From contig JAPDFW010000127.1 of the NCBI GenBank assembly GCA_028826165.1, positions 62,001 to 126,000 on the forward strand: a stretch of 64,000 bases of DNA. Direction: 5' to 3'. This document shows positions 1 through 64,000 of this stretch, one piece after another. A program made the position numbers and the translations under genes. The notes below the pieces were generated by a model, which saw only the letters and a list, made by a program, of their open reading frames with translations, was not told the DNA's origin and made no database searches. Position 1 is the first letter of the stretch. Each line of letters starts with the position of its first letter. This stretch comes from Anaeramoeba ignava BMAN (taxonomy: Eukaryota; Protista; Anaeramoebae).

Positions 1-2496
1 CAAATAAATTATTTAATAATAACAAAAATATCTAAATTTAAAAATATAAATTAATTTATAATTTGATTTTAAAAAATTTTTTTAGATTTCAAAACTATCT
101 CAAAATGAAAACCCAGAAATTTGTCCAATTTGTTTTAAAAATTATTCAAATGAAAGAAAACCAATGATAATTTGTCAAGAAAGTCATAATATTTGTGTTC
201 ATTGTGTTAAAAAATTTAACAGTTGTCCTTTTTGTAAAAGTTCATTTAATCATTTCAAACCAATTCCAAATTTAATTTTATTGAAATTTATTGGATCAAT
301 TCCAAAAAATACAAATGAACCAATTATTCCATTTATTCCAATTTCAGAATTAGAAGTTGAATCAAAACCTTTTTTTATTGGTGGATTTGCTCAAATTTTC
401 AAAGCAAAATGGAAAGGAAAAGATGTTGTTATCAAAAGAATGATGTTTTTGTATGATCCAAAAAATAATCAACAATTCGAAAATGAAATTAAATTAGGAA
501 TGAAATTATTACATCCTCATATTATCAAAATGTATGGAAAAACTGAAATGGATAATATGATTGGAATTGTAATGGAATATGCAGAACAAGGAGAATTAAA
601 ACAAAAAATTCCAAATTTAAAATATGAAGAACAAATTGAATATTCTTTACAAATTATCAAAGGAATTGATTATTTACATTCAAATTTAATTATTCATCAT
701 GATTTGAAACCTCAAAATATCTTATTATCAAATAATCAAACAAAAATTGCAGGTTTTGGAATTTCAAAAGTAAGAGATCACAGTTTACAAGTTTCTTCAG
801 TTATAGTTTCACTTGGTTATTCTGCTCCAGAACTTTTTGAAAAAGGAAAAAAATATGATAATTCTTGTGATATTTTCAGTTTATCAATGATTTTATATGA
901 AATTTTCTCAAAGAAAAAAACTTTTGAAAATGAAAATGCAATGGAGATTACATTCAAATTAATGAAAGGAGAAAGACCTGAATTTCCCAATAATTTTCCA
1001 AAAGAATTAAGTGAATTAATCAAAAAAGGATGGAGTTCAAATCCAAAAGAAAGATGTTCATTAAATGAATTTACTAAATGTTTAAATATGATGAAAAATA
1101 AAAGTAATTTTTAATTTTTAAATCAAAATAATTTCTTTCCAAATCTTATCATTTTTTTTTTCAATTTAATTCATTCAAAATCAAAAACCAAAAACGAATC
1201 AAACACAAATATTTCATCAAATAGACAATTCTAATAAGATTTCTAATAATAATTTTGGGAATCAATTTCAAGAAAATCAAAATGTATTTATAATTTTATT
1301 TCCAAAAATAAATAATCAAATAAATTATTTAATAATAACAAAAATATCTAAATTTAAAAATATAAATTAATTTATAATTTGATTTTAAAAAATTTTTTTA
1401 GATTTCAAAACTATCTCAAAATGAAAACCCAGAAATTTGTCCAATTTGTTTTAAAAATTATTCAAATGAAAGAAAACCAATGATAATTTGTCAAGAAAGT
1501 CATAATATTTGTGTTCATTGTGTTAAAAAATTTAACAGTTGTCCTTTTTGTAAAAGTTCATTTAATCATTTCAAACCATTTGTGAATCATCCCTTCTTGA
1601 AATTTATTGGATCAATTCCAAAAAATACAAATGAACCAATTATTCCATTTATTCCAATTTCAGAATTAGAAGTTGAATCAAAACCTTTTTTTATTGGTGG
1701 ATTTGCTCAAATTTTCAAAGCAAAATGGAAAGGAAAAGATGTTGTTATCAAAAGAATGATGTTTATGGATAATCCAAAAAATAATCAACAATTCGAAAAT
1801 GAAATTAAATTAGGAATGAAATTATCACATCCTCATATTATCAAAATGTATGGAAAAACTGAAAAAGATAATATGATTGGAATTGTAATGGAATATGCAG
1901 AACAAGGAGATTTATCTCAAAAAATTCCAAATTTAAAATATGAAGAACAAATTGAATATTCTTTACAAATTATCAAAGGAATTGATTATTTACATTCAAA
2001 TTTAATTATTCATCGTGATTTACAACCTGAAAATATCTTATTAACAAATAATCAAACAAAAATCACTGATTTTAGAATTTCAAAAATAAGAGATCACAGT
2101 TTACAAGTTACTTCAGCTATAGTTTCACTTGGTTATTCTGCTCCAGAACTTTTTGAAAAAGGAAAAAAATATGATAATTCTTGTGATATTTTCAGTTTAT
2201 CAATGATTTTATATGAAATTTTCTCAAAGAAAAAAGCTTTTGAAAATGAAAATAATCTGCAATTGTTTGGAGCATTAATGAAAGGAGAAAGACCTAAATT
2301 TCCAAATAATTTTCCAAAAGAATTAAGTGAATTAATCAAAAAAGGATGGAGTTCAAATCCAAAAGAAAGATGTTCATTAAATGAATTTACTGAATGTTTA
2401 AATATGATGAAAGATAGAAGTAATTTTTAATTTTTAAATCAAAACAATTTCTTTCCAAATCTCATCATTTTTTTTTTCAATTTAATTCATTCAAAA
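1..2496. repeat. Tandem duplication, period 1316 bp (RING-kinase exon plus flanking introns)
   Basis: 1-~1180 matches 1317-~2496; the intronic parts are near-identical. Confidence 0.95.
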
Positions 2497-3414
2497 AAAA
2501 ATGAAAATTAATTAGATCAAAGCAAAACAAGACAAACAAACCAATCAAATCAATCAAATCAGATTAACCAAAAAAAAGGAAGATCACCTATTTTTTCCAG
2601 ACCCAGGAATAATACGATTCACGTATCCAATCAAGCAACAACACCAAGAAATCAAAATAATTGGAATCAACAGAATCGTTCACCCAGACAAACAACATTT
2701 CAATCAATACAAACAAACGAAAGAAATCCATCACCAAAAGCATTTTCAATTCATTCACCTCAAGAAAAACAACAAAATCACAAAATTTCATCACCAACAC
2801 AAAGACAATTTCAATTCACCAATCAAAATCAAACTCTAACAAACCAAGAAAAAGATAACAAAATTTTATCAGTTAAACAACCATTTCATTCATCTTCAAA
2901 TCGAATTCCAAGAAATCTAAAAGGTCAATCTATGATGTTCAATCCTGCACTAATTTCACAACAATTTTCTAATTTGGAAAAGAGAGAACCAAATTTCACA
3001 GAAGAATTTCAAATTTCAGAGAATGTAAATTATCAAATTACCAAAAAACCACAAAAAAAATTGTTTGAGGAATTATTCAATGAAAATCATTGATCAAATT
3101 ATTCCTAAAACAGTTTTTAATTCAAACAAACATTTATTATTTACTTCTTTTTTTCTCTAAATAAAATCTAAATTTAGAAAACACAAGAAATTCCTAAATC
3201 AAAAAAAAATGGAAATTTCAAATATCAAGCACAGATTGATGATGATCAGGAAAAAGAAATTGATTTTGAAAACATTCCTCAAGAATGGAAACAATTATTT
3301 CGAATATCAGGAGTTAAGAAAAGTGATCTAAAAGATAAAAAAACAATGAAATCTTTGTTAGATATCGCTGCTCAAGAAATCAAACAGATCCAAAATAGTG
3401 GAAAGAAAAAATAA
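86..3414 (+). CDS. Multi-exon tandem RING/(pseudo)kinase protein with C-terminal WASP GBD-like domain; 5' part lies upstream of window
   Basis: Predicted exons 86-1103, 1225-1283, 1402-2419, 2516-3024, 3178-3414, joined in frame by GT-AG introns (phases 1,0,1,0). Each large exon has CPIC..CQESH.IC.HC..CPFC (RING-like) plus a TKL-type kinase. The last exon reads DFENIPQEWKQLFRISGVKKSDLKDKKTMKSLLD, resembling the WASP GBD C-terminal part. Confidence 0.7.
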
Positions 3415-3715
3415 TTGATTAAATCAACTTGAAATTCAACTAATTTTCATTTATCATAATTTTCTTTTCTTCAAATTCAAAGAAGAATAAAAAAATTTCA
3501 AAATTCAAAAACACAAAATTATTTTCTAAATTTTTGGATTAAATTATTTTTGAATTTTAAAAAAGAATTTATTATTAATATTAAATTAAAATTATTAAAA
3601 ATAATTTGAAGAAAAGTTCGCTTATTTTTCTCTTTATTCATTAAGTTTCAAAGAAAAATGAATAAAGAAAAATTGATGAAAAATGAACTCTTTTTTTTTT
3701 GATTTGAATTAATTT

Positions 3716-3880
3716 TTAAATGAATTTTTTCAGATCTTGACTTAGTAAACTTCTTGGTGTCATTCCTTCAAAACCTAAAACTTCTGACTTAATATCAAAA
3801 TTAGCATCCGTTTGTTTCAATAAAAGGATCATTTCCCATGTAACTGAATGATTATCGCAAAGAAAATGTAATGGAGTTGG
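3716..3880 (-). CDS. Terminal ankyrin exon 5 plus C-cap
   Basis: TAG|[54 protein letters not shown]. Confidence 0.9.
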   Translation of the reverse strand, partial: PTPLHFLCDNHSVTWEMILLLKQTDANFDIKSEVLGFEGMTPRSLLSQDLKKFI

Positions 3881-6800
3881 CTAAAATTTAAATGAAAATT
3901 AAATTTAGATTTTCTTGGAAACAAATTTTTTTTTATTAATTTATTTTTACTCCCTATTCAATAAAATATCCGTTTTTGTTTTTGTTTTGTTTTTTCAAAA
4001 ATTTTTCTTGATTACTTTCTAAAAATAATTCAGTTAAAAAACTTTTCTTTTCTTATAATTTTTTAATTAGATTATTTACTCCCTATTTAAAAATAGATTA
4101 TTCAATAAAAGATGTTTTTTTTCAAAATAAATTTCTTAATAATAATAATAATAATAACAAAAATAGATTTACTCCCTATCAATTATTTTTGATAAATTTC
4201 TTGATTTACAAACAAATTTCAATTTAAAAAACCAAATTTACATCCTAAAAAATTGATGAAAAAATAAAATTTTTATTTTTTCATTAATTTAATATTTACT
4301 GTCTGGAAAAAAATAATTTATTTTTTTGATTAGAAATTTGAAATTCTATTTGGTTTTTTATTATTTACCCACTATTCAATTAAATCCAAAATCAGATCTA
4401 TTATTTTTTCTTTCCAAAAAAGAATAAATGAGAAAAAAATCAAATTACAATCTTTTTAAAAAAATTATTTACTAAATAGTTTTTTTTTGAAAAAGATTGT
4501 ATAAACAATTTACTTTGGGAAGATTAAAATTTGCTTTTTTCTCAACCAGAATTTTAATCATTTCTTTTGTTAATGAACTGTTAGCACATAAAAAATGAAG
4601 AGGAGAAGACTAAAAAAAATATGAGAAATTTTTAATTGAAAAAAAATTTTGATCTATTTTTTAAAAATTTACTTCCTTTTTTTTTATAAATGTAAAAAGA
4701 AAATTTAATTTCAATTTTTTAATTGATGAAATTTACTCTCTATGAATTTAATTTTATAAATTTTTTATTTATTTATAAAAGAGGGATGATTGTTTTTAAA
4801 TGGAAAAAAAATTTACAAGCTATATTTTTTGGGTATTTTTGTTAAATTTCTTCCATTTGAAAAAAAAAAACAAAGAAAAAAAGGGAATTACAATCTAAAT
4901 CAATTCAAATAAATTTGATGTTTGAGAAAAGTTTTGGAGTTTTCAACTCAAATTAATTACTTCCTAAATGATTAATGATTTTAAAAGGAAATTTTTTTTA
5001 AGATCCATTTTGTATGATTTTTTTTTTACATTCTTGATTTGTTTTTCAAAAAAAAATAAAAAAACAGGTTAAATAAAATTCATTATTATTTTTATTTACC
5101 CACTTTTGAGAAATAAATTTTTCATTTTCATGTTCAATTTTATGTTTTTTTTTTCTTTTCAAAAATTAATTACAGCCTTTTTATAGAAGAAAATTTTATT
5201 ATTTAATAAAAAAGAAATGAATATATTTTGGATTTTTTTACATTCTATACAATATTTTTAAATACAATTCTTAAAATGAATTAAATCCTTTTTTTTTTTT
5301 TGAAATCATTTCGTAATTTACTTTCTATTAAAATTCAACAAAATTAGAACATTTTTGAAAATTTTTGAAAGTAAATAAAAATATTTACATATTGGAAACT
5401 AAAATCAGCTTCTGTCTGAACCAGTAATTCAATCATCTCTGTTGTGATTGATCTATTCTGACATAAATCATGCAAAGGAGTCCACTTTTTTTTTTAGAAA
5501 AAAAAATGAATTAAATTTAAAATTAAAAAGTTGCTTTTTGTCTGAAATTTACATCCTTTTATATTTAGATTGTTAAAATATTTATTAGTAAAATATCAAT
5601 GAAATTAAATGGATATTTGAAAAGAAATTTGATTTTTACATACTATTGAGAAAAAAAGAATAATTTATTATTAGATGAATTTATTTTTAAAATTTTTCCA
5701 AGAAATTTAATAAATTTACATCCTTTTGGTAAAAATTTAGTAAAATTACAAAAAATGGAAATTTAACAACATTTATTTTTATTTATTTTTTACTTGCTGT
5801 TTTATAAGAAGAAAATATTATTTTTAGAAAAGAAACAAATCTTTTTTTTTTTTTTTGAAAAATTTTACATTCTAAATTATTTTCAACAAGATCAAAAATT
5901 AAAATCTGGAATTTTAAAAATATTTTCATTTTTACCTTCTAGTAAATTTTTTTTAAGGAAATCATTTATAAAATTAATCCAAAAATAAATATATTTTTTC
6001 TTACAGACTATTTTATTTAGGTTATTTTGAAAATGATATTTTTTTTAATTTGAATTTTAAATTTAAATTAGTTTAAGGAAATGGTTCTTATAATATGTTT
6101 TACACCCTATTCCAAAAATGTATTCAATTTATTTAAATAAAAATAAAATTGAATATGAATTTTTGTTTACAGGCTATTTTTAATTTAAAAAATGAGAAAA
6201 TTATTCTTGATTTATTTTTTTCTTTTTGGAAAAATTACATACTATTTTAAATTTAATAAATTCAAATCATTTTAAAAAAAAGTTGATCATTTTCTTTTTT
6301 GAATATTTACATGCTATTTTTTTTCAAAACACAAAAAGAATAAATAGTAACAAATTAATATAAGATTAAATCAGTTTTTTTTTTTTAAAAAAAATGGAAG
6401 AAGAAAATTTATAATCAAGAAAATATACTCCATCCAAATTAAAATTTGCTTCGTGCTCAATTAATAATTTAATGATTTGAGTCGAAATTGCTCCGTTTCT
6501 GCACAAATAATGAACTGGAGACCACTATTAAAAAATAAAGATGAAAAAATCCATTTTAAAAATTCTTTGTTTTTCTTATATATGAAAAGAAAAAAACTTG
6601 ATCAATTACATCCTAAATATTTTTTTAGTAAATTTTCCTTAATCAAACTAAACTAAGAATTATTATTTTTGACAAATTTTACAAACTGTGGTTTGTTTGT
6701 TTTTTTTTATAAAATTAAGAAAGGAGAACAAATAATCTATTTTATTTTTATTATTTTTATTACAAGCTAAAAATTGTTTTATATTTTTTTTTGATTAATA

Positions 6801-8620
6801 AATTAAAATGATTTTAATAATAAAATCAATAGTTATTTAATTCATACATCTTGTTTGTTTAAATCAACTCCTAGTTGGATAAAGTGATCAAGAATATCCA
6901 TATCAAGAGATCTTTGATTTGCAAAAAAATGAAGTAAGGTTCCTTTCTATTTATGATATTTTTTTGGAACATAAAATCATTCATTTCAAATGAATAAAAT
7001 TTTGAACTTGACTAAAAATACAAGGAAAATCAAAATTTAAAGAAAATACAAACATTCTTTTTCTAAATTTTTTTTGTGAATAAAAATGAATTTTGTTTTT
7101 TTATATTAAAATAAAGGAATATTTAAAGGGATTTTTAGGATTAATTCAATTACTATGTCAGATTTATGGTATTTTTGTGATAATTTTTTTAATTTCTGTT
7201 CCAAACTATCTGGATTATCAACTACATTTGGAGATATTCTTTGATTTGTATTTGGAGATCTTCTTTGATTTGAATTAATAACTAAATCTGAAAATTGATG
7301 AATAATTTTTCTTGGAGATCTTAATTGATTTTGATTTGGAGATATTCTTTGATTTGTATTTGGAGATATTCTTTGATTTGTATTTGGAGATATTCTTTGA
7401 TTTGTATTTGGAGATATTCTTTGATTTGTATTTGGAAATCTTGGTCGATTTGGATTTGGAAATCTTGGTTGATTTTGATTTGGAGATATTCTTTGATTTT
7501 GATTTGGAGATCTTAATTGATTTTGATTTGGAGATGTTCTTTGATTTGTATTTGGAGATGTTCTTTGATTGTCACTCATGGATCTTGTTGGATTTGTACG
7601 AATGGAAAGTTTAGGTTTTATATTGGCTTTCTTCATCTTTTCTAAACATTGAGTAAAATCATTCAATGAGCATCTTTTTTTGGCATCTTGATCCCAACCT
7701 TTCTTGATCATTTCAGCAAGTTCTTGAGGGAAATCATTTGGAATTTGAGGTCTTTCACCTTTTATCATTTTCATTGTGATTATCATAGCACTTAGACCTT
7801 CATAAGGATCTGTCTTTGAAAATATGCAATATAAAATCATTGCTAAACTGAAGATATCACATGAAGTATCATAAACATTTTTTTCAGTGAAAAGTTCAGG
7901 AGCAGAAAATCCAAAAGAAATTGTAACTGAAGTAACTCTCAATGTATGTTGTCTGACTCTTGAAATACCAAAATCAGTGATTTTTGGTTTATTATTAGAA
8001 ACGAGAATATTTTCTGGTTTCAAATCACGATGAATAATTGCATTTGAATGTAAAACTTGAATTCCTTCAATGATTTGCAAAGAATAGTCAATTTGTTGAT
8101 CGAGTGATAAATCTGGGATTTTCTTCTTCAAATCACCTTGTTCGGCATATTCCATAACAATTCCAATCATTTTATCCATTTCTGTTTTACCGTACATCTT
8201 GATAATATTTGGATGATCAAGTTGCATAGCCAATTTAAGCTCATTTTCAAACTGAGCAGCTTCTTTGTCATGACGACCCATTAAAACCCTTTTGATTGCA
8301 ACATCTTTCACTCCCCATTTGGCTTTATAAACTTGAGCAGTTCCTCCACTAGCAAATGGATTGGGTTCGATTTCCATATCTGAAAAAGGAATAAATACTG
8401 CTTCTTCCTGTTTGAATTCCCTTTTGTATTTCTCAACAATTCTCAATAAAGAAACATTCACAATCGGTTGGAAATTATCAAAAGAACTTTGGCAAAAAAT
8501 ACACTCATCTACCGTTTTTAAACATGTTTCACAAATTGAATGTCCTTTTGAACAAACAATCATCGGTTTTCTTTCTTTTGAATAATTCTCAAAACACATT
8601 GGACAAACACCTGGATCCAT
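3716..8620 (-). CDS. RING-TKL kinase-linker-ankyrin repeat protein containing single-codon microexon arrays
   Basis: ATG at 8620 (MDPGVCPMC...). Intact kinase motifs [18 protein letters not shown]. Phase-0 donor after ..KYHKSDI (7154|GTAATT), optional small exon 7062-7054 (KKN), then ankyrin exons 6946-6848, 6524-6429, 5484-5389, 4609-4514, 3880-3716 (stop). All junctions are phase 0. Confidence 0.8.
3951..4451 (-). other. Microexon array D: 8 single-codon exons (I,W,T,D,G,G,K,G)
   Basis: Lowest coordinates: 4449, 4369, 4300, 4242, 4173, 4080, 4016, 3951; all AG|NNN|GTAA. Confidence 0.88.
4514..4609 (-). CDS. Ankyrin exon 4 (96 nt)
   Basis: TAG|[32 protein letters not shown]|GTAAAT. Confidence 0.92.
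4673..5324 (-). other. Microexon array C: 10 single-codon exons (K,N,A,W,N,E,I,L,R,E)
   Basis: Lowest coordinates: 5322, 5242, 5174, 5100, 5030, 4961, 4892, 4817, 4737, 4673; all AG|NNN|GTAA. Confidence 0.88.
5389..5484 (-). CDS. Ankyrin exon 3 (96 nt)
   Basis: AAG|[32 protein letters not shown]|GTAAAT. Confidence 0.92.
5553..6313 (-). other. Microexon array B: 11 single-codon exons (H,Y,P,G,S,K,N,Q,D,Y,D)
   Basis: Lowest coordinate of each 3-nt exon: 6311, 6239, 6171, 6104, 6005, 5936, 5869, 5794, 5720, 5640, 5553; all AG|NNN|GTAA. Confidence 0.88.
6429..6524 (-). CDS. Ankyrin exon 2 (96 nt)
   Basis: TAG|[32 protein letters not shown]|GTATAT. Confidence 0.92.
6610..6766 (-). other. Microexon array A: 3 single-codon exons (L,F,D)
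   Basis: CTT 6764-6766, TTT 6683-6685, GAT 6610-6612; each has a YAG acceptor and a GTAA donor. Confidence 0.85.
6848..6946 (-). CDS. Ankyrin exon 1 (99 nt)
   Basis: TAG|[33 protein letters not shown]|GTATGA. Confidence 0.9.
7225..7570 (-). repeat. 27-bp coding tandem repeat (9-aa unit ~NTNQRISP) in the kinase-ankyrin linker
   Basis: Repeated ttggagatattctttgatttgta units on +; translation [14 protein letters not shown]... Confidence 0.9.
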
Positions 8621-8744
8621 TTTAAAATTAATAAAAAAAAAAAATGAAAAAAAAGGAAAATTAAAATCAAGCAAAAATAAAAAAATGGAAAAATATTTTT
8701 TTTTTCATTTTTCTCTTTTATTTTTTATTTTAAAAAAAAAAAAA

Positions 8745-10878
8745 ATGGAACAAAAAACAAATCAAAAAGAATTTGTTCGTTGGGTAAAATTACATAATGT
8801 TACTCTTAAACTTTTAAAAAAAAATATAAAACCGTCAAAAGAAGGAATTTTAATGAAACAAGGATTTGGAATTTTAAAGCGATGGAATCCTCGTTTTTGT
8901 ATATTGCATCAGCATTTTCTTTTTTATTTCAAAAGCAAAACAACTCAAGAAAGGCCAAATGGAGTTGTTTATTTAAAAAATTGCGAAATTAAAGATTTTA
9001 TTGATCCAAAAAAAAAACCTAATTGTTTTATTATCACTTCAGTTTTTACAAGAAAACCAAGTGAGAAAGAACATAAAACTTTCATCTTTTCTGCTTCTTC
9101 GGAAGAATCTAAAAATGAATGGATGAACCAAATTCGAGTTCATTCAAAAGAATTAGAAAAAAATGTATCAAAAGTTCTTTTTTGAATTTTCAAGTTACTT
9201 TTTTTTTTCTAATTGAATTTTTCATTTCTTTTAGAAAGAAAAACAAAAGAGAATTGACCAAAAAAATTTAACTCAAGATTCTATATTTTTTGATGAAAGG
9301 ATTGATTTCCAAAAATTTCATAAAAAAGTTTATTAAAAAAATTTCGAAAAACAATTTTCCAAATTAAATTAAATTAAATTAAAATTAAAATTAAATTAAA
9401 ACAAATTATTTAAATTTAAATATAAATTTAGATTCAACTTGAATTTTCAAAACAATTTTCACTTCCAAAAGAAATGGATCGAAAATTACTTAAATTTAAT
9501 CAAGATCAACAAAATGAAAATTTATCTGAAAATGAAAATGAAAATGAAAATGATAAAAATCAGGCAGTTATTATTCAAGATTATATTGAAAAACAAAAAA
9601 CTTCTGATCAAAAAATTGAAATATTTGAAACATTTATTGATGAAAAAATTTCCAAAAAAGATGAAATTAATGAAAATATTCCCAAAATAAAAATACAACC
9701 AAATTTACAAATTGAAGAAGAAAAGCAAGAATTAAAAAAAAGCGAATTTTTAGTTTGTGATGGAGTTTTAAAAGAAATATTTCAGACAAATTTAAACGGA
9801 AAGCAAAAAAATTATGAAGAAAAAAAACAAGAAAATTGGGAAAAAATCAATTTGGAAACGCAAAAAGATCAAGTTGAGTTTTGGAAAAATTCAGTAGAAA
9901 TTTTGCAGTTGAATTATTATAGAAAACAAATTCAAAAAAAGATTTCCCACAAACCACAAAATGAAAGACAAGGAATTTATCAAGATCAATTGATTTCTTT
10001 TAAATGGAAGTTTGCAAATGAAATGGAAAATGAGGACAAAATCAATTTTCCTCATTTTGAAAAATTTGAGTCTTATTCATTGATTTTGGATTATGAAATT
10101 GGATTGAATTATTTTAATTATCAAGATGTGATGATTTTTGAAGAGGATTTCAAGAAAATTTCATCTCATATATGGTTTTTAGGATCTGAAAAAATTGATC
10201 AAAAATTAAGTTTATTGGATTCTTTAGAATTTGTTGATTTATATCTTGTTGATTCAATTTATGAAGAAGATAAAGTATAAAAGAATTCTAAAAAAAAAAA
10301 ATTGATTTTGATTTGATTTATTTTTTTTCTAGTTGCAAAAATTGGAAATTTTTCTTCAGGAAAAGAAAGTATTGCTAAAAATTCATCATGTTCTTCATTT
10401 CATTTCAATGTTTACAAGTTTATGTTATCAAATCCAATGTTTTGTGATTTGTTATCCTCATTTAGAAATTTTTTTCAAAATGGGAAATGAATTTTATTTG
10501 AAAAATGAAGGATTTTCTCATCAAGAATTTGAAGAAACAATGAAAGTAGTAAATGAAATGAAAATAAAGAATAAAAATTTAGAACATTTTTTGCCTGAAC
10601 CATTTAATTTACAAGATCTTGAAGGAAAATATAAACTTGTAAAAAAAAAATCAATCAAAAAAAAATCAATCAATTTTTAATTTAAAAATTTTTAAAAATT
10701 TTTTTTTAATTAGAATTTAAGTTCTCAAAACTCAATTTTAATTTTAAAATTTATTTTATTTGAACTTTATGGAATTTATCAAACTGAAGGTCTTTTTTTC
10801 AATAGAATTGCAATTAAACAATTACCAAAAATTCCAAAAAGAGGATTTATAGAATTTGATTTAAAGAAGATTAAATAA
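8745..10878 (+). CDS. PH-domain protein (about 5 exons)
   Basis: KEGILMKQG..KRWNPRFCIL..LFYFK..G.VYL..F.FSASSEESKNEWMNQI is a PH domain; downstream ORF pieces are bounded by GT-AG. Confidence 0.75.
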
Positions 10879-11065
10879 AAAACAAAAGAAAAGAAAAGAA
10901 AAACAAAAAGAAAAGTTTTAATTAAATTTTTTTTTTTATTTAATTTGATGAATCATTTTTATGATTTGTTGTTAATTTAATTAAAAAAATTTTTTTTGTT
11001 TATTTTTTTTAATTTATTTTTTTTTTCATTTTTTTCTTCTTTATTCCGTTAGCTTATTATTTAGA

Positions 11066-14000
11066 ATGTCTTTATATAAGAAAATTGGTTTTGGTGTTAC
11101 AGCTGCAGCTATTGTTGGAGCAGCAATTTATGGAGGTTACAAAGTGAGTCAGCATTATGGATATTTTCAAAAGAAACAAACGATTAAACAAAAGATTGGA
11201 TTTATTGGAAGGTGATTTTAATTAATAATTTATAAAATTATTATTAAATTATTTATTATTAAATTATTAAATTAATTATTAAATTAATTATTAAATTATT
11301 AAATTATTTATTAAATTAATTATTAAATTATTAATTAAATTATTTATTAAATTAATTATTAAATTAATTATTAAATTTATTATTAAATTAATTATTAAAT
11401 TAATTATTAAATTAATTATTAAATTATTTATTAAATTAATTATTAAATTAATTATTAAATTAATTATTAAATTATTTATTAAATTATTTATTAAATTATT
11501 TATTAAATTTATTATTAAATTATTTATTAAATTTATTATTAAATTAATTATTAAATTATTTAATTATTTTATTAAATTAATTATTAAATTAATTATTAAA
11601 TTAATTATTAAATTAATTATTAAATTATTTATTAAATTAATTATTAAATTAATTATTAAAATTAATTATTAAATTAATTATTAAATTATTTATTAAATTA
11701 TTTATTATTAAATTATTTATTAAATTATTAAATTATTTATTATTAAATTATTTTATTAAATTTTAATTTTTTATTATTTAAATTAAAATTATTTTATTAA
11801 ATTATTTATTAAATTATTTATTAAATTATTATTAAATTATTTATTAAATTATTTATTAAATTATTAAATTATTTATTATAAATTAATTATTAAATTATTT
11901 ATTAAATTATTTATTAAATTAATTATTAAATTAATTATTAAATAAATTATTTATTAAATTAATTTATTAAATTAATTAAATTAATTATTAAATTATTTAT
12001 AAAATTATTTATTAAATTATTTATTAAATTATTTATTAAATTATTTATTAAATTTAATTATTATATTATTTATTAAATTATTTATTAAATTAATTATTAA
12101 ATTATTTATTAAATTATTAAATTAATTATTAAATTAATTATTAAATTATTTATTAAATTAATTATTAAATTAATTATTAAATTAATTATTAATAAATTAT
12201 TTATTAAATTAATTATTATTTAAATTATTTATTAAATTATTTATTAAATTATTTATTAAAATTATTTATTAAATTATTTATTAAATTATTTATTAAATTA
12301 ATTATTAAATTATTTATTAAATTATTTATTAAATTAATTATTAAATTAATTAAAAAATTATTTATTAAATTATTTATTAAATTAATTATTAAATTTATTA
12401 AATTATTTATTAAATTATTTATTAAATTATTTTATTAAATTATTATTAAATTATTAATTATTTATTAAATTATTTATTAAATTATTTATTAAATTAATTA
12501 TTAAATTAATTATTAAATTAATTATTAAATTAATTATTAAATTATTTATTAAATTAATTATTAAATTAATTATTAAATTAATTATTAATAAATTATTTTA
12601 TTAAATTAATTATTAAATTATTTATTAAATTAATTATTAAATTATTTATTAAATTAATTATTAAATTAATTATTAAATTAATTATTTAAATTATTTATTA
12701 AATTAATTATTAAAATTAATTAAATTATTAAATTAATTATTAAAATTATTAAATTATTTATTATTAAAAAATTAAAAAATTATTTATTAAATTATTTATT
12801 AAAATTATTAAATTATTTATTAAATTATTAAATTATTAAATTATTTATTAAAATTTAATTATTAAAATTAATTAATTATTAATTATTAAATTAATTATTA
12901 AATTATTAAAATTAAATTAAATAAATTATTTATTAAATTATTTATTAAATTAATTATTAAATTAATTATTAAATTAATTATTAAATTATTTATTAAATTA
13001 ATTATTAAATTAATTATTAAATTATTTATTAAATTAATTATTAAATTAATTATTAAATTAATTATTAAATTAATTATTAAATTAATTATTAAATTAATTA
13101 TTAAATTAATTATTAAATTAATTATTAAATTAATTATTAAATTAATTATTAAATTAATTATTAAATTAATTATTAAATTAATTATTAAATTAATTATTAA
13201 ATTATTAAATTATTAAATTAATTATTAAATAAATTATTAAATTATTTATTATTAAATTATTAAATTATTAATTATTAAATTATTGAATTAAATATTAAAT
13301 TATAGTGGAATGATGGCAGAAGCAATTGCTCGTGGAATACTTGAAAAAGAACTTGTTAAACCAGATCAAGTTATGGGATCTGACCCAATTCCTGAAAGAA
13401 GAGAAGTTTTTAAAAAATATGGTTTTCATGCAACTGAAAACAATGAAGAAGTTGTTGAATTTGCAGATATCATTATTCTTGCAACAAAACCACAAGTTGC
13501 AGAAGAAATGCTTAAACATTTGAAAAACAAAAATTTAGCTGAAGAAAAAGTAAATAAAAATAGGAAAATATAGGAAAATATAAGAAAACATGAAAACAAG
13601 AAAAATAATTTCAAATATTTATTTTATATTTTAAATACTTTCCAAAAACATGAAAACAACAAAAATATTTTATATTCATTTTATATTTATTTTATATTTT
13701 AAATATTTTATAAATACATTTTAAATTCATTTTAAATATTCATTTTATATTTATTTTAAATTCATTTTAAATTCATTTTATATTTATTTTATATTTATTT
13801 TATATTTATTTTAAATTCATTATAAATTTATTTTAAATTCATTTTATATTCATTTTATATTTATTTTAAATATTTTAAATATTCATTTTAAATATTTTAT
13901 ATTCATTTTAAATATTTTAAATTTATTTTAAATTTATTTTAAATATTTTAAATATTTTAAATATTTTATAAATTTATTAGATCGTAGTTACAATTATGGC

Positions 14001-14526
14001 AGGAAAACAAATTGGATGGGTTAAGGAACATTTAGGAGAAAAATCAAAAATTGTTCGAGTGATGCCAAACACACCATTAGCAATTGGAGAAGGAGCAGCT
14101 GGAATTGTTTCAAAAGGATGCTCAAAAGAAGAGGTTGATTTGGTTGTTTCAATCTTCAAATCAGTTGCAGTTGTTGAAGTATTTGAAGATGAATCAAAAA
14201 TTGATATTGTGACAGGACTTTCAGGTTCAGGACCAGCATATATTTTCAGACTCATTGAAGCCATGGTTGAAGGAGGTGTTCAAGGTGGATTAAATGAAAA
14301 TGATGCTCTTGAACTTGCTATTCAAACCGTCATTGGAGCAGGAAAACTTGCTGCAAAAAGACGTGCTGAAAACATTTCAATTCCTAAACTTCGTGAAATG
14401 GTTACTAGTCCTCATGGAACAACTGAAGCTGGATTAAACTTTTTGGATAAGAATCATTTCTATGAAACTGTTTCTGGAGCTGTTGTTAAAGCAACTGAAA
14501 GATCTATTGAACTTGGAAAAAATTAA
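11066..14526 (+). CDS. proC: Pyrroline-5-carboxylate reductase with N-terminal hydrophobic extension
   Basis: Exons 11066-11211, 13306-13549, 13981-14526; IGFIGSGMMAEAI, ILATKPQ, RVMPNTP, GLSGSGPAY, VTSPHGTT. Confidence 0.95.
11212..13305. repeat. About 2.1 kb essentially G/C-free satellite intron (ATTAAATTATTT/ATTAAATTAATT units)
   Basis: Direct reading. Confidence 0.95.
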
Positions 14527-14857
14527 TTCAGAATTTAAATCCAAAACAAGAAATCAAATCAAAATTTAAATTTTAAATTCAAAAACAAGAAATCAAGAAA
14601 TCAAGAAATCCTTTCATTTTTTTGAATTTTTTTTTTCTCTTTTAATTTTCTTTTTTCACTTTTAATTTCTTCTTTTTTTTTTTTTTTTTTTTCAAATTGG
14701 ATTGATTTAGTTTGTTTGGTTCTTTCTTTTGATATTGAGTTTTCCAAATCCAAAAAAAAGAATAAAATCAAAAAAAAAAAAGAAAAAAAAAACATCAAAA
14801 TTTAAAAAAAAAAAAGGAAAAGAAAAATCAAAATTAAAAAAAAAAAAATCAAAATCA

Positions 14858-16562
14858 TTATTGAAGATCAGGAAGTTTAGCAACTTCTTTAAGAAGAATA
14901 GATTTATCTTCTTTAAATTGATCATCATCACGATCGTTATGAAATTGTTTAAGAAAAGAAAGTAATTTTTCCTTGTTTTTTGCAAGAATCTTAACTATTG
15001 GATCTTCTTTTTTTGGATTTGCAACAAATAATTTGAAAATTTGAAAAGCTTCAAATTGAATAGCTTTTCTAGGATCACGAAGTAAATTCATAATTAATTT
15101 GAGATTCTCAACATCAGAAATATATCGAGTCATGTTCTTGAAATTTGAACGATTTAAAAGAATTTCTGAAAGTAATTTTAATGTTTGTCTTGCTGTTACA
15201 TAATTTTCAGATTTTAAAAGTAAGTTCATTTTATCAATAACTCGACTGTAATTTTCTGTTAAAAAAGTTGATAAAACATCAGGATGTTTTGTAAGTAAAC
15301 TCTTTATAAATTAAATAGAATAAAAAAGGATTTTAATTTCAAAATTTAATTTCAAAATTTAATTTTAATTTCAAAATTTAATTTCAAAATGAATTTTAAT
15401 TTTAATTTTAATTTTAATTTTAATTTCAAAATGAATTTTAATTTTAATTTTAATTTTAATTTTAATTTTAATTTTAATTTTAATTTTAATTTTTAATTTT
15501 AATTTTAATTTTAATTGAAATGAATTGATTTATACTTGTAAAGTTGTAAAAGCATCGGATGCAGAATCAAAATCACTAAGTTGAACATAATCAAAAAATT
15601 TCTCAAAATTTTTAGATTTTAAAATGACTTCAGTAAGTTTTTCATTTTGAATACATTCACGAATCATCATTCCAGTATTAAGGGCTATATCAGGATTTTC
15701 ATATCTATTTAAATTTAATTTTAATTTTAATTTTAATTTTGATTTTAAATTTAATTTTAATTTTATAAATGAATTTTAATTTTAATTTTAATTTTAATTT
15801 TAATTTTAATTTTAATTTTAATTTTAAATTTAATTTTGATTTTATAAATGAATTTTAATTTTAATTTCAAAATGAATTTTAATTTTAATAAAAATAAACA
15901 AACCCACGAAATAAAACATCAATAATTTCAGGTTTAAAAAGAATTTTAATTTTAATTAGGATATTTTTAATTTTGATTTTAATGAAGAATTTTATTTGAA
16001 AATTTTTAATTTCAATTTCAAAATGAATTTTAAGATTCAAATTCGAAATATTTTAAATTACTGATCAAATTGCCTAAAATTTCTTGACCAATAATTTCAT
16101 TTGTTAATTGAGTCATTAATTCAGGATTTTTAATTTTAATCTTCCATATAGTATTTTCTTTTTAATTTTTTTTAATTTTAATTTTTCTATTGCTTTTAAT
16201 TTAAACTTTTTCCATCTTTTGATTTTGATTTTAAATTTAAATTTAATTTTAATTTAATTTCAATTTTATAAATGAATTTTTTTCGAAACATTTTAATTTT
16301 TAATTTTTTGTAAAAATGAAAAATGAAAAAATTAAAAAATTTAAAAATATTTTTGCTTTTTCCTTTTTTAAATTTCAAAATGAATTTTTTAATTTTAATT
16401 TAAATTTTCAATTTAAATGAATTTTAATTTTAATTTATTTTTAAATGAATTTTTAATTTTTTTAAATTTAAAAGAATTTTAAATAAAACATCTTTAAATT
16501 TCACTTTTTATTTTAAAATTAATTTAAAAATTCACCATTTTTGAAAGAAGAAAAGAAAACAT
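14858..16562 (-). CDS. CAB39: MO25/CAB39 family protein (5' exons garbled)
   Basis: SENYVTARQTLKLLSEILLNRSNF, IQFEAFQIFKLFVANPKK, DDDQFKEDK; upstream exon YENPDIALNTGMMIREC..FFDYVQLSDFDSASDAFTTL. Confidence 0.88.
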
Positions 16563-17189
16563 TTTAGATTCAAACCCAAATCTTGTTAAGAAAGAACAAA
16601 AGAACAAAAACAAAAAGAATTGATAATTATAAATCTTTCTTTTGAAAATTAAAAATTTTGGTGGTTTTCCATCTTCAAAAGAAAAAATAAAATTGTTTCT
16701 TTTAACATCTTCTTTTCTTTTGTTAAACTGTATTTCCATCTAATTTTAATTGAAGTTTTTGAGTTAATGGTTCAGTTTTTGGAAGATTTTTATTTGCTAA
16801 TTTTTAAAAATGAAAAATGAAAAAAACAATTTCAAAAATTAATTTTTTTAATATTTATTTTTTCTTTTTTTTAATTTTTAATTTTTTTATTTTTAATATT
16901 TAATATTTTAAATTTAATTATTTTTATTTAAATTTTTTATTTTTAATATTTAAAATATTTTAAATAAATTTTACTTTTTAATATTTTTATTTTAAAAATT
17001 TAATTTAAAAATTCAATTTTTATTATTATTATTTTTAGAAGAAAAAAATATTTTTATATTTTAAACCCAAATTTTAAAAGAACAAAAAGAACAAAAATAA
17101 AAGAATTGATAATTATAAATCTTTCTTTTGAAAATTAAAAATTTAATATTTAAATTTAATTTTAAAAGAAAAATAAAATTGTTTTTTTT

Positions 17190-18590
17190 TAACATCTTCT
17201 TTTCTTTTTTATAGGTTGTGTATTTCCATCTAATTTAATTGAAGTTTTTTGAGTTAATGGTTCAGTTGTAATGGAAGAATTTTCTGCTAATTTTTTAGCT
17301 AAATTGAAATGAAAAACAATTTCAAATTAATTTAATATTTATATTTTATATTTAATATTTTATATTTTATATTTAATATTTAATATTTATTATTTATTAT
17401 TTAATATTTAATATTTATTATTTAATATTTATTATTTAATATTTAATATTTAATAATAAATATTAAATATTTAATATTTAATATTTGATATTTAATATTT
17501 ATATTTGATATTTATTATTTTTTATTTATTATTTATATTTTATATTTTTATTAAAATTTATATATTTAATATTTATTATTTAATATTTAATATTTAATAT
17601 TTATTATTTAATATTTAATATTTAATATTTATTATTTAATATTTATTATTTATATTTAATATTTAATATTTTATATTTTATATTTATTATTTTATATTTA
17701 ATATTTAATATTTAATATTTAATATTTAATTAAAAAAATTACCAATAAGTGTAAATAATTCTACAACACCAGATCCATTTTTAGCAGAAGTCTCCATATA
17801 AACCATACCCTTCTCTTTTGCATAATTTTCAGCCTCTTCAATAGAGACGACTCTTCTGTTCTCTAAATCGATTTTATTACCAGCTAAAACAATTAAAATA
17901 TTTGCAGAAATTTCTTTAATTAATTCTTGAATCCATCTTTTTGCTGTTTCAAATGAGTTCTATTAAACAAATCCACATTTAAATAAATATACACAAATGT
18001 TTATAAAGAGATATTGTTGTGATTTTATCAATTTATTGTTTTGAAAATTAATTTTTTTTCAATCAAATATGTTCAAGTTTGAAAAAATTAGATAAAAAAA
18101 TTTCTTACTTTATCAGTAACATCAAATACTGATATTGCAGCACTTGCTCCTCTATAATACATGGGAGCAAGACTATGATATCTTTCTTGACCTGCAGTAT
18201 CCCAGATTTGAATTTTAATCTAAGAGGAAAAAATATGAAAAAAAAATTTTTAAAAAAAGAAAAAGAAAAAGAAAAAGAAAAAGAAAAAGAAAAAGAAAAA
18301 GAAAAAACAGAAAATTTACAACTTTATCATCAATAGGAATTGATTGAGTAACAAATGCAGCTAAAAACATTAAATTTTTTAATTAAATTTTTTTAATTAA
18401 ATTTTTTAATTATTTTTTTTAATTATTTTTTTTAATTATTTTTTTTAATTATTATATTTTTACCTCCTATTGTTGGTTCTTGATTGTCTACAAACTCCCC
18501 TTTGCAATATCTTAAAACTAATGAACTTTTTCCTGCTGCTGATGCTCCTACTAAAACAAGTTTTGGTTCTTGAAAAGGAGTTGAATCCAT
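17190..18590 (-). CDS. Rab5/Rab22-subfamily small GTPase (5 exons)
   Basis: [49 protein letters not shown]; C-terminus IKKKRRC*. Confidence 0.92.
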
Positions 18591-18679
18591 GAATAAAATA
18601 AAAAAATAAAAAAAAAATGAAAAAAAAAAAAATGAAAAAATTTTTTTCGATCAAAATTCATTTTTTGTCAAAATTTCTC

Positions 18680-19260
18680 TCAATTTTTATTCTATTTTTA
18701 TATTTATATTTATATTTATAATTATAATTATAATTATATTTATATTTAGATTTAGATTTATATTTATATTCCACTTTTTATTCCACTTTTTATTTTATTC
18801 TGTTATTTAAATTGATTTAAATTGTTTAAATATTTTTATTTATATTGATATTTATATTTATATTTATATTTATATTTATATTTATATTTATATTTATATT
18901 TATATTTATATTTATATTTTATATTTATATTTATATTTATATTTATATTTATATTTATATTTATATTCCACTTTATTCCACTTTTTATTTTATTTTGTTT
19001 ATTGATTTAAATTGTTTATTTATATTTATATTTATATTTATATTTATATTTATATTTATATTTATATTTAAATTCCACTTTTTATTCCACTTTTTATTTT
19101 ATCTTTGTTATTTAAATTGATTTAAATATTTATATTTATATTTATATTTATATTTATATTTATATTTATATTTATATTTATATTTATATTTATATTTATA
19201 TTTATATTTATATTTATATTTATATTTATATTTTTATATTTATATTTATATTCCACTTTT
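18680..19260. repeat. ATATTT hexamer satellite (intergenic)
   Basis: Direct reading. Confidence 0.9.
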
Positions 19261-19395
19261 TATTCCACTTTTTATTTTATTTTGTTATTTAAATTGATTT
19301 AAATATTTTTATTTTATTCTGTTATTTAAATTGATTTAAATTTTTATTGTTTTTGTTTGTTTAAATGTAAATTTAAAAAAAAAAAAAAAAAGAAA

Positions 19396-22300
19396 TTAAA
19401 AAACAGGTTCAATTTTGAGTGACAATTGGGACAAATAATCAGGAGAAATATTCAACGCAAAAACTGCACGTAAAATATTTTCCATCTTTCCGTTGGGAAC
19501 AAAATTATAGGCAAATTTCTGAGTCTGCTGTATTTGGTACAGGATAATAAACAGACGACGAAGTTTAGCCCAGTTAATCAAACCAAAAACTTGGTCCTGA
19601 AGTTCATTTAGATAAGCAAAATCGAACAAAAAAACGCCAATATAAGGAACAATAGCAGATTTTGATTCAAGAAAGGCATTTCTCAATCCACGAAATTGAT
19701 TGATAGTAGTCAAGTTATCCAAAAATTTGAACATCTCCAAAGATTTGCGGGGAACATTTCCCCACGTCTTTCGCAAACGGAAAACGTGATTTGATTGTAA
19801 GCCTGCCATGACGGCCATAAGATCGTTGAAGTTGCCGAGTGATTGCAAGTAGTTTGCGAGTTGGATGAACCGGGTGATAGTCTCGATACGGCGGGTCATG
19901 TCGCGCTCGCTGAGAATAGAGAGAGTGACCCAGTCCGTGATCTGATTGAAGTTACGGATGATCTTAGAAATTAATTTGTCCGAGTGTATTTTCTGGAACT
20001 TCTTGTTCCGTGACAGCCACTCTTTGATGGTGACGCCGTTGAACATTGACGAGGAAACAAGGGTCAGATGCTTTGCGAACTGGCTGATGCGAATATTTGC
20101 TATGGGGGGTATATCGGACTTGTCAATGGTGATATTTACCTGCGGCTTGAGTCCCACTTCATCGGTATTTTCTGAAGGTGATGTTTTTTCATCCTCGTCT
20201 TTCTTTGTGTGCTTGCTTTGTTCATCCGAATCCTCATCGATATCTTGCAGGAGGAAGTTGATGATATCGTCGCTGTTGACAGAATCGATCTGGTTCTTCT
20301 CGATCAGTTGATCAATAAAGTCGTCGTTGATTTGCTTGTTCATAAACACTTGTATGAATTTCGAGTCCTCTCCAAATTCCAACAGCTTGCCGAGGTCTAA
20401 ATCCGGAGGCATGTCATTCTGCGTCTCCAGCGACATCATCTCGTCAGGACTATCCATCTGCAGATTGGCCTCAGCAGTCCCCAGAAGGAAGGAAAGTGTC
20501 TTGTCAGCTCCATGTTCTGACAGCAGATCCATCCCAAATCCGTTGGTCTCATTGAAATCCCCAACAAAGTCATCGTCGATCACAATCTGCGCCCCGTTGT
20601 TCTTGGTCGGCGAGTTCAGCTGTGGAATATTGTCGATATTTTCCAAGTCAATCTCCTCGAACTCATCCGAAAAATCTGGGACAAAATCATCGTCTTGCGG
20701 GATCGGATCCAAATTTTTCTTGTCGATCTCCTTTTTTTGGGAATCCGACAACTCAGAAGTCTTTGTGTCGGTTGTTTCATTTGCGGTTGTGATGTGTGGA
20801 GTTGAAGAATGCGGGAGATGGGAGGATTCGGACTTTTGGGTGGGTTTCTTTTCTGTTTCAGTTTCCGAAAAAAAAGCACTTGTCACATCACTGGTTGTTT
20901 TTTTTCTGTCTTCCACTCCCTTTATGATCTGGGATATAGTTCTTGTCAAAGACGGCACAAGATTTTCATTTGAGCTGATGCGGTCGATCAAGTTCTCAAT
21001 CTCGCATCCGTTTTTAACAACCCCTGAATCCGTACTCAATAGCAAATCATTCCAGCAAAAATTGTTGATCACTCTTCGAGTTGTCGGTTTTATTATCAAT
21101 CCGAATTTGTAGCGCGCGTGAAGAAAAACTACCAATAGCTTCAGACTCCTCGACTTGATCCTCTCCATTTCCTTTGCGTCAATATCTGAGCGGGATTCTC
21201 CACCGCGATACACCTCGACTAATTTTTTCACAAAATCCCCAGAATCAATAAAAAAATGAATTAATCTTATAACCATTTTGCGGAAAAAATAAAGCTGTTT
21301 TTCCGCTGTTAAAAGCTCAACTGCCTTGTTCAGGCTGGTCGCTTGAATCAAGAAGAACTCCTTCAATCCTTTTTCTTTCTTGGATACTTTTTTCGATAAA
21401 TCTCGACTGTTTAAAAATGTGATGAAGCTTTTTTTCTCGTTTTGGATCGCGTTTTCTTTATGAACCCGAATGTTCGTTGTTTGGCACTTGTACTCATCCC
21501 AAAAATTCACAGAATCATTTCGCAGCATTCCCAAGAGATCATCCTCATCCGAATCGTCTTCTCCTTCTGTTGCCATTTCGAAGCAAATGATCTTCAAAAA
21601 ACTATCATTTTCTACTCCTTGTTCGCCCATTTTCAAATTTTCTTCCAGTTTGACTAGTTTTTCCTTCATGATCTTCTTCTTATTTTTCTTTTTCACAATC
21701 TCTTTTTTCAAAAGCGCGATTATTTTTTGATCTTTTGTTTTTGGGATCATGATTTGTTTTTTAAGTTCGTTAAGAAATGTTTCTGTTGTGATTGATTTTT
21801 CAATTAGAACAATTTTTTCTATTATTGCTTCCATTCTTGTTGATGTGAGAGATATTTTGATAAAGCAACTTATTTTGATAGGTTTTGGTTTGAATTGGAG
21901 AACTAAATTATTATTTGTCTTTTTTATTAAAAATATTAAAATATTAAAAATATTAAAAATATTAAAAATATTAAATATTAAAATATTAAAAAATAAAATA
22001 TTAAAATATTAAAAAATAAAATATTAAAATATTAAATAAAATATTAAAAATATTAAATAAAATAATAAAATATTTAAAATATTAAATATAAAATATTAAA
22101 ATAATAAAATATTAAAATATTAAAATATTAAAATACCATCAATTCATTCAACTTCACACTTATTTTGTCTTTACTATTTGGATCCAACCAAATCCCAAAC
22201 TTATAACTATTTATTAAAAATTCATTCACACTCAATTTAAGTCGAATATTTTTTTGTTCAGCAAAAACACCAGAATTTTCTGATCCAATATCTTCAGAAT

Positions 22301-24664
22301 TAAGTTTACTAAATACAAATGTTGAAGAAAATTCTTTAACAAAATTATTTTGATTTTGATTGTGATTTTGATTGTGATTTTGATTTTGATTCATTTCAGC
22401 ACAAATAAACAATCCATATTCATCAAGACTTAATTTAGTTGAACTAATAATCTTCTTCAAAATTTTTGAAATTAAAATATCAGTTGAAACAATTTTCAAA
22501 GATTGTTCAACTTGATCTGTGATATTTGAAGGAAAATAAATAGGAATCTGCAATAGCTTCTTTTTAATAACCAAAGGAGGATATCCCGTTGTTACTTCTG
22601 ATATTAATTTATTTGGTTCAATTTCTTGTGATCGAAATATAACAATAACATTTCTTTTTCCTCCTTCAGAATATTTATTAAATAATGATTCCATTTGAAA
22701 AATTCGTAATAGTTTTTTGTTGTCTTTTCCTACAAATATTTGTAGATCTGAAATGTCCTGTTGCTCTCTATATCTTTCCATTACCATTCCTGCGGTTGTT
22801 TTAGATTCGTTAATTGAAAATTTTTTAAATGGTATTTGCCATTGAAGGAAAAAAACTGGATAAAATGGATTTTGTTCACTTGGTTCAAATTCTTTAAAAA
22901 AATTATCATCAGAATAACTTTTTGAAAATGTCTATAAAAGATTTAAATTTAAATTTTAATTTTAATTTTATAAATGAATTTTAATTTTAATTTTAATTTT
23001 AATTTTAATTTTAATTTTATAAATGAATTTTATAAATGAATTTTATAAATGAATTTTATAAATGAATTTTAATTTTAATTTTAATTTTAATTTTAATTTT
23101 AATTTTAATTTTAATTTTATAAATGAATTTTAATTTTATAAATGAATTTTAATTTTATAAATGAATTTTAATTTTATAAATGAATTTTAATTTTAATTTA
23201 ATAAATGAATTTTAATTTTATAAATGAATTTTAATTTTATAAATGAATTTAAATTTAAATTTTAATTTTATAAATGAATTTTAATTTAATAAATGGATTT
23301 TAATTTTAATTGAAGATTTGCTAATAAAATACATTTGCAAATGTTTGTGATTTTTTTGCTTTTGATAAACTTGGAATAACTGAACTACAAAGATTTTTAA
23401 AAGATTCCAAATCTGATTTTTCAAGAAAATTTGCAGAAATTATTTGAATCAAATCAATAAATGAATTAAATATTTCTAGTCGGCAACTATTTTTTTTTGT
23501 TTCAAAAAATCGAACAATAGCGGATAATTCTTTGCTTTTTATTTTGGAAAGTATTTTAGGAAGTGATTCAAGTAATGAATTCTTCATTTTAAATTCATTC
23601 ATCATTATATCAATTGCACAAATAAGATTAATAATAGATATATTAATTTGAATTTGTGTTCTTGAGACTTTCTTGATTTTCCATCGAAATTTAATTTTGA
23701 TTTTTTCTGTTGGAAATTTTTGTATTTGATTTAGAAGCATTAAATTTTCTAAAGAATTTCTGTTTTTAATTTTAAATTTAATTTTGATTTTAATTTTGAT
23801 TTTAAATTTAATTTTAATTTTGATTTTAATTTTAATTTTAATTTTAATTTTAATTTTAATTTTGATTTTTTAAATGAATTTTAATTTTAATTTTTAATTT
23901 AAAATTTAAATTTAATTAATTTTGATTTTAATTTTAATTTTAATTTTATAAATGAATTTTAATTTAAATTTGAATTTTGATTTTAATTTTAATTTTAATT
24001 TTAATTTTAATTTTAATTTTAATTTTAATTTTAATTTTAATTTTAATTTTAATTTTGATTTTGATTTTGATTTTGATTTTGATTTTAATTTTAATTTTAA
24101 TATTGATTTTGATTTTAATTTTAATTTTAATTTTATAAATGAATTTTGATTTTAATTTTGAATTTGATTTTGATTTTGATTTTGATTTTGATTTTGATTT
24201 TGATTTTTGAATTTGATTTTAATATTAATTTTGATTTTAATTTTAATTTTAATTTTAATATTGATTTTGATTTTGATTTTATAAATGAATTTTAATTTTA
24301 ATTTTAATTTAAATTTTAATTTTAATTTTAATATAAATTTTATAAATGAATTTTAATTTTATAAATGAATTTTAATTTTAAAATTGAAAAACAAACTTGT
24401 GCTGAATAATATTTTCTTCGTTTACACCAACACAACTTGTAAAAATATTTCCCCAAATAATTATATAAGGTTTTGGAACTTGTTGAGATAAAAGTTGATA
24501 ATTAACTGGAAAAATTATAATTTTACGAAGAGATGTTTGCTAATTAAATAGAAATTTTGAAAATAAGAAAATTGATTGATTTATTATTTAAAATATTGTT
24601 ATTATTTTGTGGTTGTTTTATTTACTTTTTTATTTTTTTGATTTTTATTATTTTTGTTAGACAT
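19396..24664 (-). CDS. RasGEF (REM + CDC25 domains), multi-exon; 5' end approximate
   Basis: QFAKHLTL, FNQITDWV..IL, LGNFNDLMAVMAGL, RLRKTW, IVPYIGVFLFD, INWAK; upstream exons ~24539-24397, ~23740-23333, ~22931-22136. Confidence 0.85.
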
Positions 24665-25292
24665 TTAAAAAGAAAATTAAAAAATGAAAAAAATGAAAAA
24701 AATGAAAATAAAATTAAAAAAAAATTTAAATTTCAAAAAGCAAAAAAAATTATTCAAAAATTGAATTAGATCAATCTAAAATTTACAATTTAAAAAAAAT
24801 AAAAGGGGGTTAAAAAGACAAAATTCTGTTTTTTTTTCTTATTTTTTATTTATTTTATTTTTATTTTTATTTTCTCCTTTTTTTTTCTCCTTTTTTTTTT
24901 TCCACTTAATCATTAGTTAATCAATTAGGAAATAATTTAATTAATTAATTAATTAGGAAATAATTTAAAAATAATTTGGAAATTAAAAGAAATAATAAAT
25001 AAAAGAAATTTTTCATTTTGATTTCATTTTGATCTTTTTTTTTTTTTAAAAGAAAATTTGATTTTAAATCTTCTTTAAATTTTAGATTAACGTTTTTTTA
25101 ATTTTTGGATTTTGGACAACTGGATACAGTTTTTTTTTTAAATTAAAAAGTGATTTATTTTTTTATTTTTTAATTGATCATTTTTTTTCTTTCTTTTCTT
25201 TTATAATTTTTTTTTTTTTTTTAAAATTCTTAGTTTTTATTTTTTTTCTTTTTATTTTCTTTTTATTTTTACTGTTATTTTTTTTATTACAA

Positions 25293-28200
25293 ATGAAATA
25301 TATTTTAGAAAAAAAAATTGGAGCAGGAGCTTTTGGTTTAATTTATCAAGGAAAAGATAAAAATACAAATGAAAAAGTTGCAATAAAAATTGTAAAAAAT
25401 TAAATTTAATTAAAAATTAAATTAAAATTTAAATTATTTTATTAAAAAATAAAACAACTCAGGAAAACAATAAAACAAAATATCCTCAATTATTTCATGA
25501 AAACAGAATTTATCGAATACTTTCTGGCGGAGTTGGTATTCCTAAAATCAAATGGTTTGGTTCTGAAGGGGATCATAATATTCTTGTTATGGATCTTTTA
25601 GGTCCAAGTTTAGAATCTTTATTTCATCAATGTTCAAGAAAATTCTCTTTAAAAACTGTTCTTTTAATTGGTGATCAATTGGTATTAAAAAATAAATATT
25701 AAATTAAATATTAAAATAAATATTAAAATAAATATTAAATTAAATATTAAAATAAATATGAGTGATTTGAGGCTGATGTGAAAAATTTTTTTTTGTTTAT
25801 TTTTTTTCCCTTTTTTAATTAAAATTGAACAAGAAATCTCGATAAAAGCCTCAAATTTTGGTGCTTCCTGAGGCACGATAAAGGTTTATTTCTTTGAGAA
25901 TTAGAAAAATTGAATCAAAAAAAATCAATCAAAAAAAATCAATCAAAAATCAATCAAAAAAAAAGAAAAATGAATTAGATTCTTGTCAAAGAAAAAAGGA
26001 ATAGAAAGAGTGATTATTTTTTCTTAATCTTCTCTTGTAAAAATCATCATTGTAAAAGTATCTTCTGTTCTAAAAGGATTCACGGGAAATATATGAGCAT
26101 CACTTATTCCAAAAAAATTTGAACTAGTTTCGGTTTCTAAGATTTCAGTCCAATAATGACCTTCATTGGCATTTCCAATATGGCGTATTGATCCAAGCAA
26201 TTTCATTTCAGTTTCTTGATTAGGACAACTCTGAAACATGAAAGATTTGACATTGATCTTTTCTTCACATTGAATTTTGGTTCCAATTCTTGTTGTAGAT
26301 TGAGTCAAGGAATCATAATAAGTTCTCTTGAAAAAAATAACCAAATATTTAGGAATAGTCAAAAGAGACAATTTAATGGAGCTTTCTACTTTTTGGTCAC
26401 AATTTTCACAGTGATAATGTTGAGAGAAATCTAAATCCTTTTCAGCGAAATAATTATCGAGCATTGAAGAAATGCTAATTTCTCCGTTCAAAATTGGAAA
26501 GCTAATCACAAGACTTGTTTCTTGAGGAAAGGAGTAAGTAAATCTTTTACATTTCTTACATGTCACCTTTTGCACAATACGAATGCGAAAATCATTTATT
26601 ATAGCTCGATTGTGAATATCAAATTCTTGATAAAGAAGATCATATGGAACATTGAAATCTGAAATATTCTCATTTGATATTAAATCCATCAAGGAAACAA
26701 AAAATTCATGTATATCTTGTTCATTAGTGTTGGAAAATTGAGTCACATGTTCTCCTATTACCTTTCTTAGTGGAGTTATATTAATCGATTCTTCTGAAGA
26801 TTGTAAAATATCGCTCAAAGTTTCAGAAATATCACCTAAACCTAATAGTTCAATTACAGAAGTTCTTAAAAGCACTTGAATGATGGAAGCGATATAGCAT
26901 GAATTGTGTGAATTTGGAATCTTTCTTAAATTCTAATCAAAAATTAAAATGAGAAAATCAAAAAGAAAAAAATAATAAAAGAAGAATTTTCTTACTCCTG
27001 TTTTGCAAATGGATATTGATGATGTAAAATTCTTTTGTTTTGGGAGATTATCTTGAAATTTTGAAATGCGCAAATTTTTGATTTCTTCTTTTTCTTCAAA
27101 TTCAATTTTTCTCTTGACTTGTTGATGTTTTCTGGAAGAACTTCGTAGATTTCCATTCATATGATTCATTTCCTTCATCTTCTTTTCTCTTTGTGAATGA
27201 AATTTTTGTGTTTCATTTGGAATCACCTTTTCATTTTTGGAATTTGTCATTTGAGTATTAAAGAAAGGAATAGAATAATTCTCCTGAATTAATGCTGAAT
27301 TTTGTTTAATTCCAAATTCTTTCTCTTGAAAAATTTGTTCAATTATAGGTATTCTTCTTTTTCGAAAATTGGTGTTTGGCATTCTTGCAGTTTTCAAGTT
27401 TCCTTTTAAGAAAATAAAAATGTGTGATTTTTTAATTTTTGCAATTGGATTCTTGTAAAGAAATTTGAGTGCTCTATTCACATTCAAAATAATTGGTGTT
27501 GTGTTACTAAGTTGAGATAAATAATCAAAAAGTAAATTAATAGTTGTAATATCCCCAAAATTTGCCTTATTCCTTGATATGTTACCAAAATGACGATCAG
27601 ACATATGTTTAGCGTGGTTTCTAAGAAAGAAAATTACCTTAATATCTAAAAATTGCGAACTAAAAGCATCAAAAATCATCCCCAGAACAAAGTTATTTTT
27701 AATGTGTCCTCCATTATCAGAAAAAATCCTTAGTTTTGATATGTTTAATAGATTTCTTTTATGTTGCCATTCATTGAATTTATATCGAAAATCTTGAAAA
27801 CTTTGAAGAACAAATTGGGAATCCTATAAGAGAAATAGAAAATTAATAGAATCAAAAAGGAATTCAATTTTTAAACTTACTTTAGTTTGATCCTCTGAAA
27901 TATAATCGAAATAGAACAACTGTTTTTCAAACTGAATAGTAATATTGAAGATCACCCATGATTTTTTATGATAGAATTCTTGTGTTTCCCAATTATCTCG
28001 ATACTCTTGAAAATTGACTGCAAAGTCCAAGAATAAAATAATTTGATCAAGAAGTTGAATTTCCGATTTGTATAAATTTCTCATTTCAAGAACTTTTCTT
28101 TGGTGATTCTGCCTTTTTTTCATGATTGGATTAGAACATTTTGGACACTGGAAAAAAAAAGCTGTTGCAGAATGAATTGAAAAATACTTTTGAAGAAGTG

Positions 28201-31200
28201 AGCAGAAAGTCCCATATTTAAGATCATTTCCTTTATCCTGTATTTGATTAAAAAGTCTTTTTTTTGTCAAACTTGTGCGGAAAACAGGTATATCTTTTCT
28301 GCTGTAAAAATCAATCGTTGTAAATGTTTCTAAATGATCTAAAATTCGAAGGATATTTTTTTCATGATTTGTGAAAACCCATTCTTTTGATTTTGTTTGA
28401 GATTTTAGGTAAAATGGAATCTTAAAACGATGATGTTCACAATTTAAATGTCTCTTTAGCTTCCATGAATTTAAATTTTTCAATTCCTTATCACAAGAAG
28501 AACAAAAAACTTTTTGTGTATCTAAATTATATGAAAGAAATGGATCCTGATCGATCATTTTTTGAGTATTCATTGGCACTTTCTTTCCACTTTTTGAAAT
28601 AGAGATTTGAACATTCAAAATAGGAATTTCCTCTGAAGTTATTAGAAGAACTTGTTCTTTAACACAATTTAGGAAGATTACAAGTTGTGAATTGTTTGAA
28701 ATACGAACAGTTTTATCTTGAAAGAGATAGGTGAATGCTTGAATCTTTTGTCGAATATTGAAGTTATCTTTCACATCTTTAATTAAGGTTTTAAAGTTTA
28801 GGATCTTTTCAGCATCAAACACACAAAAATTTCCTTGAAAACGAATAAAAAAAGCTTCATTTAAAAGAAAAATGAATTGAGATTTTATCAAAAATTCCTT
28901 TTGAAATCCTCAAAAAGTGGACATTGATTTAATTAAAAAGAAAGAAAAGGAAAAATCTTCTTGATCTTATTTCAAAAAGAAAAACTAAAGAAAAATTGAT
29001 TCTTTAAACTATTTGAAGAAAAAGAAATTGAAAAGGAAAAAGTGGACATTGATTTAATTAAAAAAAAGAAAAAGGAAAAAAATCTTCTTGAACTTATTTC
29101 AAAAAGCAAAGAAAAATTGATTCTTCAATCAAAATACAAATGTCTAATATGTAAAGATATTTTGTAATTGAATTATCGATAAAAACAAATTGAAAGGGAG
29201 AAGAAAAGCAAAATGAAAAATCTGATCTTTTGATTTTTGATTGATTAAAATATGATTCAAAAAAAGTTATTTTAAAAAAGAAGTCTAAAATTTCTCTTTT
29301 ATTTTTTTAAGAGATTTAAAAAAGAAGACATATATGAAATTTAAATTCCTTTTTTAAAAAAATTCCTTTATTAATAAAATCAAAAGTAAATAAATTTGAT
29401 GAGAATTTTTTGGAACAATATAAAAAAAATCACTCAATAAATTGATTATTTGATATTTTAATTTTGAGGCTCAAGAGGCTTTTTTTTTTATTGATTTTTT
29501 TTGCAACAGAATCACTCATATTAAATTAAATATTAAAATAAATATTAAATTAAATATTAAATTAAATATTAAAATAAATATTAAATTAAATATTATAATA
29601 AATATTAAATTAAATATTAAAATAAATATTAAATCAAATATTAAATTAAATATTAAATTAAATATTAAATTAAATATTAAATATTTTAGTTGACTCGAAT
29701 TGAATATCTTCATAAAAAAGGTTTCATTCATAGAGATATTAAACCAGATAATTTTTTGATTGGAACTGGAAAACATTCAAATCAAATTTATATGATTGAT
29801 TTTGGTTTATCAAAAAGATACAAAGATCCTGAAACTCATCTTCATATTCCGTATAAGAAAAACAAAAAATTAACAGGAACAGCAAGATATGCATCTGTTA
29901 ATACTCATTTAGGAATTGGTAAATAAAATCTAAATCAAAATTAAAATCAAAATCAAAATCAAAATCAAAATCAAAATTAAAATCAAATTCAAATTAAAAT
30001 TAAAATCAAATTCAAAATCAAAATTAAAATCAAAATTAAAATCAAAATTAAATTCAAAATTAAAATCAAAATTAAAATTAAAATTAAAATTAAAATCAAA
30101 ATTAAAATTAAAATTAAAATTCAAAATCAAAATCAAAATCAAAATCAAAATTAAAATCAAATTCAAAATTAAAATTAAAATTAAAATTCAAAATCAAAAT
30201 CAAAATCAAATTCAAAATTAAAATTAAAATTAAAATTCAAAATCAAAATCAAAATCAAAATCAAAATCAAAATTAAAATTAAAATTAAAATCAAAATCAA
30301 AATCAAAATCAAAATCAAAATTAAAATTAAAATCAAAATCAAAATTAAAATCAAAATCAAAATCAAATTCAAATTTAAAATTAAAATTAAAATTAAAATT
30401 AAAATTAAAATGAAAATCAAAATCAAAATCAAAATTAAAATTAAAATCAAAACATAGAACAAAGTAGAAGAGATGATCTTGAAGGAATTGGATATGTTCT
30501 TTGTTATTTCCTTTTAGGTTGTCTTCCTTGGCAAGGTCTTAATGCAACAAGTAGAAAACAAAAGTATGAAAGAATTGCAGAAACTAAAATTCGAACAAGT
30601 GTTGAAGAATTAACAAAATCTTTACCAAGTAAAATTGAATTATTATTCTAAAAAATGAAACAATTTATTTATCAATTTTTTTTTTGTTTTTTTTTATTAT
30701 TAAAAAAGTGGAATTTTCAATGTATTTATCAGTTGTCAGAAATTTACGTTTTGAAGAAACTCCTGATTATTCTTATTTAAGAAAAATTTTCAGAGATTTA
30801 TTTTGCAAAGAAGGATTTTTATATGATGGTATTTTTGATTGGACTCCAAATGATGTAAAAAATTAAAATCAAAATTCATTTATAAAATCAAAATTCATTT
30901 ATAAAATTAAAATTCATTTATAAAATTAAAATTCATTTATAAAATTAAAATTCATTTATAAAATTAAAATTCATTTATAAAATTAAAATTCATTTATAAA
31001 ATTAAAATAGAAACAAACTCATCAATCAGGAAAAAAAGAACAAAAATCTATGATTTTATTGAAAACAAATCAAACTGGAAATGATTCTTTAAAAAGAAAA
31101 AGAATTAATCAATTTGGGAATAACAATAACAATAACAATAACAATAACAATAAGAATCCAAATTTAGAAACTAGTAAAACAAATGATCGAAATTCTTCTA

Positions 31201-31352
31201 TTCGTCTTCTTCCAAAAGAAGAATATTTAGGTAAAAGACATCGAGCACAAATCAAAAAAACTCGAACAACTCAAATTTCTCATAATCAAGAAAAGTCTAC
31301 TTTATCTTTTTCAAATACAAAAACTCATGAAAGTCAATTAATTCGAGTTTGA
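25293..31352 (+). CDS. CK1: Casein kinase 1
   Basis: Exons 25293-25391, 25463-25681, 29690-29918, 30458-30628, 30709-30854, 31011-31352; [54 protein letters not shown]. Confidence 0.95.
25760..29517 (-). mobile_element. Sola2-like DNA transposon (3758 bp) inserted in CK1 intron 2
   Basis: Termini GAGTGATT...AATCACTC (8-bp TIR); 4-bp TSD ATAT at 25756-25759 and 29518-29521, whose removal restores the host satellite; encodes a Sola2-type DDD core. Confidence 0.85.
26024..28924 (-). CDS. Sola2-type transposase fused to a USP (peptidase C19) domain; start uncertain
   Basis: Exons ~28891-27881, 27823-26996, 26932-26024 with phase-0 introns of 57 and 63 nt. C2H2-like finger; [31 protein letters not shown]; then [40 protein letters not shown]. 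Confidence 0.8.
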
Positions 31353-31681
31353 ATGAATTTTTTTTTGAATGAATTTTTTTTTGATTGAAAAGTTGATTGG
31401 AAAATTAATCAATAGTTTTTTTTTAGTTCAATTCTATATATTTTTTTTTGCTTTGTTTTATTTGATGAAAAATGAAAATCCAAAATAGTTTTTAAATTGA
31501 AAAATTTATTTTTTATTTTTAATTTTTTATTTTTTTATTTTTTTGGAATTCATTTTTTTTTTTGTAAAATTTTATTTTAAAAATTATATTTATTAAATTT
31601 AAATTGAAATTTTTTTTTATAAAATTTTTTTTTTATGTGTTAAAAATTAATTTAGAAATTAATTAACAAAACAAAAAAATT

Positions 31682-34600
31682 ATGGCATTTCGAGTTTCAA
31701 AGTTTAGACATGTTTATGGAACTGCATGTAAACCTGAAGAAAGATATTCAGATCTAAGTGTTTCATCAAAAGAAACAACAAGTAATACAATAACTGTTTC
31801 AACAAAATTTTTCGCAATTCCTGCTTATGTAAAATTAAATTAAATTAAAAAATTATAATTAATTAAAAAATTATAATTATAATTATTTAGTCGGTTAGTG
31901 GTGGAAATGTTATAGTTCATTCTTTAGAAAAAGTTGGTAGAGGAACAAAAGCTCATCCTGTTATTCAAGGTCATACTTCTTATGTTACAGATATGACTTT
32001 TTCACCTTTTGATGATAATTTATTATTTACTTCTTCTGATGATGCAACAATAAAAGTATATTTATATCAATATTTATATCAATATTTATATCAATATTTA
32101 TATCAATATTTATATCAAAATTTATATCAATATTTATATCAAAATTTATATCAAAATTTATATCAATATTTATATCAATATTTATATCAAAATTTATATT
32201 AATATTAATATCAATATTTATATCAATATTTATATCAATATTTATATCAATATTTATATTAAAATTTATATTTATATTTATATCAATATTTATATCAAAA
32301 TTTATATCAATATTTATATCAATATTTATATCAATATTTATATCAAAATTTATATTAATATTTATATCAATATTTATATCAATATTTATATCAATATTTA
32401 TATCAATATTTATATCAAAATTTATATCAAAATTTATATCAAAATTTATATCAATATTTATATCAAAATTTATATCAAAATTTATATCAATATTTATATC
32501 AATATTTATATCAAAATTTATATTTATATTTATATCAATATTTATATCAAAAATTTATATCAAAAATTTATATCAAAATTTATATCAATATTTATATCAA
32601 TATTTATATCAATATTTATATCAATATTTATCAAAATTTATATCAATATTTATATCAATATTTATATCAATATTAATATCAATATTTATATCAATATTTA
32701 TATCAATATTTATATCAAAATTTATATCAAAATTTATATCAATATTTATATCAATATTTATATTTATATTTATATCAATATTTATATCAATATTTATATC
32801 AAAATTAATATCAATATTTATATCAAAATTTATATCAAAATTTATATCAAAATTTATATCAAAATTTATATCAAAATTTATATCAAAATTTATATTAAAA
32901 TTTATATCAAAATTTATATCAAAATTTATATCGAAATTTATATTAAAATTTATATCAATATTTATATCAAAATTAATATCAAAATTAATATCAAAATTAA
33001 GATATGGAGAATACCAGATGAAGGATTAACAAGTAATATTTCGGATTGTGAAATGAAATTAGTTGGACACAAAAAAAGAATCTTAACAATCAAGCACAAT
33101 CCAACTAGCAAAGACATATTAGCAAGTGGGTCACTTGATCAAACAATGAAGATCTGGGATATAGAAGAAGGAAAAGAAGTATCAACGATAGAAAATATAT
33201 TTGGAGGAGAAGTTGAAGAAATAGATTGGAATTGGGATGGAAGTCAAGTTGTAAGTGTTTGCAAAGATACAAAAGTAAGAATATTCGATCCAAGAACACA
33301 AAGTGAAATGATTGAAGGAAAAACACATGTTGGAACAAAATCAAGAAGGGTTTGTTGGCTTGGAAACTCAACAAAGTTCATCACAACTGGTTTTGGAAGA
33401 GGTGTTCGTGAATACAGTATTTTTGACTCTCGATCAATGGAGAAGCCTCTAACTAATACTATTCTTGATTCATCAACAAGTATTCTTATGCCCTTTTTCG
33501 ATAATGATTCCTCTTTGTTGTTTTTGGCTGGCAAAAGTGAAGGTACTATTCGTGCAATGGAAATTCTTGATTCAGATCCTTATTGTCTTTCTGCTACAGC
33601 TTTCCAAGAGGGAAATTTGCCTCAGAAAGGTTTGGCAATGTTGCCAAAAAGAGCAGTTGATGTCACAAAAACAGAAATTGTTAAATTTTTCAAAGTGACT
33701 CCAAGATTTATTGAATCAATATCATTTCAAATTCCTCGAAAGGTATTTATAAATTTTAATTTTAATTTTAATTTTAATTTTAATTTTAATTTTATTTCAA
33801 TTTTAATTTTGATTTTAATTTCTATTTTGATTTTAATTTTAATTTTGATTTTAATTTTGATTTTAATTTCTATTTTGATTTTAATTTTAATTTTAATTTT
33901 AATTTTAATTTTAATTTTAATTTTAAATTTAATTTATATTTAATTTTATATTTTAATTTGATTTTGATTTTGATTTTGATTTATATTTTGATTTATATTT
34001 TGAATTTATATTTATATTTAATTTTAATTTTGATTTTAATTTTGATTTATATTTTGATTTTAATTTTATATTTAATTTTAATTTATTTTATATTTTAATT
34101 TAGACAACAAGCTACTTCGCAAAAGAATTATACCCAGATACTAAAGGTCCAGAACCATCACAATCAGGAAAAGAATGGCAAGAAGGACAAAACAAAGAAC
34201 CAATTTTAATAAGCCTTGAACCAACAAACTTGACAACAGATGGAGCATTCATTCAAGAAGAACCTAAAGAAGAAAATCAAAATCAAAACGACGATGATAT
34301 TAAAATAGATTACAGTATCAAATCAAAAGAAGAAAAAAAACCAGCAAAAAAATGGGTATCTCCATATGAATTGAAGAAAGAAGAAGAAGCAAAGAAACGG
34401 GGAGACACAAACGAAGACAAGGAAATCAAAATTCAAAGAAGAGATTCGCCAGTTCAAGTAGTAAGACAATCTCTTGTAAGACACACTTTTATCACACCAG
34501 GAAAAACATCGGAACAATTTTTCGGACTCAAACTACAGAACATAAGACCAGTCCAGACAAACAGCATCGATGTGAACGAGAAGTTCTTCGCAACGCCATT

Positions 34601-35831
34601 GGCAGGAATTGGCGGAAACGTCGGCGTTTTCGATGTAAACAAGTTCGGACGAATAAAACCTAATCATCCAATAATTCGCGGACATTCGGGAGCAATAACG
34701 GATCTCTGTTTCTCGCCGCATAAAAAAAACTTATTAGCCACCGCGTCGGAAGACGGACATGTAAAGTTGTGGACAATCCCCGAAAATGGACTCACGACAG
34801 ATCTGAACGACTCTACTGTCGATCTGTCTGGACACAAACAAAAAATCACGTTGATAAAATTTCATCCGTTAGCTGAAAATGTTTTGGTCTCAAATTCTGC
34901 CGATTGCACAATCAAGTTGTGGGATATCGAGAAGAACGATCCTGTTGTTTCATTATCGCACCACAACGACGTTCTCACAAGTCTCGAATTCAATTATGAA
35001 GGTTTATTAGTTGCCACTTTGTCACTTGACAACCAACTGAGAATTTTTGATCCCCGAACAGAAAACATCGAGAACCAGACAAACGCCCATGAGTCCGTCA
35101 AAGGATCCCGCTTGTGCTGGCTGGGAGACACCGGATTCATTCTGACAGCAGGATATTCCAAAACAAGTTCGCGCGAAGTCATGCTTCATGATCTCCGCAA
35201 CTTTTCCTCACCACTAAAAAAAATCACAATAGACCAATCCGCAGGCATCCTCATGCCCTTCTTCGACCCAGGTTCTAACGTCATCTTTCTCGCAGGCAAA
35301 GGAGACGGAAACATCAAACTCTACGAACTGCAACAGGATGAAAAAACCATCCACTATCTCAGCGATTATCGCTCCAGTTCCCCTCAAGTTGGTGTTGCGG
35401 CCTTCCCTCTTTCTGCTAGAGATTTTGCTCAGGTAGAAATTGCGCGGTTCGTCAAGTTGATGGAGAATTCAATCGTGATATTGCATGCCAAAATCCCTCG
35501 CACTCGTGCAGAATTTTTCCAGGATGATCTCTTCCCTCCTGTATACTATACAGACAAATCCCTTTTGTCTGCGCAAGAGTATTTCGAAGGGAGTGATGCC
35601 CAAATCTCAAAAGTTGATTTTTGTCCAAATGGTATGACAAAATTAAGTGATGCTCCTCAACAAGAAAAGAAAAAAGGTAAATATTCTTTTGAAGTAGAAA
35701 GTAAACAAGAAAAAGAACTTACTCGTGATTTGGTTCTTCAGAAAATGTATGAGAAAATTGATATGTATGCTGATTCTTCAAGTGATGAGGATGAGAAAAA
35801 AGATGATTCTGATGATTCCGATTGGAATTAA
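31682..35831 (+). CDS. CORO7: Tandem coronin (coronin-7/CRN7-like)
   Basis: Exons 31682-31828, 31891-32055, 33002-33742, 34104-35831; [13 protein letters not shown]; two coronin WD units (LMPFFD..LFLAGK twice; FFQDDLFP); acidic tail DSDDSDWN. Confidence 0.92.
32056..33001. repeat. 12-bp TATCAATATTTA/TATCAAAATTTA satellite intron
   Basis: Direct reading. Confidence 0.95.
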
Positions 35832-36652
35832 ATAAATCAATACTCAATCCAAAAACAAAAACAAAAACAAAAACAAAAACAAAAACAAAAACAAAAACAA
35901 AAACAAAAACGATTTAAAATTCAAACAGAAAATAAAAAAAAATTTAAAAAGAAAATAAAAAGAAAATTTAATTTAAAATTTAAAAAAACAAAAACAAAAA
36001 AAAAGAAAAATTTAATTTAAGATTTAATTTAAAAACGATTTAAAATTCAAACAGAAAATAAAAGAAGATTTAATTTAAAATTTAATTCAAAATTCAAAAA
36101 GAAAATAAAAGAAAATTCAATTCAAAATTCAATTCAAAATTCAAAAAGAAAATAAAAGAAGATTTAATTTAAAATTCAATTTAAAATTCAAACAGAAAAT
36201 AAAAGAAGATTCAATTTAAAATTCAAACAGAAAATAAAAGAAAATTTAATTTAAAATTTAATTTAAAATTCAAACAGAAAATAAAAGAAAATTTAATTTA
36301 AAATTCAATTCAAAATTTAAAAAGAAAATAAAAGAAAATTTAATTTAAAATTCAAACAGAAAATAAAAGAAAATTTAATTCAAAATTTAATTTAAGATTC
36401 AAACAGAAAATAAAAGAAAAATTCAATTTAAAATTCAATTTAAAATTCAAACAGAAAATAAAAGAAAATTTAATTTAAAATTTAATTTAAAATTTAAAAA
36501 GAAAATAAAAGACGATTAAAAAAAAATGGAAGATTTATTCTCCTTTTCTTATTTTTGAATTTTTCTTCTCCTTTTCTTTTTTTTTTTCTTCTTCAAAATT
36601 TTTTTTTTTCCTTTTTTTAATTTTATTTTTTTTTTTTCATTTTTTTTTTAAA

Positions 36653-39600
36653 ATGAGTTCTAAAAAAGTAAAATTATTAATTTGGTTAATAATTAATGAA
36701 AAATTTATAAAAAACTTGGAAAATATTCAAGTTTTTATAAATTCTAAACATAAGACAGAATTTAAACAAAAAAGTAAAACAGATTCAATTTGGTTTTGTG
36801 AAACTGAAATTGAAATGGAAAAAGAAAATAAAGAAAATAAAGAAAATAAAGAAATAAAAGTAAAGAAAGTAAAGAAAGTAAAGAAAGTAAAGAAAATGAA
36901 GATCAACCCTTTCAAAAAAACATCAAATTTATAATAAAAGCTCAAAAAAATGATCTTAAAGAAAAAATTCAATCTGCAAATTATAAAATTATTGAAACTA
37001 ATCCTCATCAAACAATCTTTTATTTTTTCCAATTTACTAATGATGAAAAAAAAACCGAAATGTTGAATACCTCATCTATTTTGAAATTCCTTAATATAAT
37101 TCTTTTCTCAAAAAAAACAAAAATCCTCAAAGAAGATATTTCTAAAAAATGGGAAATTGTTTCTGCTTTATTCCAAATCAAAAAACCCCAAAAAGTAGAG
37201 TTTTATGATTGGATCAAAAAATTAAAAATTACTCAAAATACTCAAATATTCTTATTGATATCTTTAATCTCAAAAAGATTCAATCTTAAAGTTGCCCAAA
37301 ACTTGTTATTCGGTTCAAATAAACCAGAAAATAAATTCCAAGATTTAACTGAACTCACTTTTGAATTCTTTTCTCAAGAAAATCAAGAAATAGAATCACT
37401 CAAAACCAGTTTCAAAACAACAATTTCTAATATTTGTAGAAAATCAAAAAAAGTGGATTATGTCAAATTAGTTCCTTTTTATTTAATGCTTAAAAAAATG
37501 CAAATCAATCATAATTTCCAAGTTTGCTTGAAATCTCAAGAATTAGCACCAAATTTTATCATTTTGTTAAATGTCACTTTCCTCAATAAATCTTTCTTGG
37601 ATTTTTTTAACATTTCACTATTCACATCAATTTTTGGAACAGATTTTCATTCAACAAAAGCTTACGAACAATTTCTTCTTAAACTTGTTTCACATTTTGA
37701 AATAATCAAAAATATAGAACTTTATTTATCTGTTGATAATTTCCTCAAGCTTTTTGATAAACTAAAGTTCAATGATATGAATAATTTTTTTAGTTTTTGG
37801 AGTCCTTTTTATATCCATGTGAAAAAAATCATAGAACAAAATAAAAAAAAAGTAGATAAAAGAATGACAAAAACTTTCAAACAAATATTAAAAGGTTCTA
37901 GATCTACTAGCAACACTATTTCTTCAGAAAAGAAAATAGAACTTCTTCAAATTGAAGAAATTATTATGAAGAATTTCTCTGATCAAAAATTTCAATCAGA
38001 TCAGGATATTCTTATATTGGTTAATTTTGCAAATCCCGATATTATTTCTCATATTAGCAAATTCTCCACAAATCTTTTTAATTATTTTTCTTCAGAAATT
38101 ACCAAACTTTACAAAAAAGTTGATAAAGATTCCATTCTAGATAATGACAAAATAATAAAACATATCCCTTTCGTTCAAATTCAATGCAAAGAATGGCAAG
38201 ATTTTTCAGGAATAGATCCTCAAAATATAAATTATCAAAGCTCTTTCTCTTCATTAATTCCTGAATTTAAAACATCAGGAAAAATTCCAAAATTATCTCA
38301 ATCATTCCTTTGGTTTAAAAAATCTCAAAAATTAATCAAAGATTGGTCAACAAAAAAAATCCCGTTTTTAAAATTACTCAACGAATATAAGGAAAATCTC
38401 TTGAAATTTGCTGGGAATTTGTCTTCTTGTTCGTGCACATTTCAGGATTTCTCAATCTTTTCTCAATATAAAACCGATTATCAAAATCTTTTCAAATCTT
38501 TATTAATAAAAGATTTGAATTTCGAAAAGGCAGAATCAATTTACAATCAAATACAATCCAAATCAAAATGTTTATCTGATTTCGCTGATTTTTATTTACC
38601 AGAAACAAACGAAATGTGCCAAAAAATTCATAATGAATTCATATCTAAAGCTAAAACTATTGAAACAGAGCAAAAAAAACTAAGTGATTTCGATCCCTCT
38701 TTTTCTGATTTCGAGATTGATTTCGATCTTTTGAAATGGATGAATACTCTCCAAACATCATCAATCTTCTGGAATTTGTGGAATTCCCAACTCCAAAAAA
38801 CTTCACAAGAAAAACCTATCAAAATCGAACAACTCAAAACTAAAATTATTAAAAACACAAAATCTGAATGGGATCAAATCCATAAATCTATTACTGATCA
38901 ATCTATTAAAATCTCCAAATTGGATTTACTTTTTTCTGAAAACATTAATGATAAGACCTGGATTCAAAAGGAGATTAAATTCCTCAATCCAAAATATAAA
39001 AATGAAAAATCCATAATAAAAAAATCCAAAAATGAAAAATCCAAAAATGAGAAATATCTTGAAGAATACCTGAAAGTAAAAGAAATTCAACTTTTTCTGC
39101 TATCTTTCTTTAAATTTTGTGAAAAATATTCCTTCGAAAATAACCAAAACAATTATCAAGATTTATTCTCAAATTGGGATAATTGGACTCTTAGCGATAC
39201 AACATTAATATTATCAAATTTAAATCAGGAGTTCGGTTCTGTTGAAAGTTCTATTATCACTTTTTTCCAGAATTTAATTGAAATCAAATATCAAGAAAAC
39301 ACTTCAAAAACAGAATATTTATATAATACTGATTTACTTGATTTTCTCTTGCAAAAAAAATACCAAAATGACGAACTCTTTTTTTCAGAAATTGATCCAG
39401 ATAGGATGGAAGATGGAATATACAAGGAAGCTGTGCAGCAATTAATCAATTTAAGAAAAAGAATGAAAGCATACTTGTATTCTAATAATACATACAAATC
39501 AAAAAAGTATCTCTTGCAAATCATTTCCCATGAAGAAGCAAGATTCAAATCTTCCTCTCATCAAACTTCATTTTCCTTAATTCGTAATTCCCTTCCTGGT

Positions 39601-42600
39601 ATTAAAGAATGGATTCAATCACAAAAAGAATCATTCCAAACAAAAGCAAAAAGAAATATTACCAAAATATTTTCTGAAGGATCTACATTTCTATTTCAGT
39701 CTTCTATTACCGAAAACAAAACATTTATTTGTGAAACTTCCCAATCTGAGAAATTTACATTTGATGATTTCACAGATTTTTATTCTTTTTTCCATGATTT
39801 CGACTTTAATCAAAATTCAATTCAACCCCAAAATATCAAAAAAAACAAAAGCAAAAAAAACAAAGACAACAACCAAAATATAAAAAAAAATAAAGAAAAT
39901 AAAGAAAATGACAAAGAACAAATAGAGGATTTTCTTGATTCGTTTAAATACATTGAAAAATGTACGGAACTTCTTTCTAAACTTACTTCAAACTCTCATT
40001 TCAAATACAAAAATTACTCTCATAAAATTCCAGTCAATAAATCCAAAAAATATAAACAAGATTTGAATAATTTCCAAATTAAATTAGAACAAGATTTGAC
40101 AGAATGGAAAAAAACAGTAAATGAAATTTTTGTAGGATTTCCTTTTCTTTCTTTCTTTTCTCAAGAACAAATTTTGGGATTTTTACACATGATTCAATCT
40201 TTTTTTGATAAACAACAAAACTCTTCAAATTTGCTCAACTCAAACGAAAAAGAAGATTTCATCCAAATATTAAAACTTTATTCAAAATCACTCACAGTTG
40301 AAATTATTGAAACAGAAATCAAAAAAACACAAAATACAAATTCTGAATTCAAAGAATATGCCAAAATCTTAAACGATATTTTGCAAAAACATTTCGATCC
40401 AAACAGAACAATCAAAATTGAAGATGATAATCTATTTGAGAACCACATTTACAAAGAGGCAAACAAGGAATTAAACAAACAATTCAACAAGAAAAGCGGC
40501 AAAGTTACAGATCCAAAAATTTTCGTTCATTCTTCAAAAAATGAATTGAATGTTTATGATATTGTTTGCACTTTCTATTATATATTTTCTCGCAAATTCC
40601 CATTAAGGGAACAAGTACTAATTTGCAACGAAGAAACAACAGAAGGAGATATTTCCCAATTCTTGAAAGTTTACGAATTTTACAACTTAGATAGAAACAT
40701 ACAAACAAATCAAAACACACACTCTTCTCTATTCTCCATTGTTCATGCAAACAGACTCTCAAAAAAGAAAGCAAATTTCCTCATTTCAAGTATCCATTCT
40801 ATATCCTTTGATACCCAATTCCCATTGGTCATTTTTTGCTCAGGTAGTGACTATCTAACTAAAAACTTACTTTATGCATTTTCTACAGGAGAAGTTAAAA
40901 ACACAGATATAGAACCAATCCACAACAATGAACTCAAAAAGTTTATGAAAATAAACCCATTTTCACAAAGAATGAAAGTTTTCACATCAAAACTTGCTGG
41001 ATTTGGCAAAACATTCCGCATTCGCCAAGTTTGTTACAAAGAAAATCCTTCATCAAACTATCACCACATTGTTGTTACATCAGAAAAAAAATCTGAAATT
41101 ATCAAACAGATTATTGATAAATTGGCCAATCATGAAAAAAAAGATATAATTTATTTTCATATTGAATTTCCTTATTCACCAAAAAGTACAATTTCTGATT
41201 ATATTTGGACTCTTCTAATGTGGGGATCAATAGAAGACAAAAGATCTTTCTCATCCATAAATTCTGCATGGAATATACCAGAAAATGTTAGATTGATGTT
41301 TGAAGTTCCAAGTCATAGAACTGAAGATTCTTTGCAGGGACTTAAATTCTTTCCTCCTCTTAAATACTTGGAACAAAATGAATGTGAAGTCAACTCAAAA
41401 TCCTTTTCTTTTAATTCCTATTCTCCAACAAATAATGGCATAATCGTAAAAACAAAGGATTGGGATCTGATTTATGTTCGAAATTTATTTAAATTTTATG
41501 ACCAAGAATTTGAGATACTAAGAGGCAAAAACAAAGAAGCTCGTATTACAATTTTCAAAGATATATCAGATCTCAAATCCAAAGAACAAAAAGAAGCAGC
41601 CAAAAAAACATTCTACAAAAAGAGCAAAAAATTTATTTACGAAGTAAATAAAGATGAAGAACTAACTTTTCGATTACTTGCAAACTTTTGGAGAGTCTTG
41701 AAATCTCACATTCATGCTTTGATGTCTTATAATTTTCTTAATCCAAATATGGGGAAAGAGTTGTTCAATAACGAATCAATGGGAAAACTATTCCTAAAGC
41801 AATTCATAAAAGCCTATTTCTCTTCCGTTTCAAAAATGATTGCTCGCTCATTTGATTGGACAAATACATCTCCAGAATCTGGATTGACAGAACTAGAAGA
41901 TTTATGTAATACGTTCGATAAGGCTCTTCCTTGGGAAAAAAGAGATCTTTTTATTATTCTTTTTGTAATTTCAATAACCAAAACAAACGATCAGAAAACA
42001 TCTGTAAACTTAAGTGGAATTAATCTTCTGGGAAGAGATGAAAACGAAATGAGAAATTGCTTCGATACCAAGTTACATAAAACATTAGAAAAAAATGGTT
42101 TTGTTTTCCACAAATCTCTTCCTCCAGATTCAATTATTAATGAGTACGAGAAAGCTTTTTCAGCTCTCAATTCATTATCCTTCAAAAAATTTGATTTCAA
42201 AAAATTATCCAAAGAACATCAAGAAAACAAATCAAAATATACATTCACAACAGATAACTTCTTGAAGATGATATTTATACAATACAAATTATTTGCAAGA
42301 CTGCCTGTGATTTTGCTTGGAGAAACTGGATGTGGAAAAACTTCCTTAATTTCATATTTGTGTGAAACTGTGATGAACCAAAAACTAAAACTTCTTACTA
42401 TTCATGGCAAAATCAAGAGAAAAGAAATCTTTAATTTTGTAGAAAATGCCCAAAAAGAAGCTGAACAAATAGGTGAAAAGATTGCAATTTTCTTTGATGA
42501 ATTCAATACAGCTCCCAAAAAATGTCTTATGATTTTAAAAGGTTTGTTTTCTGATCGTATTCTCAATGGAATTCCCATTTCTGACCAAATTTACATTTTT

Positions 42601-45600
42601 GGAGCTGCTAATCCTTATCGTTTGAGAGAAGAGAAAAGTGAAAATGATGATTTCTTAACAGATGAAGGATTGGCGTTCGATTACGGAGAAAGACAAGAGG
42701 AAATGAAACTTTTAAGAAGAGCCGTATATCGTGTTCATGCAATTCCAGATTCGTTTTTCGATGATATTTTTGATTACGGAATACTATCACAAAACTCTGA
42801 GCAAAGATACATTGAGAAAATGATCCAAAACTCCTTTTCTGAAATTGATGCTAAAAAAAATCAAATTGTTACAAACAGAGAAGCAACATTCATTTTGCTT
42901 TCTCGAGTCCTATTCGAATGTCATAATTTTCTTCGAGAAAACTCAAACGACGAACGCAGCGCTGTTTCTTTGAGAGACACATCAAAAGCGCTCAGAATTT
43001 TCAAATGGTTACTAACAGAAAAAATTGGAAATTTAATAATCGATTCAAAAAACCCCAAGGAAAAACTCGTAAATGCTTTTATCGTTTCATTATTTGTTTG
43101 CTTTGGATGCAGATTTAATACTGGAGTAAGGATTGATTTCTACAAAATGATTGAAAAGAAAATATCAACAAATGACAGTAAATTTTCTGAAGGTAAAATT
43201 ATTTCAGATGTGATCGCAAAGTCACAGGATAATCTTATAAAAGAATTAAATATAAATTTCAAAAAATGGACTGTTGCTTTAAATCAATCACTAAGAGAAA
43301 ATTTATTTTTGATCTTCTTTTGTTCATACACACAAATCCCATTGTTCTTGGTCGGTAAACCTGGCTCATCAAAATCAATTTCAATAGAGATTTTAATGCA
43401 AGAATTAGGACCACCAAAATCTACAAAAAAATTTTTAGAAAAATGGAATCTTCCTTCTTTAAAACCGTTTTATATTCAGTGCTCACCAATTACAACAGCT
43501 TTGGGAATCACTAAAATATTTGAGCAAGCTAGAAGTTATGCATCACATTTGGATCCAGAAAATGCTCTCAGTGTTGTTATTTTGGATGAAATTGCACTAG
43601 CTGAGTTGAGTCCAGATCTTCCATTAAAAGTTCTTCATTTTGAACTTGAAAAGGTTGATAAAAAAATAATGAACCAAGAAAATTTAATAAGCCAAAAAAA
43701 CGAACCTTTAGTTTCTGTTCTAGCTGTTTCAAATTGGCAATTGGATCCAAGTCAAACAAATCGAGGAATATTATTAAGAAGAGTTGATCCAAATTCATCT
43801 GAACTTTTTTCAACAGCTCTCCAAATTCTCCGCTCTTTTGATAAACGTTTCCCAAAAAATTTTGCAGAGAAAATTTCTAGTGTTTATGAATTGATTTTCA
43901 GAACTCAGATGAGTGAATTCCAAATGTCAAACATGAAACAGAGCCAATCCCAAATACAAAACAACGATCCAAGAAATTATTTTGGATTGAGAGATTTTTA
44001 CTATTTTATCAAGATGATCGGCTTTAATTTCGCAAATAACAAAATCAAATATGATGATCCTTATATGATTTGGAATGTTATTTACCGCAACTTTGGATCA
44101 AAACCAGATTTTATTGGGAATCTCAGACCAGAAATTATGAAAATTTTCAACTTTAGTAGTATGCCTAAACCTCCTTCAGCTTTATCACTTATGCAACAGA
44201 ACTTATCATTATCTATTGTTGATCAAAAGCGATTTCCTGATGCTAAACTTCCCCAAAGTATTTTAAATCATCCACAAAAGTTTTCTCGACATCTAATGAT
44301 ATTGCCAGACAGGGCATCAATTCTTCCGTTAATTCTTTCTCAAATAAAACGGAAATATATTGTTATTTTTGGTTCTTCTTTTGCTGAAGATAAAAAAGCA
44401 CTTAGAATCATCCAAAATCTCAAAAAAGTTGAAAAGGCTGTTACTGAAGGCAAAACCATTGTTTTATGCTATAATGAACAACTTTATGAGCCTCTATATG
44501 ATTTATTGAATCAGAATTATATTCAAGAAGATGATAGATTGTTTGCTCGTATTTCATTTGGGCATATTACCCAAAACATTTCCATTAATCAAAACTTCAG
44601 GATTATTACTATAATTGATAAAACTCGAGCATATGAAACACAATCTCCTGCCATTTTGAACAGATTTGAAAAGCAGCTTGTTTTACCTGAAGATTTCATC
44701 GTGCAAAAAGAATTTATCTCATTTCTAACTGAGCAAACTACTAACCTCAGCAATATAAAAAAATATACAAAATTCAGAATCAGTAATAAGAATTTGATCA
44801 TCAATTATCACGAAGATCTTTTGTCATCACTTGCAGTAAAATTAAAAGATGATAATGGAGTTGAAGAGAAGATCAGAAAAAAATATAAAAAAAGCAAAAA
44901 TATCGAAAAGAAAGTAATTGAGGAGAAAAAGAAATATGGTGAGAAGTGTTGGATTAGACTTTGTAAAACAGAGAAGATGATCCAGCTTTTTGATATCATT
45001 TCAAATGAGAAATTAGAAGAATCAGAGAAAACATTTCTTCAAAATATCTGGAATACTTTCGAAAGTCAATATTGCTACAACTTTTCAGAACTTTTTAAAA
45101 AAGAAATATCAAAATACAAAATCAAGAACTGCGCCATTTTAACTTATTCATCATACACAAACCAGAAAATTGATATACCAAAAGAATATAAATTGGAAGA
45201 GATTGATCTCTCAAATTATACAAGTGATACTGAATTGAAAAGAGATTTAGAAGATAATTGGTACAACCAAATTAATAATAGCAAATTTATTTTGGGAGTT
45301 CATCTGAATCTTGCTGAAAAAGAATCATTAGAACTGTTTTATCAAACAAAATATCTGATCGAAAGTATGATTGAAAGGAATTCCTCCAAAATAGACAACC
45401 AACATAGTATTGATGAATCTGAGAACAGAAGTTATTTATTGAAAACACATAATTGTTATATTGTTTTTTCCTCCATTTACCACCAAAACAAACAAGTAAT
45501 TCATTTTACTATTGTTTTGAAAACGATTGGGAGTTTTATTACCTGGATGAATTGGAACAAAAATACAATTTTGATTTGATTAAATTGAAAAAGGAAAACT

Positions 45601-48600
45601 GGGATCTTAAGGATATTCTTAACAACTTCCAAAACAATTTCAAAGAATTTATTACACAAATTTTTCCAGTTTCAATATCTCAATTTTCAGATCCTTTGAA
45701 CCCAAATTATTCTCAAGAATTTCAAGAATTGGATAAATTGTTGAACACTAATGACCAACTTCAAAAAATTATTTTTAACAACATTTTAAATATGATCACT
45801 GAAGGAAATGAAAAAGGTTTGGAGTTATATAAATGGGACATAACAACTATTATATCGAGTTATAATCAAAATGTCTCAGTTTCAGAGTATGTATTTAATA
45901 TCTTCATAGAAAAAATTACACGAATTTTCGCAATATTACTTAACAATTTGAACCGAAACGAAAATTCTAGACTAATTAAAGAAAATGAGATTATCAGAGA
46001 TATTTGGTTTTCGATTGTGAGTGAATATCAAATTCCTTTTTATGATATTTTCATTCTAAATCAGTTCAAAAAAGCAGAATTCCCATTTTCATTTTTAATA
46101 TATTCATTAATTGAAGATTTTGGATCAGTTCCCAAAGAAAAGAAATATCTAAGGAATATTATCAACATTCCATTCAGTAAAATTAAAACTTTTAAAAGCA
46201 GTAATAATGATAATGAAAATATTGATAAAAAGATTATCAAAGATATTGTTATTCGATATTTCCATGATTTTCTGAAGATTTCACTAGGAAATCAAATTGA
46301 AAAAATTCAAGAAGTTCAAAATCATTTAATTAATGCAATTGAAGGATTTAATAACCAAAAAATTATTGACATTTCATTGAAAAGAATTCACTCAACATTT
46401 TCTGAAAAAGTTAAACCTCATTTGCAAGATATACTTTTACTTCATAAATATTACAGCTTATTAATAACACAAGATGAATCATCGCAAAGAAAAATTCCAA
46501 AATCTAAAAAAAAGCATTTCTCTATCTTTTCACTTCTTCAAAATTATTTTAAAGCTTTAGAAAACACATATAAAAAAGGAAATCTAGAAAATAAGAAATA
46601 TTTGTGTGGAATCATTTCCGAATCAATCCCATTTGTTCAAAATTTGATGATATCACTTACAAATCAATCAAAAAAAGCAAATGAAATCAGCTCTTTAAGT
46701 GATCACTGGAGTAGAGTTTTGATACTAAGAAATGTTTTTATTTGTTTCCTTGTTCCTTTTGGGAAAGAGTTATCAATTTCTTCACAAACAACAAGCCTCC
46801 TATTTTTGGAAAATAATGAAAATAATGAAAATAATGAAAATACAAATATTGTTGATCATTTTTTTAATGATATTTGGGGTGAAATTGAAAAAAAGTTTGT
46901 TTCTTTCAAGAAAGATTCAGTTCTAAAATATATTGAAATGATTGGAGAAAATCCGAAAAAAAATAAATTGAAAAACATTTGCTTTTGCGAAAATAATAAC
47001 CATCCAATATTAACAAATGAAATTAAACAAAAGAAGCCTTATATCTGTTCTTGTTGTCAAAAAGAATATAAAAGTAAATCAAAACATTACGAAAAAGCAA
47101 CTGCAGAAAAAATAAGTAATTATAAACAAAAATTGGCCAAGTTTGCGAATTATTCCTCATTTTTCTTGGAGAACTTTGGCAAAATTTTATTCCAACAAAT
47201 CTTGATTAAATTTTATTTGAAGGAAAAATTAGATCAAATTAAAGGAAATTTTGTTAAATATATAGATAATTTACTTAAAGATACTTCCAGAGTTACACCT
47301 TCACTATTTAATTCTTTAATTAGAGATTTTGTGTTTCCACCAATAGAAGATCCGGAACTAAGGGATTTGCTTATGGATATTCTTAATATTTTTTTAAACA
47401 AAGTTGATTTATCAGAACAAAATATTAATAACATATTTGGAGCTTCATGCTTACAAATATTGATAAACCAAGATTCAAATGAAGAAATTGATCAAATAGA
47501 ACAAATCATGGATACTATCAACATTAATGAACTTCTTCCAGAAAAGAAATACACTCTAAGAAAAATTTATAGAATCGCTAATTTTAGGAAACTTCTTATT
47601 GAAAATACAAAGAATTTTGTGAAAAAAAATCAAGAATTTTTTCAGAAAAAAGAAGGAAAAAAATGGATTATGTTTTTATTCAGGTTCATATATCATGAAA
47701 AAGGTAGTGCAGAATTAACTCGATTTGCTGCAGAAAATCTTCATTTTCTCCGAAAGAATATTAAAGAGGTTGGGGATATCATTAGTATAGACACTAATGC
47801 TTTTAATTGTGAAGTTATCATCCCAAATTTGAAAAATGAAGAAACTTTAGTTAAACATTTCCAAAACAAAATTATGGGGATTCCCAACAAAAAAGAGTAC
47901 AAATCAAAAGTTTCTTGTTTACAATTTGCTTTTGATTTTAGTGATACGATTCAAAACACAATTAAAGATGTTGGAATAATAAGATTGCTTTTCCATACAT
48001 TAGAAATTGTTAATAGTATTAATTTTGAGCCATTAGTAAAATTAGTTTCAATAGAAATTACAAGAAATTCTAATGAACCAACAGCCAAAAAAATGATAGA
48101 TAAATTAAGCAGTATTTATTGGCCTAGCATGCCTGAACATCCTTATTTGCAAAGCTTCCACAAACAAAAAAAGCATTGGTGGATTTGTCCCAATAAGCAT
48201 CCCTTTTATATTGATGGATGCGGGAAACCAACAGTGATTAACAATTGTCAGACCTGCGGCGCAAGAATTGGAGGGATTAAACACAAACCTATTGAAGGAA
48301 CAGTACGAGCTACTATTGAAAATTTCCCAGAATATTTGGGTTACTCACATTCAATTTTTCCAATCGATGAATCATTAAATGTTCGAATATTATCTCCAAT
48401 ATCATATTTAATACTTAAAATTATGACAATTTCTTGTGTTCTTTCTTTAGCAACCATAAATGATTCATTTGCGGATAATTTTTCTTTGATAATCAATCCA
48501 GAATTAGAAAAACCTGAAAATAAAACTCAAATTATTGGTAATTTCTTGAAAATTATTAATAAATCAATTTCAATAATGAAGAATATTCTCAAAATATCAA

Positions 48601-50354
48601 TTGAAGATACCTTTAAATATTATCACAAAGTCTTGAATTTACTAGCAAAAGATGAATACTCAAAGCATCTTAGATATGAAATTGATGATCTTCAGACGAT
48701 AGAAAATCGAAATCAAATTGAAGAGCATTTTAATCAAATAATTGTCAAAGAACATGAAAATATTATTACTCAAATAAAAAACGAAAAATCAAATGAAAAA
48801 GAGAAAAAAAGCGCGCTGAAGAATTTAGAAAAAGAAGAAGTACTTTGGCCCTATTTATATTACAAAACACAAACTTATGATGAATTTCTTGGGTTGTTTC
48901 ATCGAGATCAAGCAAATTCCAGAAATTTTCCAATAATTCATTTTGTGAATGAAAATCGAGAGAATTTAGAAATACTCAGATTATTCCCACAATTTATTCG
49001 ATTCACATCACTTATCATGCAAAGGTTTAATGGAATATTGTCATCTAACGATATTCAAGATATGAAAATATCTCATTTTATTGAAAAAGAAAAAGAAAAA
49101 GGAAATATAAGTAATTCAATTGAGAATTTATATCAAGATTTTGAGAATTTTTGGAACTTAACTTGGAAATATGTGAAACAATTGTTAGTCTGTCATGAAA
49201 CACCTGAATATCTTCAAAAAATTGTAATGAATAAAGATCAAAGTATTGGGTTATGTTTAACTGGAGATGAAGATGTGTATCTTTGTGTACCAAATTTAAT
49301 AAATCATGTAATTGATTTACATAATAATTTGATAAGACAAGAATCTATTCAAGAAAATATCAAACAACAAATTTTGTCAAATCAAAAGAAAAAGAAAAAC
49401 AATAAAAATAACAATAATAATAATAACGAAAATGATAATAATGAAATTATTGAAGATGAAGATGAAGATGAAGATGAAGATAAATTTGATATTCTTCATT
49501 TCCCAACTCAAAACTATTTTGATTGGTCGAAATTAATAAGTATTGATATCAATGAAATCATAAATTTTATTAATGATCATCAAATTGATCAAATTTCTTA
49601 TGAAATTTTGGAACAATATCTAATTGAAAAATTCAATTTCTCAACTAAGTCAAAAAAGATTGTATCTCAAATTGAATTTTTCTCATTTAAAGATAAAATT
49701 GATAAAAAAGTTTATGCTTTACAAAATCTGAACTGGAGACAAGAAAAAATACCAATTGAAAAATGGGATCGAATTGTTGGAGAATTAACTGTTTCAAAAT
49801 CGATAGAGCAATGCAAAAATTTAACCAAAACAGTAATTTTTTCTTGCTCAAATATTCCACTAGATTCTGTTCATTTAAACAACATTCCAGATTTAAATTT
49901 AATTGAATTTGCAGCTGAAAAACTTAAATTAAAAAAAAATGATGATTTAATTGCGACTAAAGAAGGCTCAAAAATTTTTACAAAAGAGATTCAATTGAAA
50001 CATTTACTTGATTTATATAAAAAATTTGAAGAACATTTTACTGATTTAAGAGAAAAAATTTCAGATAAATTTAAAGAGCAAATCAATCAAAATCAAAAAG
50101 AAGATTTGGATAAAATTCAAGATCATTTTGATATTGAAACTCTTTTAATAATTTGGAAAAGATCACTTTTAAAATTAAATGAAAAAACTTCAGCTTCTTA
50201 TCTTTTTAAAGAATACATGAGTTATATTCCATATGAAAATGATCAAGAAGAGCAATGCATAGATTTACTTCATAAACATTTCCCTAAATCCATTTCCTGT
50301 TCTCATTCATTATCTGCTTTTGATTATGTTTCCAATTTTAAGAAGATAAAATGA
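36653..50354 (+). CDS. RNF213-like: RNF213/mysterin-like giant AAA+ ATPase with RZ-finger E3 module (~4570 aa once two 1-nt homopolymer gaps are repaired)
   Basis: SKLAGFGKT, LLGETGCGKT..FFDEFN, VGKPGSSKS..VILDEI, GLRDFYYFIK, LYDLLNQNY, LNRFEK; RZ finger CPNKHPFYIDGCGKPTVINNCQTCGARIGGIKH. Confidence 0.88.
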
Positions 50355-50459
50355 TCTTATTTTTTCTTTTTCAAATTTTTTCAATTAAAAAAAAAACGGA
50401 ACAAAAAAAATAAATTTCATTTTTTTCTTTTTTCATTTTTCATTTTTTTCTTTATTAAA

Positions 50460-51633
50460 ATGTGGGTAAGTTTTAAAAGTAAAAATGATTTAAATTTCAA
50501 TAATAATAATTTTAATTAAAAATTTAAAAATAAAAATTAAGAATTTAAATGAACAAAAAAAATTAAATCAAAGAGCAAAAAATTTAAAAGAAATTAGTCA
50601 AAAATTAATTCAAAAAATTGAAGAAGAAAATATCAATTTAGGAAATTATGAAGAAAAAGAAAAAGAAAAAGAAAATACAGAAAACTTTGAATTAGCAATA
50701 AAATTAAGAGAATTATGTGGAAAATATAATGAAATTTTCTTTGAAAATGAAAAAGAAATTCAACTTCATTTTAAAAAAGAAAAAGAAAAAGAAAAAATAA
50801 TAAATCAAAATTTAGAAATTTCAAGTCAAAAACTTGAAGAAATTAACAATTTAATTCTATTAGAAAAAAAGAATCAAATTCAAACTCAAATTGCAATTAT
50901 GGAAAAAATTGTTGAAAAAAAAGAAAATGAAGAACATGAATATTTAAATGAAGTAATTGATTTATTTCAAAATACAAAATTATCTTTAATTCAAGAAGAA
51001 TTAGAAATTGAACAAAACAAACAAAATAATAAAGAATCACTTGCTAATTTATCAAAAGAAATCCAAAAAGAATTACAAAATGGATCTTTTTATGATGAAA
51101 ATTATGAAGAAGTTTTAACATTAAATTCCATTTTGAAAAGAAAACTTAAAAAAGAAACCCAGAAAAAAGAAAATCGAAAAAAGAAAATTGAAAAAAACGA
51201 TCTCAAAAGTAAAATTGCACAATTAAAAGAAGATAATGGAACTTTATTAAGCAATCTTTTTGAATTTTTGGATCAATTTTATCCCAAACAAACAAAAAAA
51301 GAAATTGAAAAAAAGGAAAAAAAGAAAAAACTTACAAAAAGAACCAAAAAATCCAAAAAATCCAAAAAAAAAGAAAGTGATTCTAATTCTAATTCTGATT
51401 CTAATTCTGATTCTGATTCTGATATTGTTATTGATATTGATGGAATTGACCAAGATTTTTTTAGTTTAAAACAAATTATTCAACAATTACTAAATCAAGC
51501 AAAATCTCCAAATAAATTTATTAAAATTAATAATCAATTTTGGAAACCTTATATTGAATTACTTGAACGTTCAAATATAATTGTTTTTCATCCAGAAGAT
51601 AAAAAACAAATTAAACTTTCTTTTGATTTTTAA
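50460..51633 (+). CDS. CENPK: CENP-K-like kinetochore protein
   Basis: ATG TGG|GTAAGT then exon from 50542; coiled coil plus C-terminus FIKINNQFWKPYIELLERSNIIVFHPEDKKQIKL, resembling the CENP-K C-terminal motif (FWPPYVELLLR..HPED..IRL). Confidence 0.7.
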
Positions 51634-51815
51634 AAGAAAAACAAAAACAAAAAAAAAAGAAGAAGAAGAAGAAGAAGTTTTTTTGCTTTTATTTTAAAGA
51701 GAAAGAATAAAACTAAAAGGAATTTTAAGAGAAAAAAATTTTTCTTTAAAATTTTTAATCCATTTCTAAATTAGAATCAAAAAAATTAAAATTAAAATTA
51801 AAATTTAAATTTATT

Positions 51816-54082
51816 CTAAAACAAATTACTTATTATTGTTTTGCACAAAGGACATTTTTTATTTTTTTTTAACCAACTTTCAATACATCTAATAAAAAAA
51901 AAAAAAGAAGAAGAAGAAGAAGAAAAAAATTTTTTTATTTTTTGGATCATTTTGTTAAATTAATTTTACGCTGAATGAAAATTATGTCCACAAGGAAGGA
52001 TTGTAATACTATGATTTTCTTCATATTCTCCTAAACAAATTACGCATCTAAAATTTTATTTTTATTTTTAAATAAAAATATTAAATAATTTTTGAATTAA
52101 ATTTAAAAGAAGATTATTACTTTGAGAATTTTTGATCATCAAGATCATGTGAAAAAAATATTTTGGGAATTTTGTCAATTTCATCTTGAGTTAGTCCACA
52201 TTCAACAACACCAATTCTTTCCGAAATTGAGAAAAAATCAAAATGATCTGAGATATCGAGATTGAGTCGATCGTTTAAAGACGGAACTTGTTCAATTAGT
52301 GAAGATTTCAATGAATTATTTCTATTTTGTTGATGTTCTCTTAAAATTGGAGATTCATGAATAAAAATATTTCTTGAATTAGAAAAGAATGGATTAGAGT
52401 TTTGTCTTTTTTCTGTTGGAAGTGATCTTTTTGATGAAAGGTCATTGTATTTCTTTTCCAATTCTTTTTTCTGTTTTTGATATTTTTCTATTTTCTTGTT
52501 TTTTGTTTTTTTTGTTTTTTCTGTTTGTTTATTTTGAATTTTTATTTGATTTAATTTTTCCACTTTTTTAGTTTGTTTTTGTATTTTTTTAGCATATTTC
52601 TCATCTTCTTGAAGTATTTCTTTTTGATATTGTTGCCAATTTTTTTCTTCTTCATCAAATTTTTGTTGTAATTTCATTGCTAGAAGGTAATCAGAAGAAT
52701 TTTCATTTTCATTTTCATTTTGATTTAAATTCTTTTGGAAATTTTGATTTTGATTTTGATTTTGATTTTGATTTTGATTTTGATTTTGATTTTGATTTTG
52801 ATTTTGATTTTGATTTTGAATTTGAATTTGAATTTGAATTTATATTTTGATTTGAATTTGAATTTGAATTTGAATTTGAATTTAAATTTGAATTTGAATT
52901 TAAATTTGAATTTGAATTTGAATTTGAATTTGAATTTTGATTTGAATTTATATTTGAAATTGAATTTGAATTTTGATTTGAAATTGAAATTGAATTTTGA
53001 TTTGAATTTATATTTTGTTTTAAATTGAAATTTTGTTGGAAATTTTGTTGAAATCTTTTCTTTGAATTTTGTTGAAAATTTTGATTTGAATTTATATTTT
53101 GATTTAAATTTGAATTTGAATTTTGTTGAAAATTTAAATTTAAATTTGAATTTTGATTTAAATTTGAATTTTGATTTGAATTTGAATTTTGATTTAAATT
53201 TGAATTTAAATTTTGTTGGAAATTTTGTTTTAAATTTGAATTTGAATTTTGATTTGAATTTGAATTTGAATTTATATTTTGATTTGAATTTGAATTTGAA
53301 TTTGAATTTGAATTTGAATTTGATTTTGAATTTGAATTTAAATTTGAATTTTGTTTTAAACTGAAATTCTGATTTAAATTTAAATTTGAATTTGATTTTG
53401 ATTTTGAATTTGAATTTGAATTTGAATTTAAATTTGAATTTGAATTTGAATTTAAATTTGAATTTGAATTTTGTTGGAAATTTTGATTTGAATTTTGTTG
53501 AAAATTTGAATTTGAATTTGAATTTGAATTTGAATTTGAATTTGAATTTGAATTTGAATTTAAATTTAAATTTGAATTTATATTTTGTTGGAAATTTTGA
53601 TTTATATTTTGATTTGAATTTATATTTTGATTTAAATTTGAATTTGAATTTGAATTTAAATTTGAATTTGAATTTTGTTGGAAATTTTGATTTATATTTT
53701 GATTTGAATTTGAATTTAGTTTTAAATTTGAATTTTGATTTGAATTTATATTTTGATTTGAATTTGAATTTAAATTTTGTTGAAAATTTTGATTTGAATT
53801 TGAATTTGAATTTTGTTTTAAATTTGAATTTATATTTTGTTGGAAATTTTGTTGGAAATTTTGATTTGAATTTTGATTTTGATTTGAATTTGAATTTAAA
53901 TTTGAATTTGAATTTTGTTTTAAATTTGAATTTATATTTTGATTTGAATTTAAATTTTGTTGAAAATTTTGATTTGAATTTATATTTTGTTGAAATCTTT
54001 TCTTTGAATTTTTATAAAAAACTGATTCATTTAATATCTCTGAAAAATCAATAGGAACCCATTCGGAATCATTTGATTTCAT
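51816..54082 (-). CDS. RING-H2 E3 ligase with long N/S/Q low-complexity region and MIU-like motifs
   Basis: Spliced C-terminus CVICLGEYEENHSITILPCGHNFHSACIESWLKKNKKCPLCK; GLTQDEIDKIP; DYLLAMKLQ; apparent 1-nt frameshift within the repeat at ~52815. Confidence 0.8.
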
Positions 54083-54252
54083 TTGAAAAAAAACAAAAAT
54101 ATTTATAAATATAATTAGGATAATAATAAAAATAAAAAATGAAAGAAAAAAAAAATGAAAAAAATTTTTTAATTTTGAAAATTTTTTTTTCATTTTTTTC
54201 AAATTTTATTTTATTTTTTTTCGATTTAATCATTTTCAAAAACAAAAAGAAA

Positions 54253-55390
54253 ATGCATTTAAATGATGTAATTAATCAAGTTGCACCATCAGCAATAAGA
54301 TTAAAATGTGTTTCACTTGGATTTCTATCAGTTTTTTATCTTTTAATTGCAATTTTCACATTTTATGTTTTATATTTGAATTTAAGAAGTTTCTTTCAAT
54401 TTTCAAGACTAAAAATCAAATATCGAACAGCTCTTCTTATCCTAATTTTCATATTCATGTTTTTGCGTTTTGTTCTTTTATTCTTTCCAATTCAATGGAA
54501 ATATCTTTTTGATCTATTATTTATTTGTTATGTTATTCCTTTATTTTTACAATTTTCAACGTAAATGATTTTTTTTTTTTTTTTAGTTTTGAGTTTTTTA
54601 ATCGACATAATAAAGAGGAATGAAAATTCCATCTTTTGAACCGTCGAGAAGACTAATATAGAAAACAAGATGTTCAAGTTTTTTTGTCTTTTTGTGGGTT
54701 TTATTGCTCTTACTAACTGCAATTTTTTTTTACTATTTAAATAGGTTTTTTATGTTAGTGATTTTTTTACTTGTGATGATATTTGCAGCAAAAGAAAAGA
54801 AAAAGGCGCAGCTTATAGCCCTTATCATATATATATGCGTAGATGTTGTGATATTTGTTTTACTGATTTTGGGTGTTGTTTATCAAATGTCACTTTCAAT
54901 CGAAGAATTTGATAATCGTACTTCAACATATGTTGCAATTTCTTATATTATTCTAATTATTGTTTTCATTTCTTTTCGGATCAAAATATCGCGGCAATTC
55001 TTCATCAAGTCTTTCCCAGAAGGAATCAAAAGATCCATCATTAAATTCATGACTTTAATCACGATATATTCAGTTATTTATTTTATTCGATCCATTTTTG
55101 GATTAGTTAGTGTTTTAGCAAATAAAAGCAGTTTCTATGAATTTCTCCATCTCGGAGACTCTTCGAATAAAGAGGCCTATTATGGTTTGTACGGCATCTT
55201 CATGTTCATGTTCGAAATATTGCCCGCTATTGTTCTTGTTTTTAGTTTTTATGGAAGTCTTCATTCAGAAAAAAAAGCATTTGATCAAAATCAAAATTCT
55301 GTTGATAAAATCGATCAATATAACAATATATCTTCGCCTGAATCTAATGAAGACAATTCAGAATCAAACGAGAACACTTATTTGAATTGA
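54253..55390 (+). CDS. 7TM protein, THH1/TOM1/GPR137-like
   Basis: Exons 54253-54560 and 54745-55390 are in frame; about 7 hydrophobic segments; FEILP motif in the last helix. Confidence 0.65.
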
Positions 55391-55539
55391 TTTCTACAGA
55401 TGAAAAAGATTTTTGTGTTATTTCTGCTTGTGAAATTTTTTAATAAAAACAAAATTTTTCAATTAAAAAAAATAAATTAAAAAAATTAAATTTTTCAAAA
55501 AATTTTTTTCATTTTTTTCATTTTAAATTTATTTTAATC

Positions 55540-56351
55540 ATGTCAATTACAAAGAATCCGCGATGTTTTTTTGATATAACGATCGGAGGCGATCCAGTAG
55601 GAAGAATAGTATTTGAATTATTTGCAAATATAGTTCCAACAACAGCAGAGAATTTTCGTGCTTTATGCACAGGTGAAAAAGGAATGGGAAAATCAAAAGC
55701 TCCTCTTCATTATAAAGGTTCTAAGTTTCATCGAATTATCCCCGATTTTATGATCCAAGGTGGTGATTTTACTCGCCATAATGGAACTGGTGGTGAAAGT
55801 ATTTATGGTTATCGTTTTGATGATGAAAATTTTAAAATTCAACATTCTGGTCCTGGTTTATTGAGTATGGCTAATGCTGGTAAAAATACTAATGGTTCTC
55901 AATTCTTTATTACTACCGTAAAAACTCCTTGGCTTGATGGGAAGCATGTTGTTTTTGGTCAAGTTATAGAAGGATATGATGTAATTCAAATAAAAATAAA
56001 ATTTAATTCAAATGAAATAAAATAAAAATTCAAAATTCGAATTTAATTTAATTCAATTTAATTCAAATAAAAATTCAATTTAATTCAAATAAAATAAAAA
56101 TTCAAAATTTAATTCAATTCAATTTAATTCAAATAAAATAAAAATTTAATTTAATTCAATTTAAAATTTAAAAATTAAAAAGGTTGTTACTGAAATTGAA
56201 AAACAAGGAACTCAATCAGGAAAACCAAAAGAAATTGTTTAAAATTTGAAAATTAAAAAGGTTAAAGATGAAAAATAAAAAAAAAAGGAATCAAAGGAAA
56301 ACTTAAAAGAAGATTGTTTAGTTGAAGAAATTGGAGAAATTAAACTTTTAA
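55540..56351 (+). CDS. CYPA: Cyclophilin A-type PPIase (3' end garbled)
   Basis: [55 protein letters not shown]; second exon from 56183. Confidence 0.95.
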
Positions 56352-56640
56352 AATTTACTTTCAATTTACTTTCAATTTACTTTCAAAATTTACTTTTAAA
56401 ATTTACTTTCGAATTTACTTTCAAATTTACTTTTAAATTTATTTCAAATTTACTTTTAAAATTTAATTAAAATTTACTTAAAATTTACTTAAAATTTACT
56501 TTTAAAATTTAATTAAAATTTAATTAAAATTCTTTTTAAAATTTAATTAAAATTCTTTTTAAAATTTCAAACTTTTATTGAAAAATTCTTTCTTCAATTC
56601 CATTCAAAAATGAAAAATTTCAAATGAAAAAAAAAAAAAA

Positions 56641-59055
56641 TCACTTCTCAAAATCAAATTGAGTTTGATCTTGAAAATCTTCATCCATATCAAAAATTTC
56701 TTTTGCATTTTCTTTTTTCAATTGATTTGATTTGTTATTCAAACGAATTTGAGAAGGAAAAGAAAAACCATAAGGAGTAGAAGAAGAACGTCTTCTTGTT
56801 CTTCTTTCAGACAAATTATCTTGAGGTTGAACATTTTGATCACAAACTGGAACAATTTTTTTTAAAAAAAAAGAATTGGAAGATCTTTTTTTTTGAAGAA
56901 TTGGATTATTTGCTAAAATTGTAGGATTTTGAGGTTTTTTTGGAACAAAATTTTTCTGAAACAATAAATTTGTTGATGTTTTTCTTTGTAATTGATTTGG
57001 TAAACTTGATGATAATGAAAGTGATATTGTTGCTAATGGTTTTGGATTTTTTTGAGCTGGTAAAGATTTTCTAACTGGTTTTTTGAACCGTTTCATTTTT
57101 GCTAATTCTCGAAATTTTGTGTGAAATCGATGTTTTTTTTGAGAGAGAAAAAATATCTTCAATTTTAATATTTCAACTTGTTTTTTTAAATCAATATTTG
57201 CCATTTTTAATCTTTTTGCTTCCGTTGAAATTTTTTCGTTTTCTTCAGATTCAATTTTTTCTTGATTTTTGTTTAATATTTGCAATTTTTTTTGTTTTTC
57301 TTCTGATATTTTCTTTTCAAGTTCTATTTTTTGAATTGAAAGTTCTCGTAATTGTTTTTGTAATTTATTCACAACATATTCTTGTTCTGCTTCAAGTTCA
57401 ATTTTTTCCATTAAAATTTTGTCTTTTTCAAATTTGTTAGTTTTTGTAAATTGTTTTTAAATATTCTTCTTCTGTTTGATTTTTCTTTTGAATATGAAAT
57501 TTTTCAAATGAAGGTCATGAACTTTTTCAAAAGTTTATTTTGATATATTTTCTTCTTGTTCTGAAATTTTCATCTTTTTAATTGAAAAATTTATATTAAA
57601 TTTATTATTTTTTAATATTTTTATTATTAATTTTTTATTTATTTTTATTATTTTATTATTAAGGAAATTAAAACCCATATTATTATTTTTTTAATTATTT
57701 TTTGTTCTTAATTTCAGACAAATTATCTTGAGGTTGAATTTATTATTAAATTTTATTATTAATTTTATTGGAAGATCTTTTTATTATTAATTTTATTATT
57801 ATTTTTATTATTATTAATTTTGAACAAAATTTTTCTGAAACAATAAATTCGTTGATGTTTTTCTTTGTAATTGATTTGGTAAACTTGATGATAATGAAAG
57901 TGATATTGTTGCTAATGGTTTTGGATTTTTTTGAGCTGGTAAAGATTTTCTAACTGGTTTTTTGAACCGTTTCATTTTTGCTAATTCTCGAAATTTTGTG
58001 TGAAATCGATGTTTTTTTTGAGAGAGAAAAAATATCTTCAATTTTAATATTTCAACTTGTTTTTTTAAATCAATATTTGCCATTTTTAATCTTTTTGCTT
58101 CCGTTGAAATTTTTTCGTTTTCTTCAGATTCAATTTTTTCTTGATTTTTGTTTAATATTTGCAATTTTTTTTGTTTTTCTTCTGATATTTTTCTTTTCAA
58201 GTTCTATTTTTGATTTTGATTATTAATTTTATTATTAATTTATTTTTGTAATTTATTATTAATTTTATATTCTTTTCTTATTTCAAGTTTTTCCATTTTA
58301 ATTTTGTCTTTTATTAAATTTATTATTAATTTTGAAATTGTTTTTAAATATTCTTCTTGTTTTATTATTTTTCTTTTGAATATTTGATTTTCTTCTTGAA
58401 GGTCATGAACTTTTTCATTATTGTTTTTTTTATTATTTTATTATTTAATTTTATTCTGATATTTTATTTTTTAATTGAAAAATTATTATTAATTTTATTA
58501 TTTTTATTATTATTATTATTAATTTTATTATTATTTTTATTATTATTTTTATTATTAATTTTATTATTAATTTTTATTATTAATTTTTATTATTAATTTT
58601 ATTATTAATTTTTATTATTAATTTTATTATTAATTTTTATTATTAATTTTATTATTAATTTTATTATTATTTTTATTAATTTTTATTATTAATTTTATTA
58701 TTAATTTTATTATTATTAAATTTATTATTAATTTTATTATTAAATTTATTATTAATTTTATTATTAATTTTATTATTAATTTTATTAATTTTATTATTAA
58801 TTTTATTATTAATTTTATTATTAATTTTATTATTAATTTTATTATTAATTTTATTATTAATTTTATTATTATTTTTTTTATTAATTTTAATTGAAAAATT
58901 TTTTTTTTTGCATTTTTGTTATTTTATATCATTTTAAAATAATTTACCAAATTAAAAGAGTGTTTTTGAAGGTTTGAAATTTTTTCACGTAAAACTTTGT
59001 TTAGTTTATTTTCTTCTTCAATTGCTTTTTGTAATTGTGCAATTTCTTTTTCCAT
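56641..59055 (-). CDS. CCDC6/DUF2046-like coiled-coil protein (intron contains a garbled duplicate)
   Basis: SEQEEEYI.NKLLK and LEAEQEYVVNKLQKQL repeats typical of CCDC6; ATG at 59055. Confidence 0.65.
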
Positions 59056-59199
59056 TGAATAACTCACAAAAAAAATAAAAGAAAATGAAAGAAAAAAATT
59101 GAGAAAAAAAAATAAAAAAATGAAAAAAAAATGAAAAAAATTTTTTATTCAAAATTGTTAAAAGAAAAAAAAGAAAAATTGTTTTCCTTTTTTTTCATC

Positions 59200-59766
59200 T
59201 TTTTAATCAAATAATGATTTTTGATCCCACATTTTTTCTAAAACAGAAACAACTGAAGATAAAGAAACTCTTTTTGAAAATGGATTTTCTTTTTTAATTT
59301 CTTTTCTTAATAAACTTAAATTTTCTTCTTCATTTTTTTCTTTTTCATTTAAATTTTCTTTATTTTGATGATAAGTCCACTCATTTCTAACCTTTTTAAA
59401 ATGCTCTAAACCTTTAAATATAAATACAAATGTTAATTTTGCATATTAAGCATTAAATTTAATTTTTCAGAAATAAAAACCTTTATTTTCAAAACTTAAA
59501 TCTTCTTGATCTGCAAAATTTTCAAAATTTTCAAAATTTGTTTTTGTTTTTGCTTTTGTTTTCGTTTTTGCTTTTGTTTTTGTTTTGAAATTTTTCGCTT
59601 TTTCTTTTTTTTCAGTTTGTTTTTTATTTTCTTGTTCAAAATGTGAAAAAGAATTATTTTCATAATTTGTTGGTTTTAATTGAGATAAAATATTGCAAAT
59701 AACTACCCAAAACCATTTCAATAATCCAGTTATTAAATTAATTATTTTTCTTTTTACAATTTTCAT
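59200..59766 (-). CDS. Small hypothetical protein, probably 2 exons
   Basis: 99-aa ORF with an N-terminal hydrophobic stretch and coding-like sequence downstream; no recognisable domain. Confidence 0.35.
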
Positions 59767-59828
59767 TTTATTCCAAAAAAATAAAAAAATAAAAAAATGA
59801 AAAAATGAAAAAATGAAAAAAATTGTTT

Positions 59829-61574
59829 TTAATCTTTTTTTGAAAAATTTTCACAAAAATCAATCAATTTTTCACATTCATTTCTTTCTGCAACTTTTAA
59901 AATTCTTCTAATATTGTTTTCATTAGCATTTCTAATAATTTCATCAATACAAAAATTATGTAGTTGATCTTTCGAATTAAGTCCATAATAATCACTTGCG
60001 GTTAATAATTCTAAACATTGATCAAAAGAGATTTGACTTGCTTCCCCTGAATAAAGAAACATCAATAAACATTTCACAGTTTCCAAATCATATCCACTTA
60101 GATCAGGTGCAATATCGGATGAATCTTTTGTTGAAAATTCAAATAAACCTTGATAAAGTGTTGTTCTGGCATACAAAATCTCTTTATGAACTGGCAAATA
60201 CTTTCCCTTAATTTCAATCCTAAAATTCGCACTTTCTTCATCTAAAAAAATCTTTTTCAAATCCTTTCCTAATTTATCTGGATTGTATTCACTTGAATCT
60301 TCAATGATATTGATTCCTAACTTTTCTGATAGTTCTATCAATTGTTCCATTTCTTCCATGGAAAGATTAGAAGGATCAAAAAATCCAAAGTAAATAAACC
60401 TCATCATATTTTCGAGAATTCTGAAAGGAAAAGTAGAAAAAATTTTTCTTAATTTTTCTAAAGAAATTTGATTTGGCAAACGTGCTTTTAAAATTCCTTT
60501 ATGAGCTCCTATTTTTAGATTCTCAAGTGAATCAAAAACAACATCTTGAAGTAATTCTGATTCAAGCAATTTCCTCATATCACTTTCTAATTCTGATTCT
60601 TGAAAAGAAAAACAATAGAGATCATTGAGATATTGAGTTTCATCAAATCCTCCAAAAAGAATCGTAATATCTTTTCCTGGAAGATACACAGTTGCTTGCC
60701 TTAATCTTGCGGATGGTTTTGGTTCAACAATTTCAATTTCTTTCCAAGTTTTCGAGAAAAAATCAAATTCAAAAAGATCTCCAAAAAACAAATCTCTTTC
60801 TATTGAAAAACCTGAAGTAATAATCATTTTGCTTTTCCGAACAAAACAAGAATGACCAAAACGAGAATGAGGCCAAATCTGAGCTGATCTTGGTGAAAAT
60901 TTTTCCCATCTTTGAGTTTTCAGATCCAAAATAAACAAAGAATCTGTTTCCATTTCATTTTCATTTTCAATTTCATTTTCGATTTCCATTGAATTTGAAC
61001 TAATTAATCCTCCAAAAACATAAAGTTTCTCCTGAAAAATAACAGCTGAATTTGAAGAAGATTTTGGAGCGAAACCTGAAGTTGTGATTTTATTCCATTG
61101 ATTTGTTTTGAAATTGAAATACACTAAATCATTTGAAAATCTCGGATGATCTTTCCAATAATCACCAACAACAATTAAGAAATCTTTATAAACAACTGCT
61201 GAATGATCAACAAACTCTACTGGAGAATCTGGGAGTTTCTGATAGCAATTCATAATTGGATCAAAAACAAAAAAACTTGTTCCACATTTTGTTGAATTTT
61301 CACAAATTCCTCCCAAAATATAAATTTTGTTTTCATAAACATTCATTGAATGAGCTGAACGATTCTTTGGGATTATTCTTGTTTGAGGAACAATAAATTC
61401 CCATTGATTTGAGCCAAAATTTAATCTGTGTAATGAATTCAATCTGTGATCAGAGCTTCTTCCTCCAAATAAAAATAATGTAGTTCCAATTACAATCATT
61501 GAATGATTACTTCTTTTTTCTGGTTGTGAAATGAGATCTGTTTCAATTTTTTTGATTTTAACTTTTTGATTCAT
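59829..61574 (-). CDS. Kelch-repeat plus tandem BTB protein (LZTR1-like)
   Basis: Six Kelch-like repeats (RSNHS..LFGG, RSAHS..ILGG, RFGHS..); two BTB domains (GAHKGILKAR, PVHKEILYART..F). Confidence 0.9.
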   Translation of the reverse strand: MNQKVKIKKIETDLISQPEKRSNHSMIVIGTTLFLFGGRSSDHRLNSLHRLNFGSNQWEFIVPQTRIIPKNRSAHSMNVYENKIYILGGICENSTKCGTSFFVFDPIMNCYQKLPDSPVEFVDHSAVVYKDFLIVVGDYWKDHPRFSNDLVYFNFKTNQWNKITTSGFAPKSSSNSAVIFQEKLYVFGGLISSNSMEIENEIENENEMETDSLFILDLKTQRWEKFSPRSAQIWPHSRFGHSCFVRKSKMIITSGFSIERDLFFGDLFEFDFFSKTWKEIEIVEPKPSARLRQATVYLPGKDITILFGGFDETQYLNDLYCFSFQESELESDMRKLLESELLQDVVFDSLENLKIGAHKGILKARLPNQISLEKLRKIFSTFPFRILENMMRFIYFGFFDPSNLSMEEMEQLIELSEKLGINIIEDSSEYNPDKLGKDLKKIFLDEESANFRIEIKGKYLPVHKEILYARTTLYQGLFEFSTKDSSDIAPDLSGYDLETVKCLLMFLYSGEASQISFDQCLELLTASDYYGLNSKDQLHNFCIDEIIRNANENNIRRILKVAERNECEKLIDFCENFSKKD

Positions 61575-61795
61575 TTTGAATTCCTTGTTTGTTTTTTCAA
61601 TAAAACTTTTTAAAAAAAAAATATCAAAAAAAAAATGATCAGAAAGAAAAAAAAAAATTTTTATTTAAAAAAAGATCAGAAAGAAAAAAAATTTTTTTTT
61701 TAAAAGAAAAATTAAAGGTTTTATTTTTGATTAATTGAAAGAAAAAAGAAAAGCGAAAAAGTAAAAAGATTTTCAAAATTTTTTCATTTTTTGTT

Positions 61796-64000
61796 TTAAT
61801 TATTTGAATTATTTGAATTATTTGAATTATTTGAATTATTTGTGAATTCAAAAGGAGAAACTGGAATAAAAGAATGGTCTTCTTCAAAAGCACTAACTAT
61901 ATCATTTGAGATTAAAAATGGATTTTTTTGATTTGGATTAGTTATGATAGATTTTTGAGGAATTTGTTGAATATTTTCATCCAATTCAGTTGGATCAAAG
62001 AAATTTCCAAGTGCAGCAAAAGCACTTTGAGAATCTTCTTGAATTTTTTCTTGTTCGTATGATTTAATTTCTGGCAATTTAAATTCTGTTTCTTGTTCTG
62101 TTTCTTTGATTGCAATTTCTGAAAATTTATAAAATAGTCTAAAAATGATTTCCCTTAAAATATGAGAAGAACATTTAAGAATATATTTATCCAAAACTAG
62201 TTTATCATTGTTTGTGTGACCTTTAACAAGATACAACTAAGAAAATAAAATTAAAATTAAAATTAAAATTAAATAAAATTAAAATTAAATAAAATTAAAA
62301 TTAAAATTAAAATTAAAATTAAAATTAGAATTTAAATTAAAATTAATATTAAAATTAAAATTAAAATTAATATTAAAATTAAAATTAAAATTAAAATTAA
62401 AATTAAAATTAAAATTAAAATTAAAAATAAAAATAAAATTAAAATTAAAATTAAAATTAAAATTAAAAATAAAATTAAAATTAAAATTAAAATTAAAATT
62501 AAAATTAATTTTCTTCTTATTTTTCTTATTTTACTTTTGTTGATTCATTTTCCCAAGAAAATAAAATTGGATCTTTTTCTGCTTGTGATAATGTTACAAA
62601 ATATGGATCAATTTGTAATAAACATCTTTTTTGAAATGAATCTTCTTCAATTTTTTCATTATCAATTAAAGAATCAATTTCAACTTCAAATGTAGCTTCT
62701 CCTCGATTTAAACATTTATTGATAATTCCATTTAATTCATCACCAACTTTTTATTTCCAAGAAATTTTAATTTTAATTTTGAATTTTAATATTAATTTTA
62801 TTTTAATTTTGATTTTTAAATTTAATTTTAATTTTAATTTTAATTTTAAATTTAATATTAATATTAATTTTATTTTAATTTTAATATTAATTTTAATTTT
62901 AATTTTAATTTTAATTTTAATTTTAATTTTAATTTTAATTTTAATTTTAATTTTAATTTTAATTTTAATTTTAATTTTAATTTTAATTTTATATTTTAAT
63001 TTTTAATTTTAATATTCTGTTTTTTAACTTTCAAAAATTGGTGTTTAATTAAAGTTGAATAACTGTTTTCTTTTTTCCAATTTTAAAAATTTTAATTTTA
63101 ATTTTAATTTTAATTTTAATTTTTAATTTTAATTTTAATTTTAATTTTAATTTTTAATTTTAATTTTAATTTTAATTTTAATTTTAATTTTAATTTTAAT
63201 TTTAATTTTAATTTTAATTTAATTTTAAATTTAATTTTATATTTAATTTTAAATTTAAATTAAAATTTCGATATTTATGAGAACATTTCAAAAAATTTTA
63301 ATTATAATATAAAATTTAATTTTATTTTTAATTTTAAACTTTCAAAAATTGGTAATTTTGTTTGAGATGTAAGAAGTTGAATAACTGTTTTCTTTTTAAA
63401 ATCCATATTTTACATCTAAAAATTTTAATTTTAATATTAATTTTAATTTTAATTTTAAATTTTAATTTTTAATTTTAATTTTAATTTTAATTTTAATTTT
63501 AATTTTAAATTTTAATTTTAATTATAATTTTAATTTTAATTTAAATTTTAATTTTAATTTTAAATTTTAATTTTGATTTTAATTTTAATTTTAAATTTAA
63601 TTTTGATTTTTAATTTTAATTTTAATTTTAATTTTATAAATGAATTTTAATTTTAATTTTAATTTTAATTTTAATTTTATAAATGAATTTTAATTTTAAT
63701 TTTAATTTTAATTTTAATTTTAATTTTAATTTTAATTTTAATTTTAATTTTGGTTTAATTTTAAATTTAATTTTAATTTTATAAATGAATTTTAATTTTA
63801 ATTTTAAATTTTAATTATAAAATAAATTTAGAAACTACATTAAGATTTTCATTAAATGATTTAGAAAAAAGAATATGTTTTCCAGATATCAAAGTAACAC
63901 CTAAACAATTTAAACGAAGAAATGATCTCAAAGTTGTGTCTTGAGACTGATTTAGTGAAAAAGTTTGAGATGGAATTTCCAATAAAGAAGGACCTGATGA
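61796..64000 (-). CDS. 3' part of a multi-exon hypothetical protein that extends beyond the window
   Basis: Coding-like exons ~64000-63839, ~63416-63340, ~62760-62535, 62236-61796, separated by AAAATT satellite introns. Confidence 0.5.

Follow-up and report, generated by a model that had tools for sequence, protein, structure and literature searches.

What do arrays of three-nucleotide units, each bounded by splice-site motifs, contribute to the ankyrin gene that contains them? The window analyzed here is a 64-kb stretch of the genome of Anaeramoeba ignava, an anaerobic amoeba and free-living protist, and it carried on the minus strand one RING-kinase-ankyrin gene with five C-terminal ankyrin (ANK) repeats. 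In the public annotation, this gene encodes P0001 (672 aa); all 32 units are skipped, and the large exons are joined directly. The original prediction took the units for optional one-codon exons of a splice-combinatorial, variable receptor. The reading favored here, to which we give a probability of about 0.58, is that of a single gene whose ANK cores are 96–99-nt exons and whose loops are 3-nt exons that are always included.

Structure of the gene and its arrays

The kinase exon (1470 nt) had a translation 100% identical to the annotated P0001. It matched the Pfam models Pkinase (1.2e-49) and PK_Tyr_Ser-Thr (7.5e-44), and the RING models scored under the curated cut-offs. Its 3′ end read KSDI, followed by a GTAATT donor. 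The precomputed Pfam matches of P0001 (PF00023, PF12796, PF13606, and PF13637) placed it among the ankyrin proteins; its ANK exons read xTPLHxLC...GANFN, and the relatives retrieved were ANK proteins, none of them a transcript-derived protein of this family. The coordinates of the five one-repeat ankyrin exons (99, 96, 96, and 96 nt, and the terminal exon) were re-derived (Table 1). The terminal exon comprised the last ANK repeat and a partial capping repeat; the long loop of the latter is uninterrupted by introns. By-eye inspection of the N-terminus, a RING finger, revealed no hydrophobic leader or signal-like stretch, which makes the product look cytosolic and speaks against a surface receptor.

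A motif count by spacing found 32 AG-NNN-GTAA units on the minus strand at 3951–6766 (motif sites between 3955 and 6768), with 22 TAG, 3 CAG, and 7 AAG acceptors, identical to the earlier count. The plus strand of the array region contained none, and the other spacings there (0–2 and 4–9 nt) gave 0–1 sites each. The rest of the window held 5 such sites on the minus and 12 on the plus strand. At that rate, 3.2 kb should contain less than one site, and the density in the array region lies above background. The arrays translated, as before, into LFD, HYPGSKNQDYD, KNAWNEILRE, and IWTDGGKG, with 17 different amino acids and no stop. All 32 units were microexons in the sense of AG/GT-bounded, in-frame exons of ≤30 nt, and the flanking 96-nt exons were in phase 0. 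Together they represented 96 of the ~2112 nt of coding region.

The introns within the arrays were 55–96 nt long and those adjoining large exons 62–115 nt, with a median spacer length of 71 nt and ~90% A+T. Published A. ignava introns have a modal length of 76 nt and a GC content of 8.1% (PMC11550330 supplement). The spacers thus matched ordinary introns by the length standard of the species, as originally stated. The annotated introns, which skip all units, would span 323–944 nt.

Table 1. Exons and one-codon arrays of the RING-kinase-ankyrin gene (positions within the window).
Feature	Position	Strand	Description
Exon 1	7154..8623	-	RING finger, intact Ser/Thr (TKL-like) kinase domain, SPN/NQR low-complexity linker
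ANK exon A	6848..6946	-	99 nt, 33 aa, KGTLLHFF...VDLNKQD; TAG acceptor before, GTATGA donor after
Array 1, L-F-D	6610..6766	-	three 3-nt microexons: CTT 6764-6766, TTT 6683-6685, GAT 6610-6612
ANK exon B	6429..6524	-	96 nt, WSPVHYLC...NFNLDG
Array 2, H-Y-P-G-S-K-N-Q-D-Y-D	5553..6313	-	eleven 3-nt microexons: 6311-13, 6239-41, 6171-73, 6104-06, 6005-07, 5936-38, 5869-71, 5794-96, 5720-22, 5640-42, 5553-55
ANK exon C	5389..5484	-	96 nt, WTPLHDLC...ADFSFQY; AAG acceptor
Array 3, K-N-A-W-N-E-I-L-R-E	4673..5324	-	ten 3-nt microexons: 5322-24, 5242-44, 5174-76, 5100-02, 5030-32, 4961-63, 4892-94, 4817-19, 4737-39, 4673-75
ANK exon D	4514..4609	-	96 nt, SSPLHFLC...NFNLPK
Array 4, I-W-T-D-G-G-K-G	3951..4451	-	eight 3-nt microexons: 4449-51, 4369-71, 4300-02, 4242-44, 4173-75, 4080-82, 4016-18, 3951-53
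Terminal exon	3716..3880	-	last ANK repeat and partial capping repeat; stop TAA 3716-3718

Coding character and splice sites of the units

The original prediction had proposed a genome scan with spacing controls and a search for paralogues, and both extended the pattern beyond the window. The triple-unit motif with 3-nt spacing gave 297 matches at many loci; the 2-nt control gave 21, all within one 27-nt satellite, and the 4-nt control 7, all in simple repeats. Homologous arrays were found at other A. ignava loci. On the gene strands of 17 loci, 386 sites had a spacing of 3 nt, 13 of 6 nt, and 9 of 9 nt, and spacings that were not multiples of three occurred 1–9 times each, except for 2 nt (20).

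No stop codon was present among 274 triplets at 14 ankyrin loci, against 24.6 expected (P ~7e-12). The GC content of the triplets was 27%, compared with 12% in the adjacent introns, and they were rich in K, D, N, E, and G, a composition typical of hairpin loops. By these sequence measures, the triplets are coding.

The splice sites were conserved as well. AG and GTAA were retained in 32 of 32 units, although the introns of the window had diverged to background similarity (mean pairwise identity 0.62 vs. 0.64 when shuffled) and contained no near-identical copies, which points to selection on the splice sites. TAG made up 72% of the microexon acceptors, whereas AAG made up 57% of those of 49 large ANK exons; the donors were alike (GTAAAT or GTAAAA). 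In strength, the splice sites of the microexons therefore seem to equal or exceed those of the constitutive 96-nt exons.

These data bear on the annotated model, which places the arrays in long introns that are normally removed whole. The AG-NNN-GTAA motifs would then be remnants of duplicated intron ends, decoys, or way-stations of recursive splicing and would add nothing to the protein. Direct joining of 96-nt exons is indeed seen in P0001 and in five further A. ignava models, and among the contiguous relatives there are some with short repeats of 32 residues, so that a product lacking all units is structurally not impossible. At locus L002, moreover, intron-plus-triplet units can amplify in a minisatellite-like manner. 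However, neither the lack of stops, the exon-like GC content, and the loop-like amino acids nor the preservation of every splice-site pair would be expected of skipped sequence, and a recursive step would leave the NNN in the mRNA, which amounts to inclusion. Exons of 3 nt are also beyond gene predictors, and several models read into introns (P0156 and P0280), so the annotation is not evidence on this point. Together with the loop homology described below, this makes regular skipping very unlikely.

Probable inclusion of short and long arrays

The units fell exactly at the tip of the β-hairpin between repeats, positions +4 to +6 past the ...GADVN motif, where they had been placed originally. 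Repeats were 35 residues long in intronless relatives, namely the A. ignava paralogue L020, P0158 of A. flamelloides (an intronless gene, L018), and P0126 of Phytophthora, with 7 residues between ...N and TPLH. In the window gene, a 32-residue exon plus three microexons likewise gave 35, and other ANK subfamilies had 32 plus two; uniform 32-residue spacing was found only in the annotated models of A. ignava. Array 1 and its flanking exons gave 7 residues from N to SPVH, as in a canonical hairpin. The residues of three-unit arrays were, in order, K/R, D/N, and G/E/K, which is the ANK hairpin consensus KDG. Because of this position-by-position match and the 32 + 3 = 35 arithmetic, the short arrays (2–3 units) are, on sequence homology, almost certainly constitutive.

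The long arrays (8–13 units) were conserved at both ends among paralogues ~50% identical. In loop 2, a terminal aromatic residue plus D was common to paralogous arrays (HFD, FYD, YYD, and RYD), and the length varied from 7 to 13 units. In loop 3, the first residue was K in most of the homologous arrays fetched (KIKGDAYFRG, KDKDSYNRTE, and KLKNELEL). Loop 4 had 8 units in five of the seven homologous arrays examined (six loci), with I or V first and mostly G last (IDEQGQPG, IDEEGQPG, IEYDGDKY, and VDSEWIRG), and the last G of array 4 with PTPLH of the next exon formed the ANK motif G-x-TPLH. Contiguous metagenomic relatives (P0167 and P0178) had natural long loops with an aromatic end before TPLY. 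The retained end residues and the length of loop 4 favor fixed inclusion of the long arrays as well. The differing array lengths of paralogues at homologous loops, such as loop 2, count against it.

The splice-combinatorial explanation holds instead that every 3-nt exon is optional and that ordered subsets (e.g., three per loop) are spliced in, by regulation or at random, to give a natural DARPin-like library. Frame-preserving coding triplets, the part of the original prediction that stood, are in its favor: all units are multiples of three and stop-free, so any subset stays in frame. The units also occupy hairpin-tip positions that are known to contact targets in designed ankyrins, and a canonical hairpin needs just three residues. 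In the recent paralogues L003 and L004, the ANK exons had 34 non-synonymous and 8 synonymous codon changes and evolved faster than the introns, which fits diversifying pressure. The microexon codons of this pair (6.5% divergence) were no more conserved than the introns (7.8%), so the pair carries no signal of purifying selection. Against optional inclusion, or a choice of three, stand the short arrays, which are required in full, and the conserved ends and loop 4 length of the long ones. Splice sites no weaker than those of constitutive exons and short introns of modal length point the same way, since under intron definition a donor should be joined to the acceptor closest to it, and a protein that looks cytosolic is a poor candidate for a receptor library. 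We therefore regard general optional splicing as unlikely, even if some skipping of three-nucleotide exons may well occur. Likewise unlikely is combinatorial use of the long arrays (8–13 one-codon exons) across cells or conditions, by which one gene would yield many ordered subsets of loop residues in the hairpins of a large RING-kinase/BTB-ankyrin family. The isoform totals given earlier (1.1 million, or 2^32) are speculation, since nothing indicates optional or choose-three inclusion.

Sequence evidence thus suggests that the residues of the one-codon exons are always present in the protein and are not left to the chances of splicing. In this constitutive reading, the helical core of each repeat would be one 96–99-nt exon, and each inter-repeat β-hairpin loop would be built from consecutive 3-nt exons in phase 0, every one of them followed by a short intron (GTAA...YAG/AAG). 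Under intron definition, the spliceosome would presumably remove every short intron; the mRNA would then take up all 32 codons, those of the long arrays included, and encode ~704 residues. The predicted hairpin inserts of 3, 11, 10, and 8 residues are absent from the public 672-aa model.

Origin of the arrays and comparison with known microexons

Two explanations were considered for how the arrays arose. The first, probable one is that they lengthen and shorten as codon-plus-intron units are duplicated or lost, and that they spread through the ankyrin family as a cassette of a 96-nt exon and a microexon was duplicated. Such gain and loss would ease changes in loop length and sequence between paralogues over evolutionary time. 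Unit duplication is not visible in the window gene, whose introns are mutually unrelated; near-identical introns do exist elsewhere in the genome (mean identity 0.84 at L001 and 0.83 at L013).

The other is an introner-like origin, in which mobile intron copies were inserted between the codons of a contiguous loop; it concerns origin only and fits constitutive splicing. The three microexon positions equal the ancestral ANK consensus, which suggests that introns entered an existing KDG. At L001, the near-identical introns are flanked by codons shared no more than by chance (9–12% vs. 8.7% expected), and this also holds for intron pairs with ≥95% identity. However, this origin leaves the exclusive 3-nt spacing and the phase without a reason, the window introns show no mutual similarity, and most triplets of L002 differ by a single base from one of a few related codons, which is the pattern that duplication plus drift would produce. 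It appears improbable.

The restriction to multiples of three deserves separate mention. It would not be needed if all microexons were always spliced in, and to that extent it speaks against full inclusion; it is expected if skipping must stay in frame, and unit duplication would account for it just as well.

If the units are always included, unbroken runs of up to 13 one-codon exons, with 32 such exons in the window gene and hundreds genome-wide, would be an extreme eukaryotic gene structure. The spliceosome would repeatedly be faced with 3′ and 5′ splice sites three bases apart, and the question would arise how introns come to occupy every codon boundary of a loop. Many public A. ignava ankyrin proteins would lack their hairpin loops, likely the binding residues, and codon-plus-intron gain and loss would be a simple way to lengthen or shorten a loop in steps of one residue. 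If varying subsets are used, the arrays would be a new way to generate protein diversity, at single-amino-acid resolution and in target-binding hairpins. We found no description of such one-codon exon arrays in the literature; several known systems share some of their features.

DARPin libraries randomise two of the three hairpin-tip positions. The microexon residues likewise lie at the hairpin tip (D-x-x-G-x-TPLH). DARPin diversity, however, is made in vitro at a fixed loop length, whereas here the variation is between germline paralogues and includes loop length. A Dscam-type cluster of mutually exclusive exons does not describe the arrays, since the units are single unrelated codons and short arrays are needed whole.

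Recursive splice sites (AG/GTAAGT, with exons of zero length) also put a 3′ site beside a 5′ site inside an apparent long intron, and the segments of the arrays could plausibly be removed in such steps. No sequence of a recursive site is retained in the mRNA, whereas the triplets carry coding signatures, and zero spacing occurred once in the array region compared with 32 sites at 3-nt spacing.

Plant microexons (1–15 nt) show conservation, are in many cases constitutive, and suffer from pervasive misannotation (PMC8831610), which parallels the A. ignava models that skip all units. They differ in that they occur singly or in small clusters, have lengths other than 3 nt, do not follow a one-codon-per-exon arrangement, and are not confined to a single repeat family. 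Vertebrate neural microexons have a lower limit of 3 nt, preserve the reading frame, and in most cases change the surface loops of interaction domains (PMC7935315), all of which recalls the units described here. However, these exons (3–27 nt, SRRM4-dependent) are single cassettes with long introns and tissue-specific factors, and they do not form arrays of up to 13 one-codon exons.

Schistosome micro-exon genes (MEGs), in which exons down to 3 bp have been reported (bioRxiv 10.1101/2023.06.21.545858), are similar in their runs of symmetric multiple-of-3 exons, any of which can be dropped without a frameshift, and in being hard to annotate. MEG exons are 3–81 bp long with introns of up to 5 kb, whereas the window units are almost all exactly 3 nt with introns of 55–96 nt. 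The coding region of the window gene is not made up mostly of microexons, and its product begins with a RING finger in place of the signal peptide of a secreted protein, as judged by eye. MEG products are small secreted proteins of a metazoan parasite, for which alternative exon use is documented; the arrays described here, known from genomic sequence, fill only the ankyrin hairpin loops of an apparently cytosolic RING-kinase in a protist.

Structure and annotation of the ankyrin gene

The gene under study encodes a RING finger, a protein kinase domain and ankyrin repeats on the minus strand, and its annotated product, P0001, is a protein of 672 aa. The window DNA has a GC content of ~20% and contains long ORFs in the standard code. 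A protein search pointed to Anaeramoeba ignava, on which ground a ciliate or dictyostelid origin was rejected. Between the larger ankyrin exons, the minus strand of region 3955-6768 contained 32 AG-NNN-GTAA sites, compared with 0 on the plus strand of the same region. Spacings of 0-2 and 4-9 nt gave 0-1 sites each in the array region, and the remainder of the 64-kb window held 5 sites on the minus strand and 12 on the plus strand. The acceptors of these units were TAG (22), CAG (3) and AAG (7). The four arrays read LFD, HYPGSKNQDYD, KNAWNEILRE and IWTDGGKG, as translations of the single microexons only. The motif count and a minus-strand reading of 3500-7200 reproduced all the units, acceptor counts and array peptides of the original prediction.

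Larger exons of the P0001 gene: feature, position in the window, strand and remark
First exon of P0001 gene	7154-8623	-	RING finger and intact protein kinase domain
Larger exon 1 of five	6848-6946	-	phase 0
Larger exon 2 of five	6429-6524	-	phase 0
Larger exon 3 of five	5389-5484	-	phase 0
Larger exon 4 of five	4514-4609	-	phase 0
Larger exon 5 of five	3716-3880	-	phase 0

The spacers had a median length of 71 nt and are ordinary introns; introns of A. ignava have a published modal length of 76 nt and 8.1% GC (PMC11550330). In the window gene, the mutual similarity of the within-array introns was 0.62, versus 0.64 for shuffled sequence. Both AG and GTAA were kept in 32/32 units though the introns had diverged, which indicated that selection maintains the splice sites. 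These sites are not weak: the microexon acceptors were TAG in 72% of cases, the large ankyrin exons had AAG in 57% (n = 49), and the donors were alike. A satellite artefact was ruled out because the window introns were unrelated to each other, and recursive splice sites were ruled out because the spacing was 3 rather than 0.

The genome scan proposed in the original prediction, for AG-NNN-GTAA runs against 2-nt and 4-nt controls, favored the 3-nt spacing. The three-unit pattern gave 297 genome-wide matches at many loci, versus 21 at 2-nt spacing and 7, in simple repeats, at 4-nt spacing. All 2-nt matches came from a single 27-nt satellite (TAGAAGTAAATAAAATAGTTTTAAATT-like) at G000:C123:146885-148081. 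In 17 fetched loci, counted on the strand of the gene, AG-N(k)-GTAA[AT] occurred 386 times at k = 3, 13 times at k = 6 and 9 times at k = 9; values of k that are not multiples of 3 gave 1-9 occurrences, except k = 2 with 20. Among the array triplets of 14 ankyrin loci, no stop codon was found (0/274), whereas 24.6 were expected from intron trinucleotide frequencies (P ~7e-12). The GC content of these triplets was 27% versus 12% in the neighbouring introns, and they encoded mainly K, D, N, E and G. We consider the one-codon exons to be real, coding and unannotated, with a probability of about 0.9.

In the annotated P0001, each ankyrin exon is joined straight to the next, and 32/32 triplets are left out. 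Five further A. ignava ankyrin models also omit the triplets, and some read through into introns, as in P0280 (...HIQYVNFLNQQKK). The repeat spacing was a uniform 32 residues in every ankyrin model examined (P0001, P0151, P0156, P0186, P0268, and P0280), which indicated that hairpin residues are missing; this probably represents a systematic annotation gap in the public A. ignava proteome. The six models would agree with arrays that are simply skipped, but exons of 3 nt are beyond the reach of gene predictors, and the models therefore carry no weight against the microexons. Skipping as annotated is improbable. Two word-index protein searches and one exhaustive search with the ankyrin part of P0001 found no transcript-derived family member; their matches were confined to A. 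ignava models from genome annotation, each lacking the triplets, and foreign ankyrin proteins. The sole EukProt transcript ORF seen, P0014, was a kinase paralogue without ankyrin repeats. In the sequencing-run search, a single run matched the locus, sharing 0.34 of the words.

Use of short and long arrays

Intronless relatives provided a yardstick for repeat length: L020 (a paralogue in A. ignava whose open frame spans 1309 aa), P0158 of A. flamelloides (gene L018) and Phytophthora relatives (P0126). Their repeats comprise 35-36 residues, with seven residues between ...GA(D/N)xN and TPLH. In the microexon genes, 32 residues come from the exon and three from the array; in other ankyrin subfamilies the exon contributes 32 and the array two, again with seven residues ahead of TPLH. 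The uniform 32-residue spacing was seen only in annotated A. ignava models. The three-unit positions read [K/R]-[D/N]-[G/E/K] and match the KDG consensus of ankyrin hairpins. Judged by this fit in repeat length and consensus, every unit of the short arrays is almost certainly used, in order, and A. ignava would thus be able to splice consecutive 3-nt exons routinely.

The long arrays were compared among paralogues whose ankyrin exons were ~50% identical and whose introns could not be aligned. Loop 2 ended in an aromatic residue followed by D (DYD, HFD, FYD, YYD, and RYD), and loop 3 started with K in most arrays fetched. Loop 4 began with I or V and usually ended with G, which forms G-x-TPLH with the following exon. 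It consisted of eight units in 5/7 homologous arrays (the window gene, L003, L004, L019, and L022), with seven in L010 and ten in L011. Contiguous metagenomic relatives had natural long loops with aromatic residues at the end, ahead of the TPLY motif, and the last loop of the window gene has 11 residues encoded without introns. The conserved end residues, the loop 4 length and the contiguous long loops argued for a fixed loop peptide rather than a codon pool.

The original prediction had considered a choice of three codons per loop. That proposal was not supported, as the long arrays carry the marks of a fixed peptide and the short ones are almost certainly needed in full. The length of every single microexon is divisible by 3, which fits tolerance of skipping and is not required by constant inclusion; the same rule also fits duplication of [codon + intron] units. 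The end residues are mostly kept across paralogues and so is the loop 4 length in most arrays, and combinatorial use of the one-codon exons appears unlikely. Inclusion that is predominantly constitutive would be the likelier mode, a view we hold with moderate confidence.

Origin of the units and divergence of the family

Unit amplification was visible elsewhere in the genome, at loci L002, L013 and L001, which represent array types outside ankyrin genes and where the introns were near-identical. Cassette duplication was seen between the paralogues L003 and L004, whose array lengths are identical but of which L004 has one additional [96-nt exon + 3 microexon] cassette. The window arrays are too old to reveal either process. 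Locus L001 (G000:C1:407500-415500, minus strand) contained at least 32 one-codon units uninterrupted by large exons, introns of ~73 nt with a mean pair identity of 0.84, diverse triplets (R, N, Y, Q, D, L, P, and others), and GC or dead AT donors in some units. Among its intron pairs with ≥95% identity, the flanking codon was shared in 9-12%, versus 8.7% by chance. Near-identical introns there flank unrelated codons, so simple unit duplication is no explanation.

Kilobase-scale, minisatellite-like arrays of intron-plus-triplet units were found at L002 (G000:C1:1056000-1065999, with pattern matches on to ~1073000) and L005 (G000:C1:941000-944000), with mostly ATT, ATG, ATA, ATC, CTT and TTG triplets. 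The L002 array comes after an exon ending in ...LGPSFG that looks TLDc-like by eye; its donor may leave phase 1, and the triplets may then read in another frame. A few 6-nt and 9-nt microexons (GATGAT, GATGATGAT, GGAGGA, and GAACGA) occurred in the arrays of L012 (G000:C67:403500-408000), L007 and L011; precise loss of an intron between identical or adjacent codons would produce such units.

The recent paralogues L003 (G000:C61:331000-337000) and L004 (G000:C128:50000-59999) diverged by 6.5% in microexon codons, 7.8% in introns and 10.6% in ankyrin exons; the microexon value is near that of the introns, in a pair too recent for power. Their ankyrin exons showed 34 non-synonymous versus 8 synonymous codon changes. 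With ankyrin exons differing more than introns, germline diversification of the family seems rapid, which would fit a role in recognising variable partners. Such diversity would lie between paralogues, as distinct from diversity by splicing. The P0001 protein is probably cytosolic, given a RING finger at its start and no leader sequence.

L020 (G000:C2:646500-650700) and many other matches in this genome are ankyrin genes of this family that lack introns; their open frames span 400-3300 aa and their repeats 35 residues. Thus, two architectures coexist here for one repeat family. The A. flamelloides locus L018 (GCA_027625915.1, JANTQA010000036.1) encodes P0158, an ankyrin-BTB homologue of 1327 aa, in an intronless gene. 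At least in this gene, the two species do not share the architecture of one-codon exons.

Elsewhere in the window, there were two tandem 316-aa ORFs at 164-2430 (164-1114 and 1480-2430), a stretch of 2 kb with just 5.9% GC at 12001-14000, and two very long plus-strand ORFs of 2839 aa and 1633 aa at 37060-50354, which overlap at 45453-45579.

Comparison with known microexon systems

In the literature, no report was found of microexons in Anaeramoeba, and arrays of single-codon exons were not found described for any organism. Vertebrate neural microexons (PMC7935315) and constitutive plant microexons (PMC8831610) resemble the A. ignava arrays in size class and in the annotation problem. Among known systems, the schistosome micro-exon genes come closest; they have symmetric exons of 3-81 bp, long introns, secreted products and documented differential splicing (bioRxiv 10.1101/2023.06.21.545858). 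The A. ignava arrays differ from all three systems in that exons of a single codon follow one another, separated by minimal introns, and occur solely in the loops of a repeat domain.
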